64,000 bases of DNA, taken from positions 20,538,628-20,602,627 of the forward strand of contig OZ037767.1 in the NCBI GenBank assembly GCA_964035545.1, written 5' to 3'. Source of the DNA: Bugula neritina (taxonomy: Eukaryota; Animalia; Bryozoa). The translations under genes were made by a program, and so were the position numbers. The notes beneath the pieces are model-generated. The model was not told where the DNA came from. It saw nothing but the letters and a program-made list of their open reading frames with translations, and ran no database searches. Below, piece after piece: positions 1-64,000 of the stretch (position 1 is the first letter of the stretch; the number at the start of each line of letters is the position of its first letter).

Positions 1-2409
1 CAGAGACCAAGCACACAGAGTTAGCCGACTAACTCTTGCAATACTCAACATTCACGGGTATGTTGCTTAACCTGCACCGCTTTTGGCAAGGAAATATCTG
101 AGCAATCATAAAAATTAAATATGCATTCTTAGCATGACTCATCAGCTACTATTTCCATCAACTGGCAGCTGACATTCACATTTGTATAAAATATTAATTC
201 ACAAATTAATTTATATTTGCATTTAAACTGAATGGTTTTGTTACGCAGGTGTATATCTAATTGTTTCATTAGAAAATTGTATTCCAATTTGTCTTCAACT
301 AACAAGCTTTAGGGAAAATATTTAAACTACTATTTAACATATTAATGCATTGTATCAGTTGACATATTTTAAATTATATAATTAATGGTGTTTTTTTGTA
401 AGTAATTCTGTCAAATTCATGCAAAGTAGTTCTAAAAAAGATCATTTTAATTTAGGCTGTATAATTATACAAATATAATGCTACATTTAGTTTGAGGCTC
501 TAATCATCAATGCAGTAAGGGTGGGGGGGGTAGATGAAGAGCAACAAAGACCAGATACGAGTATAACTGCTATCGTATCAAGTAACAATAATTGTTAAAT
601 TTTACGGGAAATTTTTAGTGGAAGATATGATGATTCTAAGAGTTAATTTTAGATTCTATAGGAGTTCTAAAAGAATTCACCATGAAGCATCTGCTAAAAC
701 CTATAACTGAGCTTCATGTAACATCTGCACTTTTACTCATACAGTAACTATTCATTATATTGTAGTACTCATTTGGAACAATAATATCATGCTAATTAAA
801 TTATGACAGTAGAAATAAATTCCTTAATTATTCAAAATTAAAAAAGCCACACCTACTCACTACTACTGTCTTGCAGATTTAATGTAAGTTCTCCACTTAC
901 AAATAAGCATAGTTTAGTCAACTCATAAATAAAACAAGATGGCACAGTATTTAGCAATGTTATTAAAAAATTGAGAAACTGCCAACATTTATGTTAGAGA
1001 GAGATAGGCTAGAATCTTTTTTGTGAATGTTTGGTGGATCCCTTCACAGATTATGGTAGTTATAGTGTGTTGGGATACACAGGTGCAAACAGGACCGGAG
1101 TGACATTATACTATTAATAGATATATAACTATTTAACTACATGTCATAATATAACACATTTATCCTAATATTATCAAGATAAAAGAAATAACGATTTTAT
1201 GAAGTGATAGTGTGTTGGATAACAGCTCACTGCTATGTTCTCTTTAGTGCTGCATGTTTTTTTATTTTAATATAGAATAAAAGTGTTGTTACTATACACT
1301 GTTGACTTTAAATCTAATTCTTATTGGCGATTTTAGTCAGAAATAGTTACAATTATCAGTGGCTACTAGTAATTGTCTGGTGTATATACATGTTGTAGTT
1401 TTCAGATTAGTTTCAGCAATTTTCTCTTATGGCTGATGCAGCATTTTTCCATCCAACTGTTCATTGCTTGCACAACCTCTACTAGTTAAAATAAAGTAAT
1501 GACGTTAAATTATATGAAACTTTTTCAACAATTTCACTACATGCAGCTACATTATAACTTGTGTCTTTAGCTTATAGGGCTGTCTATAATTATATGGCAT
1601 CTTTGGAATGCAAACAGAGGATTCACTTACAAAGAACTGAAATGCCTCAATATTAGTATGGTCAGATATACAGAGTAAGTACGTCTGACATTGAAGCGAT
1701 ATACTGTAACTAAATTAATGTTTCTACCAACAGTTGTCATCACTCATCATCTACAACAATAAATACTTGCTTGAGTTTCCTTTGCTGTAGCTGGCAATAA
1801 GGTGCTGCCATTTAATTAGGTATATTTTGGTTGACCCCAAGTTTATGCTCCATGATATTAATAGCCATTAGTCAAGCTTCAGTGGTCAATAACACTTCAA
1901 TTATATAAAAAGCTAGTAGGTATTAAATTAACTATATAAATAACAAGTTATGAATAAATAATCTGCATATACTAATATTTTTAAATGAGAAAGTTCAAAG
2001 TTTAAAGACAGGACTTTGAGTAATATTTAAGTAATTGTTTTGAGTGTAGAACGTAATCACAGTGAATCTAAATCTATTGAATACTAATTACTAGTACTCT
2101 TCATAATGTTAATTATTTTTTAAAATAAACTGGCACAATTGGCTAACTTTATGATTGAGATAATTTATTGCGAGAGTGTGTTGAGTGGCAATGCATATTA
2201 GTAGAACTCATTTGCAATTTTTTCTAGACTACTTTTTTAAAACATGGAGGAGTTGCTAATAGTGTTGAACTGAACCTCTCTCTACTATTTATAGATATCA
2301 TTAATTTCATATTTATCCTTCATTTTATATCCCTCTGTTAGCTCACATCCTCATCTATCTCCGCTCTGTCCTGTTCGAGTAGCGGAAAAACTCACACAAT
2401 TTGATAGTC

Positions 2410-2595
2410 ACTATCCCTGTTAGGACCCCTGATGGGAAGGGCTTTGTGAAGCATGCTAAGGACTTATTCATATGTGGCACAGAAGCAATTATATGACTGG
2501 ATGCTCTTCCTAACATCACCAATAGCCTTTGTAGGGGTTCAAACCCATGGCTTTGTGTTTGCTAAGCCAACGCTCTAAACCCCTAAACCATGACT
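2410..2595 (-). mobile_element. tRNA-derived SINE remnant
   Basis: Minus strand shows A-box-like TGGTTTAGGGGTT and B-box-like GGGTTTGAACCC. Body segment TATGACTGGATGCTCTTCCT..CACCAAT recurs in degenerate form at ~40054-40082. Confidence 0.45.
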
Positions 2596-5438
2596 TCTCT
2601 ACTCAGTTAGCTCATATATAAGATATGTATACAAGTGTGATAGTCTGAATCACAGGTGATAGTCTGGGTCACAGCTGGCAGACGAGTCACAGCCTTACTA
2701 CGTGTCAAGGTCACAGAAACTGGTAACATCAGTCAGAATGTCTGTGAAAAACACCACCAAATGTGTCAGTGATGCAAATTACTCTATGAAAAGGTGATAA
2801 TTCTGTGTCAAGCGGCAGTGGACTGCATGTTGATAGGACATGATAGCCTCCACCACATGATAATCCCTATTGTGGATTATGTAAGCAGACCCAGTCATCC
2901 TGTCACGTGACTATTATTTCTCAATCACGGTGTATTGGTTTGAATCAAGCCATTTCTACTGACTCTGCTCTATTCAATCTTAGCTTTAGAGAAAAAGGTT
3001 TCATGAATGTACAACAAAACTTGCGAAAACTGCCATTTTTTTCTTATATTTATAAATGATAATTATGTTGTGTAAAAAGTGCCATGGAAACTTTGATCTC
3101 TCCTACATTTCTGGTCAAAAATAGCAAATTGAACTTTTTAAAAGTAGTTTCTAAAAGACAGCTAATTGATGCATCATCAATTTCTTGTCCACAATAAAGT
3201 TTTAAAATCATTTATTATATTTTCTGGACCTCTGATGTAAAATTACGGACATTAAAATTAAGTACTTAGCATGAGTTTTCTATTCGAAAATATTCCTGTA
3301 TTCACAGCCAAGCACATCGTTTTAGCTGCCAAAAATTTAGTAGACTTACAGTCCAAGTAATTTACTGTAACATATCCTGTACCTATAGCCTTGCTTTATT
3401 GGGCGGTTTACATAAAAAAATTAACCACTTTCAAAATCTTCTGTTGGCCTAAAATACCACTAAAACTTGGCCCAGTTTCAACACATCTGTTTGGAGCTGT
3501 AGTGCCCTTAACAGACGTGTGCTAATTGAAATTGCCTGTAGGATATAACAGCTACTGTAACTCAGCATATAATTATAATAAAGTACATCAATTTATTATT
3601 TTATTGCTCAAAGTATATCCTATTTATTTGTTACTAAGTCAGATAGCATGTGCTATATATTATACGGTTCAATTATAGTCTATAATCTATACTATAATAT
3701 ATACAACAGATATGCTAATTTGTAATGTGTACCTTATAACAACAGTGTCTTAACTTCTTCTGTATTCTTTACAGACAACATAATACGTTAATGTTCTTAT
3801 TCATGAACAAAGTAGCCAATGGCCGTTAAAATACTGTGAGGAAGTTGAGAGAGGCTAACTTAGGCCCCAGCAGTTGAAGGTGAGCATGTCTGGTGACTTA
3901 GTGATATAGCCACAACTCAAACTACAAACCCAAAACTCCAGTCAATGTTGAGGTTGACCAAATTGACCTATCAATTTAGACATATTTTCAAAATAGTTTC
4001 CACTGTGCTACAAATTTGTTGTGTCAAGAAGTGTCAATGTTTAACAAATAGGTGATGGGGTGGCCTACAATCAATTATATATCTTCTATCGTCACAGTCT
4101 CTATCTAGCCCAACACTAATTAATTATTATGATAGTCATGCTATACCTATACACTATCCACCTGGCATTTGTTTTAAAACAGTTTAATTAAAAATATGTT
4201 GCATTGTGGTGATGCTGGGCTGCAGAATTTTTACACTAAACTACTAATATTTCTACCCAAATTTTATGATTGAAATAGTTTGAAAACATTTTATATTATA
4301 CGGAAAAGTTTATTATCTATTTCTTGACTTAGCTATGAAGGAAATATGCCACTACTTTGCTTTACTATAGCTTGTGAAGGTTTGTATGCATTCTAAAGGT
4401 AACTGGGAAGCACCTGCAAATACTTGTCAATCAGCTGTTTGCTGTCTGTAAAACCATATGAAAAGTGTAAGGTAGTTAGAATTGAGAGTATATGAAACAT
4501 CAAAATATGTATGTCAAGGTTGCTTGCAGCTTGATAAAATGAATTATTTACTGTTTGTTTCACTAGTTGAGAGATTGAGTGTCAGTAGATGTATTTTTTG
4601 CACTATGCATAAGCTTAACTGAAACATTACTGATTTCTGAACTTTAAGATAAATTTCCTGTTTTGAGGTCAAATGAATTCCACAAACCTTTCAACATATA
4701 GGTTTCCAATTATTAAAAAGCAATTTAACAAAAACCAGTTTTTTGTTTTTCTAGAAAAAAATTTGAAAATTTGAATTAAATTGACATTTAGCTCACCATT
4801 TGATTGCACTTTCTTTAGAAATTAAAACAAAGAAATTATTCAATGTCAAATAAGATGGTATTTACTAATTTAAATAATGAATAAATAATGGGGAACTAAG
4901 TGATTGAGTAATTGATCAATGAATATGTATGTTCAGAGCTACCTTCTGTAAATTCTCTTTCCTTTGACCTACATACCAGCTGAAGCTTAATTAAATGCAG
5001 TGGCACACTAAAGCTGGAACACAAAAAAATACAAAGTTCCACAAACCCAAAGTAAATAAGAAGAAATAGACAGCATCATATACTGTCAAAAAAGCCATTG
5101 TCTATAATTTAAATAATATACTTTTATTAGTTGATTATAAACTCAATGCTATTATTGGTGTAACTTTAGCTGTCCGTTTTACCTGTCACTTCTATTAATA
5201 AATAAAAAGCTGTTACAAACACCATCTAGCAATGCAGGAGATGAATAGATATGCTGATAGGAAAGAGTTGAACTTGAAAAACATTGCCTAACCGTCATTA
5301 AGGTCGAAGTAGGTCTAATTAACTTTCTAACTGCCTCTCATACAAAGTTTCGATTTGACAAACTTGATGATATAAAATGTAAAAATAAGTATGTTAATTA
5401 TAACTGTTTTACTGGTATAACAAATTCTGTGTATGCGA

Positions 5439-5455
5439 CATATATATATATATAC

Positions 5456-5502
<47 letters not shown>
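5439..5502. repeat. (TA)n microsatellite
   Basis: Visible TA run followed by poly-T. Confidence 0.95.
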
Positions 5503-5511
<9 letters not shown>

Positions 5512-8099
5512 TTTATAACAATAGCAATAATAGAAAACTTGTGCTGACAATATCAACTTACCTGACTGATTATGTAGAATTGCTGACTCTATGTAGAATG
5601 ATCATTTGCTGACTCTAGGCTGACTCTAAGCTGAGAGAAACTACAATGAATACAGCCTGTCTAAATGCATGCTACTAGTAACATGAGTACTTGAGTCAGG
5701 GAGTATCTCTGAAGTAAGTTTATCCTGTTACTATGACAACCATCATCATCATCATTTCAATTAATCATAATTTTGGAAGCGAGCTACAAATTGTGGAGCT
5801 GCTAGAGGCGGCAGTGGGTTGGTGCGCACCAGCTCAGTGCCACAAGTCTGGCAAAGACAAAACAGAAACTATCTTTTGGCATAAAAAGTGTTATAATTTA
5901 CCAAATTTCTACAGTGGATAATTTGTCTAGTTCTTGTTCAGTTTGACATGAAATAAAACTCTGTTTTTGTGCTGAGCAAAGCCCAGACCTTAGACTCTAG
6001 AGCTTATTTTAAAAAAAGTTTTACGGGATGTGGGGAGACACAAGATTTTGTATATAAATCTTTAATTTTTTTATTTGAGGACTGAGGTGTTTAATTAGTT
6101 CCCCTGAAATTGTTTCAACTCTCATTTTCTAGATTGAGTAGGACACGAAACACATGAAGCCTTATAAACGGTTTCTACTTTTCTAATATAGCTATATAAT
6201 TAATAAAGAGTTACTACAAGATCTTCTAATTTACAATAAAATAAATACAGTGTAGCACAACTGTAACTGGATAGAATGTTTTTATGCAGTCTTTAATGAT
6301 GGATAAAACAATTGGTAAAAAACATGCTATAAAAACTTCGAAATGCAATAAAACTGATAAATACTTTGAGTTTCTGATTATATCAGGGTTGAAGTTGGAG
6401 TAGAGACAAGCGCTTCATTTCAAAGAGACAAATGCAACTTCTTATGCTTTTTACACCTGGAGGGAAGCCCAGGGCAGTTCCCTCTTTGCCAGACCGTCTT
6501 TTTATATGAGATTGTAACTGCAATCATAGCTCTCATTCTGACAACCAGATTGGTGGACCATGGTGGCCTGCAACAGGTTGTTGGTTGGAAACTGGTGGAC
6601 TGGGAACAGAAAGCTGAAGCTGGTAGCTACTTGAATAATTAGATACAAATTACTAACTGAATTAATTAGTAGAATAATAAGTTTCGGCCATATTTGGTAA
6701 CAAGTGCCAACACACTGCGATATAAACAGTGAAGATGTCACGAGTTTGTGGCTCTATTGCATACTGACAGCTAAAGCACATTAACATTTTCTGGAGTTTG
6801 TTATACCTGCTAACAATAGAGTTGAGTCATGCATGTAAGCAGTCTATGTGAACCCAATTGGTCTTCTGTCGTAAAACAACCTCTGGTCACGTGTATAGTT
6901 TGACTTTATTGGTTTTGTTTTCATATCTGATACCTGTATACATCCTTTTACAGATACCTAAACATATTTTATGAATACCTAAACATCCTTTCACATATAC
7001 CTAAACATATTTCACATATACTTAAACACATTTCATATATACCTATAAATATAACATATTTCACATACATATATACCTAAATTTATTTCACATATACTTG
7101 TACACCCTTTCACATATACCTAAATATTATGTTTCACAGGTATATCTAAATATATTGGCTAATGATTTGGTCCAATCACATCAAGGCAAGTCCAATATTA
7201 AAGTTTTTGCCATCTCATATGGCATTAGTTCATCTAGCTAAACATAGAAAAACATGGGCTATGGGCTATGGAGAATTATTACTCAATAGCTGAAACTATA
7301 GTTTACTATTTCTTCTATTTAGTTTCTCATCAATTTTTGATCACAATAAGTTAAAAACTTGCATTTCTGTGAAGATATATTACCTCAAAGTCACAATTAA
7401 CACTTTTTGGCTACAAACATTTTCCACAATCTGAGCAAGTCTAGGCTTAAAACCATGTACATTTTTTAAGCTTAAAAAGGATGTGCAGGGAGAATATCAA
7501 TTATTGATTTTTCATTCAAATGCTTCTATTTTTAGTTTAAGTTTCAGCTTTGCTTGTCAAGACAGCAGACTTGTATGCAAATTAAGGAAAGAAAAGTTTT
7601 CAGGGCTAAACAATTTAATATGTCAATTTCAGACTGTCACCTCATTGAAGTTATGCTACATTTTTATGGTTTGTGGTTAATTTTTCTTTGGGTAAAGCTC
7701 TGCCTTCAAGATTTCTTAACACCTGTAATATGAATACTAAAATATCAGCTGATTTATATTATAATTAATATTACAAAAGAGTCATATAATTAAATGTCAA
7801 AATAGTATTTTATTATAGAAATAGCATGCAGGTGCTATAAATGTCATGTTCAAACAGGTTGTAATAAATGAAACTGTCACTTGCATACCTTGAACTTAGC
7901 TTTCATCATAACCTGTAAGCAACCTGCTAACTGTTTAATAAGCTTGTCTACAAGCTACCTGTGGACCATTATTAATTGAGGTAAAAATATATATAATTAT
8001 TCTTAGATGCATTTATTAGCTGTTGGCACTTCAAAATTTTCACATATCCTAAAGTTTACAGCAAATTACTATAACCACGAGACTTCTCACCTGAGCACC

Positions 8100-8330
8100 A
8101 AATATCACCTAATAGCTGTCTAATAGCTACCTAATAGTCACCTAATCATTACCTATTTAATAGTCACCTGATAGTCACCTAATAATAAGCTAATAATCAC
8201 TTAATAGTCACCTATAATCCCCTAATATAGTCACCTATAATAGTCACCTACTCAGTACCTAATAGTCACCTATAGGCTATATCAGTCACCTATATCAGTC
8301 ACCTATTATAGTCACCTAATAGTCACCTAT
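8100..8330. repeat. Degenerate ~11-bp minisatellite (AATAGTCACCT)
   Basis: Repeated TAGTCACCT units. Confidence 0.85.
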
Positions 8331-10376
8331 AAATAGGATACCTGATTCAAGTGACTGACTCTTCTGTTTTATCTAACTTTACCATCTATATATTTACTTT
8401 CTTTGAGTCACAAACCATCACTGATTGATAAATTCAGTCAGCTGTCTTTGATACCGTCTTTCTCTTTGTCTACTCTATTTGCCACCTCAATCCAGTCATT
8501 CTTCTGCTGCTAATCTTTTCCTCTCATATACTTACAGACCATACAAAGTTTTCAGACATTTCTTTCTTATATATAATGTTAAGCTATCAATCTCATTTCT
8601 AGTGCCTTGGTGTACTTTTTATTTTTTACTGTAGATACATATAATTGGTCAAATCTAGAATCATTGCATCAAAATTATAAAAGTTGTTTATAGTCGATTT
8701 TCCTTTCAGATTAACAATTTTATTTCATGAATTTGTATTTTTATCCTATGCTGCTCTGTAGTTTAATATGCAACAAGCTATCTGCTGTCTTTGTTTCTAC
8801 TATATTAGCTGATAACTAGAGCTAGTGCAGCATGCAATGGGGAGGTTAGCTGAAGCCTGTAGATTTTACGTCTAGTTAACTCAAGATTTGAGGCTACAGA
8901 AATCTGCAGTCAAATACAATGTTGGAGTCAACCTTTCAACAACAAAAATTTCCCACGAGGAAGTGATTTATTGAGAGTAATAATAGGTATACATGATATC
9001 AGCCATACTGGTAGTAGTGACTTCAAAGCATCAGTTTGGAGCTGAAGCAATGACCTCTATAGTTTTGGCACACACAAAGCTGCCAGTCTATGTATAGTTG
9101 TCTAATGCTTATTGTGTAACCATAGTAACAATTGTATTATTTCGCAGACTGGAAGTTCCCACACACAGCACTATGGATTTGCAATTAGTAAAATGCCCAC
9201 AATGTCAACATCCTTAATGAAGTAAATCTCAACTTCTTTGAATACCAAAGTTTGTACCAAACATTCAATAATAAGTGAGATTATTGTATTTTCTAAAATA
9301 ACAACTTAAAACCAAGCAAATGTATGGTAACTTGAAATACTCATATCTGTTTATGATCCTCCCTTTGGTGATGTGCAGATTGTAGATGGTTATATGAACA
9401 TCTCACACCATGCTGCTAACATGCCTGCGTATAATAAACGGAAGGCTGGAGCATTGGTGTACCAAATGATTTTTCTGACATCATTGACCACCATAATGGA
9501 GTCTAGCACATGTCATGCTAGGCCAGTGCCCTTAATCACAGCTGTATTATGATAATGTGACACTTAGGCAAGCTGTAGCAAAATGCAGTTTTTACATATT
9601 ACTCTCTTTTAATGTCTTCACATGCTAAAATGCGTCCACACAGTTTATAAAATTAGGTCAAATGAATATTATTTGTTACATGATTTAACAAATAATTACC
9701 CAAACATATTGTGATGACAACTCTCATTGTAAATAAGAAGAGAAATAAGCCACATTAGAGATTAATGTTTTATTATCACTGTCTGTATACCAGCTTATTT
9801 ATTACAATGCAGCAAAAATGGGAAGACAACTTCACATAGTCACAACTGGTATAGTCTAAACATAAATTCAGGTAAAAACACAAGAGTTGAATTGTAAATT
9901 CGATGCATAGAGATGGAAATACAAGCAGCCAATCTTTATAGCTTTCTGCAGCACTTTTTGTTATGAAATACTTTTGAAACCAAATGAGATGAAATAATCA
10001 ATGAACTATAACTCTAATAAATTTATAATGCTAAATACGTTTTCCAAACTAAACATAAAATGAAATACAAGATTGTTGATACAATGAATATGTAGCTCAA
10101 TCTACTAAAGCTTAGCTGGTAGGAATTCTAATCTGGAGTGCAAAAACCTAAACTATGATTTAATATATCTCACATTATCATATCTTATTCAGCTTGCTCA
10201 GTAAAATATAGAATGGCATATGAATGTGGGACTTGTATAGCATCAGCTTACATTGTATCTTGGTGCGTAAAAAGCCATTAGAAATGTAAATAGTTGAGTA
10301 GAATATTATAAATATGATGGGAGTATGATAGTTGTGGAGTCGAGACAGGCTACGATTGGGACGGGTATCACGACAC

Positions 10377-13300
10377 TCACTGTTCCTCAACATAATTAGC
10401 TGGAAATAAGCCAACTCTGTCTCCAATTCTGCCCTTCCACCAGCCTTCATCAATCTAAAGTACAGCATTTGTAAGTTGAGCTTTCAACTGAGATGGAAGC
10501 AACTCAATAAGTATCTCTACCATTAACTCAATATCAGTAACTCTACCACTCACTCTACCACTCACTCTACCAGTATCTCTACCACTCACTCTACTAATAA
10601 CTCTACCACTTACTCTACTAGTAACTACCAGTAACTCTACCACTCACTCTACCACTCACTCTACCAGTATCTCTACCACTCACTCTACTAATAACTCTAC
10701 CACTTACTCTACTAGTAACTACCAGTAACTCTACCACTCATTCTACCAGTATCTCTACCAGTAACTCTGCAGCAAACACATCCACCTAAGGTAGACATCA
10801 TTTAATAACATGACTAAACAAATACTAAAAACATCAACAACTGTGGCAAACACTGACAATCAATTATATAGCTATATTATCACTCTTTTATTCTTTACAT
10901 TTGTTTGAGGTTCAAAAAATAGTGGGAGAGGAGATAATTTCAAAAATAAAATTTTAAAAATGTGAGCTTTTTGAGACGCAACCTGCCTCATGTTGCACCC
11001 TTTTAAAATTATAGAAATAGGCTCAGTCAGGCAAGAAAAAAATAAATATTGTAAAGTTAGCACACAACATAATTATTTCAAGTAGTAAAAGTAGCATAAC
11101 AATGAATATGTAAGGCCTCATTCACACTTGCTGATATTTGCTGTCAAGTGTGAATGGAGCCTAACAGTCAACCGAGCATTCAGGTTCATTTAAATAGGTC
11201 ATCCAATCGCTTGATTCCTGCCTACACAATGACTGCTAGTTGTCAGTTCGTTAATTAAATAGTTAACCAATAGTAGCATGCCATCGCCCATTGGCTGTGG
11301 CTTTACGCTTTGGCAGCCTGGATGTTGGCCGCAAACTTTGAACCTACAGCTAATAGAATAGTAAGAGCTAGCAATGCAAGTATCATCGCACCAATTACAA
11401 TATGATATAATCATTAAAATATAAATGAATCTGAGTTGGAATTAGTTTAAAGAGGCACAGGTTAGTTTTGTTTTTCAGTATTGTCACAATTTAAAGCTTT
11501 TATTAGGTATGTTTTATCTATTTTAACTATAATAATAAATATTTGGTTTATCTAACGTGTTATGGAGTTTAACATTTTTTGGAATGCCGGTGCGCTCAGT
11601 GCATGATAAATTTCATGGCTATGTGTTTACTTTATAATAAGTTTTTCATAAAATTACGAATTCTAAAAGCAGGCTCTCCAGTAATTGATCAGTTTGTGAC
11701 CAGATAGTACCCTAATTGGCAGGTTAAAGTTGTATTTTTACACATAAACGTAGCAATATTTTACTGCAGCTACTAATTCAAGTCAACATTGAACATAAGT
11801 TTAATTTTTGTTTATGTGATACTGCACTCTTACTTGTCTCAACTGATATAATTAATTACTTTAGTCTATGGTAGTTGTTATTTAATGTCACTTTTATTAT
11901 AAATTTTAATAGTTTTAGTAGACCTGTAATACCGTTTCCTAGAGTCAAACTCACCCTAGCTAGCCACTAAAAGAAAGCAAGAGGTGATTTTTTCAAAATC
12001 TGTATATATACAACTTCATGAATGATTTTTTGTTTGTTTTATTTTAAAAACCTATTATAATTGCATATGTTAACCTACTTTTACAGTTTCTTACGGCAGT
12101 TAGAATAAGTATAAATAAAGTTACTAACACCAACACCAGTACAACTCATTATTGGTTAGTGGCGATGCTACATATATAATGGGCTACATATGTAATGGCG
12201 TATAGATACAAACAAAAGCCAATAAATAGAGTGTATAACTCCACAGATGAAATTACATCAGCAGCTATGTGCTCTGAGGTGAATTTGGCACAGCCAATGT
12301 TTACATAATTCCCAGCTATAGTTTTCAGCTTATGTCTGTTCAAATAAAAATTTATAATTTGATATTATTTATAACTACATGGTGAAAATTGATCACTATT
12401 CCAAGGGTTGTTCAAATGATTGCCAAGGGTTGGAGGATTTGTCTCTACAGTTAGAGGGCGACCTTCAGCTTAGAACATACAAGCTTGACAGGAAACATTT
12501 TAAAAACTTGCATTAGTTTGAGTCACTAAATGTCAGTAAATAGATGCACACATAACATTACTAATATATTGTGTAATTAAACTAAACAGATTATTCAATA
12601 TTGCAATATAAATATTTTAATGGGCCTGTATAAACGGCGCAGAGAAATGAAGTTATCCCACTTTTTGCTATCATGTCCGCATAAAGACATTCAATTGAGA
12701 AGTTGCACAACGCTTGCACAGAGTGCCACATGTTACGGAGAATTTGAGTTGCCTGTTGGTAAGATGTAGCACATAAAGTGATGACATAGCACTAGAAAGA
12801 AGACAACTCTCACCTGTGCGCAGACGTTTATTATTACACTGGACCTATTCTACACTATAGTAATGTGGGCGTACCTTTTCAATGTCATAGATGATGTCAT
12901 CAGGGTCAAACGAGAGCTCGTCATCATCAGTGGCAGCATAGTCATAAATGGCGCGGGCAGTTATACCTTGACCAGTGTTGCGAGGCACAACGTCTGGTAT
13001 TGAAGCGTATTCCTCTACAGAAAAAGCAGAATACACACCATATAGCAATATGTTACAAAACTCACAGAAAACGTCATAGAGGTATCATATATGACCTTGA
13101 AGGTAGTATAACCTCAATGGAGACATTACAATGTGTTATATATGACCTTGAAGGTAACATAACCTCAGTGGAGACATTACAATGTATCATATATGACCTT
13201 GAAGGTAGCATAACCTCAGTGGAGACATTACAATGTGTTATATATGACCTTGAAGGTAGCATAACCTCAGTGGAGACATTACAGAGTATTAGATATGACC

Positions 13301-16300
13301 TTGAAGGTAGCAGTGTAGATTGATTAGTTTGGTAATACTGAGAGACTGAGATATTATATAATACATTAAGTAATCACCAAATTTAAATATCCCACCAAAT
13401 ATTTGACGCAACTAAAGATAAAAAGTACCTCTAAAATATTATAAGATGCAACCTTTAAGCTGCAGACTGTAGAATCATAACCTCTGCCACAAGTATACAA
13501 GGTAGCATATGGCTGTAATGTCTGTCTGTATGTCTACCTTATGCGTATATACACACCTTGATCGTCTGCCTCTCCAGTATCGTATATAGCCCCAGAATCA
13601 CGAGCCTCGCCCGTGTCATAAGTAGCCTCAGGTTCAAACGCCTCTCCCGTGTCATATGTAGCCTCAGGTTCATATGCCTCTCCAGTGTCATACGTAGCCT
13701 CAGGTTCATATGCCTCTCCAGTGTCATACGTAGCCTCAGGTTCATACGCCTCTCCCGTGTCATACGTAGCTTCAGGTTTAGGCTGAGATCGTGGGGGCGG
13801 TACTGCGGGCGGTGAGTCAGCATCAGCGTAAATTTCCTGATCAGCTGGAGAGTCCTCTATCGTCCCGTACATTTCTTCTTCCAAACTTTGTCTCTGAGGC
13901 TTAGTAATACCGGCAGCATCTGCGTATGCAGTATCATCCAGATGTCTGGGTTTGGGAGGGGGATTTCTTTGTATGGGAATGTCATCAATATCACCGTACT
14001 CACACTCTACATCCTGCAGTAAAACATTGCACTGTATACACTACAGAACATACCATATATAGTACAGAGTATGCAGTATACGCTACTGAGTACACAGTAT
14101 ACACTACAGAGTACACAGTATACACTACAGAGTACACAGTATACACTACAGAGTACACAGTATACACTACAGAGTATACAGTATACACTACAGAGTATAC
14201 AGTATACACTACAGAGTATACAGTATACACTACAGAGTACACAGTATACACTACAGAGTACACAGTATACACTACAGAGTATACAGTATACACTACAGAG
14301 TATACAGTATACACTACAGAGTATACAGTATACACTACAGAGTATACAGTATACACTACAGAGTATACAGTATACACTACAGAGTATACAGTATACACTA
14401 CAGAGTATACAGTATACACTACAGAGTATAAAGACTAACTTCCTGACGAGCTGCAGCATCAGCCTCCGCCTCTTTCTTTGCCAGCTCTTCCTGTCTTTGC
14501 TGTTCCAGCCTCTCATTCTTTTCTCTTTCTGCTTTCTCCTTCGCCAACCTTTTACTTCTTTCATCTTCCGCACGTTTCCGTGCTTCCTCTTCTCCTGCTT
14601 TCGCCATCGACTCAAACTTAGACGCCATGTTTCTGGCACCCACACCACCTTCAAGTCATAATGATAATGCAATACAATGTCAACATGTAACAAAAAATCT
14701 ATTAACAACTCAAATATTTAAAACTATGCAATGCCTAAATTAATCTGAAATTGAGTCTCAATTTGGAGCACAATTGGCAAGACTAGAGTAAAACTCAGTT
14801 TCACTCACAAGTACTAGGTAGGCTGATTCTGTACAGCAATGGCTGATAGTTTTTGGACCTTTTCAGTGTCCATGAAATTTACTTACTTAATCAACAGGAA
14901 TATTAAACATATTAATTGAAAGAAATGTGGTACTGACTGTTACCTTAAACTTCTCAATTAAATCTAAATTTACAAGCTTTAATGTTGAGAGATAAAAAAG
15001 CGACAAAGTTGACCAGAAGCCAGGTTGAGACTGATGCCCTATAAGCCTTATTTGAGAACTATGAATGAGAACAAGCAGTTAGAAGTTAAAATACATCTGT
15101 TGTCCATAGAAAACTGGAGGTTGACTGACTAACTGAAGACAAAAATATGAGCATCGAAAGTAAATTTATTTAGTTAGAATCAATAAATGATTAAAGTGCT
15201 GGGGTCAAAACATTTTAAACCGTAATATAATAATATAACTATAAAGTTTTGGTAAGTCAATTCTGTGTAGATTTAAATTTAAATTGCATTATAGAAATAG
15301 CAGAATTTAAATAACCGGAAGTTTGAATAAGATAATTGCGGTTTAGTTTCACACAAATAGGAAAGATACTAGTATGAACAAAATTCTCATAGAGAAGCCA
15401 ATGCGGGGGCCAGGTGAAGCACCCATCTATATGATGAGTGAGTCTGCAATAAATTAACAAATGCCAACTAATGATGAAAATATATTTCTAAACGTGCATA
15501 AGAAGTGACAAACCAACAGACTAATGTAACTGGAACACACTAGATTAAACACTACCTTAACTCACTAGTATAGAAACTGAATTACCAGATGATGCCTGTG
15601 TTTTCTTGTAGTTGGTGCCTTTTGTGTCTTGCATGTCATCAAACCCTCCGGCTGACTGCAAGCAATGAGATACATTCTACTCAAAACCCTTCAAACAATA
15701 TTATCTGTCAACTACCTTCCAGGGGAGGGTAATTACCGCCTAGTCATTCTCGGCAAGGTCAACATTAGGGCATTTATCAATATATGAAAAATGCAAGTAA
15801 CTACAAATATTACCAACCTGATCTTTCCTGTCGCCCTGCACCCCAAACTTCCCGCCAAAGCCTGTACTTTGATCAGTCTGGGAACCGTGCTGTGCTAGCT
15901 TTTCCTGATGGTCCCAGCCAACAGCTGATTGGTCTACTCTGTCTTTCTGTACACCGTATTTACCGCCAAACCCTGTGGCGTAGTCTGAAAAACACAATAG
16001 GAGTGACAGACGGTCTACATACTACTCTACATACATATAGTGTAGTGATATTATATAGACTAATGAAATGAGAAAGATAGACTGAACGTATCACCTTTCT
16101 GAGAGGCGTGTTTCTCTAGCTTCTCCTGGTGTTCGTAACCCAAAGCTGACTGGTCCTGGTGGTCCTTCTGCACGCCATACTTACCACCGAAACCCTTTGA
16201 GTAATCTGATAAAAGAGTACAATAAGTATTACTTGACGGAACACTTGATGCTCTTAAGTTTTAAAGGTAAACTCAGCAACTCAAGTCAATTGCTAATTGA

Positions 16301-19300
16301 AAGAAACACGAAACAATTATTAACTTTGATTCCTGAAATGATAAGTTCTTTCAGGTCTTTTAGTTGAAAAACATCAACACCAGAAAAACTAGGAGCACAC
16401 ATAGACCGAAAGCTGTTAAGCACATAGAGAGGCTGTAAGCTGCTATAAGCACATGTAGACTAGAAGCCATTATAAACACACAGAGAGGCTGTAAGCTGTT
16501 ATAAGCACATGTAGACTAGAAGCCATTACAAACACATAGAGAGTCTGTAAGCTGTTATAAGCACATGTAGACTAGAAGCCATTATAAACACATAGAGAGA
16601 CTGTAAGCTGTTATAAGCACATGTAGACTACAAGCCATTACAAACATATAGAGAGGCTGTAAGCTGTTATAAGCTCATGTAGACTAGAACCTGTTACCAA
16701 CACATAGAGAGACAAACACATATTAAGCGCCAAAAGCACAAACACTAAAGTCACAAATCAACACAAAAAGCTACAAACCACTAAAACTACTAAGGACTAT
16801 TTAAGGTATAGCCACATGGAGTAGATTCCACATGAATCGCTAGCTAAAACTTTGCATAGATAACAAAATAGGGCAGTTCCGTTCGGATTTCGTAAGATCA
16901 AAATGCTGAATGAATACTGCAAAAAGTTCTAGTGATCTAATTGGCTGAGCATTATTTATCGAGTCCACTTTTTTTAGTTTAGTTTAGTTTTTCAAAATGA
17001 AATATTTCATAGCAGGGCAGTAAAACTATTGGCAAATGCAATAGGCCACTAGAGCTTAGCTCTTGCTGGCAACACATCGTGTGTAACAGGTAACTCTCGC
17101 AGTGAACTTTCACCAACATTCTACTTCATGTGGTCAACCTTAAGATTACTGCACACTAAAACTACTGCACGCTGAAGCTACTGCACACTAAAGCTACTGC
17201 ACACTGAAGCTACTGCACGCTGAAGCTACTGCACACTGAAGCTACTGCACACTGAAGCTACTGCACGCTGAAGCTACTGCACGCTGAAGCTACTGCACAC
17301 TAAAGCTACTGCACACTGAAGCTACTGCACACCGAAGCTACTGCACACTGAAGCTACTGCACACCGAAGCTACTGCACACTGAAGCTACTGCACACCGAA
17401 GCACACATCAAGACCTTTCTGGGAGTCGTGCTGAGCAAGTCTTTCCTGGTGGTCCCAGCCTACAGCCGACTGGTCAACCCTGTCGGTCTGTACACCATAT
17501 TTACCACCAAAACCCTTAGAATAATCTGCAATGAGTCCATTCAACACCCATATCAACATAACTACAGGATATACTGTGTATATACTATATATCAACATAA
17601 CTACAGGATATACTGTGTATATACTATATACCAACATAACTTCAGGATATACTGTGTATATACTATATATCAACATAACTACTATACTGTGTATATACTA
17701 TAAACCAACATAACTACAGGATATACTGTGTATACACAAGAGATCATAGACTGAGATCTTTCGGAGTTACCTTTTTGCGATTCATGGGCTTCTACCTTTC
17801 CCTGATAGGACCACCCTTCTGCACTCTGTAACAGACAGAGACCACAGTCTGAATAAATATTTTATGATTTATTTGAAGAGCTACATGTAATTTGCAACAA
17901 GTAATGGTATGCTCCACAACAGATCACTATATAGGTGCTATTTCAGTACTGCAGTTCATGACTTAGTAAATAAATTCTCATCAATAGATAAATTAAATAC
18001 AACACAGCATAAAGAGAACATGTTGGTTTTGGAGTTATCATCCATTACAGAGTACACAATTGAGTGTCTGATCAGAAATATATAATGCATAAATGAATAT
18101 GATTGCACAAAAGTGCCACATATTCATGAATCAGAATTGATATAAAAATTTACAATAATTGGCAAATCAGCAGCCAGTGAGATTCAAGGAACTACACAGG
18201 TGCCTGGCTGAATCACATATACTGATAATATTTATCTCAACTGCTAGTATTGGCAATCATAACTTCCTTGTTTGCACCTCAATACACTTTCATATGTGTG
18301 TTGAAATGCAGGTGAACAGAGAGCACCTTACTGCATGGCAAGTAGCGCAGAAGTTGGGCAGCAGAAATCTGGCATCTCAGGCTATTAAAAACTCTGATGA
18401 GAAAACACACTAAATTAAATACATATTATTTCAGCACACCTTCAAAATCTCAATAACTTTCCTTTAATTATATCACAACTAATCTTTCTTTAGTCGATCT
18501 ACTGCAGTATTTGTGTCTCAATTGAAAATCTTCTGCTACTTTTTATCAATAAAAAACCACGAGATTGATCAAACTTACCAAATAAAAAGAAAATTTATTA
18601 TATAGGGGAAAATGTCCCACAAGCTCATTAGCAAAGATAACTCCAATAAGAAATTTCCTTTTGAAATACATTTTCTCTATAAAAACCTCCCCCTGTGTTA
18701 CTTTGATTCAGTAATTCTGAAGATGTAGAGAGAGGACAAAGTGACAGAATACTATCAATTCTTACACGAAACACTAAATAATCATCTAAATGAGTGTATA
18801 CAACGCTGACTAATATACAGGAAGTAGAGGCAGCACCTTATCAACTCGGTCTGTCTGTACTCCGTACCGACCACCAAACCCGGTGGAGTAATCTTTCTGA
18901 GACTTGTGTTGAGCCAGCTTCTCCTGGTACTCCCAGCCAACCGCCGACTGAATTATAAGCATTTAGCAAAATTAATAAGTGGAATCACTCAGTGTATAGC
19001 CTGAAAATTAGTAAGCTGTTGATTTGGTATCAAATTTCTGGAGCCGAATTAAACTGCATCAAATGTATTCAACTTGATTTAACTAATCGGCATCATAACC
19101 TGTGACAGCTATGACGTAACCGAATTGTTCTACTATTACAATAGCTATGATACCAAATCAACACGAGTAATCAATGAATTAGCCAATGCATGATAACAGA
19201 GACAGATCAGAGTGATTGGTAGAGATTGGGTGACAGCAAGTGGTCACATGATCATAAAGAGCAGCGTCAGCAGTGCAAGACCTGATCTTTTCTGTCAGTC

Positions 19301-21952
19301 TGCACTCCGTATTTTCCACCAAAACCACTTGAGTAGTCTTTTTGAGAGGAATGCTTCTCAGTTGTACCGATATAACTGTACCGTGCTGCGCTCTGGCAGG
19401 GGAGATAACCACAAAGAGTAAAGCAAATATAGTAAGTATACAGGTAGAGAGTAGAGTATATATAGTAAGTATACAGGTAGAGAGTAGAGTATATATAGTA
19501 AGTATACAGGTAGAGAGTATATATAGTAAGTATACAGGTAGAGAGTATATATAGTAAGTATACAGGTAGAGAGTATATATAGTAAGTATACAGGTAGAGA
19601 GTAGAGTGTATATAGTAAGTATACAGGTAGAGTATATATAGTAAGTATACAGGTAGAGTATATATAGTAAGTATACAGGTAGAGTATATATAGTAAATAT
19701 ACAGGTAGAGAGTATATATAGTAAGTATACAGGTAGTCGGAGAGTAAATTTCTGCTAATCCACACAATATATAATACAATCCATACAATATATAATACAA
19801 TCCACACAATATATAATACAATCCACACAATATATAATACAATCCACACAATATATAATACAATCCACACAATATATAATACAATCCACACAATATATAA
19901 TACAATCCACACAACATATCATAGTTCATTTAAATGGTATTACAATGTGATGATATAGAAATGATTGGAGATCTTAAATCTGACCACAAAAAAAACAATC
20001 AACAAGCTGCTATAATGATAACGTAATATGGTATGATAAAATGTAACACAATATAATACAATATAAGAATATACGGTATAAGAGTATACGAAATATTGTG
20101 TAGCTAAATTCCTACCTTATCTACCCGATCTTTCTGTACACCAAACTTGCCCCCAAACCCTTTACTTGTGTCCGTCACACTGGCGTGTTGAGCAACTTTT
20201 TCCTGGTGATCGTGTCCGACAGCCGCCTATGCAGTACGAAACAAAGCAGTGTTATCAGAACATATTAGAACATGCATACTCACAGTATATCAAAATATAA
20301 AATGTTCTAAACTATAGCCATAGGTTGTAATACCAGAGTTTCTAAATCAACCACAGTGGATGTATAGTTGAAAGGAATAAGACTGCCATGGCAAGCTTGT
20401 TTTATACACATGAAATTACATGCATTAAACATTTCACATAGGTCTGCTTCCATCACTATTCACATTAACAGTACACTATCTAAGCCTTCTCTGTGTCATT
20501 AGAAAGCTTAAGGTACCCCACTTCTGGCCTCTACATATAAAACTTTATCTGCACCACGCTATAAAGCAGCCTAAAAAACGTCCAATTCAACCTTACATAA
20601 TGCTTCACAGTACACAGTTGCTTTCCTAAACCATATAGCTTACCTTACGTGCACACATAGTTACGCCAAATTCAGAGAATCCTGAGTTTTATAAATCTAT
20701 AAAATTTTCCACATAGTCTCCAAAGAGAAAGTAACTCTCACCTTGTCCATACGATCTTTCTGTACTCCAAACTTCCCTCCATACCCATATGACCCAGTGC
20801 CTTTCTCTTTCAGTTCTTTTTCTTTATACTTTGCGTCATCCTTCTGCACTTCCCCCCTCAACTCCTTCAGACTAAAACAATTTAAATACAGCATCAGGAA
20901 ACTGCCTGATTTATCTTCTGTTTTGCTTTAGACTTTAGTTGCTGCATATGGTGCTAACACTGAGCAATGCTAACACACCACAGCTAGCTAGCTAGCTTAT
21001 TTCAGACTTTTAAATCTATATTATTTGCATAGAGCATTAATCAAATTCACTAAAATAACTCATGTGGCATACAGAACAGAAAGTGAATTGAGGAAATGAT
21101 CAGTATGAAAACAAAAGTATTATATTAAAGTTCCACCACTAACACAGCCCAACTCTGTGAACAATGGCTTAGCAATGTTATTTCGAGAACATATTTGTTG
21201 AAGTGTAGCCTGTGGAAGATGCATAGCCTGTCAGTCAAGTATAGCCTATGAGAAGAAAGGGTGGTTAGCAACTCACTCGATAGCCGCCTGATGTCCTGAC
21301 CCTTCGACAGTCTTGGAACCCCAGCGTTGCTCTTTTTCTGACACATCATTCTACATTGTAAGAGTAACAAATACACCAACTAAAGGCACTGGTTAAATGT
21401 ACCGGCTAAATGCACTGGCTGTAGTAGCATAATACTCTCTATCAGCTAAATTAGTCAAACAAGGACTAATTCTATGAATACTTAATATATTTAAAGCAGT
21501 AACCAGCAAATTACTGTTTATATGTAAATAGAACGTAAATACTCCATATAACATGTGCAGAAAAAGTTAAACTTTGAAATAAAGCAGTAATTAATAAGAG
21601 TATTTACACACGTTGTATATCAACTACATAAATTAAAATTTATTTGTGAAAAAATATCTTACTTTTATAAACATAAAAACAAATGTAATTTACAACTATA
21701 TGTAAGTGGACAACTTTTACACAAAATTTTCATTAGCATCATATAAACGCCATAACCTTCTAAAAGTAGCAAACTTTAAATAAAAAAAGTTTTAAACTGC
21801 CCAGCAGTGTAGGTGCACATATAATAGATACTCTACAGCAAACTTGAGATACATCTGAGTATGTCTACCTGGAAGTCAGGGTCAGTTTCCCAGTCATCAT
21901 CGTCATCGGAGACTGTGACATTAACAGTGTTACCGGCAGCAGCCCTCCACAT
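10377..21952 (-). CDS. CTTN: Cortactin (Src substrate, actin/Arp2/3 regulator), 15 coding exons, ~672 aa
   Basis: Exons in gene order: 21869-21952, 21277-21350, 20742-20871, 20116-20226, 19282-19392, 18837-18947, 17771-17825, 17415-17525, 16095-16205, 15818-15984, 15586-15655, 14440-14648, 13557-14013, 12875-13014, 10377-10454. All GT-AG, phases consistent. Protein: N-terminal acidic [11 protein letters not shown] (Arp2/3-binding DDW), cortactin repeats ([14 protein letters not shown]), coiled coil ([13 protein letters not shown]), Pro/Tyr-rich region, SH3 ([15 protein letters not shown]...GWWKG...GLFPANYV). Confidence 0.96.
10535..10770. repeat. 12-bp minisatellite (ACTCTACCACTC variants) in the last cortactin intron
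   Basis: Visible tandem units; source of spurious ORF 10455-10643. Confidence 0.9.
11114..11161. mobile_element. 48-bp minimal PIF/Harbinger (Tourist-like) MITE
   Basis: TAA|GGCCTCATTCACACTTG...CAAGTGTGAATGGAGCC|TAA: imperfect 17-bp TIRs and a TAA duplication. Confidence 0.6.
13085..13310. repeat. 54-bp minisatellite, ~4 copies, cortactin intron
   Basis: TATATGACCTTGAAGGTAGCATAACCTCAGTGGAGACATTACA... repeated. Confidence 0.92.
14030..14430. repeat. 21-bp minisatellite filling a cortactin intron
   Basis: (CAGTATACACTACAGAGTATA)n; explains the YTTEYTV-type ORFs. Confidence 0.95.
17148..17402. repeat. 16-bp minisatellite abutting a cortactin donor site
   Basis: (GCTACTGCACACTGAA)n. Confidence 0.92.
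19425..19915. repeat. Two adjacent minisatellites (~27-34 bp and 21 bp) in a cortactin intron
   Basis: (ATAGTAAGTATACAGGTAGAG..)n then (AATCCACACAATATATAATAC)n. Confidence 0.92.
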
Positions 21953-22959
21953 GCTGACTTATGTTTATTCTATACTGTGAAAGAAATAAGTTAGCTACAG
22001 TATAAATCATGTTTAGTAGCAGAAAACTAGCATAGACCATGTTTAGTAGCAGAAAACTAGTATGAGTCAATTAAAAAACCATCTATCATAAAAGTAAAAC
22101 AATTTTCGATTCAAAAATCAGTGTATTATAATTCAATGTGAAAAAATGCAAACATGTTAATAAAATTCCATTATTTTTATTTACTTACTTATTTTTAATT
22201 ATTCTTATTTTTGCTAGTTTATTTTTATTTCTGTTCATTTATTATCATTTAACAAGTATTGTTTTAGTCAATAGATGTCTATTTGACAAATGATAAAGTA
22301 TGACAATATAAATGGTATAACTGTAAATCTAAGCCGAAAACATGATTTCCTCTGCTTAAATGATTGTGGTAAAAACAGTTCCCTAAACGAAAGAAACTAT
22401 CAGTATAATAGAGCTTTATGAAAAATGAACAGTATTGATTTCATTACCAGGTTCATATTCATATTGGTTTTCATAATCACAAAGTTTAACTTTAAGTAAT
22501 TGTTATAATGGTTATTATAATTATGATTATGAACTTGAAGTGATTATGATTATCATTATCATAATCATTATGATAATCATTATCAAATTAAATATCAATA
22601 CCAATATCAATATGAATGGTGAGAATATGAACACGAATCAGAATGAGAATATCATTATGATTATCAATATTTTACATTGAACGTGATTATTGATTATCAT
22701 TATGATTACATTTGAATTTGTCTTCGATTTAATTTTACTTTTACTTTTACACTCAGGGTCAGACTCAGCCTGAGACTCGGTGTGAGTGTCTTCACGGCAA
22801 TTTATTTTATTATTGAAAGTTATGTTTATTATCCTAAGAAATCAAGCATAATACAAACACAAATTAAATTACATCGTCGTTTGTCAATGATAACGAAAAT
22901 CTCAACATATTGAAAAATCATTATCATTACGACTATTCATAACGAAAAAACCATAGCTG

Positions 22960-23050
22960 AATGCTAAAGTGAAAGGAAGTAAAATTGCTAGGAAGTGAAA
23001 GTTAAATATCGGTTTCCGGGTCACGTGCATTGACGTCTCTCAACAAATTA
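22960..23050. promoter_or_regulatory. Probable bidirectional promoter between cortactin (-) and kinesin-like gene (+)
   Basis: Divergent genes with start codons ~1.3 kb apart. Motif cluster: GGAAGT x2 (ETS-like), TTCCGG, CACGTG E-box (23022-23027), TGACGTC (CRE-like). Function is inferred. Confidence 0.5.
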
Positions 23051-23280
23051 CACAATATTCCTGAACTTTCCGTTGATCTGAAAAAACTTGTCCAAAATTA
23101 TTTTTGCTAGGTGACTGATAAACAGCGAGGTCAATAATGTTAGGTTGAAGAAATTATTAAAACTTACTAGACTTACTTCTTGGTTTTAGTGACCAACTCG
23201 AGGTTTTGAGTAAGAATTGACTCGGACTAGCAGTGCCAAAGCTTACAAAGGCATATCTCATATCTGCCACAACATTGAAA

Positions 23281-26200
23281 ATGGTACGTTTTAAACTCGT
23301 TGAAGATCAAATATTTATATTATTTGATCAAAGTTCAAAACATTTATTTTTGATCTAATACTTATCTAGAAGCATGTGACCCCATGTCATTTTAATGCTT
23401 AAAATAGAGCTGTATGTTACTGTTTCTTGCTACTGTACTGTTTTTAGTTTTACATAAAAAAATTGAACTGTTGTGATCCAAAGTAATTTTTATATTTATC
23501 ATTTTTATTTTAGCCAGGAGGAGAAAGTTCCGCTGTGCGGTGCTTTGCTAAAGTTCGTTCTTCACTTCCAAGTGAAGCAAACCAAACAGATATAAAAATA
23601 TCTGGGGAGAGGTTAACTGCTGCCATTGGGGGAGTAGAATCTACATACTCATTCGATGGAGTCTATGGACCTGATGTCAAAACTGTAGGCTCACTAATTT
23701 ATCAAGCTTTTTAAAAACGATTTTAAGTTTACGATATCAAACTTAAAAGTGATAATTATTCTCCTTTTTAACTGAGTTTGCAGTTTCATGTTTACTAGTG
23801 AGCTTTGCTACTTTTTATATTGTATGTTAAAGAGAACTTTGTTCAAAGAGAAATGCGAGCCTTTACTTCATCGAGTAGTAGAAGGAACTAATGTATCTAT
23901 TGTAGCTCTGGGCATCGTGAGTATTTTACAGATTTGTATTAAACAAAATAGTTTCTCTGAGTCTAGATGTTTTATTCTTGGGTTTAGTGCTGCTCAGTAG
24001 TAAATTGTTATATTGATAACAATGTGTAAAACACTCAATTTTTAATTAGTCAATTTTCAGTTAATTTAAATAATGATAGCGTAATTTGAAAATATGTGAT
24101 TATGATTTTATGCTAAAAGGAATTAAATAATCAAACAGTAATACGGTATAATGACTATCATGATGCATTTTTCACATTATTTAAGTTAGTGAAACATTCA
24201 CTTATATTTTGCCTTGATAAATACACATAGTTTAATGTAAAATAATTAGTTTAGTAGTAATTCAGAACTTAGCATACGCTGTGCAGTAGTGCTCTAAATG
24301 CTCATTATGCAAGTTTCAGGGGTGGGTCAAGCTGTGACATATTGAGCGCCATTTTTATTAAACCACATTTTTGGTTTTATGCAATGACAGAGCAGCCATT
24401 CCAGTGACTCATTCATAGAAATAGTGTAACTATAAAAGCTAATGACCATTTCCTGGGTCACACATTATACATCTAGCTTATTTTATTGCTTTACCCCTTT
24501 GATATTTACCTAAGCTAAAAAGTTAAGTATTTTTTGAAAGTGTCTTTTATATGTGTGTTATTGCTTTCTTAAAATTCTTGTTTGCCTTTGTTTTTTTTGA
24601 GAGCAAGTTAGAAGTTGTGTGTTTTTTGTAATAAAAGAAATTCTGTTTACATCCTAGACTGGCTCTGGAAAAAGTTATTTCATGAATGGAAGAAATGAAG
24701 AACCTGGGATAGCTCCTTGTGTACGTCTTAATTACATTTCAACCAACAAATAATCTACCATAAAACCAATAAAACCATCTACCAATAAAACAGCATAAAT
24801 ACATAATTTGAATGATTTGGAATTATATAAGTATCTTCTAATTTCCGGTGTTGATACTGTGATAGTAATATTTTCTATAGATGATCAATGGATTGTTCCA
24901 AGTAATAGAAAGGATGCAGAATAAAGAATTCTTTGTGACGGTACAATATCTTGAGGTCATGGATGACTCATTGGTGGATTTGCTTAACCCTCACACTGGA
25001 CAACTGAAAGTTCGACCTTCACCTCGAGGTGGCGTGTAAGTATTTAGCGCTATTTTGTACTTCAATTTACAAGCATGGTCTACATAGCTGATACCTTTGT
25101 TTGTATAATGTTTTATAACTTAAAAAACATTTATTGCAATTTTTTATTGAGATACTAATTAAATGAAATCCTATTGTTTTTTGCTCAAAATTTTTTTGAA
25201 GTTTTAGTAAACTTAATTTGGTTCACTGTAAGTTTATTTTGTAGTCTGAAAACAAAATAAATAAACTTTGTATTCAGTTGTTTTATTTTAGGAGTTGTTG
25301 CCACCAAAATAACTACTTGGAAAGGTTCCATCTAGCTTATATTATTTACACTGCACACCTAACTAACTAATAACTGGTTTTAAATTTTCAACCAATTTTG
25401 TAAGTCAAAAGCATGTTTTTTATAAACCCAGATCATGTCAAGGTCATGTAATGTAGATGAGTAAATTAATTGTTTGATTCTAGTCAGGTTCAAGGACTTT
25501 CAGCACTAGTAGTGCAGGACGCCTCACAGTTGCTTCAGTACTACGAACAGGGGACTAGGGCTAGAAAAATGGGAACTACTGGAGCTCGTGCTCATAGAGA
25601 AAAGTACGTATGTGCTCAGTAAATAAAATGTTGATGTTTAAAAATGTGTTCATCTAATCGATGTTTAAAACGTAGAGACTTCTTGTGTATAATATGATAA
25701 ATGTTGTCCAAACAATTCAATTTTATGCTGAAGAATTACTTCAATAAGTAATGATTGGAAATATTAATAATCACAAGTAAGGAGCACTCTTTCCAAAACA
25801 ATTCATTAATTGCCTGTAAGAGTGCTAGTTTCTTCAAATGTTAGAAACTGTGTGCGGTAAAAATTCACTAGAAGTTACCTGCCACACACAATGCTTTGCT
25901 AGTGGAAGTTACTTGCTTATGTGGCATCGCCTTGATGCCCATGACACACTACAGTCGAAACTCGACTGTGGCGGCCATTTTGAAGCTGCTCACGCATACC
26001 TTCAACGTCACGTCCTACTTTTTGCTGGTCACACTACAGTTCACTACGAACGATGAAAGCCAACTGTCTCTAGTCTCGCAGTAAACTTTTAAACCAATAG
26101 GAATGCCATAAACCAGTTTCTGCAGTATCCACAGTAACCAACAATTAAATTTAGCGCAATTTTTTGAGATTTACTAGCATAATTTAATAAGATTTTCTAG

Positions 26201-29200
26201 TTATTTTTATTCTAATTTACTAGCTTCAATTATTGAAAATTACTAGCTTTATTTAATGATATTACTTAGCTTTATTCAAGCTCATTCACTAGCCTAAAGA
26301 ACTAAATAGTACGCTAATAAAATTCAATCAAATTAGAAAAACTAAATATGCAGATAAAATTCAGCAAAATTTATCTAATGAATACTTATTTTCATGATTT
26401 ATTGAAACTTTCATACATAACTTCATCATAATTATTTTAAAAGTAAATTTAATATAATTTTCGAAGAACCAAATCAAATAATAATGCTCGCTAGTAGCAC
26501 GTGGAAAAAGTAAAAGCACTTAACCAATCAGGGTTTACCTGGCCAGTCAGTGATTGGCTGATCGCTCAACTTCAGCGATGACAGTTCAACATGTCGAACT
26601 TTCATCGCATCGCTAAAAACTGACAGTTGCGTTCAGAAATCAGACAGTTGTGACGTCACAGAGGTCAATGCTTAGCCTCGAAAACGCGTTCAAGATGGCC
26701 GTTTTGACTGTAGTGTGGCAGTCCCATTAGAGTTGGAGTTCCACACTGGAATATAAACTCGAAAAGTTGACTCACTAAATAGTTTTGCCCTAATTAGATA
26801 AATACCACATGAACTTTCCTCAGTGTCCGTTCAGCATCTTTACCTCATGAAATGCACACAAACTGGCCTTTGCTGTCATTTTGAAATCCGTTCTATGTAG
26901 CAGCACCTTTGTAGTTGGAGTTTCATGCTATGTTTGTTCATCAGCTGTTGTATGTGTTGCTGTTTCCAGAGCGACTTCTATATTCATGCTGAACATTGAG
27001 CAGCGGGAACCAGGAAGGAGTAACGTCGGACTGACCAGCTGTCTCACCCTCGCAGACTTGGCCGGCATAGAGGGCAGCACCTGCAACGCTCTGGTTACCT
27101 GCATCACTGCGCTAGGTCAAGGCAGCAAGACAGTGCCCTACAGAGACTCCAAGTTATCTATCATTTTACAAGTACGTCAGCTTTTTCAATTCTTTGAATT
27201 TCTGGGCATTATTACTAAACTGCTAGTTTCGCACATTGCTTGATTTCTTTTGATGTCATTTTGTCATACATTGATACCAGGCGGAGTTAAAAATGTTAGA
27301 CTTTCAATGTTTTTAAGCAATAGCCTACTTGAATAGAAGGATAAACTAAAGAGAGTTAAGCTGGTATTAAAGGCATGTGCCTAGTTTTGCTTCCTTTGGT
27401 AAATTTTTTCTCCAGACTTTGTTTTGTAGCAAACCTTTGGAGGCAATTGTCTCACCTCTGTGTTTGCTCTACTCAGCCCATGTGGGAATGATAACTCCAA
27501 GACATTCGCTCTCTCTCAACCTCTGCGGCAAATCAAGCATTCGGTGGCCATCAACATTGTAAGCATGTCAACACTTCTCTGATTTAGTTTCCCTTAGTTT
27601 ATCTCACAAGTGACTCATGTCTACTCATACTAATTCACAGGCGTAGCAGAAAAACAGAGTAATAATAATTGTTGTGAATTGCATCGTGTTCTTTTATAAT
27701 TTTAAATGAATTTCGCATACATTTTTTTAGAAACTTTTTATTTATTTTTCTGTTGCTTGTCATGACAGAACGATACAGATAAGATTGTCTCCAATCTCCG
27801 TGAGCAGATATCCACTCTCAGAGAGAAAGTAGCCGGAGATGTTTCCAACAAGGAGGATGTGATTGCTCTGCAAGAGTTAGTCCAAGAACTTCAGCTAGCC
27901 AAGCAGCAAACATGGGAGGAGAAACAGAAGCTCTCACTTAAGTATGAACAAGAGAGAAAGACTAACTTGGCCAATCAAGTGAGGCACCGACGAGTGTTTA
28001 CGTCAATTCTCACAAACTTGTTTAACTTTTGGCTCTCTAGAGCAATTCTTATGTTGCAAATACGCTTGCAATATTTACTCCTAACTTTTTTTTTAATATT
28101 TTTAAGAGTTTTCCCCACATTATTCTCCGTTTACCTATATTTTACCTATATAGTGGCCTATCACATTTGCATGCTTTAATTAGCCTCATCTCTGCAATAT
28201 GTTTTATAATGTGTAACATATATTATACATTATATATCATATATTATATAACACACTGTCTGTAGGGTATCCTGGAGTGGGTTATATTATATATTATATA
28301 ACACACTGTCTCTAGGGTGTCCTGGAGTGGGTTATATTATATATTATATAACACACTGTCTGTAGGGTGTCCTGGAGTGGGTTATATTATATATTATATA
28401 ACACACTGTCTGTAGGGTATCCTGGAGTGAGTTATATTATATATTATATAACACACTGTCTCTAGGGTGTCCTGGAGTGGGTTATATTATATATTATATA
28501 ACACACTGTCTGTAGGGTATCCTGGAGTGGGTTATATTATATATTATATAACACACTATCTGTAGGGTATCCTGGAGTGGGTTATATTATATATTATATA
28601 ACACACTATCTGTAGGGTATCCTGGAGTGGGTTATATTATATATTATATAACACACTATCTGTAGGGTATCCTGGAGTGGGTTATGGATTCCAAGCTCAG
28701 AGATCAGCAGCAGATACAAGAGAAGATAAATCATTTGCAGAAGGAAAAGCAGCAGGTAGGTGATGTCAAATGTCAAATATAGGATATTTTAAAGTTGAAA
28801 CATAGTCACCGGCTTTCCATGTACCGATCTCAGATCGATCTTGTTGAGATCGATCCATGGAAAGACGCCAAAGATCGATCTCAGTCGTTCTGAGCTGGTC
28901 GGTCTGTAGAGCTCGAACTCAGATCGATCTCAATGCAATAAGACCATGGAAAGACGCCAGATCGATCCGAGAAGTAGAAAAATGACTGCTCGCTAAAATG
29001 TTGTCTGCTAATAAAAATGATAACTTATTGTTAATTACTAAGCAAAGTACTTAATAATTAAGATAGCCATCTTTTTAAGTGGCAAAACTTTGACTTTCAG
29101 TAAAAGGATTAGGAAAACTTAATTATGTAAAATTATGGACGGTAGAAGATACAAAAAGTGAGAGCATTTCAATTGAATTTAAACGACTAGTATAACGCAC

Positions 29201-32200
29201 TGTCATTAGTTATTTGCTGCGTAATTTTAAGCCTAATAGACCCGTAAGTTTATGAATAAGCTGCACAACAGCTATTAATTTTATATAAGCTGTCAAGCTA
29301 AAATATTAAAATTAATTACATTAAATTGGCCAAATTACTTCATACTAAAAGCTTTACTGCGTAGAGTTTATAGCTGACAGTAAATTTTAGACTATGAAAA
29401 TTTTGTTTTTCAACAGCAGTAGCTTTCATCACTCAGGTGGATGAAAAAATTATGCTATTAAAGTAGTCTTTACCTAAGAGGAGGCAACTCCAAGAGATCG
29501 ATCTGACACTCTCATGGAAAAACGATCGATCTGAGCACATGTCTCAGATCGATCTCAGCGAGATCGATCTGAGATCGGTACATGGAAAGCCCGTGAGTCT
29601 GTAGTTGTTAATACAATAAAACTAAGTCTCTAAATGGATTTGCTTCTGACCTCCAAGTTGGTGCTATACCATGCTATAACAGTCATTGGAAAGCCATTGT
29701 GAGAAACAATACGAGTATATGAACTCATTTGCCTGTTTATTTTATGTCATAGTTGAGTGAAGAGTTTTCTAAGAAGCGCACGCAAGTTATGGAGTTGAAG
29801 GAGCAGCTGCAGAAGCACATTGCTGACTTCTCCCGAATAACAGAATCAGGTTTGTAGGTTGGAATCTTATCACGCCTTGCTAATAGCACCTTAACCAGTA
29901 GCACCTTAGCTAGTAGCACCTTAGCTAATAGCACCTTACCTAATAGCACCTTACCTAATAGCACCTTAACTAGTAACACTTTAGCTAGTAACGCTAATAA
30001 AGTTAATTTTATTGCTTTATATTCAGGAAATAGTTTGCTGCGATTTAATAAATGTTTTTATTTAAAATAAAGACAAAGTGTCAGACTCAGAAAGGAAGTC
30101 TAGAGTGGATGCTATACATAAACTAAAGGAGCGTCTAAAAGAGGCCTCCGACAATCAGAAAGCTTTGAAACTGAGTCTACAGAATGTAGTTGAAAGACTA
30201 AGATCTGAAAGAGCGGAATCTAGCTCAAAGGTGGTTGCTACTAAAGGCAGCCTCAGCATGGAGTGGCTCATTGAGGTAGGAACTGAGACTACATTTATAT
30301 TTCTATTCTGCTTAGTCTAAGGACTAAAAACATTAGTTTATTCAACTGTGGGGCGTGGTTTCAGGCTGAAGAAAGACAGAGAATGGAAAGTGAGAATAGT
30401 GCCATGGTTGCTGATGAACTTGAGCGAATGAAGTTAGAGATCGAGCATGAAAAAGCAGATATTAAGGTAACTCAGATTTTCTATTAATTCAAATATTTTA
30501 AAATAAAATATTGTGTAACCTGGTATGGGGATATGATGCAATGCACTGTAAGCAATACATACACTTCAGTTTTATGAGTCGCTATGAGTGACCATCACTG
30601 CTTCCACCTTTTGCTTTTTGTGCTGTATACTTATAGTTAGCCCTAGTTCCTAGCAGACCAAATGGTTTGAGGACCACATGAGTCCCAGGTGTTTAGGAAT
30701 GCTAGGCTCTGTGGCGTATGCCATATATCATAATATAGTAATTTGTCTGCAGTTTTATAAATTACTTGTTTAATCAATTAAGGATTGTGTGCTCCAGTAT
30801 TTTGCAGACTTCAAGTTTACAATGTAGATCTTCCATTTTATTGAGAATCAACTGTTGGGCTTATGGGGACACAATTTGTTGCCAGTGTTTTGGTAAAATC
30901 ATATTACATAATACATTGTATGGTGTTTAAAGTTAAAACTTGTTTTCTGTAGTTAAAGATCGTTGATGGAAAAACCTATTCAGCCCATGAGTATGCAGAA
31001 CTCGAAATTAAAATAACTGAACTTCAGCATGAGAAGCCAGTAACTAGTTTAGAGGTGAGGTTATATGTGATAGAATAACTCCTAACCTTCTAACAAGTAT
31101 TATAGAAATACGTTAATAGTACAACTTCTAAGTTAATTTTTAAATGATAGCATAAATTACTGCCCCATCTGTTGTAAAAAATTGTATTGTGGTTATTTGT
31201 TTATGTGTAATTTATAGTTTAGTACAATAGGAAAGAAAGCATACATAACTGTAGAATGGTATGGCCCTATCCACTAGGACTTAAAGAGTTGGCAGTAATG
31301 TCTGCAGTAATGTTAGAGCTCTAGAGGTTTTTCGTGTTTTTGACTTTTTGAGCTTTGCTGTTGTGATACAAAAGAACCCAGCTATGAAAGAGGCAGTAGT
31401 TAAATGGCACACCATCAATGAACTGATACCGAAAGTATGGTGCTGCCAGACAGCTATTCACATTCATTGTAGAGTTATCCTTTCTCTAGTAATAAACTAC
31501 CGTCTTCCTATTTCAGATTCAAACTTTGAAGCAAGAGAAAGCGAAGCTGCAAGAAGCAGTGGAGGAGATGCATCGACAGCATACTGTGGAGCTCGAGAAG
31601 CAGCAAATGCAGCATTTCCAGGTAACACGATCTTCCTGGTTTGTGGATTTTATTGCAACTCTATAATATAATCTAAAAGTCAAAATTTCATTGAAAGTTG
31701 ATCCTGAGACGTTAGACAGTAATGTGTAATAATTACTGGTTCATCATTGTACATGACTCTAATGTCCCTGTACTAATAGTATGTTATAATAATCTGACGT
31801 GATGTCCTGCAACTCGTGTTTTATATTTTTCACAGACATTTAGAAACTATCGAGAGACTTTTGACAAGCAGAAGTTGGCGATTGAACAGCGATATCGTCA
31901 ACTTTTAGATGACTCTATACAAGATGCAGTCTTTCTATCCTCTCGCAACAATGAGCTAGTCGCTGAAAATGATGCGCTGCATCTAGGTAAATCTTTGTTA
32001 AGAGGCTTGTTTGTACAGTGAGCTGTTGATGTATCTCTTGTTAGATTGTACACTAATATATGTAGGTTATTTGCTGTATATTTTGTTATCATAGCATAAT
32101 ATATGATATTATACATGTAGTCTGTTGAAGAGAGCAGACTGCCTTTAAGCAGAGGAACTTATAGCCCCCCATCCCCCCTAATCACTTACTTAACCCTAAT

Positions 32201-32344
32201 GATTCTTTAGCCTCTGGTTCTTGTTACAATGGACACCAGAAAACCTTCCCCTGTCAACATAGTCACTGAAAAGTAAAACATTTGTAAACTTTGATTACAG
32301 AGATTGCCACTCTGAAAGATGCAATATCTAGAAAGGGGGAGTAA
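23281..32344 (+). CDS. Atypical kinesin-like protein (N-terminal motor with degenerate switch I/II, long coiled-coil tail), 17 coding exons, ~676 aa
   Basis: Exons: 23281-23283, 23514-23684, 23833-23916, 24658-24720, 24881-25035, 25484-25603, 26970-27171, 27430-27558, 27769-27978, 28666-28755, 29753-29849, 30073-30275, 30365-30466, 30953-31054, 31517-31621, 31836-31986, 32301-32344. Kinesin motifs: YSFDGVYGP, P-loop GITGSGKS, VQYLEV...LVDLL, LADLAG, VPYRDSKL, QTFGGN. The ATG-only first exon is the least certain part. Confidence 0.88.
25936..26727. mobile_element. Probable MITE in kinesin intron 6
   Basis: Imperfect terminal inverted repeats TGACACACTACAGTCGAAAC (25942-25961) and GTTTTGACTGTAGTGTGGCA (26701-26720) around an AT-rich core. 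TSD unclear. Confidence 0.5.
28251..28685 (+). repeat. 50-bp tandem repeat (8 full copies plus a partial ninth) containing the kinesin exon-10 splice acceptor
   Basis: Unit ACACACTGTCTGTAG|GGTATCCTGGAGTGGGTTATATTATATATTATATA starting at 28251, 28301 ... 28651. Confidence 0.95.
28807..29595. mobile_element. Non-autonomous DNA transposon (MITE) with CAC...GTG ends and GATCGATC-rich subterminal repeats
   Basis: ~35-bp TIR CAC(C/G)GGCTTTCCATGTACCGATCTCAGATCGATCT at both ends; AGT on both sides as a 3-bp TSD, suggestive of the CMC/CACTA type. Confidence 0.8.
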
Positions 32345-33504
32345 ATCATAAAATCATCATGAAAGGTTGGCATACTGAAGGGAAAGTAGTCAGACTGTCA
32401 TTAGCAAAGAAAGAGGCGGCGAGCTAGACTATATCATAGAGAATAGGTGTATTTTTGTATTGTCATATAACAACTTTTAGTTTAGTTTACACTGCATATT
32501 AAACACTGTGTTTTTATGTATAGTATACATATTAAATTAGGTTTGTGTTTTGATTTTAAAAGAAGTTATAAGCATTTCAATAATGATACTGCAAAGTGCT
32601 GGGGGCTGAACACCTTTTATGTATTTTCCTCAAATTGATTTTTATTTTGCCCATTATTTTTTAAGTTATGCATACTACTAGCATTGACATAATACTTTTT
32701 ATTTTCTATTTTGTAAAAGTAAAAATGAATTATTTAAAATATTTTGTGGATAAATTTAGCTTTTATTAGCAACGCATAATTTCTAACAGTTTCAACATGT
32801 GTGTTTATAAGATATTATTGATATTTCCACTCAATATGTTTCTTATTCGAGTTTATATTTCTTATTATTTTACTACTCATTCGCTGGTAGACTTCTGTGT
32901 TTTACTAGAGTATCCGTCCACTGCATTAATTCTTCTAAATAAACTTCATAAACGGTGAAATGAGTAATCACTAATTACTAGTCGCATACTCATGAGTATT
33001 ATACCAGTGACTGAGTAAAGAGAGCAGACAACTTCATCATTCTCCAACACACCTCTATGAAAAATGCTTTAGAGTTTAGATGAATTGATCATTTTATTAA
33101 ATTCAGTTTTAAAAATCAAAAATTTTGAAATGCCGGAGTTATTATGTTTAACTTGCACCAGCAAATATTAATAGAATAAGATCATCAACTTTTAAAACAG
33201 CGTAAATATACAGAATATTTATTAAAAGCTCAGAATAAGTTGAGTTCAAGATCACTGCAAAGTCTCCATCATAAAATTGCTAATCGGTTTCAATCTGATG
33301 ATTTATTTTGCAGTGAAAAGTTTTTCTGATAAGATCCACTTCCTGTGTATATATTATCATGACTCATATGCTATAACTAGTGCTAGAATATAATCAACAC
33401 CTTATCTGGCAGGTGGTTGGATTCACACACACCATTTACACTTTCTTCAACTCAATATTCTCTTTCACCACTACAGTATTTGAGTCAGCCTCTTCAACAG
33501 CACA

Positions 33505-34828
33505 ATGTATAAATTAAGTTTAGCAGTCATCACTTTAACTTGCTTTTTCTTCCATGGTGAGTATATGTTTAATAATTGCTGCCGTTTAGTAGGAGAAATC
33601 AGATTTATTTACTTAAAAAACTTGTTATATATAGTATTGTAATATGCTAGTATTCTGTGATGGTGTCTGTATGTAAAATAGCAACGCACCACAATAATAA
33701 TGTTACAGGTTACTGCTAATTCTTTTAAAACGGCATGTTCCATCAATGATTTTAATTTTTTTAAAAATACATTATGACATATTTTCATATACACTATACT
33801 TTAATTTTCATTTTATCAGCAATGAAATGTAGTAAATGGAGATATAATTATTCTTTTGCAGCCCAGGCGGCTATAACACCATCATATTCAAAACCCCTTG
33901 TTCGAAGTAAGTACAGACTTTCACACTTACATATACAACCTGTCTAGCTGTGTGTCTTCTTTCTAAAAGTCTCATCCAAAACTGGTTTATTGAGAGAACA
34001 GACTCTCGATATTATTCAACAAAACTCTACCGATGTCAGCTCATTCATCATTGGGCAATTTCACCTTATCATGAGAATGCAACTCTTAACAGAGATTCAA
34101 CACAAAGTTGTTAAAAAGACTGCTAAGTCCCATGATAGAATTCTAGCACAGATAAGAATTCATTTTTAGTTGAACTACTAGAACAAGTATGTATTGAAGA
34201 AATAGAATATTTTTATTCAATGTCCTAAATTTGTTCCCAGTTGCCTGCCCTTCTCTGATGCAAGGCGACATGTTGAGGGAGTGTGTGTCAGATGCCGACT
34301 GTGAGTCAGACCAGCAGTGCTGCCCAGCCAGGTCTAGTGCGGCAGCACACTACAAATACTGTACCACAGCATATGGTCTAGACATCAACGGCGTTAGTGA
34401 GTAATAATGGAGTTAGAATAGTGTACAGCTTATTCGATCACAATGAATAATGAAGTTAAATTGTTCGAAATATTAAACTTTTTCGACTGTACGAAGTTGA
34501 ATAAGTTGCGTAGCTGTACCACAGTGTTCAGAAATACTAATCTGATAAGCTTTTATGTTGTGTTAACCTTGCACCTGTGGGGCCATTTATAGATGCCAAA
34601 CTAGGCATCTGGTAATAATTGCTTTTGTCACACATTTAATGCTACCCAGTCATGGTGCAGGAATCAACGCAGACAAAATTAAACGGAACATAGGCCAGAG
34701 TAGGCCATCATTTAGAAAATTACTTTCACCTTGCTTTCTGTAGCCAACACCACAACTTGGTTATTATTGTTTTAGATTCCTTCATGGCAGCAGCCTCCAA
34801 GGACAGTAAAAGTACAATAGATTTATAA
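33505..34828 (+). CDS. Small secreted WAP (four-disulfide core)-like peptide with six cysteines, ~97-101 aa
   Basis: Exons 33505-33556, 33862-33906, 34241-34392 (or -34396), 34776-34820 (or -34828). Translation: MYKLSLAVITLTCFFFHAQA (signal peptide-like), then AITPSYSKPLVRIACPSLMQGDMLRECVSDADCESDQQCCPARSSAAAHYKYCTTAYGLDING... CP...CxxDxDC...CC...C spacing is WAP-like. Splice sites are canonical and in phase. Confidence 0.72.
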
Positions 34829-35243
34829 TGCTTGCCTCTCCGCGAATTAAAGGCAGGAAAATGATCGATTTAGAAACCCCTGGCTGTAGACTAACGAATT
34901 TATTTCATCACCATCCAAAAAGCCTTAAAGTTGTTGCAATTTGTGTTATTTGAGTAAAAAAGACTAAATTTATAATGCTACATAATATATTTGACTAATA
35001 TACACATATACAAAGTAATTACTCGTGGTACGTGCCACATACTTCTTCTATTGTATACAAGCATAACTATCGAAAGAGGAAACAACTTCTCAGCAACCAG
35101 TAACCTACAGTCTGTTGACCCAGTTGTACCACAACACATAGCAAAGGCTGCTAGTTTCAATGAGGCAAACAGCAGCTGATGTCAGGGTGAGATTGGGTCA
35201 TGTTTTCTGGTCTGTATTTACAGGCATGGATATTAAATGTCAA

Positions 35244-38200
35244 TCATCTAAATGAAGATAGGTCAATATCTGGAATTGTCTGTAGTGTGTGGGTGGAGCC
35301 TGTGTAGGCGGGGTTTGTGTAAGTGGGGTCTGAGTGGATGGAGCCTGTGTAGGCGGGGTTTGTGTAAGTGGGGTCTGAGTGGATGGAGCCTGTGTAGGCG
35401 GGGTTTGTGTAGGTGGGGTCTGAGTAGGTTGAGCCTGTATATGTTGATTCTGTGTAGGCGGAGCCTGTGTAAGTGGACTCTGTGTAGGCGGAGTCTGTGT
35501 AGGCGGGGTCTGTGTAGGCGGAGTCTGTGTAGGCGGGGTCTGTGTAGGCGGAGTCGGTATAGGAGGAGTCTGTATAGGTAGAACCTGTGTAGGCGTGGCT
35601 TACTTGCTGTGAATAGGCATAGCCAGACTGCTGGGAGTACTGACTGTGTGAAGGGGTGGACTGAGAGGTGGGGTCCTGTGTTGGAGGGGGAGGGGGAGGA
35701 GGGGGTGGGGGGCCCTGAGACTGGTGGAGGGTTGTGGGTACTGAGGCAGTAGTTGTTGGCTGTGATTTCGGCAGCATACCCATAGACTGGAGGGCGATTG
35801 TAGCACTGAGAGTCTTGGCCTGTTTCTTGTTACAAGACGCTATACTTGGCTGATAAGCCGTGCCATTCACAACCACCTGAAAGATAGAATGAGTTCCAAG
35901 GAAATAGTGTATTCAACCAAAATTAAACTCTGTATTCCGGGGGGAAGGGAAGGAGGGAAGGTAAACCATTTACTTTCTACTGCCAATAAACACTGATGAA
36001 TAGAGGCAAGACCAGAAAATGTCTAGAACTCTCTAATACCCCTCCTACTCACCTGTATAATGAAGCTCTTTTTGTGTGGTGGTCCACTTTCATGTATTAC
36101 GTTGAAGCATGGGGGGTTCCACTTTCGCTTCGAACAAATCTCCATAAGACTGGACACAGGATGTTTGTCTATTGAAACAACAGATATTAGAGTATATTAT
36201 ATAATACAATGCACCTGTTAGAGTATATTATACAATACAACACAACTGTTAGAGTATATCATACACTAAACCTGTTAAGAGTATATCATACACTAAACCT
36301 GTTAAGAGTATATTATATAACACAATACACCTGTTAAGAGTATATTATATAATACAATACACCTGTTAGAGTATATTATATAATACAACACACCTGTTAG
36401 AGTAAATGTCGCTGCCTTCAAGCCGCTGCCTCCGCCAGTCTTCGGTGTGCTGCGGAGAGCGGATGTCTGGCCATACGTAGCTATGGCAGCGTAAGCATTT
36501 TTTGACCTTTCTTCAGGTGCTGTCAGGCCTGTACAAAAATGATACAGTAACTACAGTAACTATATACTGCTACAGTACCAACTACAGTAACTATATACTG
36601 CTACAGTACCAACTACAGTAACTATATACTGCTACAGTACCAACTACAGTACTCACAACACCATAAGCACATACACAGTACCTTTCCTGGAGGTGTTGAA
36701 GTCAAGAACCAGAGGTTCTGTGTTGCCGTGGTTCTCCTTGCCTAGCCCCTGGCCCTCGTTCCACCCCATCTTCTGAAGTAGGAACTGCCCTATGCCTCCC
36801 TGCACCTTCTTAGCATTGAGGAAGGCGTGCTTCTTCACCCACGCTTGGTGCTTCTTATCCGTGGCGGGCAGCAACTCATCTGGGGTCAGCATTTTGGCCT
36901 CTACTCGGCCGGTGAACGCTCCAGGCAGGTTCTTTGAGTTGGACCATCTGGCTGTCTATTAGTAAACAGAGATGAGTCAATTGATATTAGTAAACAGAGA
37001 TGAGTCAATTGATATTAGTAAACAGAGACGAGTCAGCTGATATTAGTAAAACACATCCCTACAACACATACACAACATCACTTACACCTACAATATACAT
37101 CAACGTAAGTACGTCAGTGTAAGTACGTCAGTGTAAGTACGTCAGTGTAAGTACGTCAGTGTAAGTACGTCAGTGTAAGTAAGTACGTCAGTGTATTTAC
37201 CTGCTTGTCCAAGTCCTCAATGCTGGCTTTTGTCTGGGCATCATTCGGGTTCTTTTTCAGCTTTTTCATCGCCTTTAGTCTTTTAGCAACCAACAGAGAA
37301 ATATCCTACAGTGGAAATAGAAATCGAATATATATCTTACAGTAGAAATATACATTAAATATATATCTTACAGTAGAAATATTCATCAAATAGATTACAT
37401 CTTACAGTGGAACCAAAAACAGATAAGCAACGTTAAAAATATTACATCTAATGCTACGACACCATTCTAACAAAATGGAAACTCGCGACAACTTTCTTAA
37501 AAAAAAAACTCGCACATAAAAAGGCTTAAAGTTTTTTAAAAATAAAACTCAACTATACATTTACAAACAGAAGGGTTACAGCAATCCCATGGGGAAGTCT
37601 TATATTTCCTCCAACCCCAAAGAAAACAAGAAGAGGTCATAACTTACACCAACATCATCCGCATCTTCTGGCGGCTCTTCAAACACTTTCTTAGCGGCCT
37701 GCTCAGGGTTGGGGGCGACCGGCGTCCACTCGTTGGGCTCCTCCTTCCTGTGGTGGGTGCCACTGGACACGGGGAAGGACGACCTCAGCTTTGCCTTCTC
37801 CGCTGGTGTCTGGATGGGAAGCTGCTTAGCATTCTGTAGAGAAAATTTGTTTAGTATGTGAGAGTAATAGTAGTATTAGTACACATTTTACACAGTCTAC
37901 ACAGCTAACAACAGTCTGCTTTTTACTCGGAAATCACCAAAATATAAGTACAAAATATTGTCTGACTGCTGTCTTTGACAGGTATATACAGATATGACAA
38001 GTGTAAACAGATGTGACTAGTGTATACAGGTGTGACTAGTGTGTACAGGTGTGACAGGTATATACAGGTATGACAAGTTACCCGGATGTTCATAACAATG
38101 GCCGCTGCCCGGGACATGGGCTGTATAGAGCTGGTGAGGTCATCTTTCTCGGCAGAACACGGCACATTCAGCACTTCATCGTCTGAGCTTTCATCAGAAT

Positions 38201-41200
38201 CTTTAGCCATCGTGCGGCAGAAGTCTGCATGTAGTATACGGTAGTGTACAGTAGAGTATCAGTAGAGTAGAGTATACAGTAGTATACAGAGTAGAGTATA
38301 CAGAGTAGAGTATACAGTAGTATACAGAGTAGAGTATACAGAGTAGAGTATACAGAGTAGAGTATACAGAGTAGAGTATACAGAGTAGAGTATCAGTAGA
38401 GTAGAGTATACAGTAATATACAGAGTAGAGTATACAGTAGTATACAGAGTAGAGTATACAGTAGTATACAGAGTAGAGTATACAGTAGTATACAGTAATG
38501 TACAGAGTATAGAGTAGTGAATAGAGTAGTGCAGAGTAGAGTAGAGAGTATTATAAAGTAGTAAAAATAGTTAAATCAAGAGCTTTGCGTGTCATAGCAA
38601 GGCTTTAAAAGGATGAATATTCAAAATACTCTAAATTCCTTAAATTCTATGAGAATTGATAAGTAGTTGAACAAGAAGAAGCAGTTAGTAACTAGATAAC
38701 ATCATACTAAACCACTATCATACTAAACCACTACCACACTACACCACTATCATACTAAACCACTACCATACTAAACCACTACCACACTACACCACTATCA
38801 TACTAAACCACTACCACACTAAACCACTACTATACTAAACCACTACCACACTACACCACTATCATACTAAACCACTATCATCACATGACTATCATCACAT
38901 GACTATCATCACATGACTGACCCGTAAGTTCGGTAACAGAAGCCCCGCCCGACTTGATTTGTGCCACGTCCTCTGGAGTGATCCCAGTCGAGTAAATTGA
39001 TTTGCCAGACGCCTGCATCTGCGCCACTCTCTTGCTGCAAAGGAAGTAAAATGCAAGAGTAAATATGACATCTCAACAGACAGGAAGTTGGAGGTGTGGC
39101 CTAGTGAGCTGGGTTGGTGTAATTACACACTTGAGCATACAAGAGCTGAGAGCAGCTGAACCTTACAACATGCTCTGCTCTCTACATAATTGTTACCGAC
39201 TGCATGAGACAACCGGGTGTCTTTCCATGTCAGCCACAACAGTTTGTGAGTTCAGTTTTAGCAAATAATTTATCACTAAACATAGAGACAATGTGAGACA
39301 CCAGATTGTACATACATTGCTATACGCCGCAGTTTCTCTTTGTCAATAAAGAATGGCTGCTCAGAGCTCTCTCGCTGCTGTCTCCTGTCTCTAGACCGAC
39401 TTCTTGACCGTGACCTTCGAGAACTCCTTTTATGACCTCGAGAGTACCTAGAGTGTTTAAAATACCAGCAGACATTGTCAGACGTATCAACATACCAGCA
39501 GATATTGGCAGATTCAAAAGCAAACAAATTGGCAGATAAATATAAATACAGAAAATTAGTTACATGACATACCGATCTCGATCATGATAATCACGTCGAT
39601 CTCTCCGTTTCTCACGATCACTACTGCGATCTCTGTTCCGTCGTTCTGAACTTCTATCCCGCTCGATTCTGCTACTGGAAGATTTCTGCTTCCACACTTC
39701 TTTCTCTTTCTCTGATTTTTCTTTCTCCGATTCTGATTGTTCATTCTTTTTCTATAAAATATTAACTTACTTCATCTAGAGATTCATAACTCCAAGATAA
39801 ATTTAGATCATTGAAAATATTGTATTTCAGGAACTCGGAAAAGATGAATATCAAATAAACCGTTCAAATAGAAAAGTATTGCGAATAGAATATTGCACTG
39901 CCAATAAAAGCCCGGGAGATAAAACAGATTGTCATAACTCTAAACTCGCAATGCACTTCTGGCTATAGTCCTGATATTAGATAGGGTAGGCTACAGGCTT
40001 TGCTAAGATCATACTGCCACCATGGTTGAGGGCGTTTAGATGCGATACAAAACTATGACCAGATGCTTTTCCTGGCACCAATGGCTCTTCAATCCACCAT
40101 AATATGTGTCAAACCAGTATTTCTAAACCTTAGCTTATAGCAAGATTTTAAACTCTGCTCGAAAGATAACAAAACATGGCAATTATAAACTTTCCCAATT
40201 TACCATGATTTAGACATACATTTCCCTTGTTTAAAGCACTACCCCTCCACCACTTGAGTGACGTGCATAGCCCCACCCAACCTACCGGGGAAGGAACATT
40301 GAAAAACTCGGGGTCTAGCTCAGGATCCTCATCTTTCTTAGACTCTTTTTCTGAATCCTCGTCATCTCTAGACTTTCTACTTCTCTTCTCCTTTTTATAT
40401 TTCTTCTCCTTCTTTGACTTCTTCTCCCTCTTTCTCTTGCTACTGTACTCATCTAGTCCCTTGCTCTGCACATCTGTAATAGTAGTTATTCCCAGTCTAG
40501 TAAATTTAAAGTAAATTTAAGTAAAGACCACAGCTGTGGAACTTCATACATTTTTCTATTTGAGACCCTGGCCTAGTAAAACATTAATGATTGCATGTCA
40601 AGCTAATAGAGAAGGCCGGGCTAACAGAGTAGGCCGGGCTAACAGAGTAGGCCGGGCTAACAGAGTAGGCCGTGCTAACAGAGTAGGCCAGGCTAACAGA
40701 GTAGGCCAGGCTAATAGAGTAGGCCGGGCTAACAGAGTAGGCCGAGCTAACAGAGTAGGCTGGGCTAACAAAGTAGGCCAGGCTAACAGAGGACATGACC
40801 AGAAATTCGCTCAGTAAACATGATTACAGATATCATACACTCCAACAAACCATGACGAAACACTTCTCACCTGCATCCTGATCCATCTCCCCCCTAAGTG
40901 ATGGTATTTCCTCATTCATTTCATTCAACTTGTTGCTCGTCTCGACTACCTACACAAATACATCTCACAGTGTGAATTGTATGTCACAGTAGTGTATGTC
41001 ACAGTAGTGTATGTCACAGTAGTGTATGTCACAGTAGTGTATGTCACAGTAGTGTAGTGTATGTCACAGTAGTGTGGTCTAAGTTGTGTAAAGTAAATAA
41101 AAGAGAGATATACATACACCCAACACAGTTGACGAAGCAACATGTAATATTTTACAGAATATATCTATATTGGAAGGAAACAACAAGGCTGGTAACTTCC

Positions 41201-44200
41201 AGTATATTATGTAATCCTATATTTCTGGACTTTCGTATAAAAATTTTCGACTTGATTTTCGAAACAGGGAAACATAAAGTTCACCAATGCATACAGTGCA
41301 GGTAAACTTACATAACCCTGTCTTACCTGCGGGTTGTAAAAATGGGACTAAAGACCATTTCCACGAGATTACACTATGCTGGGTGCATCATGTGACCACC
41401 TCATGTGACCACCTCATCTTTCCAGCAGATCTTTCACCTGGTTGTAGGAGCTTTTAACTGCCAATCATATGACAATACAACTACGTGTCTGCAAGTAGTT
41501 GTATTGTCATCACCATGACAACAGCTAGCCTGAGCACATTGGCCAAGTCAATAAACCCAGGCTAGCCTCAGCCCTTTGCAGAAGCCGTAAGTCCATTGCC
41601 TCGACGGCAATGAACTTACGGCTTCCAGGAAACACCTCACACAGCATCCAGGATGTCACATCTTAGTGGCAAGTGTGACAAGTGTCATGTGACATCCTGC
41701 TGGCAATCTGCGATTGGCTACCGGTGCTCACTAAGCTTTTGATTTTACATAAGTATTACTTTTTTGTTTTTGAGAGTTTATACTGAGTACTCAAAGTGAT
41801 TGAATGGGGAAGTGATCATGCGACCAGTAGACTTGGCTGCCAGAGCCGGAGGTGGATAGACAGGGGGGGGGGGGCACGTGGCAGTTAGGGTAACTCATCT
41901 CCAACTAACATCTCATAAAATTGGAAGCAACCTCATTCGAAAATCAAAATCGTTAGTCTGAAAAGGTGAATCCCGTATTTTTGAGAGTCAAAGGAACGTT
42001 TGGGTAGAATGAAAAACTTAAAACACAATAAATTCTATTTTAGACTTAATTTTTAATAAGTTTCAACTCAATTTCAGTCTTTTATATAAAAGCTAGATTA
42101 GAAAAGCCTGCTAGGTGCAAGAGTATATAGTTTATGTGAGCTTATGAGCTTCAAAACCAAACACTAATTTCTAATTAATGATGCATGTAATGAGAAGATA
42201 AATCTTAGTCATAAAAACACTTGAAATCTAACTCAATTTTTTCAGTGTATGCTAAATACAAAATTCAGGTCTCAAATCTCAACAAATTTTCACCCCATTC
42301 AACCATTACTCGATGACATACATGCAGACATTTTATAACTTCCATTAAAATGTTGGATGTGAGTTACCAGAAGCCAAACATGTGCCCTACTCTTTATTCA
42401 GCTAACATCTAATCGACCTGACTTCAACACTTCGTACCTGCTGATTGCCTTGACTAGTCTTAAACTGTCTGAACAGGTCATCGACAATTCTTTCGGATTC
42501 CGTGGCTGTGCTGAAATGTAAACAAGAATAGTTATATCACGTACTCAGAAGTTACCAGCACACAATACTGGCAAGCTGTATTGTAGCAATACATTCATTG
42601 AAATACTAACGCAGATAGAGTATAACAAGTTGAAAGTGTTGCAATATCATGGGTAAAATGGGGAACATATTATTTATTATAAACCACCTGATATGACACC
42701 AGCTACATCTCATATAACTAAAAGCTTCAGAAATATAAAAAACAACTTTTCTTTTTAGACAGTCTTCACATCTACAGCTGCTCACGATCACACCAGGTAA
42801 GTTCAGTCTACACTATTTAAAAGTCAAGGACACTCAAAGGTAGCATACTTGCTATAGCTCGTGGACGAGGAACTTAGCTGAGCTCCATCACGGGTCGTAT
42901 CAACTTTTCTCCCCTGATCGGCTTCTTTCTGCGCTCTCTGCTTCAGAAGAGCCAACTTCTCCTGTATTAGTTGCTTTGGGTCTCTCTTCTTCAGCCCAAA
43001 GTTCAACACTGCGTAAACAAACTCAGCTTCAGTTCCTCATAACTCAGCTATTGTTTAAAAAAGTTAAGATCTATTGACCTTAATATACATACAGACATGG
43101 ACATTAGAAAGACACATTTTGGGATAGAGAAGCTCAAAAGTGAAGTAAGAAGTATTTTCTATGTGAACTTTTGTCTGCCTACATGGCTGAGCATATTTTA
43201 TGGTGTATAAAAGACCGTATTGTTCAGCTTTCTGCTGACACCCTGAAAGGCAGATGACTTTCACAGGCTCTATAGCACCTTACTGTATTACTCTAAAACT
43301 TTAGATTTAACGACTTTAGGAATCATAGTTACATCTACTGCAGAAATATACTCAGAGATGTAGGAATGAAAATTTTTCACAAAATTTCACGAGATCTCCT
43401 TTTCGGAGGAAAATTTTCATGGGAAGTAGATTCAACAAGCCTTGGGCAAATAAATACAAACATTATATGTAGGAAAAACTTAGAGCCGAGTAGATAAGAA
43501 TGTAATATAGAAAAAAGAAGCTATTTGATTAGTGTATCCTGTTCCAGGAGCTGGAGATTTCTAGAATCAGTCACACAGGTACACAGAAGATATATGATAA
43601 GAATGATAAAGACCAACCTGTTTGCTGACCGTCTCTATCATTTCCATAATCCACCCAACCGTCTTCATCAGCCGACATTGGAACTGTAGGATACGGTGCA
43701 ACTTCCCTTCCGTCAGCATCCACCTCCACAGCTTCAAATCTATAAGAGTGTGAATTATATAAATACTATGATACCGAGCATTGTACAGCCTTATCAGAAT
43801 TTATAAAGTAAGTTAAACTGGTTTTAGTTAGAAGCAATTTCCACACACTTGCAAGAATTGTAAATTACATCATTAGGTTCACATCATTGTCATAAATTGT
43901 ATTATGATTATTCATCGTGATTTATTCATTGTGTTAAAATAGCACTCTGTTTAAGTCACATTGATTTAAGTATTCCTTAGCTTGACTAAGCAGACTTCCC
44001 AATGTATTTATTTGGCTTGACTTGTTGACATGATTTTAAAACATTTACATAAAAGTTCCTTAAACTCTGAGTGATTCAGCATTCAGAATTACAAAGTTTG
44101 ATCCTAACACAACTAATACTGAACTAAATTGTGCTTCAAATGTATTATTGTAATTGATCAGCGCCATTCCTTTTAATCAACTACTAAAAGTATTGATTAG

Positions 44201-44797
44201 GTTTAAAGACTTGCAAAACATTGTTTAACCCACCACCATGACTTGAGTTGCTTGAGCTTGCTTTGCTAGTAGAATAGTTCACAAAGGAAATTCTCAACTA
44301 CTTATGATTTGACTGTTTTAGCATAGTCACAAACATAGTCACAAAATTAGGTAATCTTATAAACAGTGTTTATAAGATTACCTAATTTTGTGACTATGTT
44401 TTTGTTTAAACAACTCAATAGTTTAGATAGTCAAAACGTAATGACTACTCGACCTAAAATTAATTTATAATATAAATATTGCCTATTGGCTATTGCCATT
44501 GGGCTTTGCCTTCAGCTTGATCATGATGATGATGGTCATGGTAATATTTATATTTATATTCATAATGAATGATTCACAAATTAAATGACAATCATGATTA
44601 TGATGATAATCATAAAATTATTATGATCGTGATGATAAACCAATGTGAATATTAATATCACAATGACAATCATATTCATAATGGTAATATTATTATTAAA
44701 TTTAATCATGAATCACGATCATGATGATGATCATGATGATCATCATCATCATGGTGTTCATAATATTATAAAGATTTTGAACTTACATGTTTTCCAT
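35244..44797 (-). CDS. SON: Protein SON homolog (RS region, G-patch, dsRNA-binding domain), 16 coding exons, ~882 aa
   Basis: Exons: 44787-44797, 43618-43739, 42849-43008, 42438-42510, 40871-40949, 40286-40473, 39573-39751, 39316-39447, 38922-39034, 38082-38224, 37648-37833, 37201-37305, 36682-36955, 36394-36528, 36053-36168, 35244-35876; phases consistent. Motifs: Lys-rich KKSKKEKK, RSRSRSRSR, IDKEKLRRIA, FPVSSG, G-patch GIGQFLLQKMGWNEGQGLGK, dsRBD KHPVSSLMEICSKRKWNPP...KKQAK. Confidence 0.9.
36185..36405. repeat. ~30-bp tandem repeat containing copies of a SON splice donor
   Basis: CACCTGTTAGAGTA units; the minus strand reads TACTCTAACAG|GTG. Confidence 0.85.
38240..38915. repeat. Two minisatellites (GAGTAGAGTATACA; ACTAAACCACTACCAC) at either end of one SON intron
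   Basis: Visible arrays at ~38240-38500 and ~38700-38915. Confidence 0.88.
40600..40790. repeat. 18-bp minisatellite in a SON intron
   Basis: (GCTAACAGAGTAGGCCGG)n. Confidence 0.92.
44331..44401. repeat. Perfect 71-bp palindrome (35-bp arms, 1-nt spacer)
   Basis: AAACATAGTCACAAAATTAGGTAATCTTATAAACA-G-TGTTTATAAGATTACCTAATTTTGTGACTATGTTT. Confidence 0.95.
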
Positions 44798-46204
44798 ATC
44801 TATATAACTTATTAATTATATTGAAAGGGGCCAGTTTTGAAGTTTAGTGACAATCAAAAGATATTCTAATTCACCACACCATCCATCACAAATGATGTTT
44901 AAAAAATGCGTACTTATAGCGTTCGTTTCAAGTAAATTACAAGTCGACTTTACAATCAAATCCAATGCGAAAACCGTCAGTAGCCAAGTTTTGTAATGTT
45001 GACGTACTTTTATTACTGCAGGTGAAACCTATGGATTTTAATATTTTGTTAAAAAAATTACCTAACTCCCAATTGTGCGTTACAAATAAATATGTTTTTT
45101 TAGAGGAAATAACTCCTTATACTTATGCTCCTCCGCAGGATTACAGATTTGGCATTACAGAATCCTATACTAATGCATATTAGTATTAACTATTATGTAT
45201 GCAGTATGTATTGTAAAAATTTGCAAAAACATCATAACTATATTTACTTCTGTGTAGATTATTACATTTGTGTGCTTGATATTTAATACACTTGACACTA
45301 CCAGCAAAAGTGACTTTATTATTTCAATAACAATCCCAGTGTTTTCACTTGCAGCAGGAAAAAATTCACCATATCACATGCAATCAATGCTGCTATACCA
45401 ATTGCTTTATAAATTATGTCAAAACATTATTTCAATTAGCATGCTATACGACATAATATTTATAGTTTATTTCAATAAACATGCAATATCCAACAGATCA
45501 GGAGACTCTGGATATACATACATATATTCAAGTTACTACTAGCTGTAGTTTTTATCTCAGAGACATATACGTAGGTTGTTTGGTGATAAAAACATATACA
45601 TATATACATTATATGTGTAATTACAGTAATAAACAAATGCAGAACTATAATAGATTAAAAAGAACATAAGTTAATAGTTGATGTTTCAGCATAGAGAATA
45701 ATGACCACTTTTTGTTGTAAAATAAGATTCAACAGTCTTTAGCAACTTTCTATTTAATTTAACTTTAGAGCAACAGATTTTGTTTTGTTTACAGGATATA
45801 GCTTTAGTGTCACTGTCACCATTATTCCTAATTCTCCTTCTAATGTAACAAAGTACATTGTAAAATGTAGATTTGAAAGTTGATTTCTTGGCAGTATCTG
45901 GGGAGACAACTTCATCATCATCTCCCTCTTCAATATCTTTCACTGTTATCTGATGGTCTACCACTTTCTCAAACACACATACTCCATCATCTAACCCATC
46001 TTTACCAATAGCACTCTTCCCTTTTTAATAAAGGCTTTCATCTCTATAACTTCACCTGGATTTCTAAAACATGTTTTTATAGATTGTCACATTGGCTTGC
46101 ATTCACATAGAGAGTTTTATTGTAGCAATACATGTAGCCTACATTTCACCTGCTTATATGTAATCCACATTAGCGGTATATCACAAAGTTAAGCTATATA
46201 TATA

Positions 46205-46470
46205 ATACGCTCTCATTTAATGCTCAGCAATGACATTAAATGATTGAGCACTCTCACCATGGTCACAAACTCAAGCTGCTAGCATTTTGCAATGCTCGTG
46301 ACTCTTAGGTGACCCCTAGAGTCACTTGAGCACTCTGGCTTGAGTTTACACACCTTTTAAATATGCTTTAGTAAAACTATAAGTTTTACTATTGCGAAGG
46401 TGTGGGCAATGGTACTCTGTTCTGTGCTGATGAGGGGACAAATCCCGAAACAGCTGCTGTCCACAGATTG
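46205..46470 (+). mobile_element. Retrozyme-like / Penelope-associated non-autonomous element carrying the hammerhead
   Basis: ~270 nt with several nested hairpins, ending in the hammerhead, flanked by TA runs. Absent from the paralogous segment at ~62680-62810. Confidence 0.6.
46421..46467 (+). ncRNA. Type I hammerhead ribozyme
   Basis: TCTGTG-CTGATGA-GGGG ACAAA TCCC-GAAA-CAGC T GCTG-TC-CACAGA. Stem I TCTGTG/CACAGA, intact CUGAUGA and GAAA cores, stem II, stem III, GUC cleavage triplet (cut after 46461). Confidence 0.85.
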
Positions 46471-46471
46471 A

Positions 46472-46587
<116 letters not shown>

Positions 46588-47212
46588 ATCACTACCAAAA
46601 ACCAAGTAAATTTTGTAACAAGTATACTTTGGAATTGTAGTCCCTGCTGCATGTTTTCTGCTGTGATGTGCATTGAGTCATCCATCATGTATAGCATTAC
46701 GTACTAACTAGTAACTTTTTCAAGTATTTAATTAAACATTGTATTAATATTTAAGGGAGTAACAAGTTTCAGCCTATAATGACAAATTTCAGCAAGCTTT
46801 ATCTTCTATAATTAAATACTATGAACGTTAATGAAATAAATGTATAGGTAATCATAGAAAACAATATATATTAATAAGCTATACATTTTCTGCTTCACAA
46901 CGTTTATATAAGTTAAACAAATAAACTTACTCAGTAAGAGTGTAGGTTGGAGAGACAATCTCATTTACACCAGTAATCAGAGATGTATTATCAGAGATTT
47001 TTCTAGAAGACATTCTATGAATATTGATCCAATGATATATCCGAGAACAGAAATAGTATAGTATACAGCTTGCTTTACCAAGAGATAGATGCAGAGTGAA
47101 CTTTTGGTCATTTTGATTGTTGAACTATTCGCAAGACGCAACGTATCATTCAAATTTGTTTATTGTTGACATCATGCAATTATATATATATACATAGATA
47201 TGTCCACAGATT

Positions 47213-47290
<78 letters not shown>

Positions 47291-48099
47291 CCTATATGTG
47301 TGCGTGCGTGTGTGTGTGCGTGCGTGTGTGTGTATTGCATTTCTTCATCTGTCAATACATGGAATTGAGGCAAACATAAAGTTATAGTTACAATCAAATT
47401 AATAGTAAACTTTAGAAAACACTTGGCGGTTGAGAAAACTTAATGAAATAATTTATATTTTGTAGAATAATAATATAAAATACAGGTTAACTAATGAATA
47501 TAAACATAACATAGTATTGTAAAGTAATAATATATCATAAAGTAGTATAAAGAGTAAGTACAGTACCATGTAAATGAGACAGAAAGTACAAAACTTAAAA
47601 ATGCTAATTTGTTAGCAGATAGCCTTGCAATAGAACATTATAATAGTAAATTATAGTAGATAAAACTATCCAATCAGAAGTGTTGATACATGCAGAGCAT
47701 AATATGAATTCAACTAATAAATGGGCACACAATTGTCATCTTAGTAAATATTTGACTTGGACTGCACTAAGTTCACTTGAGCCCTTATAATATCTATTCA
47801 TTTTATTGGGTCAATATAAAACAGAACAGGATTACTAACTATACATGTTGATATTCAACATTCAACATTTCCACAATGATTCTACTAAATTTCTCAGCAA
47901 TAAAAGTTTTGTTAACTCTCTTAATGAGTGCAAGAGTTACTTAACGTTCATCTGTAAAGTGACTAACGGAGAACAGACGACTGACGGACAGGATAAACCG
48001 AATCTCTTTTATCACCTTCTGGTTTATTATATCCAGACTGTGATAACTCTGCTTTCCACCAGGCTGCAAACTCCCAACCTCACGCATCATTCACATATA

Positions 48100-51000
48100 A
48101 TGATGCAGATAGAGCAAAGTGTGCAAACCTGCTTTGCAAGTCAGAACTAACGTGCCATCTGACGCAGTTCGTGCAAGCGTTCAAAGACTCAGTGCCTGTA
48201 AAATGTGACTCATGTAACCAATTTACATGCACTATCTGTCACAGTCCATTTATGAAACAGGCAGGCCTCTCACTACATCTTAGAAAGGCTCACAGCAATC
48301 TATATCATGCCGCTTTACCAGCTGTAACAAATCAGAGTTGGAATTATGAAACCCTATCTGAAGTTGCAAGATGGGAGACGAAGTATGAAGGAGTTAGGAA
48401 CATTAATCAGAAGATCCAGGCGAAACTACCGATGTACACGATCGAACAAATTAAAGGAGTCAGAAACAAAAATCCTCAGTATCGAGAGATATTGGACACT
48501 ATCCAGAATGAACGGAATGAAGAAAGGACTACATCAACGGACGAAGCAGACACCAACAGCCCTACAAACCAACATGGAACGCTTGAACCTAACTTCGAAA
48601 ACCATCTTAAATATATTGATTTTATATGATTTGTAGCAAGTTACCACTAGCAGCTAATCCAAAGACATTAGTAGGCTGTCAAAGCTTTATCAATAGAGTG
48701 TTTGAATCACTCTTCCCAAACAAAGGAACGAAGTCAAAAGGGGTAAAAGTTATCCACCAAAAAGAATAGTACTATCAGGTCGGAAGAGACGAAAGGAAAT
48801 GTTTAAGAAGGTACAGAATGAAATGAAATCTGATCCCAAGATCGTTATTAATCAGATTATATCTGGTACCTACGAGGAAGATGAAGGCCCGATACCATCC
48901 ACGGCTGAAGCCTACTGGCGGAATCTATTCCAAAGTAAGTAAATTGCCGACAATAGACAGCTTGGAGCTCAAAACATCTACAACGAGCTTATCCAGCCCA
49001 TTACACTAATTGAGATAACTAATGTACTACGTAAAAAGTCGAAAGGATCGCCAGACATTGACGGGTACACCTAGAGGAACCTCAAGAAGGTGGACATAAC
49101 TCTTTTAGTGTCGTGTTTCAACCTATGGCTGTTAAGTAGTAGGTCGCCATCTAGTATGTCAAAAGGTATCACTACTCTCATACCTAAAGTCATAGGTACC
49201 AAAAATCCTGCCGAGTTCAGGCCCATCACTGTTACATCTACGCTCAGTCGCCTATTCCACTGCATACTTGGTGAACCATTCGCAAATACGCTACCATATA
49301 GCAATTGTCAAAAAGGTTTTAAGAAGGGCGACGGCCTCTATTTCAACTCAAAGCTTCTTCAAAAGGTCATCAGTGAAGCAAAAACCAAGTACAAGAACCT
49401 TAAACTAGCTTTCGTCGATGTCTCCAAGGCGTTTGACAGTGTATCCCATCACACACTCTGGGTTGCCTGTAGGCGTCTCGGTGTCCCCGAACACCTCATT
49501 AGCTACCTAAAACGCTTCTATGCAGCCGGAACCACCCAGCTGAAGCTCACAGGAAGAGTAGGTAATGAGCTAGAGACTAACAGAGGAATAAAACAAGGCG
49601 ACGCACTATCTGTGCACCTTTTCAACGCAGTGATAGAGCTCTGTACTAACAATCTGGAGAGCAATATCCACTACAAATTCGGCACCGGTGCCAAAGTAAC
49701 TTTCATGGCTTACGCTGATGACATTGTACTATTTAGCCAGACAGATGCTGGATTAAAGCAAAACTTTACAATTCTCGAAGAACAATTAAGTAAGTGCGGA
49801 CTCTCGATCAATTACGGAAAAAGCGCCACGCTCGGAATAACTTGTAAACAAAAGAAATGGCTGTGTAACCCACGAACCATCTTGAAGGTCAACCAAAAAG
49901 AAGTGGCGGCATTAACTATCAACGATACTTATAAGTATCTGGGCGCCAAAATAGGTGCGTTGGGAGCAATACACACACCCAAAGATGATTACTTAAAAGC
50001 ACTTAACAACATTACCAGAGCGCCACTCAAGCCACAACAACGGCTCAAGATTCTAAGAGACCATCTATTTCCAAAACTGTTGCACCAACTAGTAATCTCA
50101 ACAGTTAGAAGTGTCAGCCTCACACCTGGATTCTCTGACTAGATCTTTTGTGAAGCAATGGCTGAAAATAAAAATAAATTGCTCCAAGGCAATTTTCCAC
50201 GCATCTATTGAAGACAGTGAACTTGGGATTCTATCATTTCTCTACCAAGTACCACTACAAAGATACAACAGAAACTGCCGGCTACTCACATACAATGACT
50301 CACTAACAGATGTCATCACCTGCAACCAACCTACCTCAGCGCCTACCATCGCAGGAATTCCCCTTACATCTAGGGAATGTGTCAAAGAACACTTTCAAGA
50401 ACTACTACATAGCTCTGTGGATGAAAAAAGACTCATCCACCATCGACCATGCCTCAAAGTACATCAATGGGTCAGGTCATCGACCCATGCATGGCTGACA
50501 GGCCGGGACTTCATCAGAGCCATTCATCTCAGGCACAACCTCTTGCCGAGTGGCATGATGCTCTCTCGCATGAGCAGTTTACACTCAAAAAGTTGTCTTG
50601 TGTGCGTAAATGCACCACACACTGTCGCTCATATTCTGCAGCAGCGTCCACGTTCTCATGGAGGAAGGATTAAGAGACATGACGCCATCTGCAAATTCGT
50701 CTCAGACACAATGTCAAAGGCAGATTTTAACGTTGATTGGGAACCTCGGTTCCGGACCAGTGAGGGAATACTGAAGCCAGATCTAGTAGTGAAAAAAGAC
50801 AACTGTGCCCACGTTATAGACGTGGCTATCTGCAGTGATGGAATCAACCCCGAAAAAGTATACAATGATAAAGTTGCTAAGTACAGACCAGTTGTTGAAG
50901 CTCTCGAGGGTACTTTCAGTGAAATCAAGATATCGGCCTTTGTCATAAACTGGAGAGGTGCTATTGCCAAGAAAACGATCTCTGACTTTAAGCCCTTCGT

Positions 51001-51245
51001 TACACCCAACGCTTTTGCCACTGTCTCTGTAGGAACATTGTAGTATGGTAATCGACTGTAGTCAGCTTCTCTGAAGCCGAAGTGATAACGGGTTAGACAT
51101 ATGGACAGGGAACATCGCTGTCAAACTATTGTGCCCCTCGTATACGGGCCTAAATAGTATACAAATTCAAAACCATCTTTTATCCATTCAGGCTATTATT
51201 ATGATATTATGGATATACGGGTAAGCGGGCGGGACATTTTAAACA
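48100..51245 (+). mobile_element. Decayed R2-clade (RLE-type) non-LTR retrotransposon
   Basis: C2H2 finger CTICHSPFMKQAGLSLHLRKAH and Myb-like segment (48171-48629); RT (FRPIT, CQKGF, FVDVSKAFDSV, GIKQGDALS, AYADD; 49090-50142); degenerate CCHC, RHD and RLE endonuclease (KPDLVV, VIDVAI, KVAKY; 50111-51043). In-frame stops near 48627, 48940, 49072 and a frameshift near 50125. Termini approximate. Confidence 0.9.
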
Positions 51246-51340
51246 TGATTTTATGTAAGCATGATGTGTTCTAGAGGATGAAAAATTATAAGTTCTGTAA
51301 TCAATAGCTAGTGTGTTTAGAAGCTTATGCAGTTTCTAAT

Positions 51341-53575
51341 TTAGGAATCATCTCCTCTCTTGTAGCCATTGAACCCAGGAAACAGGTAAAGTTTTCGCAT
51401 ATGAGTGAGAGTATCCCAGATTACAACCAACTGTCCTCCACTCTCAAAATCGCGATCTACACACAGTTTTCTCACTTTAGTCTGTACCTGCACAACATAT
51501 AGAACTTTTACAATGAAGATAATATCATTAATTGTATAAATCAGTCAACCATTCATAGGTTATTTATGCAGTAGTTGGGTTTTCTTCTTTTATAGGTGTT
51601 ATGTGAGCTGGATATAGCTAAAATAACTACAAGCGCATAAGCAAATCATAGTGTAGGTAAAAAGCTGAAAATTGAAACAAGGTGACTAGAATATCATAAG
51701 GAGGACCTTTACCACTACTTTCAGCAAAGGTAGAAAAGTTTAACTGTTACACAGTGCAGTCAGAGAGTTGGCTCAATCTTAAGCTATACTGACAAAGCAT
51801 CAAATAGTTGGAATAGCACAGATAAATTTTTCAAGTTGAAAATTAAAATTTTCAATATTTTGAGGCGAATTGAGTAAGGACATATTGAATAAATGGAGAG
51901 TTAAACAATGAGGGGTACAAATGTGGCCGTAATTATTGAGTAAGTGTGAAGCATCATGTAAAGTAGATATTAGTGTAGTTATGTAATGATATTAATGTAT
52001 GTTTCCTGTAGCATTATGCAATACAATTAGTGGGTCACACCTACCTGTTTTAATATAGTGTAGAGGTCATGGTGACAGGCATGTTTATACATGGAAGATA
52101 CAAGAGCTCTAATCATTAGAGATCCAAACTCAGGGTGTCTCTTTGATATGAATGCTACAAGTAGATTGTATAACACAAATTATTTAACCAAGAACGAGAT
52201 AATATCTATTAATAACAAGCATCATATACAGTATAATATTGTGTATAACATCGTATTACTTACACTCCATGCTAGATTTCACTACTAGCAGGTCATCATA
52301 GTTTAGTCTATTCATAGTCTCAGCATCTTCCAATCTTTGAAATTTAGCAAGTGGGGGTGAGATGCTTTCAATCTCCTCTGTTTGAGAATCTCCGATATCA
52401 AATCTGTCAATACCCCTATCACCAAAATCACTCCTCTCTATAACACAAATGTTTAAAGGTGCGCTTTTAATTTCGATGAAAAAAGTACCGAGTTTCAGTT
52501 TAAAACACTCATCGGAATACCCCTTTACAGTTTTACTGAAACTCATTGACATCATATTGATGCGGAAGCTCACTTTCTAATATTAAAATATAACTAGCTC
52601 AATCCATATTTTGAAAACATAATGAATCTGTAAAGTAGACAGCATAAAAGCGTAATTGATCATGATACCCGATAGATTTAAAAAAATGAAGCTTTTACTT
52701 GAATCGATAAAGCTTAGTTTAATGTTTAAGTAAGTAATATAAACAAGAAAGCGATGATTGAATACTGACATCTACAAAGAGCACAAACTCATCAAATATA
52801 AATTTTAGAACATGCTAATACATCTGAGGTATTGCATCATACATTACATACATACATACCTAGCAAGCTAGCAGATTTTATGTATCAGCCAAACTGAGAC
52901 GTTTATGAATTAACCCTTGATAAGTAATTAGGTTAAAAGATGTACCTACTGAAGGAGGCAACTCTTAATTATAGATTGAGTATGAAGGACACGAAACGGG
53001 GTCTATCATAATAGCAACTTCTTGTCATTAAACAAATATCTGAATAATCTGCCACGTAAGAGAAGCATTTACCCTGTTGTAGCAACTTAATACCTCCACT
53101 GCAGGCTTCCAGTATAACAACCTTCGGTTTGCCAGCCATTCCTGTGAAGTTCAAAGGGGTCAAAAGGTCATACACATCAGTTAGTTTAACTCGCTTCATG
53201 TCTTTACCATAGATGTGGTTGTTCAGCCCTCCATGAGTCATGATAACCAACACATGACATCCCAGATCTTTGTGTTCCTCTTTTTTCACCTCAGATTTTA
53301 CAACAGACAGCATTTCCTACAAGTGTTTGAAGGGTACAGAATGCTCAACATTTTATATAAACTCGACAAAAAAAACCATGAAGAGCAAAAAGAACAAATT
53401 GTACCTGAGCCGTCAGATCTGTGTGTGGCACAACATCAAACTTGAACCCCTTCAACATGGCGGACATATTCTCAACATCAACATCTGAACCTTTCCTATA
53501 CAAATCTGGTCTCTTATCAAAATTCTTGTTGTTTATTATCAGAGCTCTGCCTCTCTTTCGCGTCATATTGAACAC
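51341..53575 (-). CDS. Caspase (peptidase C14A) catalytic domain exons
   Basis: Five exons give p20 with His-Gly (THG) and catalytic Cys in EACSG, an acidic intersubunit linker, and p10 ending RKLYLFPGFNGYKRGDDS*. Confidence 0.92.
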
Positions 53576-56500
53576 CTGGACACAATACAGAAGTATGTGT
53601 TATTGCCATAGAGGTATGACTACATAAAAATTACCATTCTATATGAGAATTAGCATTAGGAGCCATTACCTTATCAGTGTTTGAGAACAGCTGTCTCAAC
53701 CTAGGGTTACTGGTGGGATTCAGCCTTAGTCTGATCAACTTCATCTCTTCAACTTCCTCTTCATCAGGGTACAGATTGTCATCCTCATCAGAGAGATCAC
53801 TGAGATCATCATTGGCTGTCATTGTGGTGGTCATAGAATCTGATTGGCTACAGCTAGCAACTATAGAAAGTACAAAGAAAATTGAATTAGCAAATAGAAA
53901 AAAGACACAGAATATGCTAATTTGCAGATTGCCTTCAAGATTTAAGACAAAACTTTCTGGTTGAGCATTCCAACTGTATACTATGGTTTCTTAGTATTTT
54001 CATCTCCAACACATAGTGATAGTTCAAATATGTTTTTGTAGATAACATGAACTGTTGAAAGTTAGCATTTTTAATTAAAAAGTCAATTTGGCCAATTGCG
54101 ACAAGTTTGCCAAATTTTCTTGCATCATGAAGACAAATTACAAGAAAAACATTGTCTTTAATGACCTTTGTAATACATCTACAGTATAAATTATGATTGC
54201 TTTCAATATAAAAAACTATATTGAAGCTTTTTAAGGGTTTCTGTGTACACAGTTTTACACTTAAACAGTGCCATTATACACTATATATTCCTTTTCAAAG
54301 GATACAAAACAAAGACCAAATAAGTCATGTATTACTATTAGATAGTCATCTTCTGCATCAACGCAATTTCAATGCTTTCCAGTGAAGATATAAAAGAATG
54401 CTCTGGCAAGTAGAATTAAATAAAAACCGGCACATTTCTCAAAAAAGATATAAACACACTACTGTTAAAACTTTTTTGTTACTAGCAGATAGAAAAACTA
54501 AAGAATAATTACCAGATGTGTTTTGGCTTTCTTGCTGTTCCCCTCTCAGTTTCAGTTCAAGTATAGCTGTTTCAAACTTATCAGTTTCTGTCTCTAACAA
54601 TGCATCGCCTAAATAAGAAAAAAATTAACTACTTAAAAGATTATTATTTCCAAATTGAATTTAAATTTACAGGTTGCAGACCAAATTTATAGTGGTAACA
54701 GTTTTAAAATGAAAAACAAAATGATTGAGAGTCACTATTTAAGCCAACATAATTTTTATTGCCTTGTAAATAAACTTTACTAAGGTGAATGTTATATTGT
54801 ACTCTAATTTTTACTTTCTATGCATAAAATTTTAGACAATACACTTATTACAAAACATACATGGATAGACCAGAGCAGTGGGTATCTCGTCGCTATCACA
54901 CAGAGTTGTAGACAACGCACTACACAGCCTGATGTCTTGCAGTGGGTTCTCCATGGACCGAAGACACCACTGAGGACTACACACTTTCTTGAGACAAGGA
55001 AGTCTGAGTAGTAAGCAGTGAGCACAGTAGCATGTAGTGACTGGTCTACTTGCTGTCCAAGTTTCTAGAACATGTCTGAGGATGTTGTTGTTGGTTGTAA
55101 TAAGCTTTTTCCACATACTGCTAATGTTAGCAGCATCTGATGATACATAGAGCAAAACTTTTCTAGTTTTGTAGTCATGAACCAGCTGTGTGTAGATTCC
55201 ATCTTGATAGGCATTTGCTCCATTTCTCTTCACTTCGATTTTTGCAAAATCCAAAGGAAACATTTCCAACAAACCAACAGTCATTTGGTGGTACACATAT
55301 TGTGGTAATGCAAGACCATTGAACTGCGTTTCAACATGAAGGAGCATGATCTTTGGTGAAGAAAAAGAAATATTGTAAAAGTTTTGAGCAAATTGAGGTA
55401 CAATAAAGCATCGGTTCTTGCACTCTTTGTTTAAATACCCATGCAGCAAACGGAATGTCTGCAGTAAGCAAACAGCAACTTCAACATCTTCCAACTTCGT
55501 GAATGATGTCTCTTTTTCAATCAAATAAAAAAGAAGGCATTCCATCATCAAACCAGTGCGAGTAAACTGACTAACAAGTTCCTCAAAGTCTTGCTTCTCA
55601 ACACGTAATCTATTCTTTGAATAATACGGTTGAAACTGATCAACTCTCCTCTGCCATATGTTAGGATCATGATGATACAAGACACAGAGAAGTTTGGTGA
55701 CTTCTGAAATCTTGTGGAATATGTATGGCCTGAGAGAACTGATATCTTTATACCACAATACTTTACCACAGTCATGCATGTATGTGAGGATAGTGTCCAG
55801 CTGACCTGACCCAATGTGGTGAGATTCTGTTTGTACGTCTTTCAGTATCTCATCAAAGGTGCTGTACACAGATGGAAGAGACAGCACCTTTCCATTCACT
55901 TCTTCCCAGACTGAAGGCAGAGGTTTGACAAAGTGTTGACTGCTTTGAAGCAGAGAATTCTTGATCAGGTCAAACACTTCATACTTTTCATCTTTTCCCA
56001 CCTCGTAAATGTATCCATTGAGAAAAACTTCAGTTGACTTACTAAAATGCAAGATTCGAGCAAAGTCACCATCCAATCTCTTTTCTTCTCTCACAATATC
56101 TTCACACAACTGGTTTGAAATTTCAAGAAAACTATTTTTAAGCTTTTGAAACTGGATACTTTGAAACTTATCCTTATGTGTAAAGATAAGTTTTGGTGCG
56201 TCGAGAGTTGGGTTAGCAAGATAGAGGTGAGACATGTAATCAAAGGCTAATCTTCTAACAGCTTCTCTGGGTGTTGATTTATTTGAAACCTCATCATACT
56301 GTTCCATGTTAACTACTATGACTGGTATGCAATTTTGCTTCAGTGTCAGTTGATAAGTTATATGGTAAACTTCTTGACCCCCAAAATCAATGAGACGAAG
56401 CGCTGTGCCATCCACCTCAACCTCTTCAACATTAAACACCTTTGTTGTCTCATCTTTTTCAGCACCTGAACCTCTGTTGGTCAGAACTCTCTTTCTGTCA

Positions 56501-59500
56501 GCGCTCTGAAATGTTCTGATTAGACTTGTCTTCCCAGCCATGGTATTACCCAGTATTGCTATTGTAGCAAATGGTAGGCTTTTACCAGCACCTTTAGCCA
56601 AGTCTGTATAATATTGTCTCACAGCAGTTATTCCCCGCCTACATACTTCGATTGGAGGAGATGTGAGAGCATTACAACCATGTGCTTTCAGCTCATGAAG
56701 TTGAGTTAGCTGTAATATCTTACTATCCAGAGATGTCAAGAAATTATTCTTAGATATATCTAATTTTTGCAGTCTACTCAAGGTGCACACAGGAGATGGT
56801 ATACTGGTGAGGTTATTGCGAGATATGTCCAGCTTTTGTAACTTCTGTAGACAATGCATGCTGTAAAATATAAAGTATATTTGGTAAATTGTCAATAGTT
56901 ATACTAGTGATATATATAGTTGTACAGATATGATAAACTGGTCATTGAACAGTGCTCAAGATCTTTTTAAAAAATGAGCTGAATACTATAAGGTATTTGG
57001 TAAAATGTAAGTACTCATGTACATATACTAACTATGTGTACACTCGAGCGTGTGAGCGTACATAGATATGCTGATAAGAAGGAATGTTGAGGTAGGTGAA
57101 TGTACATAATCAACAATTTGTAAGCCATCAGATTAAATCATATATTACATTATTGAAAGTTGTTTTAAGCTCTTTATTACGATGGTTATACAAGCCAGAG
57201 AAAACTTTGTTGCTTTTTCTAAGTGGCCAAACTCGATTTTCAAAGAATATGGTGCAAAAAAGCATTCTCAGTTATTTCCTCAGCACCGATGACAGACCCT
57301 TGCACCACAATATTGTTAACATAACAATATGTCACTTCACAAACACAATGCCATGATACAACACATTGCCAAGAATCAAAGTCATAATTCCTGGGACAGG
57401 CGTCAAAATAAAACCCAACAGGCAAAGCATAGTGCACACCTTTTTACTTCGCGGCCTGATATTTCTAAAGGTCTTCAAAAATGTAGATTTGCAGGTAGAA
57501 AGACTTAGAGTTGACTATTTTAAACTTGTTGTGCAATTGCCGTCATTTCCTAATGTTTTCACTACATGCTGCAACCTTGTCATCGTGGCATTCAGTAGAA
57601 ATGCCCATGATGATTTTTGAGTTTGAGTTTATGAATAATCTGCACAACAGCTGTTAATTTTATTTAAGCTGTCAAGCTAAAATATTAAAATTAATTATCT
57701 TAAATTGGCCAAATTACTTTACGGTAAAAACTTTACTGCGTAGAGTTTATAGCTGGCGTTAAATTTTAGACTGTGTAAATTTTGTTTTTCAACAGCAGTA
57801 GCTTTTTATCACTCAGGTGGGTGAAAAAATTATACTATTAAAGTACTCTTCACTTAAGAGGAGGCAACTCCGCGAGATCGATCTGACACTCTCATGGAAG
57901 ATCGATCTGAGTACAATTCTCAGATTGATCTCGCTGAGATCGATCAGAGATCGATCCATGGAAAGCCCGTGAATGTATATTCTTTGTAAATTTTTGCAAG
58001 CGCGTGGAGCATGTTAGTTCATTCTAATTCCTCTAATTAGTTCTCAACAACTAACATATATTTAACCAAGGAAACAGTACTATGAGTTTCATTACATGAA
58101 TATGTATGTAGACAGATTTTGAGTTAGTGATGAGCTATTATCTTCATTACAGTATCATTCTACACTATAGTATAATACACACCTGTTTGGTAGAGTTGAC
58201 AGTTCACAGCCCCGCATGTACAGCTCTCTCAAGGATAATAAGGATGTGAATATATCATCAGGTAGACCTTCAGATAGGTTAGTCATTGATATGTCCATTA
58301 CCTCGAGATTTTCAAGTGAAGATATGCTGTAACATGGCATAGAATGGTCCATACTGTATCACCCATACATGATAATGAGTGGTAAAAATGTACAACAGCA
58401 TCATGTACACAGCACACAATAAGCGAGTAAGTGTGTTCTAATATATATGAATACACACATTTTAGGTTATATTGCACATGTATACCTTTGTAATAGAGTT
58501 GACAGTTTACAGCATTCCATGTGCAACTCTCTTAATGATAGTAAAGATGTGAATATATCGTCAGGTAGACCTTCAAATAGGTCATTCTCTGATATATCCA
58601 ATACCTCAAGACTCTTCAGTGAGCATATGCTGTAACATAACATAAAATGATCTATACCATACTATTATATTATAAATATATAATACATAGTACTTATTAA
58701 ACAATGAATAATGTACCAGGTCACACAACGCACAATAATCATACAAAATATCCATGCAATATTACACTACCACATAAGAGTACTATTCTATCAATTATTA
58801 GTGTAGGCATACTTCATATTGAGCATGAAAACCTATTGTATTATATAATAATTTTATGCTACACATCTTCCTTAACATGCACAACTCATACTACATAGTC
58901 TGCATCAACACACACCTGTTTGGTAAAGTTACCAATTTACAGCCCCTCATGTCCAACTCTCTCAATGATAGTAAGGATGTGAATATATCATCAGGTAAAC
59001 CTTCAGATAGGTTATTATTTGAGATATCCAATACCTCGAGATTCTTCAGTAAAGATATGCTGTAACATAACATACAGATGTGAACTTTATTAGATATGAT
59101 GCATATGTTTGCATTCTAACAGTCGTTTATTCGATGGAAACAAAAACAATAATAATTATTGCTTTATACAAAATTATATAGTAGTAATTATTATTATTTG
59201 CAATCTCATTTTTATTCTTCAAATAAATTACTCACACACACATATATATACACACACACACACACACATATATATACACACATATATATACACACATATA
59301 AGTACACACTCACACATGCTATATTGCACCATGGATCTTTGCAGGAGCATACACAGAAAAGATAAAAGCATTAAATGTTCAATTTTAAAACGCATACACT
59401 ACTATCAGTAAAATGCAACTGAATAGAATGTAACACTTAATCAAGAAAATGGGCTCGCTAAATAGCCATTAGCTAATTAGGTCACCACATTCACATTTGC

Positions 59501-60340
59501 CATTCGGCATTTTCAACAAAATGACCCCCTTTTTTGTTTGAATTTTCGTCAGTGGCGACTGCGAAAATTCATTTAATGTGGCCTTACATCAAGACAAGTG
59601 TATGGGTAAAGAGAATAGTGAGATTACTCTGTTTAGTGTGCGTTAACCTAACTTGTTAACCATTTTCAAGCTTGGTCTGGCTTTACAGTGAATAAGATGC
59701 ATTTACACTAAGAAGTCAGGTGTCTTAGAAAAAACTTGTAAGTAAGAGTTCACACAGTAAAAACAAAATTTTTCAACACATGTTTCAACATTACTATAAG
59801 TTTTATGATTAGTTCACATTCTACTAGTAAAATGCTTAACAAGAGATAACTGTATAACCATCTCCTAAGACCCTACAGACTAAAACAATATTATTGAAAG
59901 ACTACCATCATAACCACACTATACCTGGTGCAGTCAGTATTACTGTCTACATTACATAGCCTTAGATGCGTAAGATGAGGAAATGGTGTGTTGATATCTG
60001 GAGGAATGTCACCTTCCAGTATAACATGAGTAACTGTATGATGTCTACTTATATCATTAATCTCTTCTTTAGTGTAAGATGTAGCATAATTTGACATCCA
60101 CATATCATCATTTTCATCTATACTGCATGTGTTAAACCATACCCTGTATTTCTCTACAAATTATATAACAATTATAAGCCATCAATAAAATTAGAATTAT
60201 TTCAAGAACCAACTAAAACTAAAAACTCTTACAAAGTAATTTGGTTTGTTAATGAAAATATTTGTTTACTAACTGTTCACGGATTGACTTGGATGTCGAG
60301 TTGGGGGTTGAGTTGAAATTTCAGTTACTAGCTGTTCCAT
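51341..60340 (-). CDS. LRR-Roc-COR (ROCO GTPase)-caspase fusion protein, 13 coding exons, ~1279 aa
   Basis: Exons: 60274-60340, 59925-60153, 58916-59059, 58486-58629, 58183-58326, 54861-56860, 54513-54608, 53670-53860, 53405-53575, 53094-53316, 52264-52437, 52045-52154, 51341-51487. Total 3840 nt, one open frame across all GT-AG junctions. LRRs, Roc motifs (GNTMAGKTS, DFGGQEVY, THKD), COR, acidic linker, caspase p20 (RGRALIINN, RKGSDVD, IMTHG, GKPKVVILEACSG) and p10 (SKRHPEFGS, RKLYLFPG). Confidence 0.85.
54861..56860 (-). CDS. Large exon encoding terminal LRRs, Roc GTPase and COR domain
   Basis: Part of ORF 54832-56895: LRRs, ROCO linker LTSPPIEVCRRGITAVRQY, P-loop ILGNTMAGKTSL, G2 ETT, G3 DFGGQ, G4 THKD, COR features (LPSVW, YMHDCGKVLWY, FIVP), C-terminal CYCAHC. 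Confidence 0.93.
57625..57971. mobile_element. Right-half copy of the 28807-29595 MITE
   Basis: Colinear with ~29245-29595 and ends in ...CATGGAAAGCCCGTG. Lies in the intron between the LRR cassettes and the Roc-COR exon. Confidence 0.8.
58183..59059 (-). CDS. Three tandem 144-nt phase-2 LRR cassette exons of the ROCO-caspase gene
   Basis: 58916-59059, 58486-58629, 58183-58326. Each encodes two 24-aa LRRs (LEVxDISxxxLxEGLPDDIFTSLLSLRELxMxxCxLxTL) with near-identical splice flanks. Confidence 0.9.
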
Positions 60341-62094
60341 TTTGCAATCAGTAGAGGTCGTTGTTATCGCCTGTAATAATCACTTTAGTCAGTGTGCTTT
60401 AACTAAACTAATGGTAAAGATCGCCTAAAAACCAAGTATTACCATCATCATTATACTGTAAGGAAATGCTTGTTTGCAACTGTAGGATGCACTAAAAACA
60501 GATTGTTTAGAAAAAAAAGAAAAAAACAAACTTCCTAATATATAAAAATGATGATTGTTGTAACTGAGGAAATAAGCAAGGTAAATTTTTTTTTAATGGT
60601 CTAAATTGTGATAGACTTAGAAGTTAGAGTTATAACTATATGCTATACATTCACAAGGTCATGGCGATCACCCTTCACAGTATGAGTATCTATATAAATA
60701 ATACTATCAGTATGACTAGTTTACTCTAATAGTAATAGCAATACTAATAGTAACGTCTAACACTAACAGTATTAGTATTACTATTAGTATTACATTTACT
60801 ATTACTATTAGTATTAAATTTAAAGTAAATTAGTACTACTATTGGTATTAGTAGTACTACTTACACTTACAGTTACTAGTATTAAATTTAATATGAATGT
60901 ATCAGTACGAGTAGTGAAGGAAGTAGTGGAAGTAATCATTTACTGTTTAGACTTTACAGTAAAGTTCTGTAATGAGTGTAATGATCATTATGAGTAACGA
61001 CTGTAGGAGGGTGGGTTCAAATGACAAATCTAAGAGTAAGTAACTGCAACAAAAAATGGAAACAAAATGGAGACAAATCATAAATCTAAAAGTAAATGTC
61101 AGAAAAGGGTAAAAACTAAAACGGTTTCCCAAAAATATTGAGTAGCCGACTGCTTTAAGTTTAAGCTTAGCTATAAGTATAAGCTAGTGCTACAGCCTAC
61201 AGATGAATTTCAATTTGAGTATTTGACTATTTCAATTTGGAGGACTGTGTCGTACATACCACTAATACTGTACCATTACTGGTACCACAGCTACTAAACT
61301 ACTAGTACTAGTAGTAGTACTAGTACTGCTTGCAAAAGCAGGTATTACTTACACTATCAGTCTCAGTCTGTACGACTAACTCACTAACTCAGTTAGTGAG
61401 TTTCAGTTAGTAAGTAGTCGTAACGACGTAAGCCTAAGGCACTTTACATAGAGGGTAGTTAGATAACTGGTCCATAGCGGTTGAGTTTAGGAGTTTGTAG
61501 TAGACGGCCAGGTTTAAACTTGGGGCATTGAGAAAAAAGCGGCAAGTAAAAACTGAAAATAATGACCAGGGGTGTGAGCCTAAAATTAAAACTAAAAATA
61601 AAGACGAGTTTACATATTATTTTTTGACGATTACTGTTTAACGGCGATACGCGACTCGTTGAATTTTTACCCTGTCCCATCCGTCGGGCCAATCGATATG
61701 TGCCGGTAAGTTACGCAATTTGACGCGTTTACTTTTAAACGCCTTATTTGCTGTTAAAGCCATATTTAATGCACTTTGATGAGATAATTTAATATAGGCC
61801 TACGGGGCAATGATCAAATCTCGATGACTAAAAGGACAGAAATTCAGCTGTTCGCGTGAGCAGAGGACAGTTATTCTTTTAATGTATCCGTAGTATAACT
61901 AACTTTTTGATTGAAAAGTGAAAAGGAAGGTACAAATGCACTTATTCTCCCAGGATTGATGAAAATTTTACATGAATATCATCTAAAGCCTTAGTTTAAT
62001 TTTTATGAATAAGAAAAATGAGGAGTCCAAGTCATCTAACGCTAATAGTTCTTATCTCAGAAACACGCTCATAAGTTGTGTAGTAATAAAATTA

Positions 62095-63379
62095 TATACA
62101 CGTATACATTATATGTATAATTACAGTAATAAATAAATGCAGCACTATAGATTCAAAGGAACATAAGTTTCAGCATAAAGAATACTGACCACTTTTTCCC
62201 CCCCCCCCTCCCCCCCCCCCCCCCCCCCCCCCCCCGGGGAAACAAGATTTTACAGTCTTTCGCCATTTTTTATTTAATTTAACTTCGGAGCAACAAATTT
62301 TCTATATACATTTTAACTGTGGAGCAGCAGATTTTGCTATGTTTATAGGATATAGCTTTAGTGTCACTGTCACTACTACTCCTAATGTTCTTTCTGATGC
62401 AACGAAGCACATTGTAGAATGTAAGTCTGAAAGTTGCCTTCTTGTTACAAACTGGGGAGACAACTTTATCATTATCTTCCTCTTTAATATCTTCTAATGT
62501 TATCTGATGGTCTACCACTTTCTCAAACGCACACACTCCATCATCTAATTATTCTAATCTATCTCTACCAATAGCACTACCAATGTCACTTTTTTAATAA
62601 AGGCTTTCATCCCTATAACTTCATCTGGATTTTTAAAAACTAATATTATTATGTTTTATAGATTGTCATATTGGCCTGCATGCATGTAATAAAATTTATT
62701 TTGGCAATCTATAATTCAGATTTAAAATAAACTGCATTATAAATTTTATGTAAGCCTATGCTATGCTATGCTATGATCACTAATAAAGGTTAAGTAATTA
62801 ATATTTGTAGCAAGTATACTTTGGAATTGTATTCCCTGCTACATATTATTTACTACTGTAGTGTGCAATGAATGCATTGTGTGCTCCATAATGTATAGCT
62901 TTACGTACCAACAAGCAACTTTTTGAATATTCAAACAAATTGATTTATAATGAAGTAAAAATGTTCAATCTATTATTATAGGAAGTTTTACATGCTTATC
63001 TTCTATAATTTCTAAATACTATGGATGGTAATTTAATAAATATAATATAAAATCTTAAAAAACAACATATTAGTAAGCTATAAATTTTCTACTTTACCTC
63101 TTACAAAATAATTATACAAATAAACTTACTCAGTAAGAGTGTAGGTTGAAGAGACACTTTCATTCACACCAGTAATCAGAGATGTATTATCAGAGATTTT
63201 TCTAGAAGACATTCTATGAATATTGATCCAATGATATCCGAGAACAGAAATAGTATAGTATACAGTTTGCTTTACCAAGAGGCAGATGCAGAGTGAACTC
63301 TTAGTCATTTTGATTGTTGAACTATTCGCAGGGCGTAACGTATCATTCAAATTTTGTTATTGTTGACATCATGCAATTA

Positions 63380-63390
<11 letters not shown>
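62095..63390. repeat. Copy 2 of the duplicated segment
   Basis: Same orientation as 45590-47190 and colinear, with substitutions, indels and a poly-C insertion at 62198-62235. Confidence 0.85.
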
Positions 63391-63419
<29 letters not shown>

Positions 63420-64000
63420 GTGAAACAATATTGTAGTCGATAAAATGAATATATAAGTTTATTTTTATATCCAAAATTGTATCAGTACCAAATATAAATA
63501 CTCTATTTTTCGAAATATTGGGTTCTTTTGATTCATTTTTAATTATAGAAACTATATATATAGCACTGATAACTCCATGTGTGTGTGGGTTTGTGTGTGT
63601 GCTATCAAAATAATGTTATAGCATCGGGAAGTATTTTAATTTACCACACAAGTAAACGGATTAAAAGACAAATTTATAAAGTAGCTGATTTTATAAGGAT
63701 TATTGTACCTTTTTTTCTCTTTCAACAAACAAATCATAAATAATAATGCCCTATAGGACCATTCACTTGAACACAAATTTTATAGTGTTGAGCTGCATAT
63801 ATTCATTGCTATAGGTGAAACTCCAAACTTTTCTATTTAAAACCTGTTTGTGAGTTACAGAGATAGAGGAAATAACTTATTTTAAGTTCAATATATATAG
63901 TTTGGCTCTTCTGCAAGACCACAGACTTGGTATTACATAACATCATATTAGGTTGTGTTTAAAGTAAAATGGCTTTACAAAAACTAATTCAAGAAAATAG

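Follow-up and report, generated by a model that had tools for sequence, protein, structure and literature searches.

The stretch of 64,000 nucleotides of Bugula neritina DNA that was analysed here (the window) raises the question of whether a sensor composed of LRRs, a GTPase switch and a caspase can be combined in a single polypeptide chain, and how such a protein might operate. A sequence-only reading of the locus had joined 13 exons in one frame of 3840 nt. Number and frame are retained in our gene model, which is located on the minus strand between 60340 and 51341, with a total length of 3825 nt that is 15 nt below the earlier value and that encodes 1274 residues followed by a TAA stop. 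Its parts, with the evidence that defines them, are:

60289..60340, minus strand: exon 1, start ATG and 17 residues; ATG and GT donor, fitting frame
59925..60153, minus strand: exon 2, conserved N-terminal region, residues 18-93; 67 matches in the own genome, upstream of clusters of LRR exons; no Pfam match
58916..59059, minus strand: exon 3, 144 nt, phase-2/phase-2, two LRRs of 24 residues; Pfam LRR_1/LRR_8, repeat family of three copies
58486..58629, minus strand: exon 4, 144-nt LRR exon; 81% nucleotide identity to exon 3
58183..58326, minus strand: exon 5, 144-nt LRR exon; 85% nucleotide identity to exon 3
54861..56860, minus strand: exon 6, 2000 nt, residues 238-904, last LRRs, Roc GTPase, COR and Cys-rich end; Pfam, profile search, model and RNA contigs
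54513..54608, minus strand: exon 7, bridging, residues 905-936; RNA joints 54605/54860 and 53860/54513, contigs X1-3 and X7-17
53670..53860, minus strand: exon 8, acidic linker, residues 937-1000, DxxD sites D958, D961 and D964; RNA contigs and motif positions
53405..53575, minus strand: exon 9, start of the caspase large subunit with S1 Arg1027; PF00656 E 2e-10, joint 53573/53668 in X1, X4 and X8
53094..53316, minus strand: exon 10, catalytic His1085 (MTHG) and Cys1129 (EACSG); PF00656 E 8e-12 and alignment
52264..52437, minus strand: exon 11, intersubunit linker (DxxD sites D1138, D1145 and D1148; DIGD/S) and start of the small subunit; RNA joints
52045..52154, minus strand: exon 12, small subunit with substrate-binding Arg1195; RNA joints and alignment
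51341..51487, minus strand: exon 13, end of the small subunit and TAA stop; RNA joint and depth, frame

All 12 introns are bounded by GT-AG and the joined exons form a single open frame with zero internal stops. An origin as processed retrocopy is ruled out by the retained introns. Exons 1-5 and the junction between exons 5 and 6 are based on splice signals, reading frame and paralogs, and RNA contigs were compared with the other exons; exon 1, with its 52 nt, is the least certain of the 13. Domains were assigned by a Pfam scan of individual exons, rather than of the joined protein, which returned LRRs, Roc, a weak COR-A and, on exons 9 and 10, Peptidase_C14.

The connection between both halves of the protein is illustrated by contigs from four runs of four studies, which were taken as RNA by guess or library record. 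These contigs cover exons and avoid introns, and joints at introns 6-12 are among those listed, where the ones at introns 9-12 fit the gene model but may partly derive from contigs of paralogs. Contig X1-3 (563 nt) matches 55044-54860 and 53860-53668, with the 95 nt in between corresponding to exon 7, and extends for a further 90 nt past the joint 53668/53573 into caspase exon 9. Contig X7-17 leads from the end of COR into the linker, and contig X4-9 contains exon 7, the linker and 141 nt of the caspase. The spanning pieces, with lengths of 185 and 193 letters, differ from the window at 6 and 7 positions, respectively, and are thus about 96.5% identical, compared to 78% and 89% for the nearest paralogs compared over the same two pieces, which is most simply explained if the spanning contigs are alleles of the window locus. 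The RNA joints 54605/54860, 53860/54513 and 53573/53668 agree with the proposed junctions 54861/54608, 54513/53860 and 53670/53575, and the coordinates given for the two in-phase bridging exons (54513-54608 and 53670-53860) are exact. As postulated, one transcript connects Roc-COR with the caspase in at least one isoform, and the gene is real, spliced, transcribed and intact. A non-canonical joint at 53801/55766 that skips 1964 nt appears in contigs of all four runs and is probably an effect of paralogs or repeats.

These contigs bear on the view that the locus harbours two adjacent genes, one for a ROCO protein that stops at 54832 and one for a caspase, where occasional read-through would make the fusion a minor product or an artefact. 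Such an arrangement would agree with the in-frame stop 27 nt beyond the donor of exon 6 and with the low contig depth over exon 7, although paralog divergence affects depth in this region. Against it, spliced contigs connect the ROCO and caspase parts, and the 563-nt contig, which includes the end of COR, the two bridging exons and part of the caspase, shows that not every transcript of the ROCO part terminates at 54832. The same order, including the linker exon, recurs in 40 of 42 paralogous loci and in 18 RefSeq proteins of Watersipora subatra. We thus rejected a two-gene artefact as largely refuted and regard separate genes as very improbable. Since the contigs do not provide the shares of isoforms, a caspase-free isoform might exist.

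The central domain of the protein is Roc-COR, and neither NACHT nor NB-ARC was found in the chain. Roc scores 32.4 bits in Pfam at a cut-off of 27 (E 1e-7) and contains the motifs G1-G4, with the P-loop GNTMAGKT at 342, DFGG at 396 and THKD at 465. COR-A is below the Pfam cut-off (E 0.046), and a profile search places COR directly C-terminal to Roc, with matches to 3DPU and 6HLU at E-values of 1e-22 to 1e-23. A model of Roc-COR calculated from a 66-row alignment shows a pLDDT of 90.5; a single-sequence AlphaFold model was discarded (pLDDT 37). The retained model superimposes with a TM-score of 0.62 on dimeric LRRK1 and of 0.54 on C. tepidum Roco, and it also matches LRRK2, the C. tepidum structures 6HLU and 3DPU and the isolated COR in 3DPT. 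Judged from sequence and model, with intact Roc G-motifs and COR fold, the protein is a member of the Roco family. A kinase domain, as found in DAPK1 and the LRRKs, was not detected by Pfam in the scanned exons. At the C-terminus of COR (54861-55030, minus strand), a CxHC motif at 850 and a later cysteine correspond to Cys548, Cys551 and Cys590 of the Roc-COR alignment, which are near-invariant in 66 relatives and might constitute a zinc site at the end of COR.

The caspase was locally aligned with nine Watersipora proteins, which bears out its description as a full p20 and p10 with an intact catalytic dyad: H1085 and C1129 and both S1-pocket arginines, R1027 and R1195, are present, and p10 is complete and aligns to its end. 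The canonical pentapeptide QACxG is altered to EACSG, with a Glu at the position of the S1-pocket Gln, where the Watersipora relatives contain QACSG. Since fold homology and dyad are retained, EACSG is a variant inside the caspase family rather than a reason for exclusion. The replacement may shift the preference at P1 or lower the activity and, as it is shared by the clade of the window gene and some paralogs lack the cysteine, activity and specificity cannot be assumed. The caspase is connected to COR by a linker of 96 residues, of which 24% are acidic and 21% Ser or Thr, with DxxD sites at 958-964 (D958, D961 and D964); the sites D1138, D1145 and D1148 are located between the subunits. In line with the reported absence of CARD, DED and death domains, the Pfam scan of the N-terminal exon and linker exon 8 found none of them, and a death fold hidden in the linker was rejected in light of this result and of the acidic character of its 96 residues. 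By its sequence, the protein is a caspase with variant pentapeptide, and it is neither a classical initiator, in the absence of CARD or DED, nor an NLR.

The altered active site might also reflect a different role, in which the Glu-type clade including the window gene would comprise proteases of weak or altered activity that act as regulator, decoy or helper in a cFLIP-like manner and form heterodimers with Gln-type members. The presence of ExCSG in almost every type A paralog inspected, as opposed to QACSG in Watersipora and in paralog L042, and the missing cysteine in L032 and L039 (EASSG/EASNG) would agree with such a function. However, His, Cys and both Arg are retained in the window gene and the Cys in most type A copies, and activity is compatible with a substitution at the Gln position of the pentapeptide in Drosophila Dronc. 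We thus consider this role unlikely, though worth bearing in mind.

The properties of the N-terminal half are those of a variable module. Exon 2 (residues 18-93), for which 67 matches were found in the genome, is probably an LRR cap, and the LRR exons show at least 150 matches. Three 144-nt phase-2 LRR exons are present in the window gene, and their number in paralogs ranges from about two to at least nine. In a set of 22 LRR exons, the entropy is 1.6 bits at concave-face positions compared to 0.6 elsewhere and pN is 0.31 compared to 0.12. In this set, a pN/pS of 0.81 at concave positions does not demonstrate positive selection, and dN/dS is below 1 between the three LRR exons of the window gene. 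As far as their sequences tell, the LRR exons form modules that vary on the binding face, and the combination of a large family with receptor-like variation of the LRRs fits the idea of a sensor.

The size of this family is reflected in at least 73 matches to Roc-COR in the genome (216 Mb), with 50-78% identity, which are mostly clustered on contigs 1, 5 and 6, while the window gene is isolated on contig 3. Exon 6 is open in nearly all of the 73 paralogs. A caspase exon follows downstream on the same strand in 40 of the 42 loci examined, with long flanks for 12 and flanks of 1.5 kb for 30, and both loci lacking the exon were inspected with the short flank. Two types of caspase, which share 35% identity in their first exon, are found behind Roc-COR units that are about 90% identical (up to 92% in L011 and L013). 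To explain their distribution, the Roc-COR tree needs six changes, of which well-supported branches force three or more, as counted on quick and FastTree trees from which the divergent L030-L042 and loci without an assigned type were excluded. This points to an exchange of modules or a gene conversion of the front half. Within this family, the window gene is a compact, intact and transcribed member of the Glu-type clade (1274 residues, three LRR exons).

Several paralogs show further peculiarities. L032 and L039, in the cluster on contig 6, combine an intact Roc-COR with a dead caspase whose cysteine is lost (EASSG and EASNG). In L034, L035, L036 and L037, the equivalent of exon 11 is duplicated or triplicated in tandem, with divergence between the copies, thus either the length of the p20-p10 linker varies or splicing is alternative. 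Matches to exon 2 are found together with caspase exons on contig 7 (around 5.07-5.11 Mb and 7.58-7.73 Mb), contig 4 (21.1-21.2 Mb) and contig 8 (4.8-5.0 Mb) and, since these loci are outside the 73 scored matches, the family is probably larger.

This expansion coincides with a paucity of other receptors. An exon-wise six-frame search of the genome, which can miss genes, found a single partial match to NACHT and none to NB-ARC, suggesting that the B. neritina genome seems almost devoid of NLR-type receptors. Three matches to the gasdermin N-terminal domain above cut-off, at 2048552, 4286293 and 4312189 on contig 2 (exon-wise search), are on sequence grounds candidate substrates of the caspase. 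Variable LRRs and high copy number would suit any system that distinguishes self from non-self, and the family might thus serve allorecognition or the programmed degeneration and regeneration of polypides in the colony instead of pathogen defence while using the same switch. Such a role would fit the detection of transcripts in RNA runs from four studies for which no challenge is known, yet birth-and-death clusters, effector swapping and scarcity of NLRs resemble families of immune receptors, and we regard a function in the colony as quite unlikely.

The only named close relatives found are proteins of the bryozoan Watersipora subatra, 18 of which combine, as RefSeq entries, a Roc-COR region with PF00656 and carry automatic names such as MFHAS1 homolog. 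Several Watersipora models do not contain a caspase, and caspase-free isoforms or genes may thus exist. The caspase of a Watersipora member finds its best PDB matches in caspase-3, CED-3 and caspase-9. Among the named matches, no Roco-caspase was detected outside bryozoans, in searches limited by word or length that do not prove absence, and the literature, with subscription journals mostly uncovered, contained neither work on the bryozoan family nor a functional test of any member. Matches to Roc-COR in amphioxus end in death or GT4 domains and LRR-Roc-COR-TIR proteins exist in anemones and Aplysia, thus illustrating that the coupling of Roco proteins to variable effectors recurs among animals.

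The earlier claim that no characterised animal protein of this architecture is known holds in a narrow sense, whereas the design itself has precedents in bacteria, Owenia and amphioxus, where it is uncharacterised in the papers cited. Bacterial conflict proteins of the LRR-AP-GTPase-COR type can end in a caspase, which Kaur et al. (2021, PMC8195603) list with other C-terminal effectors, at least 24 in total. The bacterial proteins share the domain order, and paralogs within one genome bear different effectors; they are computational predictions, whereas the bryozoan protease is a true animal caspase encoded with introns, and the bryozoan fusion is thus probably independent. In Owenia fusiformis, one caspase with a ROC pro-domain is mentioned in passing (Horkan et al. 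2024, PMC11463336), in a likeness by description where the passages on this gene report neither LRR nor COR, and where the paper gives no function and contains no bryozoan. Amphioxus models of LRR-caspases likewise unite LRRs with an intact caspase in a single chain, and Zhang et al. (2008, PMC2575513) proposed that they provide a short path leading from recognition to apoptosis, with Roc and COR unmentioned in text and supplements. Ectocarpus ROCO LRR-GTPases are an expanded family of candidate immune receptors that, as here, shuffle LRR exons (Zambounis et al., PMC3341825). They differ by one repeat per exon instead of two per 144-nt exon, by the absence of a caspase output from the abstract and by a demonstrated diversifying selection, which is not demonstrated in the bryozoan family. 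MFHAS1/MASL1, DAPK1, LRRK1/2 and C. tepidum Roco share the LRR-Roc-COR core and its fold, but they are single-copy and lack a caspase, with a kinase, a death domain or nothing as output; MFHAS1 orthologues are effector-free and thus distinguished from the window protein by its attached caspase. The NLR inflammasome and the Apaf-1 apoptosome would work alike by combining sensor repeats, a nucleotide switch and activation of a caspase by proximity. They are STAND ATPases with a death-fold adaptor, in contrast to the adaptor-free GTPase with covalently attached caspase found here, whose assembly is, by analogy, probably a dimer rather than a wheel.

Taken together, the contig leading from COR to the caspase, the Roc-COR fold, the 73 paralogs, the caspase exons in 40 of 42 loci, the 18 Watersipora proteins, the variability of the concave face and the scarcity of NLRs favour a receptor with built-in caspase, as do the gasdermin matches, the nucleotide cycle of Roco proteins, the effectors of bacterial Roco proteins and the exon shuffling in brown algae. 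We thus lean slightly towards the view that the protein belongs to a family of intracellular one-chain receptors that has expanded in bryozoans and whose members would work like an NLR or Apaf-1 with its initiator caspase included. In such a receptor, the LRRs would hold the switch in check unless they bind a ligand that is foreign or derived from damage. The resting state would be a GTP-loaded monomer, which upon triggering would hydrolyse or release its nucleotide and dimerise via COR, whereby the flexible linker of 96 residues would allow two caspase domains to meet in place of CARD or DED adaptors. Self-cleavage at D1145/D1148 would mature the enzyme, cleavage at D958-D964 may release it, and the caspase would then cut effector caspases or gasdermin, leading to cell death. 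The dimer behaviour of human LRRK2 is debated and may not follow that of the C. tepidum protein. The armed GTP monomer and the firing GDP-bound or empty dimer are drawn by analogy from C. tepidum Roco, which is a dimer when empty or GDP-bound and a monomer with GTP (PMC5714945), and from DAPK1, which is inhibited by GTP binding (PMC6337361), and by the same analogy a trigger via hydrolysis or nucleotide release appears more likely than GTP loading. This direction of the nucleotide cycle is the single point in which the mechanism differs from the scheme of the sequence-only reading, where sensing by the LRRs could drive dimerisation of Roc-COR and directly activate the attached caspase.

The length of the linker also bears on a mechanism in which Roc-COR would act as a switch for localisation or scaffolding, either by LRRK2-like recruitment to damaged membranes or by formation of higher oligomers, with the caspase being activated in trans by another protease. 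A long flexible linker need not pass on the geometry of a dimer, DIGD/S resembles the site of an effector caspase, and MFHAS1 makes nucleotide-dependent complexes of undefined nature, whereas C. tepidum Roco dimerises through COR and caspases with long prodomains are generally activated by proximity. We consider activation in trans improbable. A receptor with directly gated caspase can be extended to a wider proposal, which we put forward tentatively and with less than even confidence: a repertoire of at least 70 one-chain Roco-caspases would have largely replaced NLRs and Apaf-1 in these bryozoans, diversifying by gain and loss of LRR exons and by recombinational swap of Gln-type, Glu-type and dead caspase modules, and in its members the monomer-dimer cycle of the GTPase would directly gate an initiator caspase. 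If the mechanism is true, it would define a class of animal cell-death or immune receptors whose caspase is activated by a GTPase switch without STAND ATPase and adaptors, and self-cleavage would offer a natural binary read-out of the nucleotide state in which Roc-COR is dimeric and active. The latter question has long been debated and bears on LRRK2 and DAPK1, and the family contains dozens of natural variants that could be used for testing.

In the vicinity of the gene, the window contains a reverse transcriptase of non-LTR type (49090-51043, plus strand; RVT_1 E 2e-27, YADD), which is split across two overlapping frames and whose end is separated by 300 nt from the oppositely oriented stop codon of the caspase, and a frame with a weak C2H2 finger (48171-48629). 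A more distant frame with HS1/cortactin repeats (19267-19929, minus strand; E 6e-11) is probably part of a cortactin gene.
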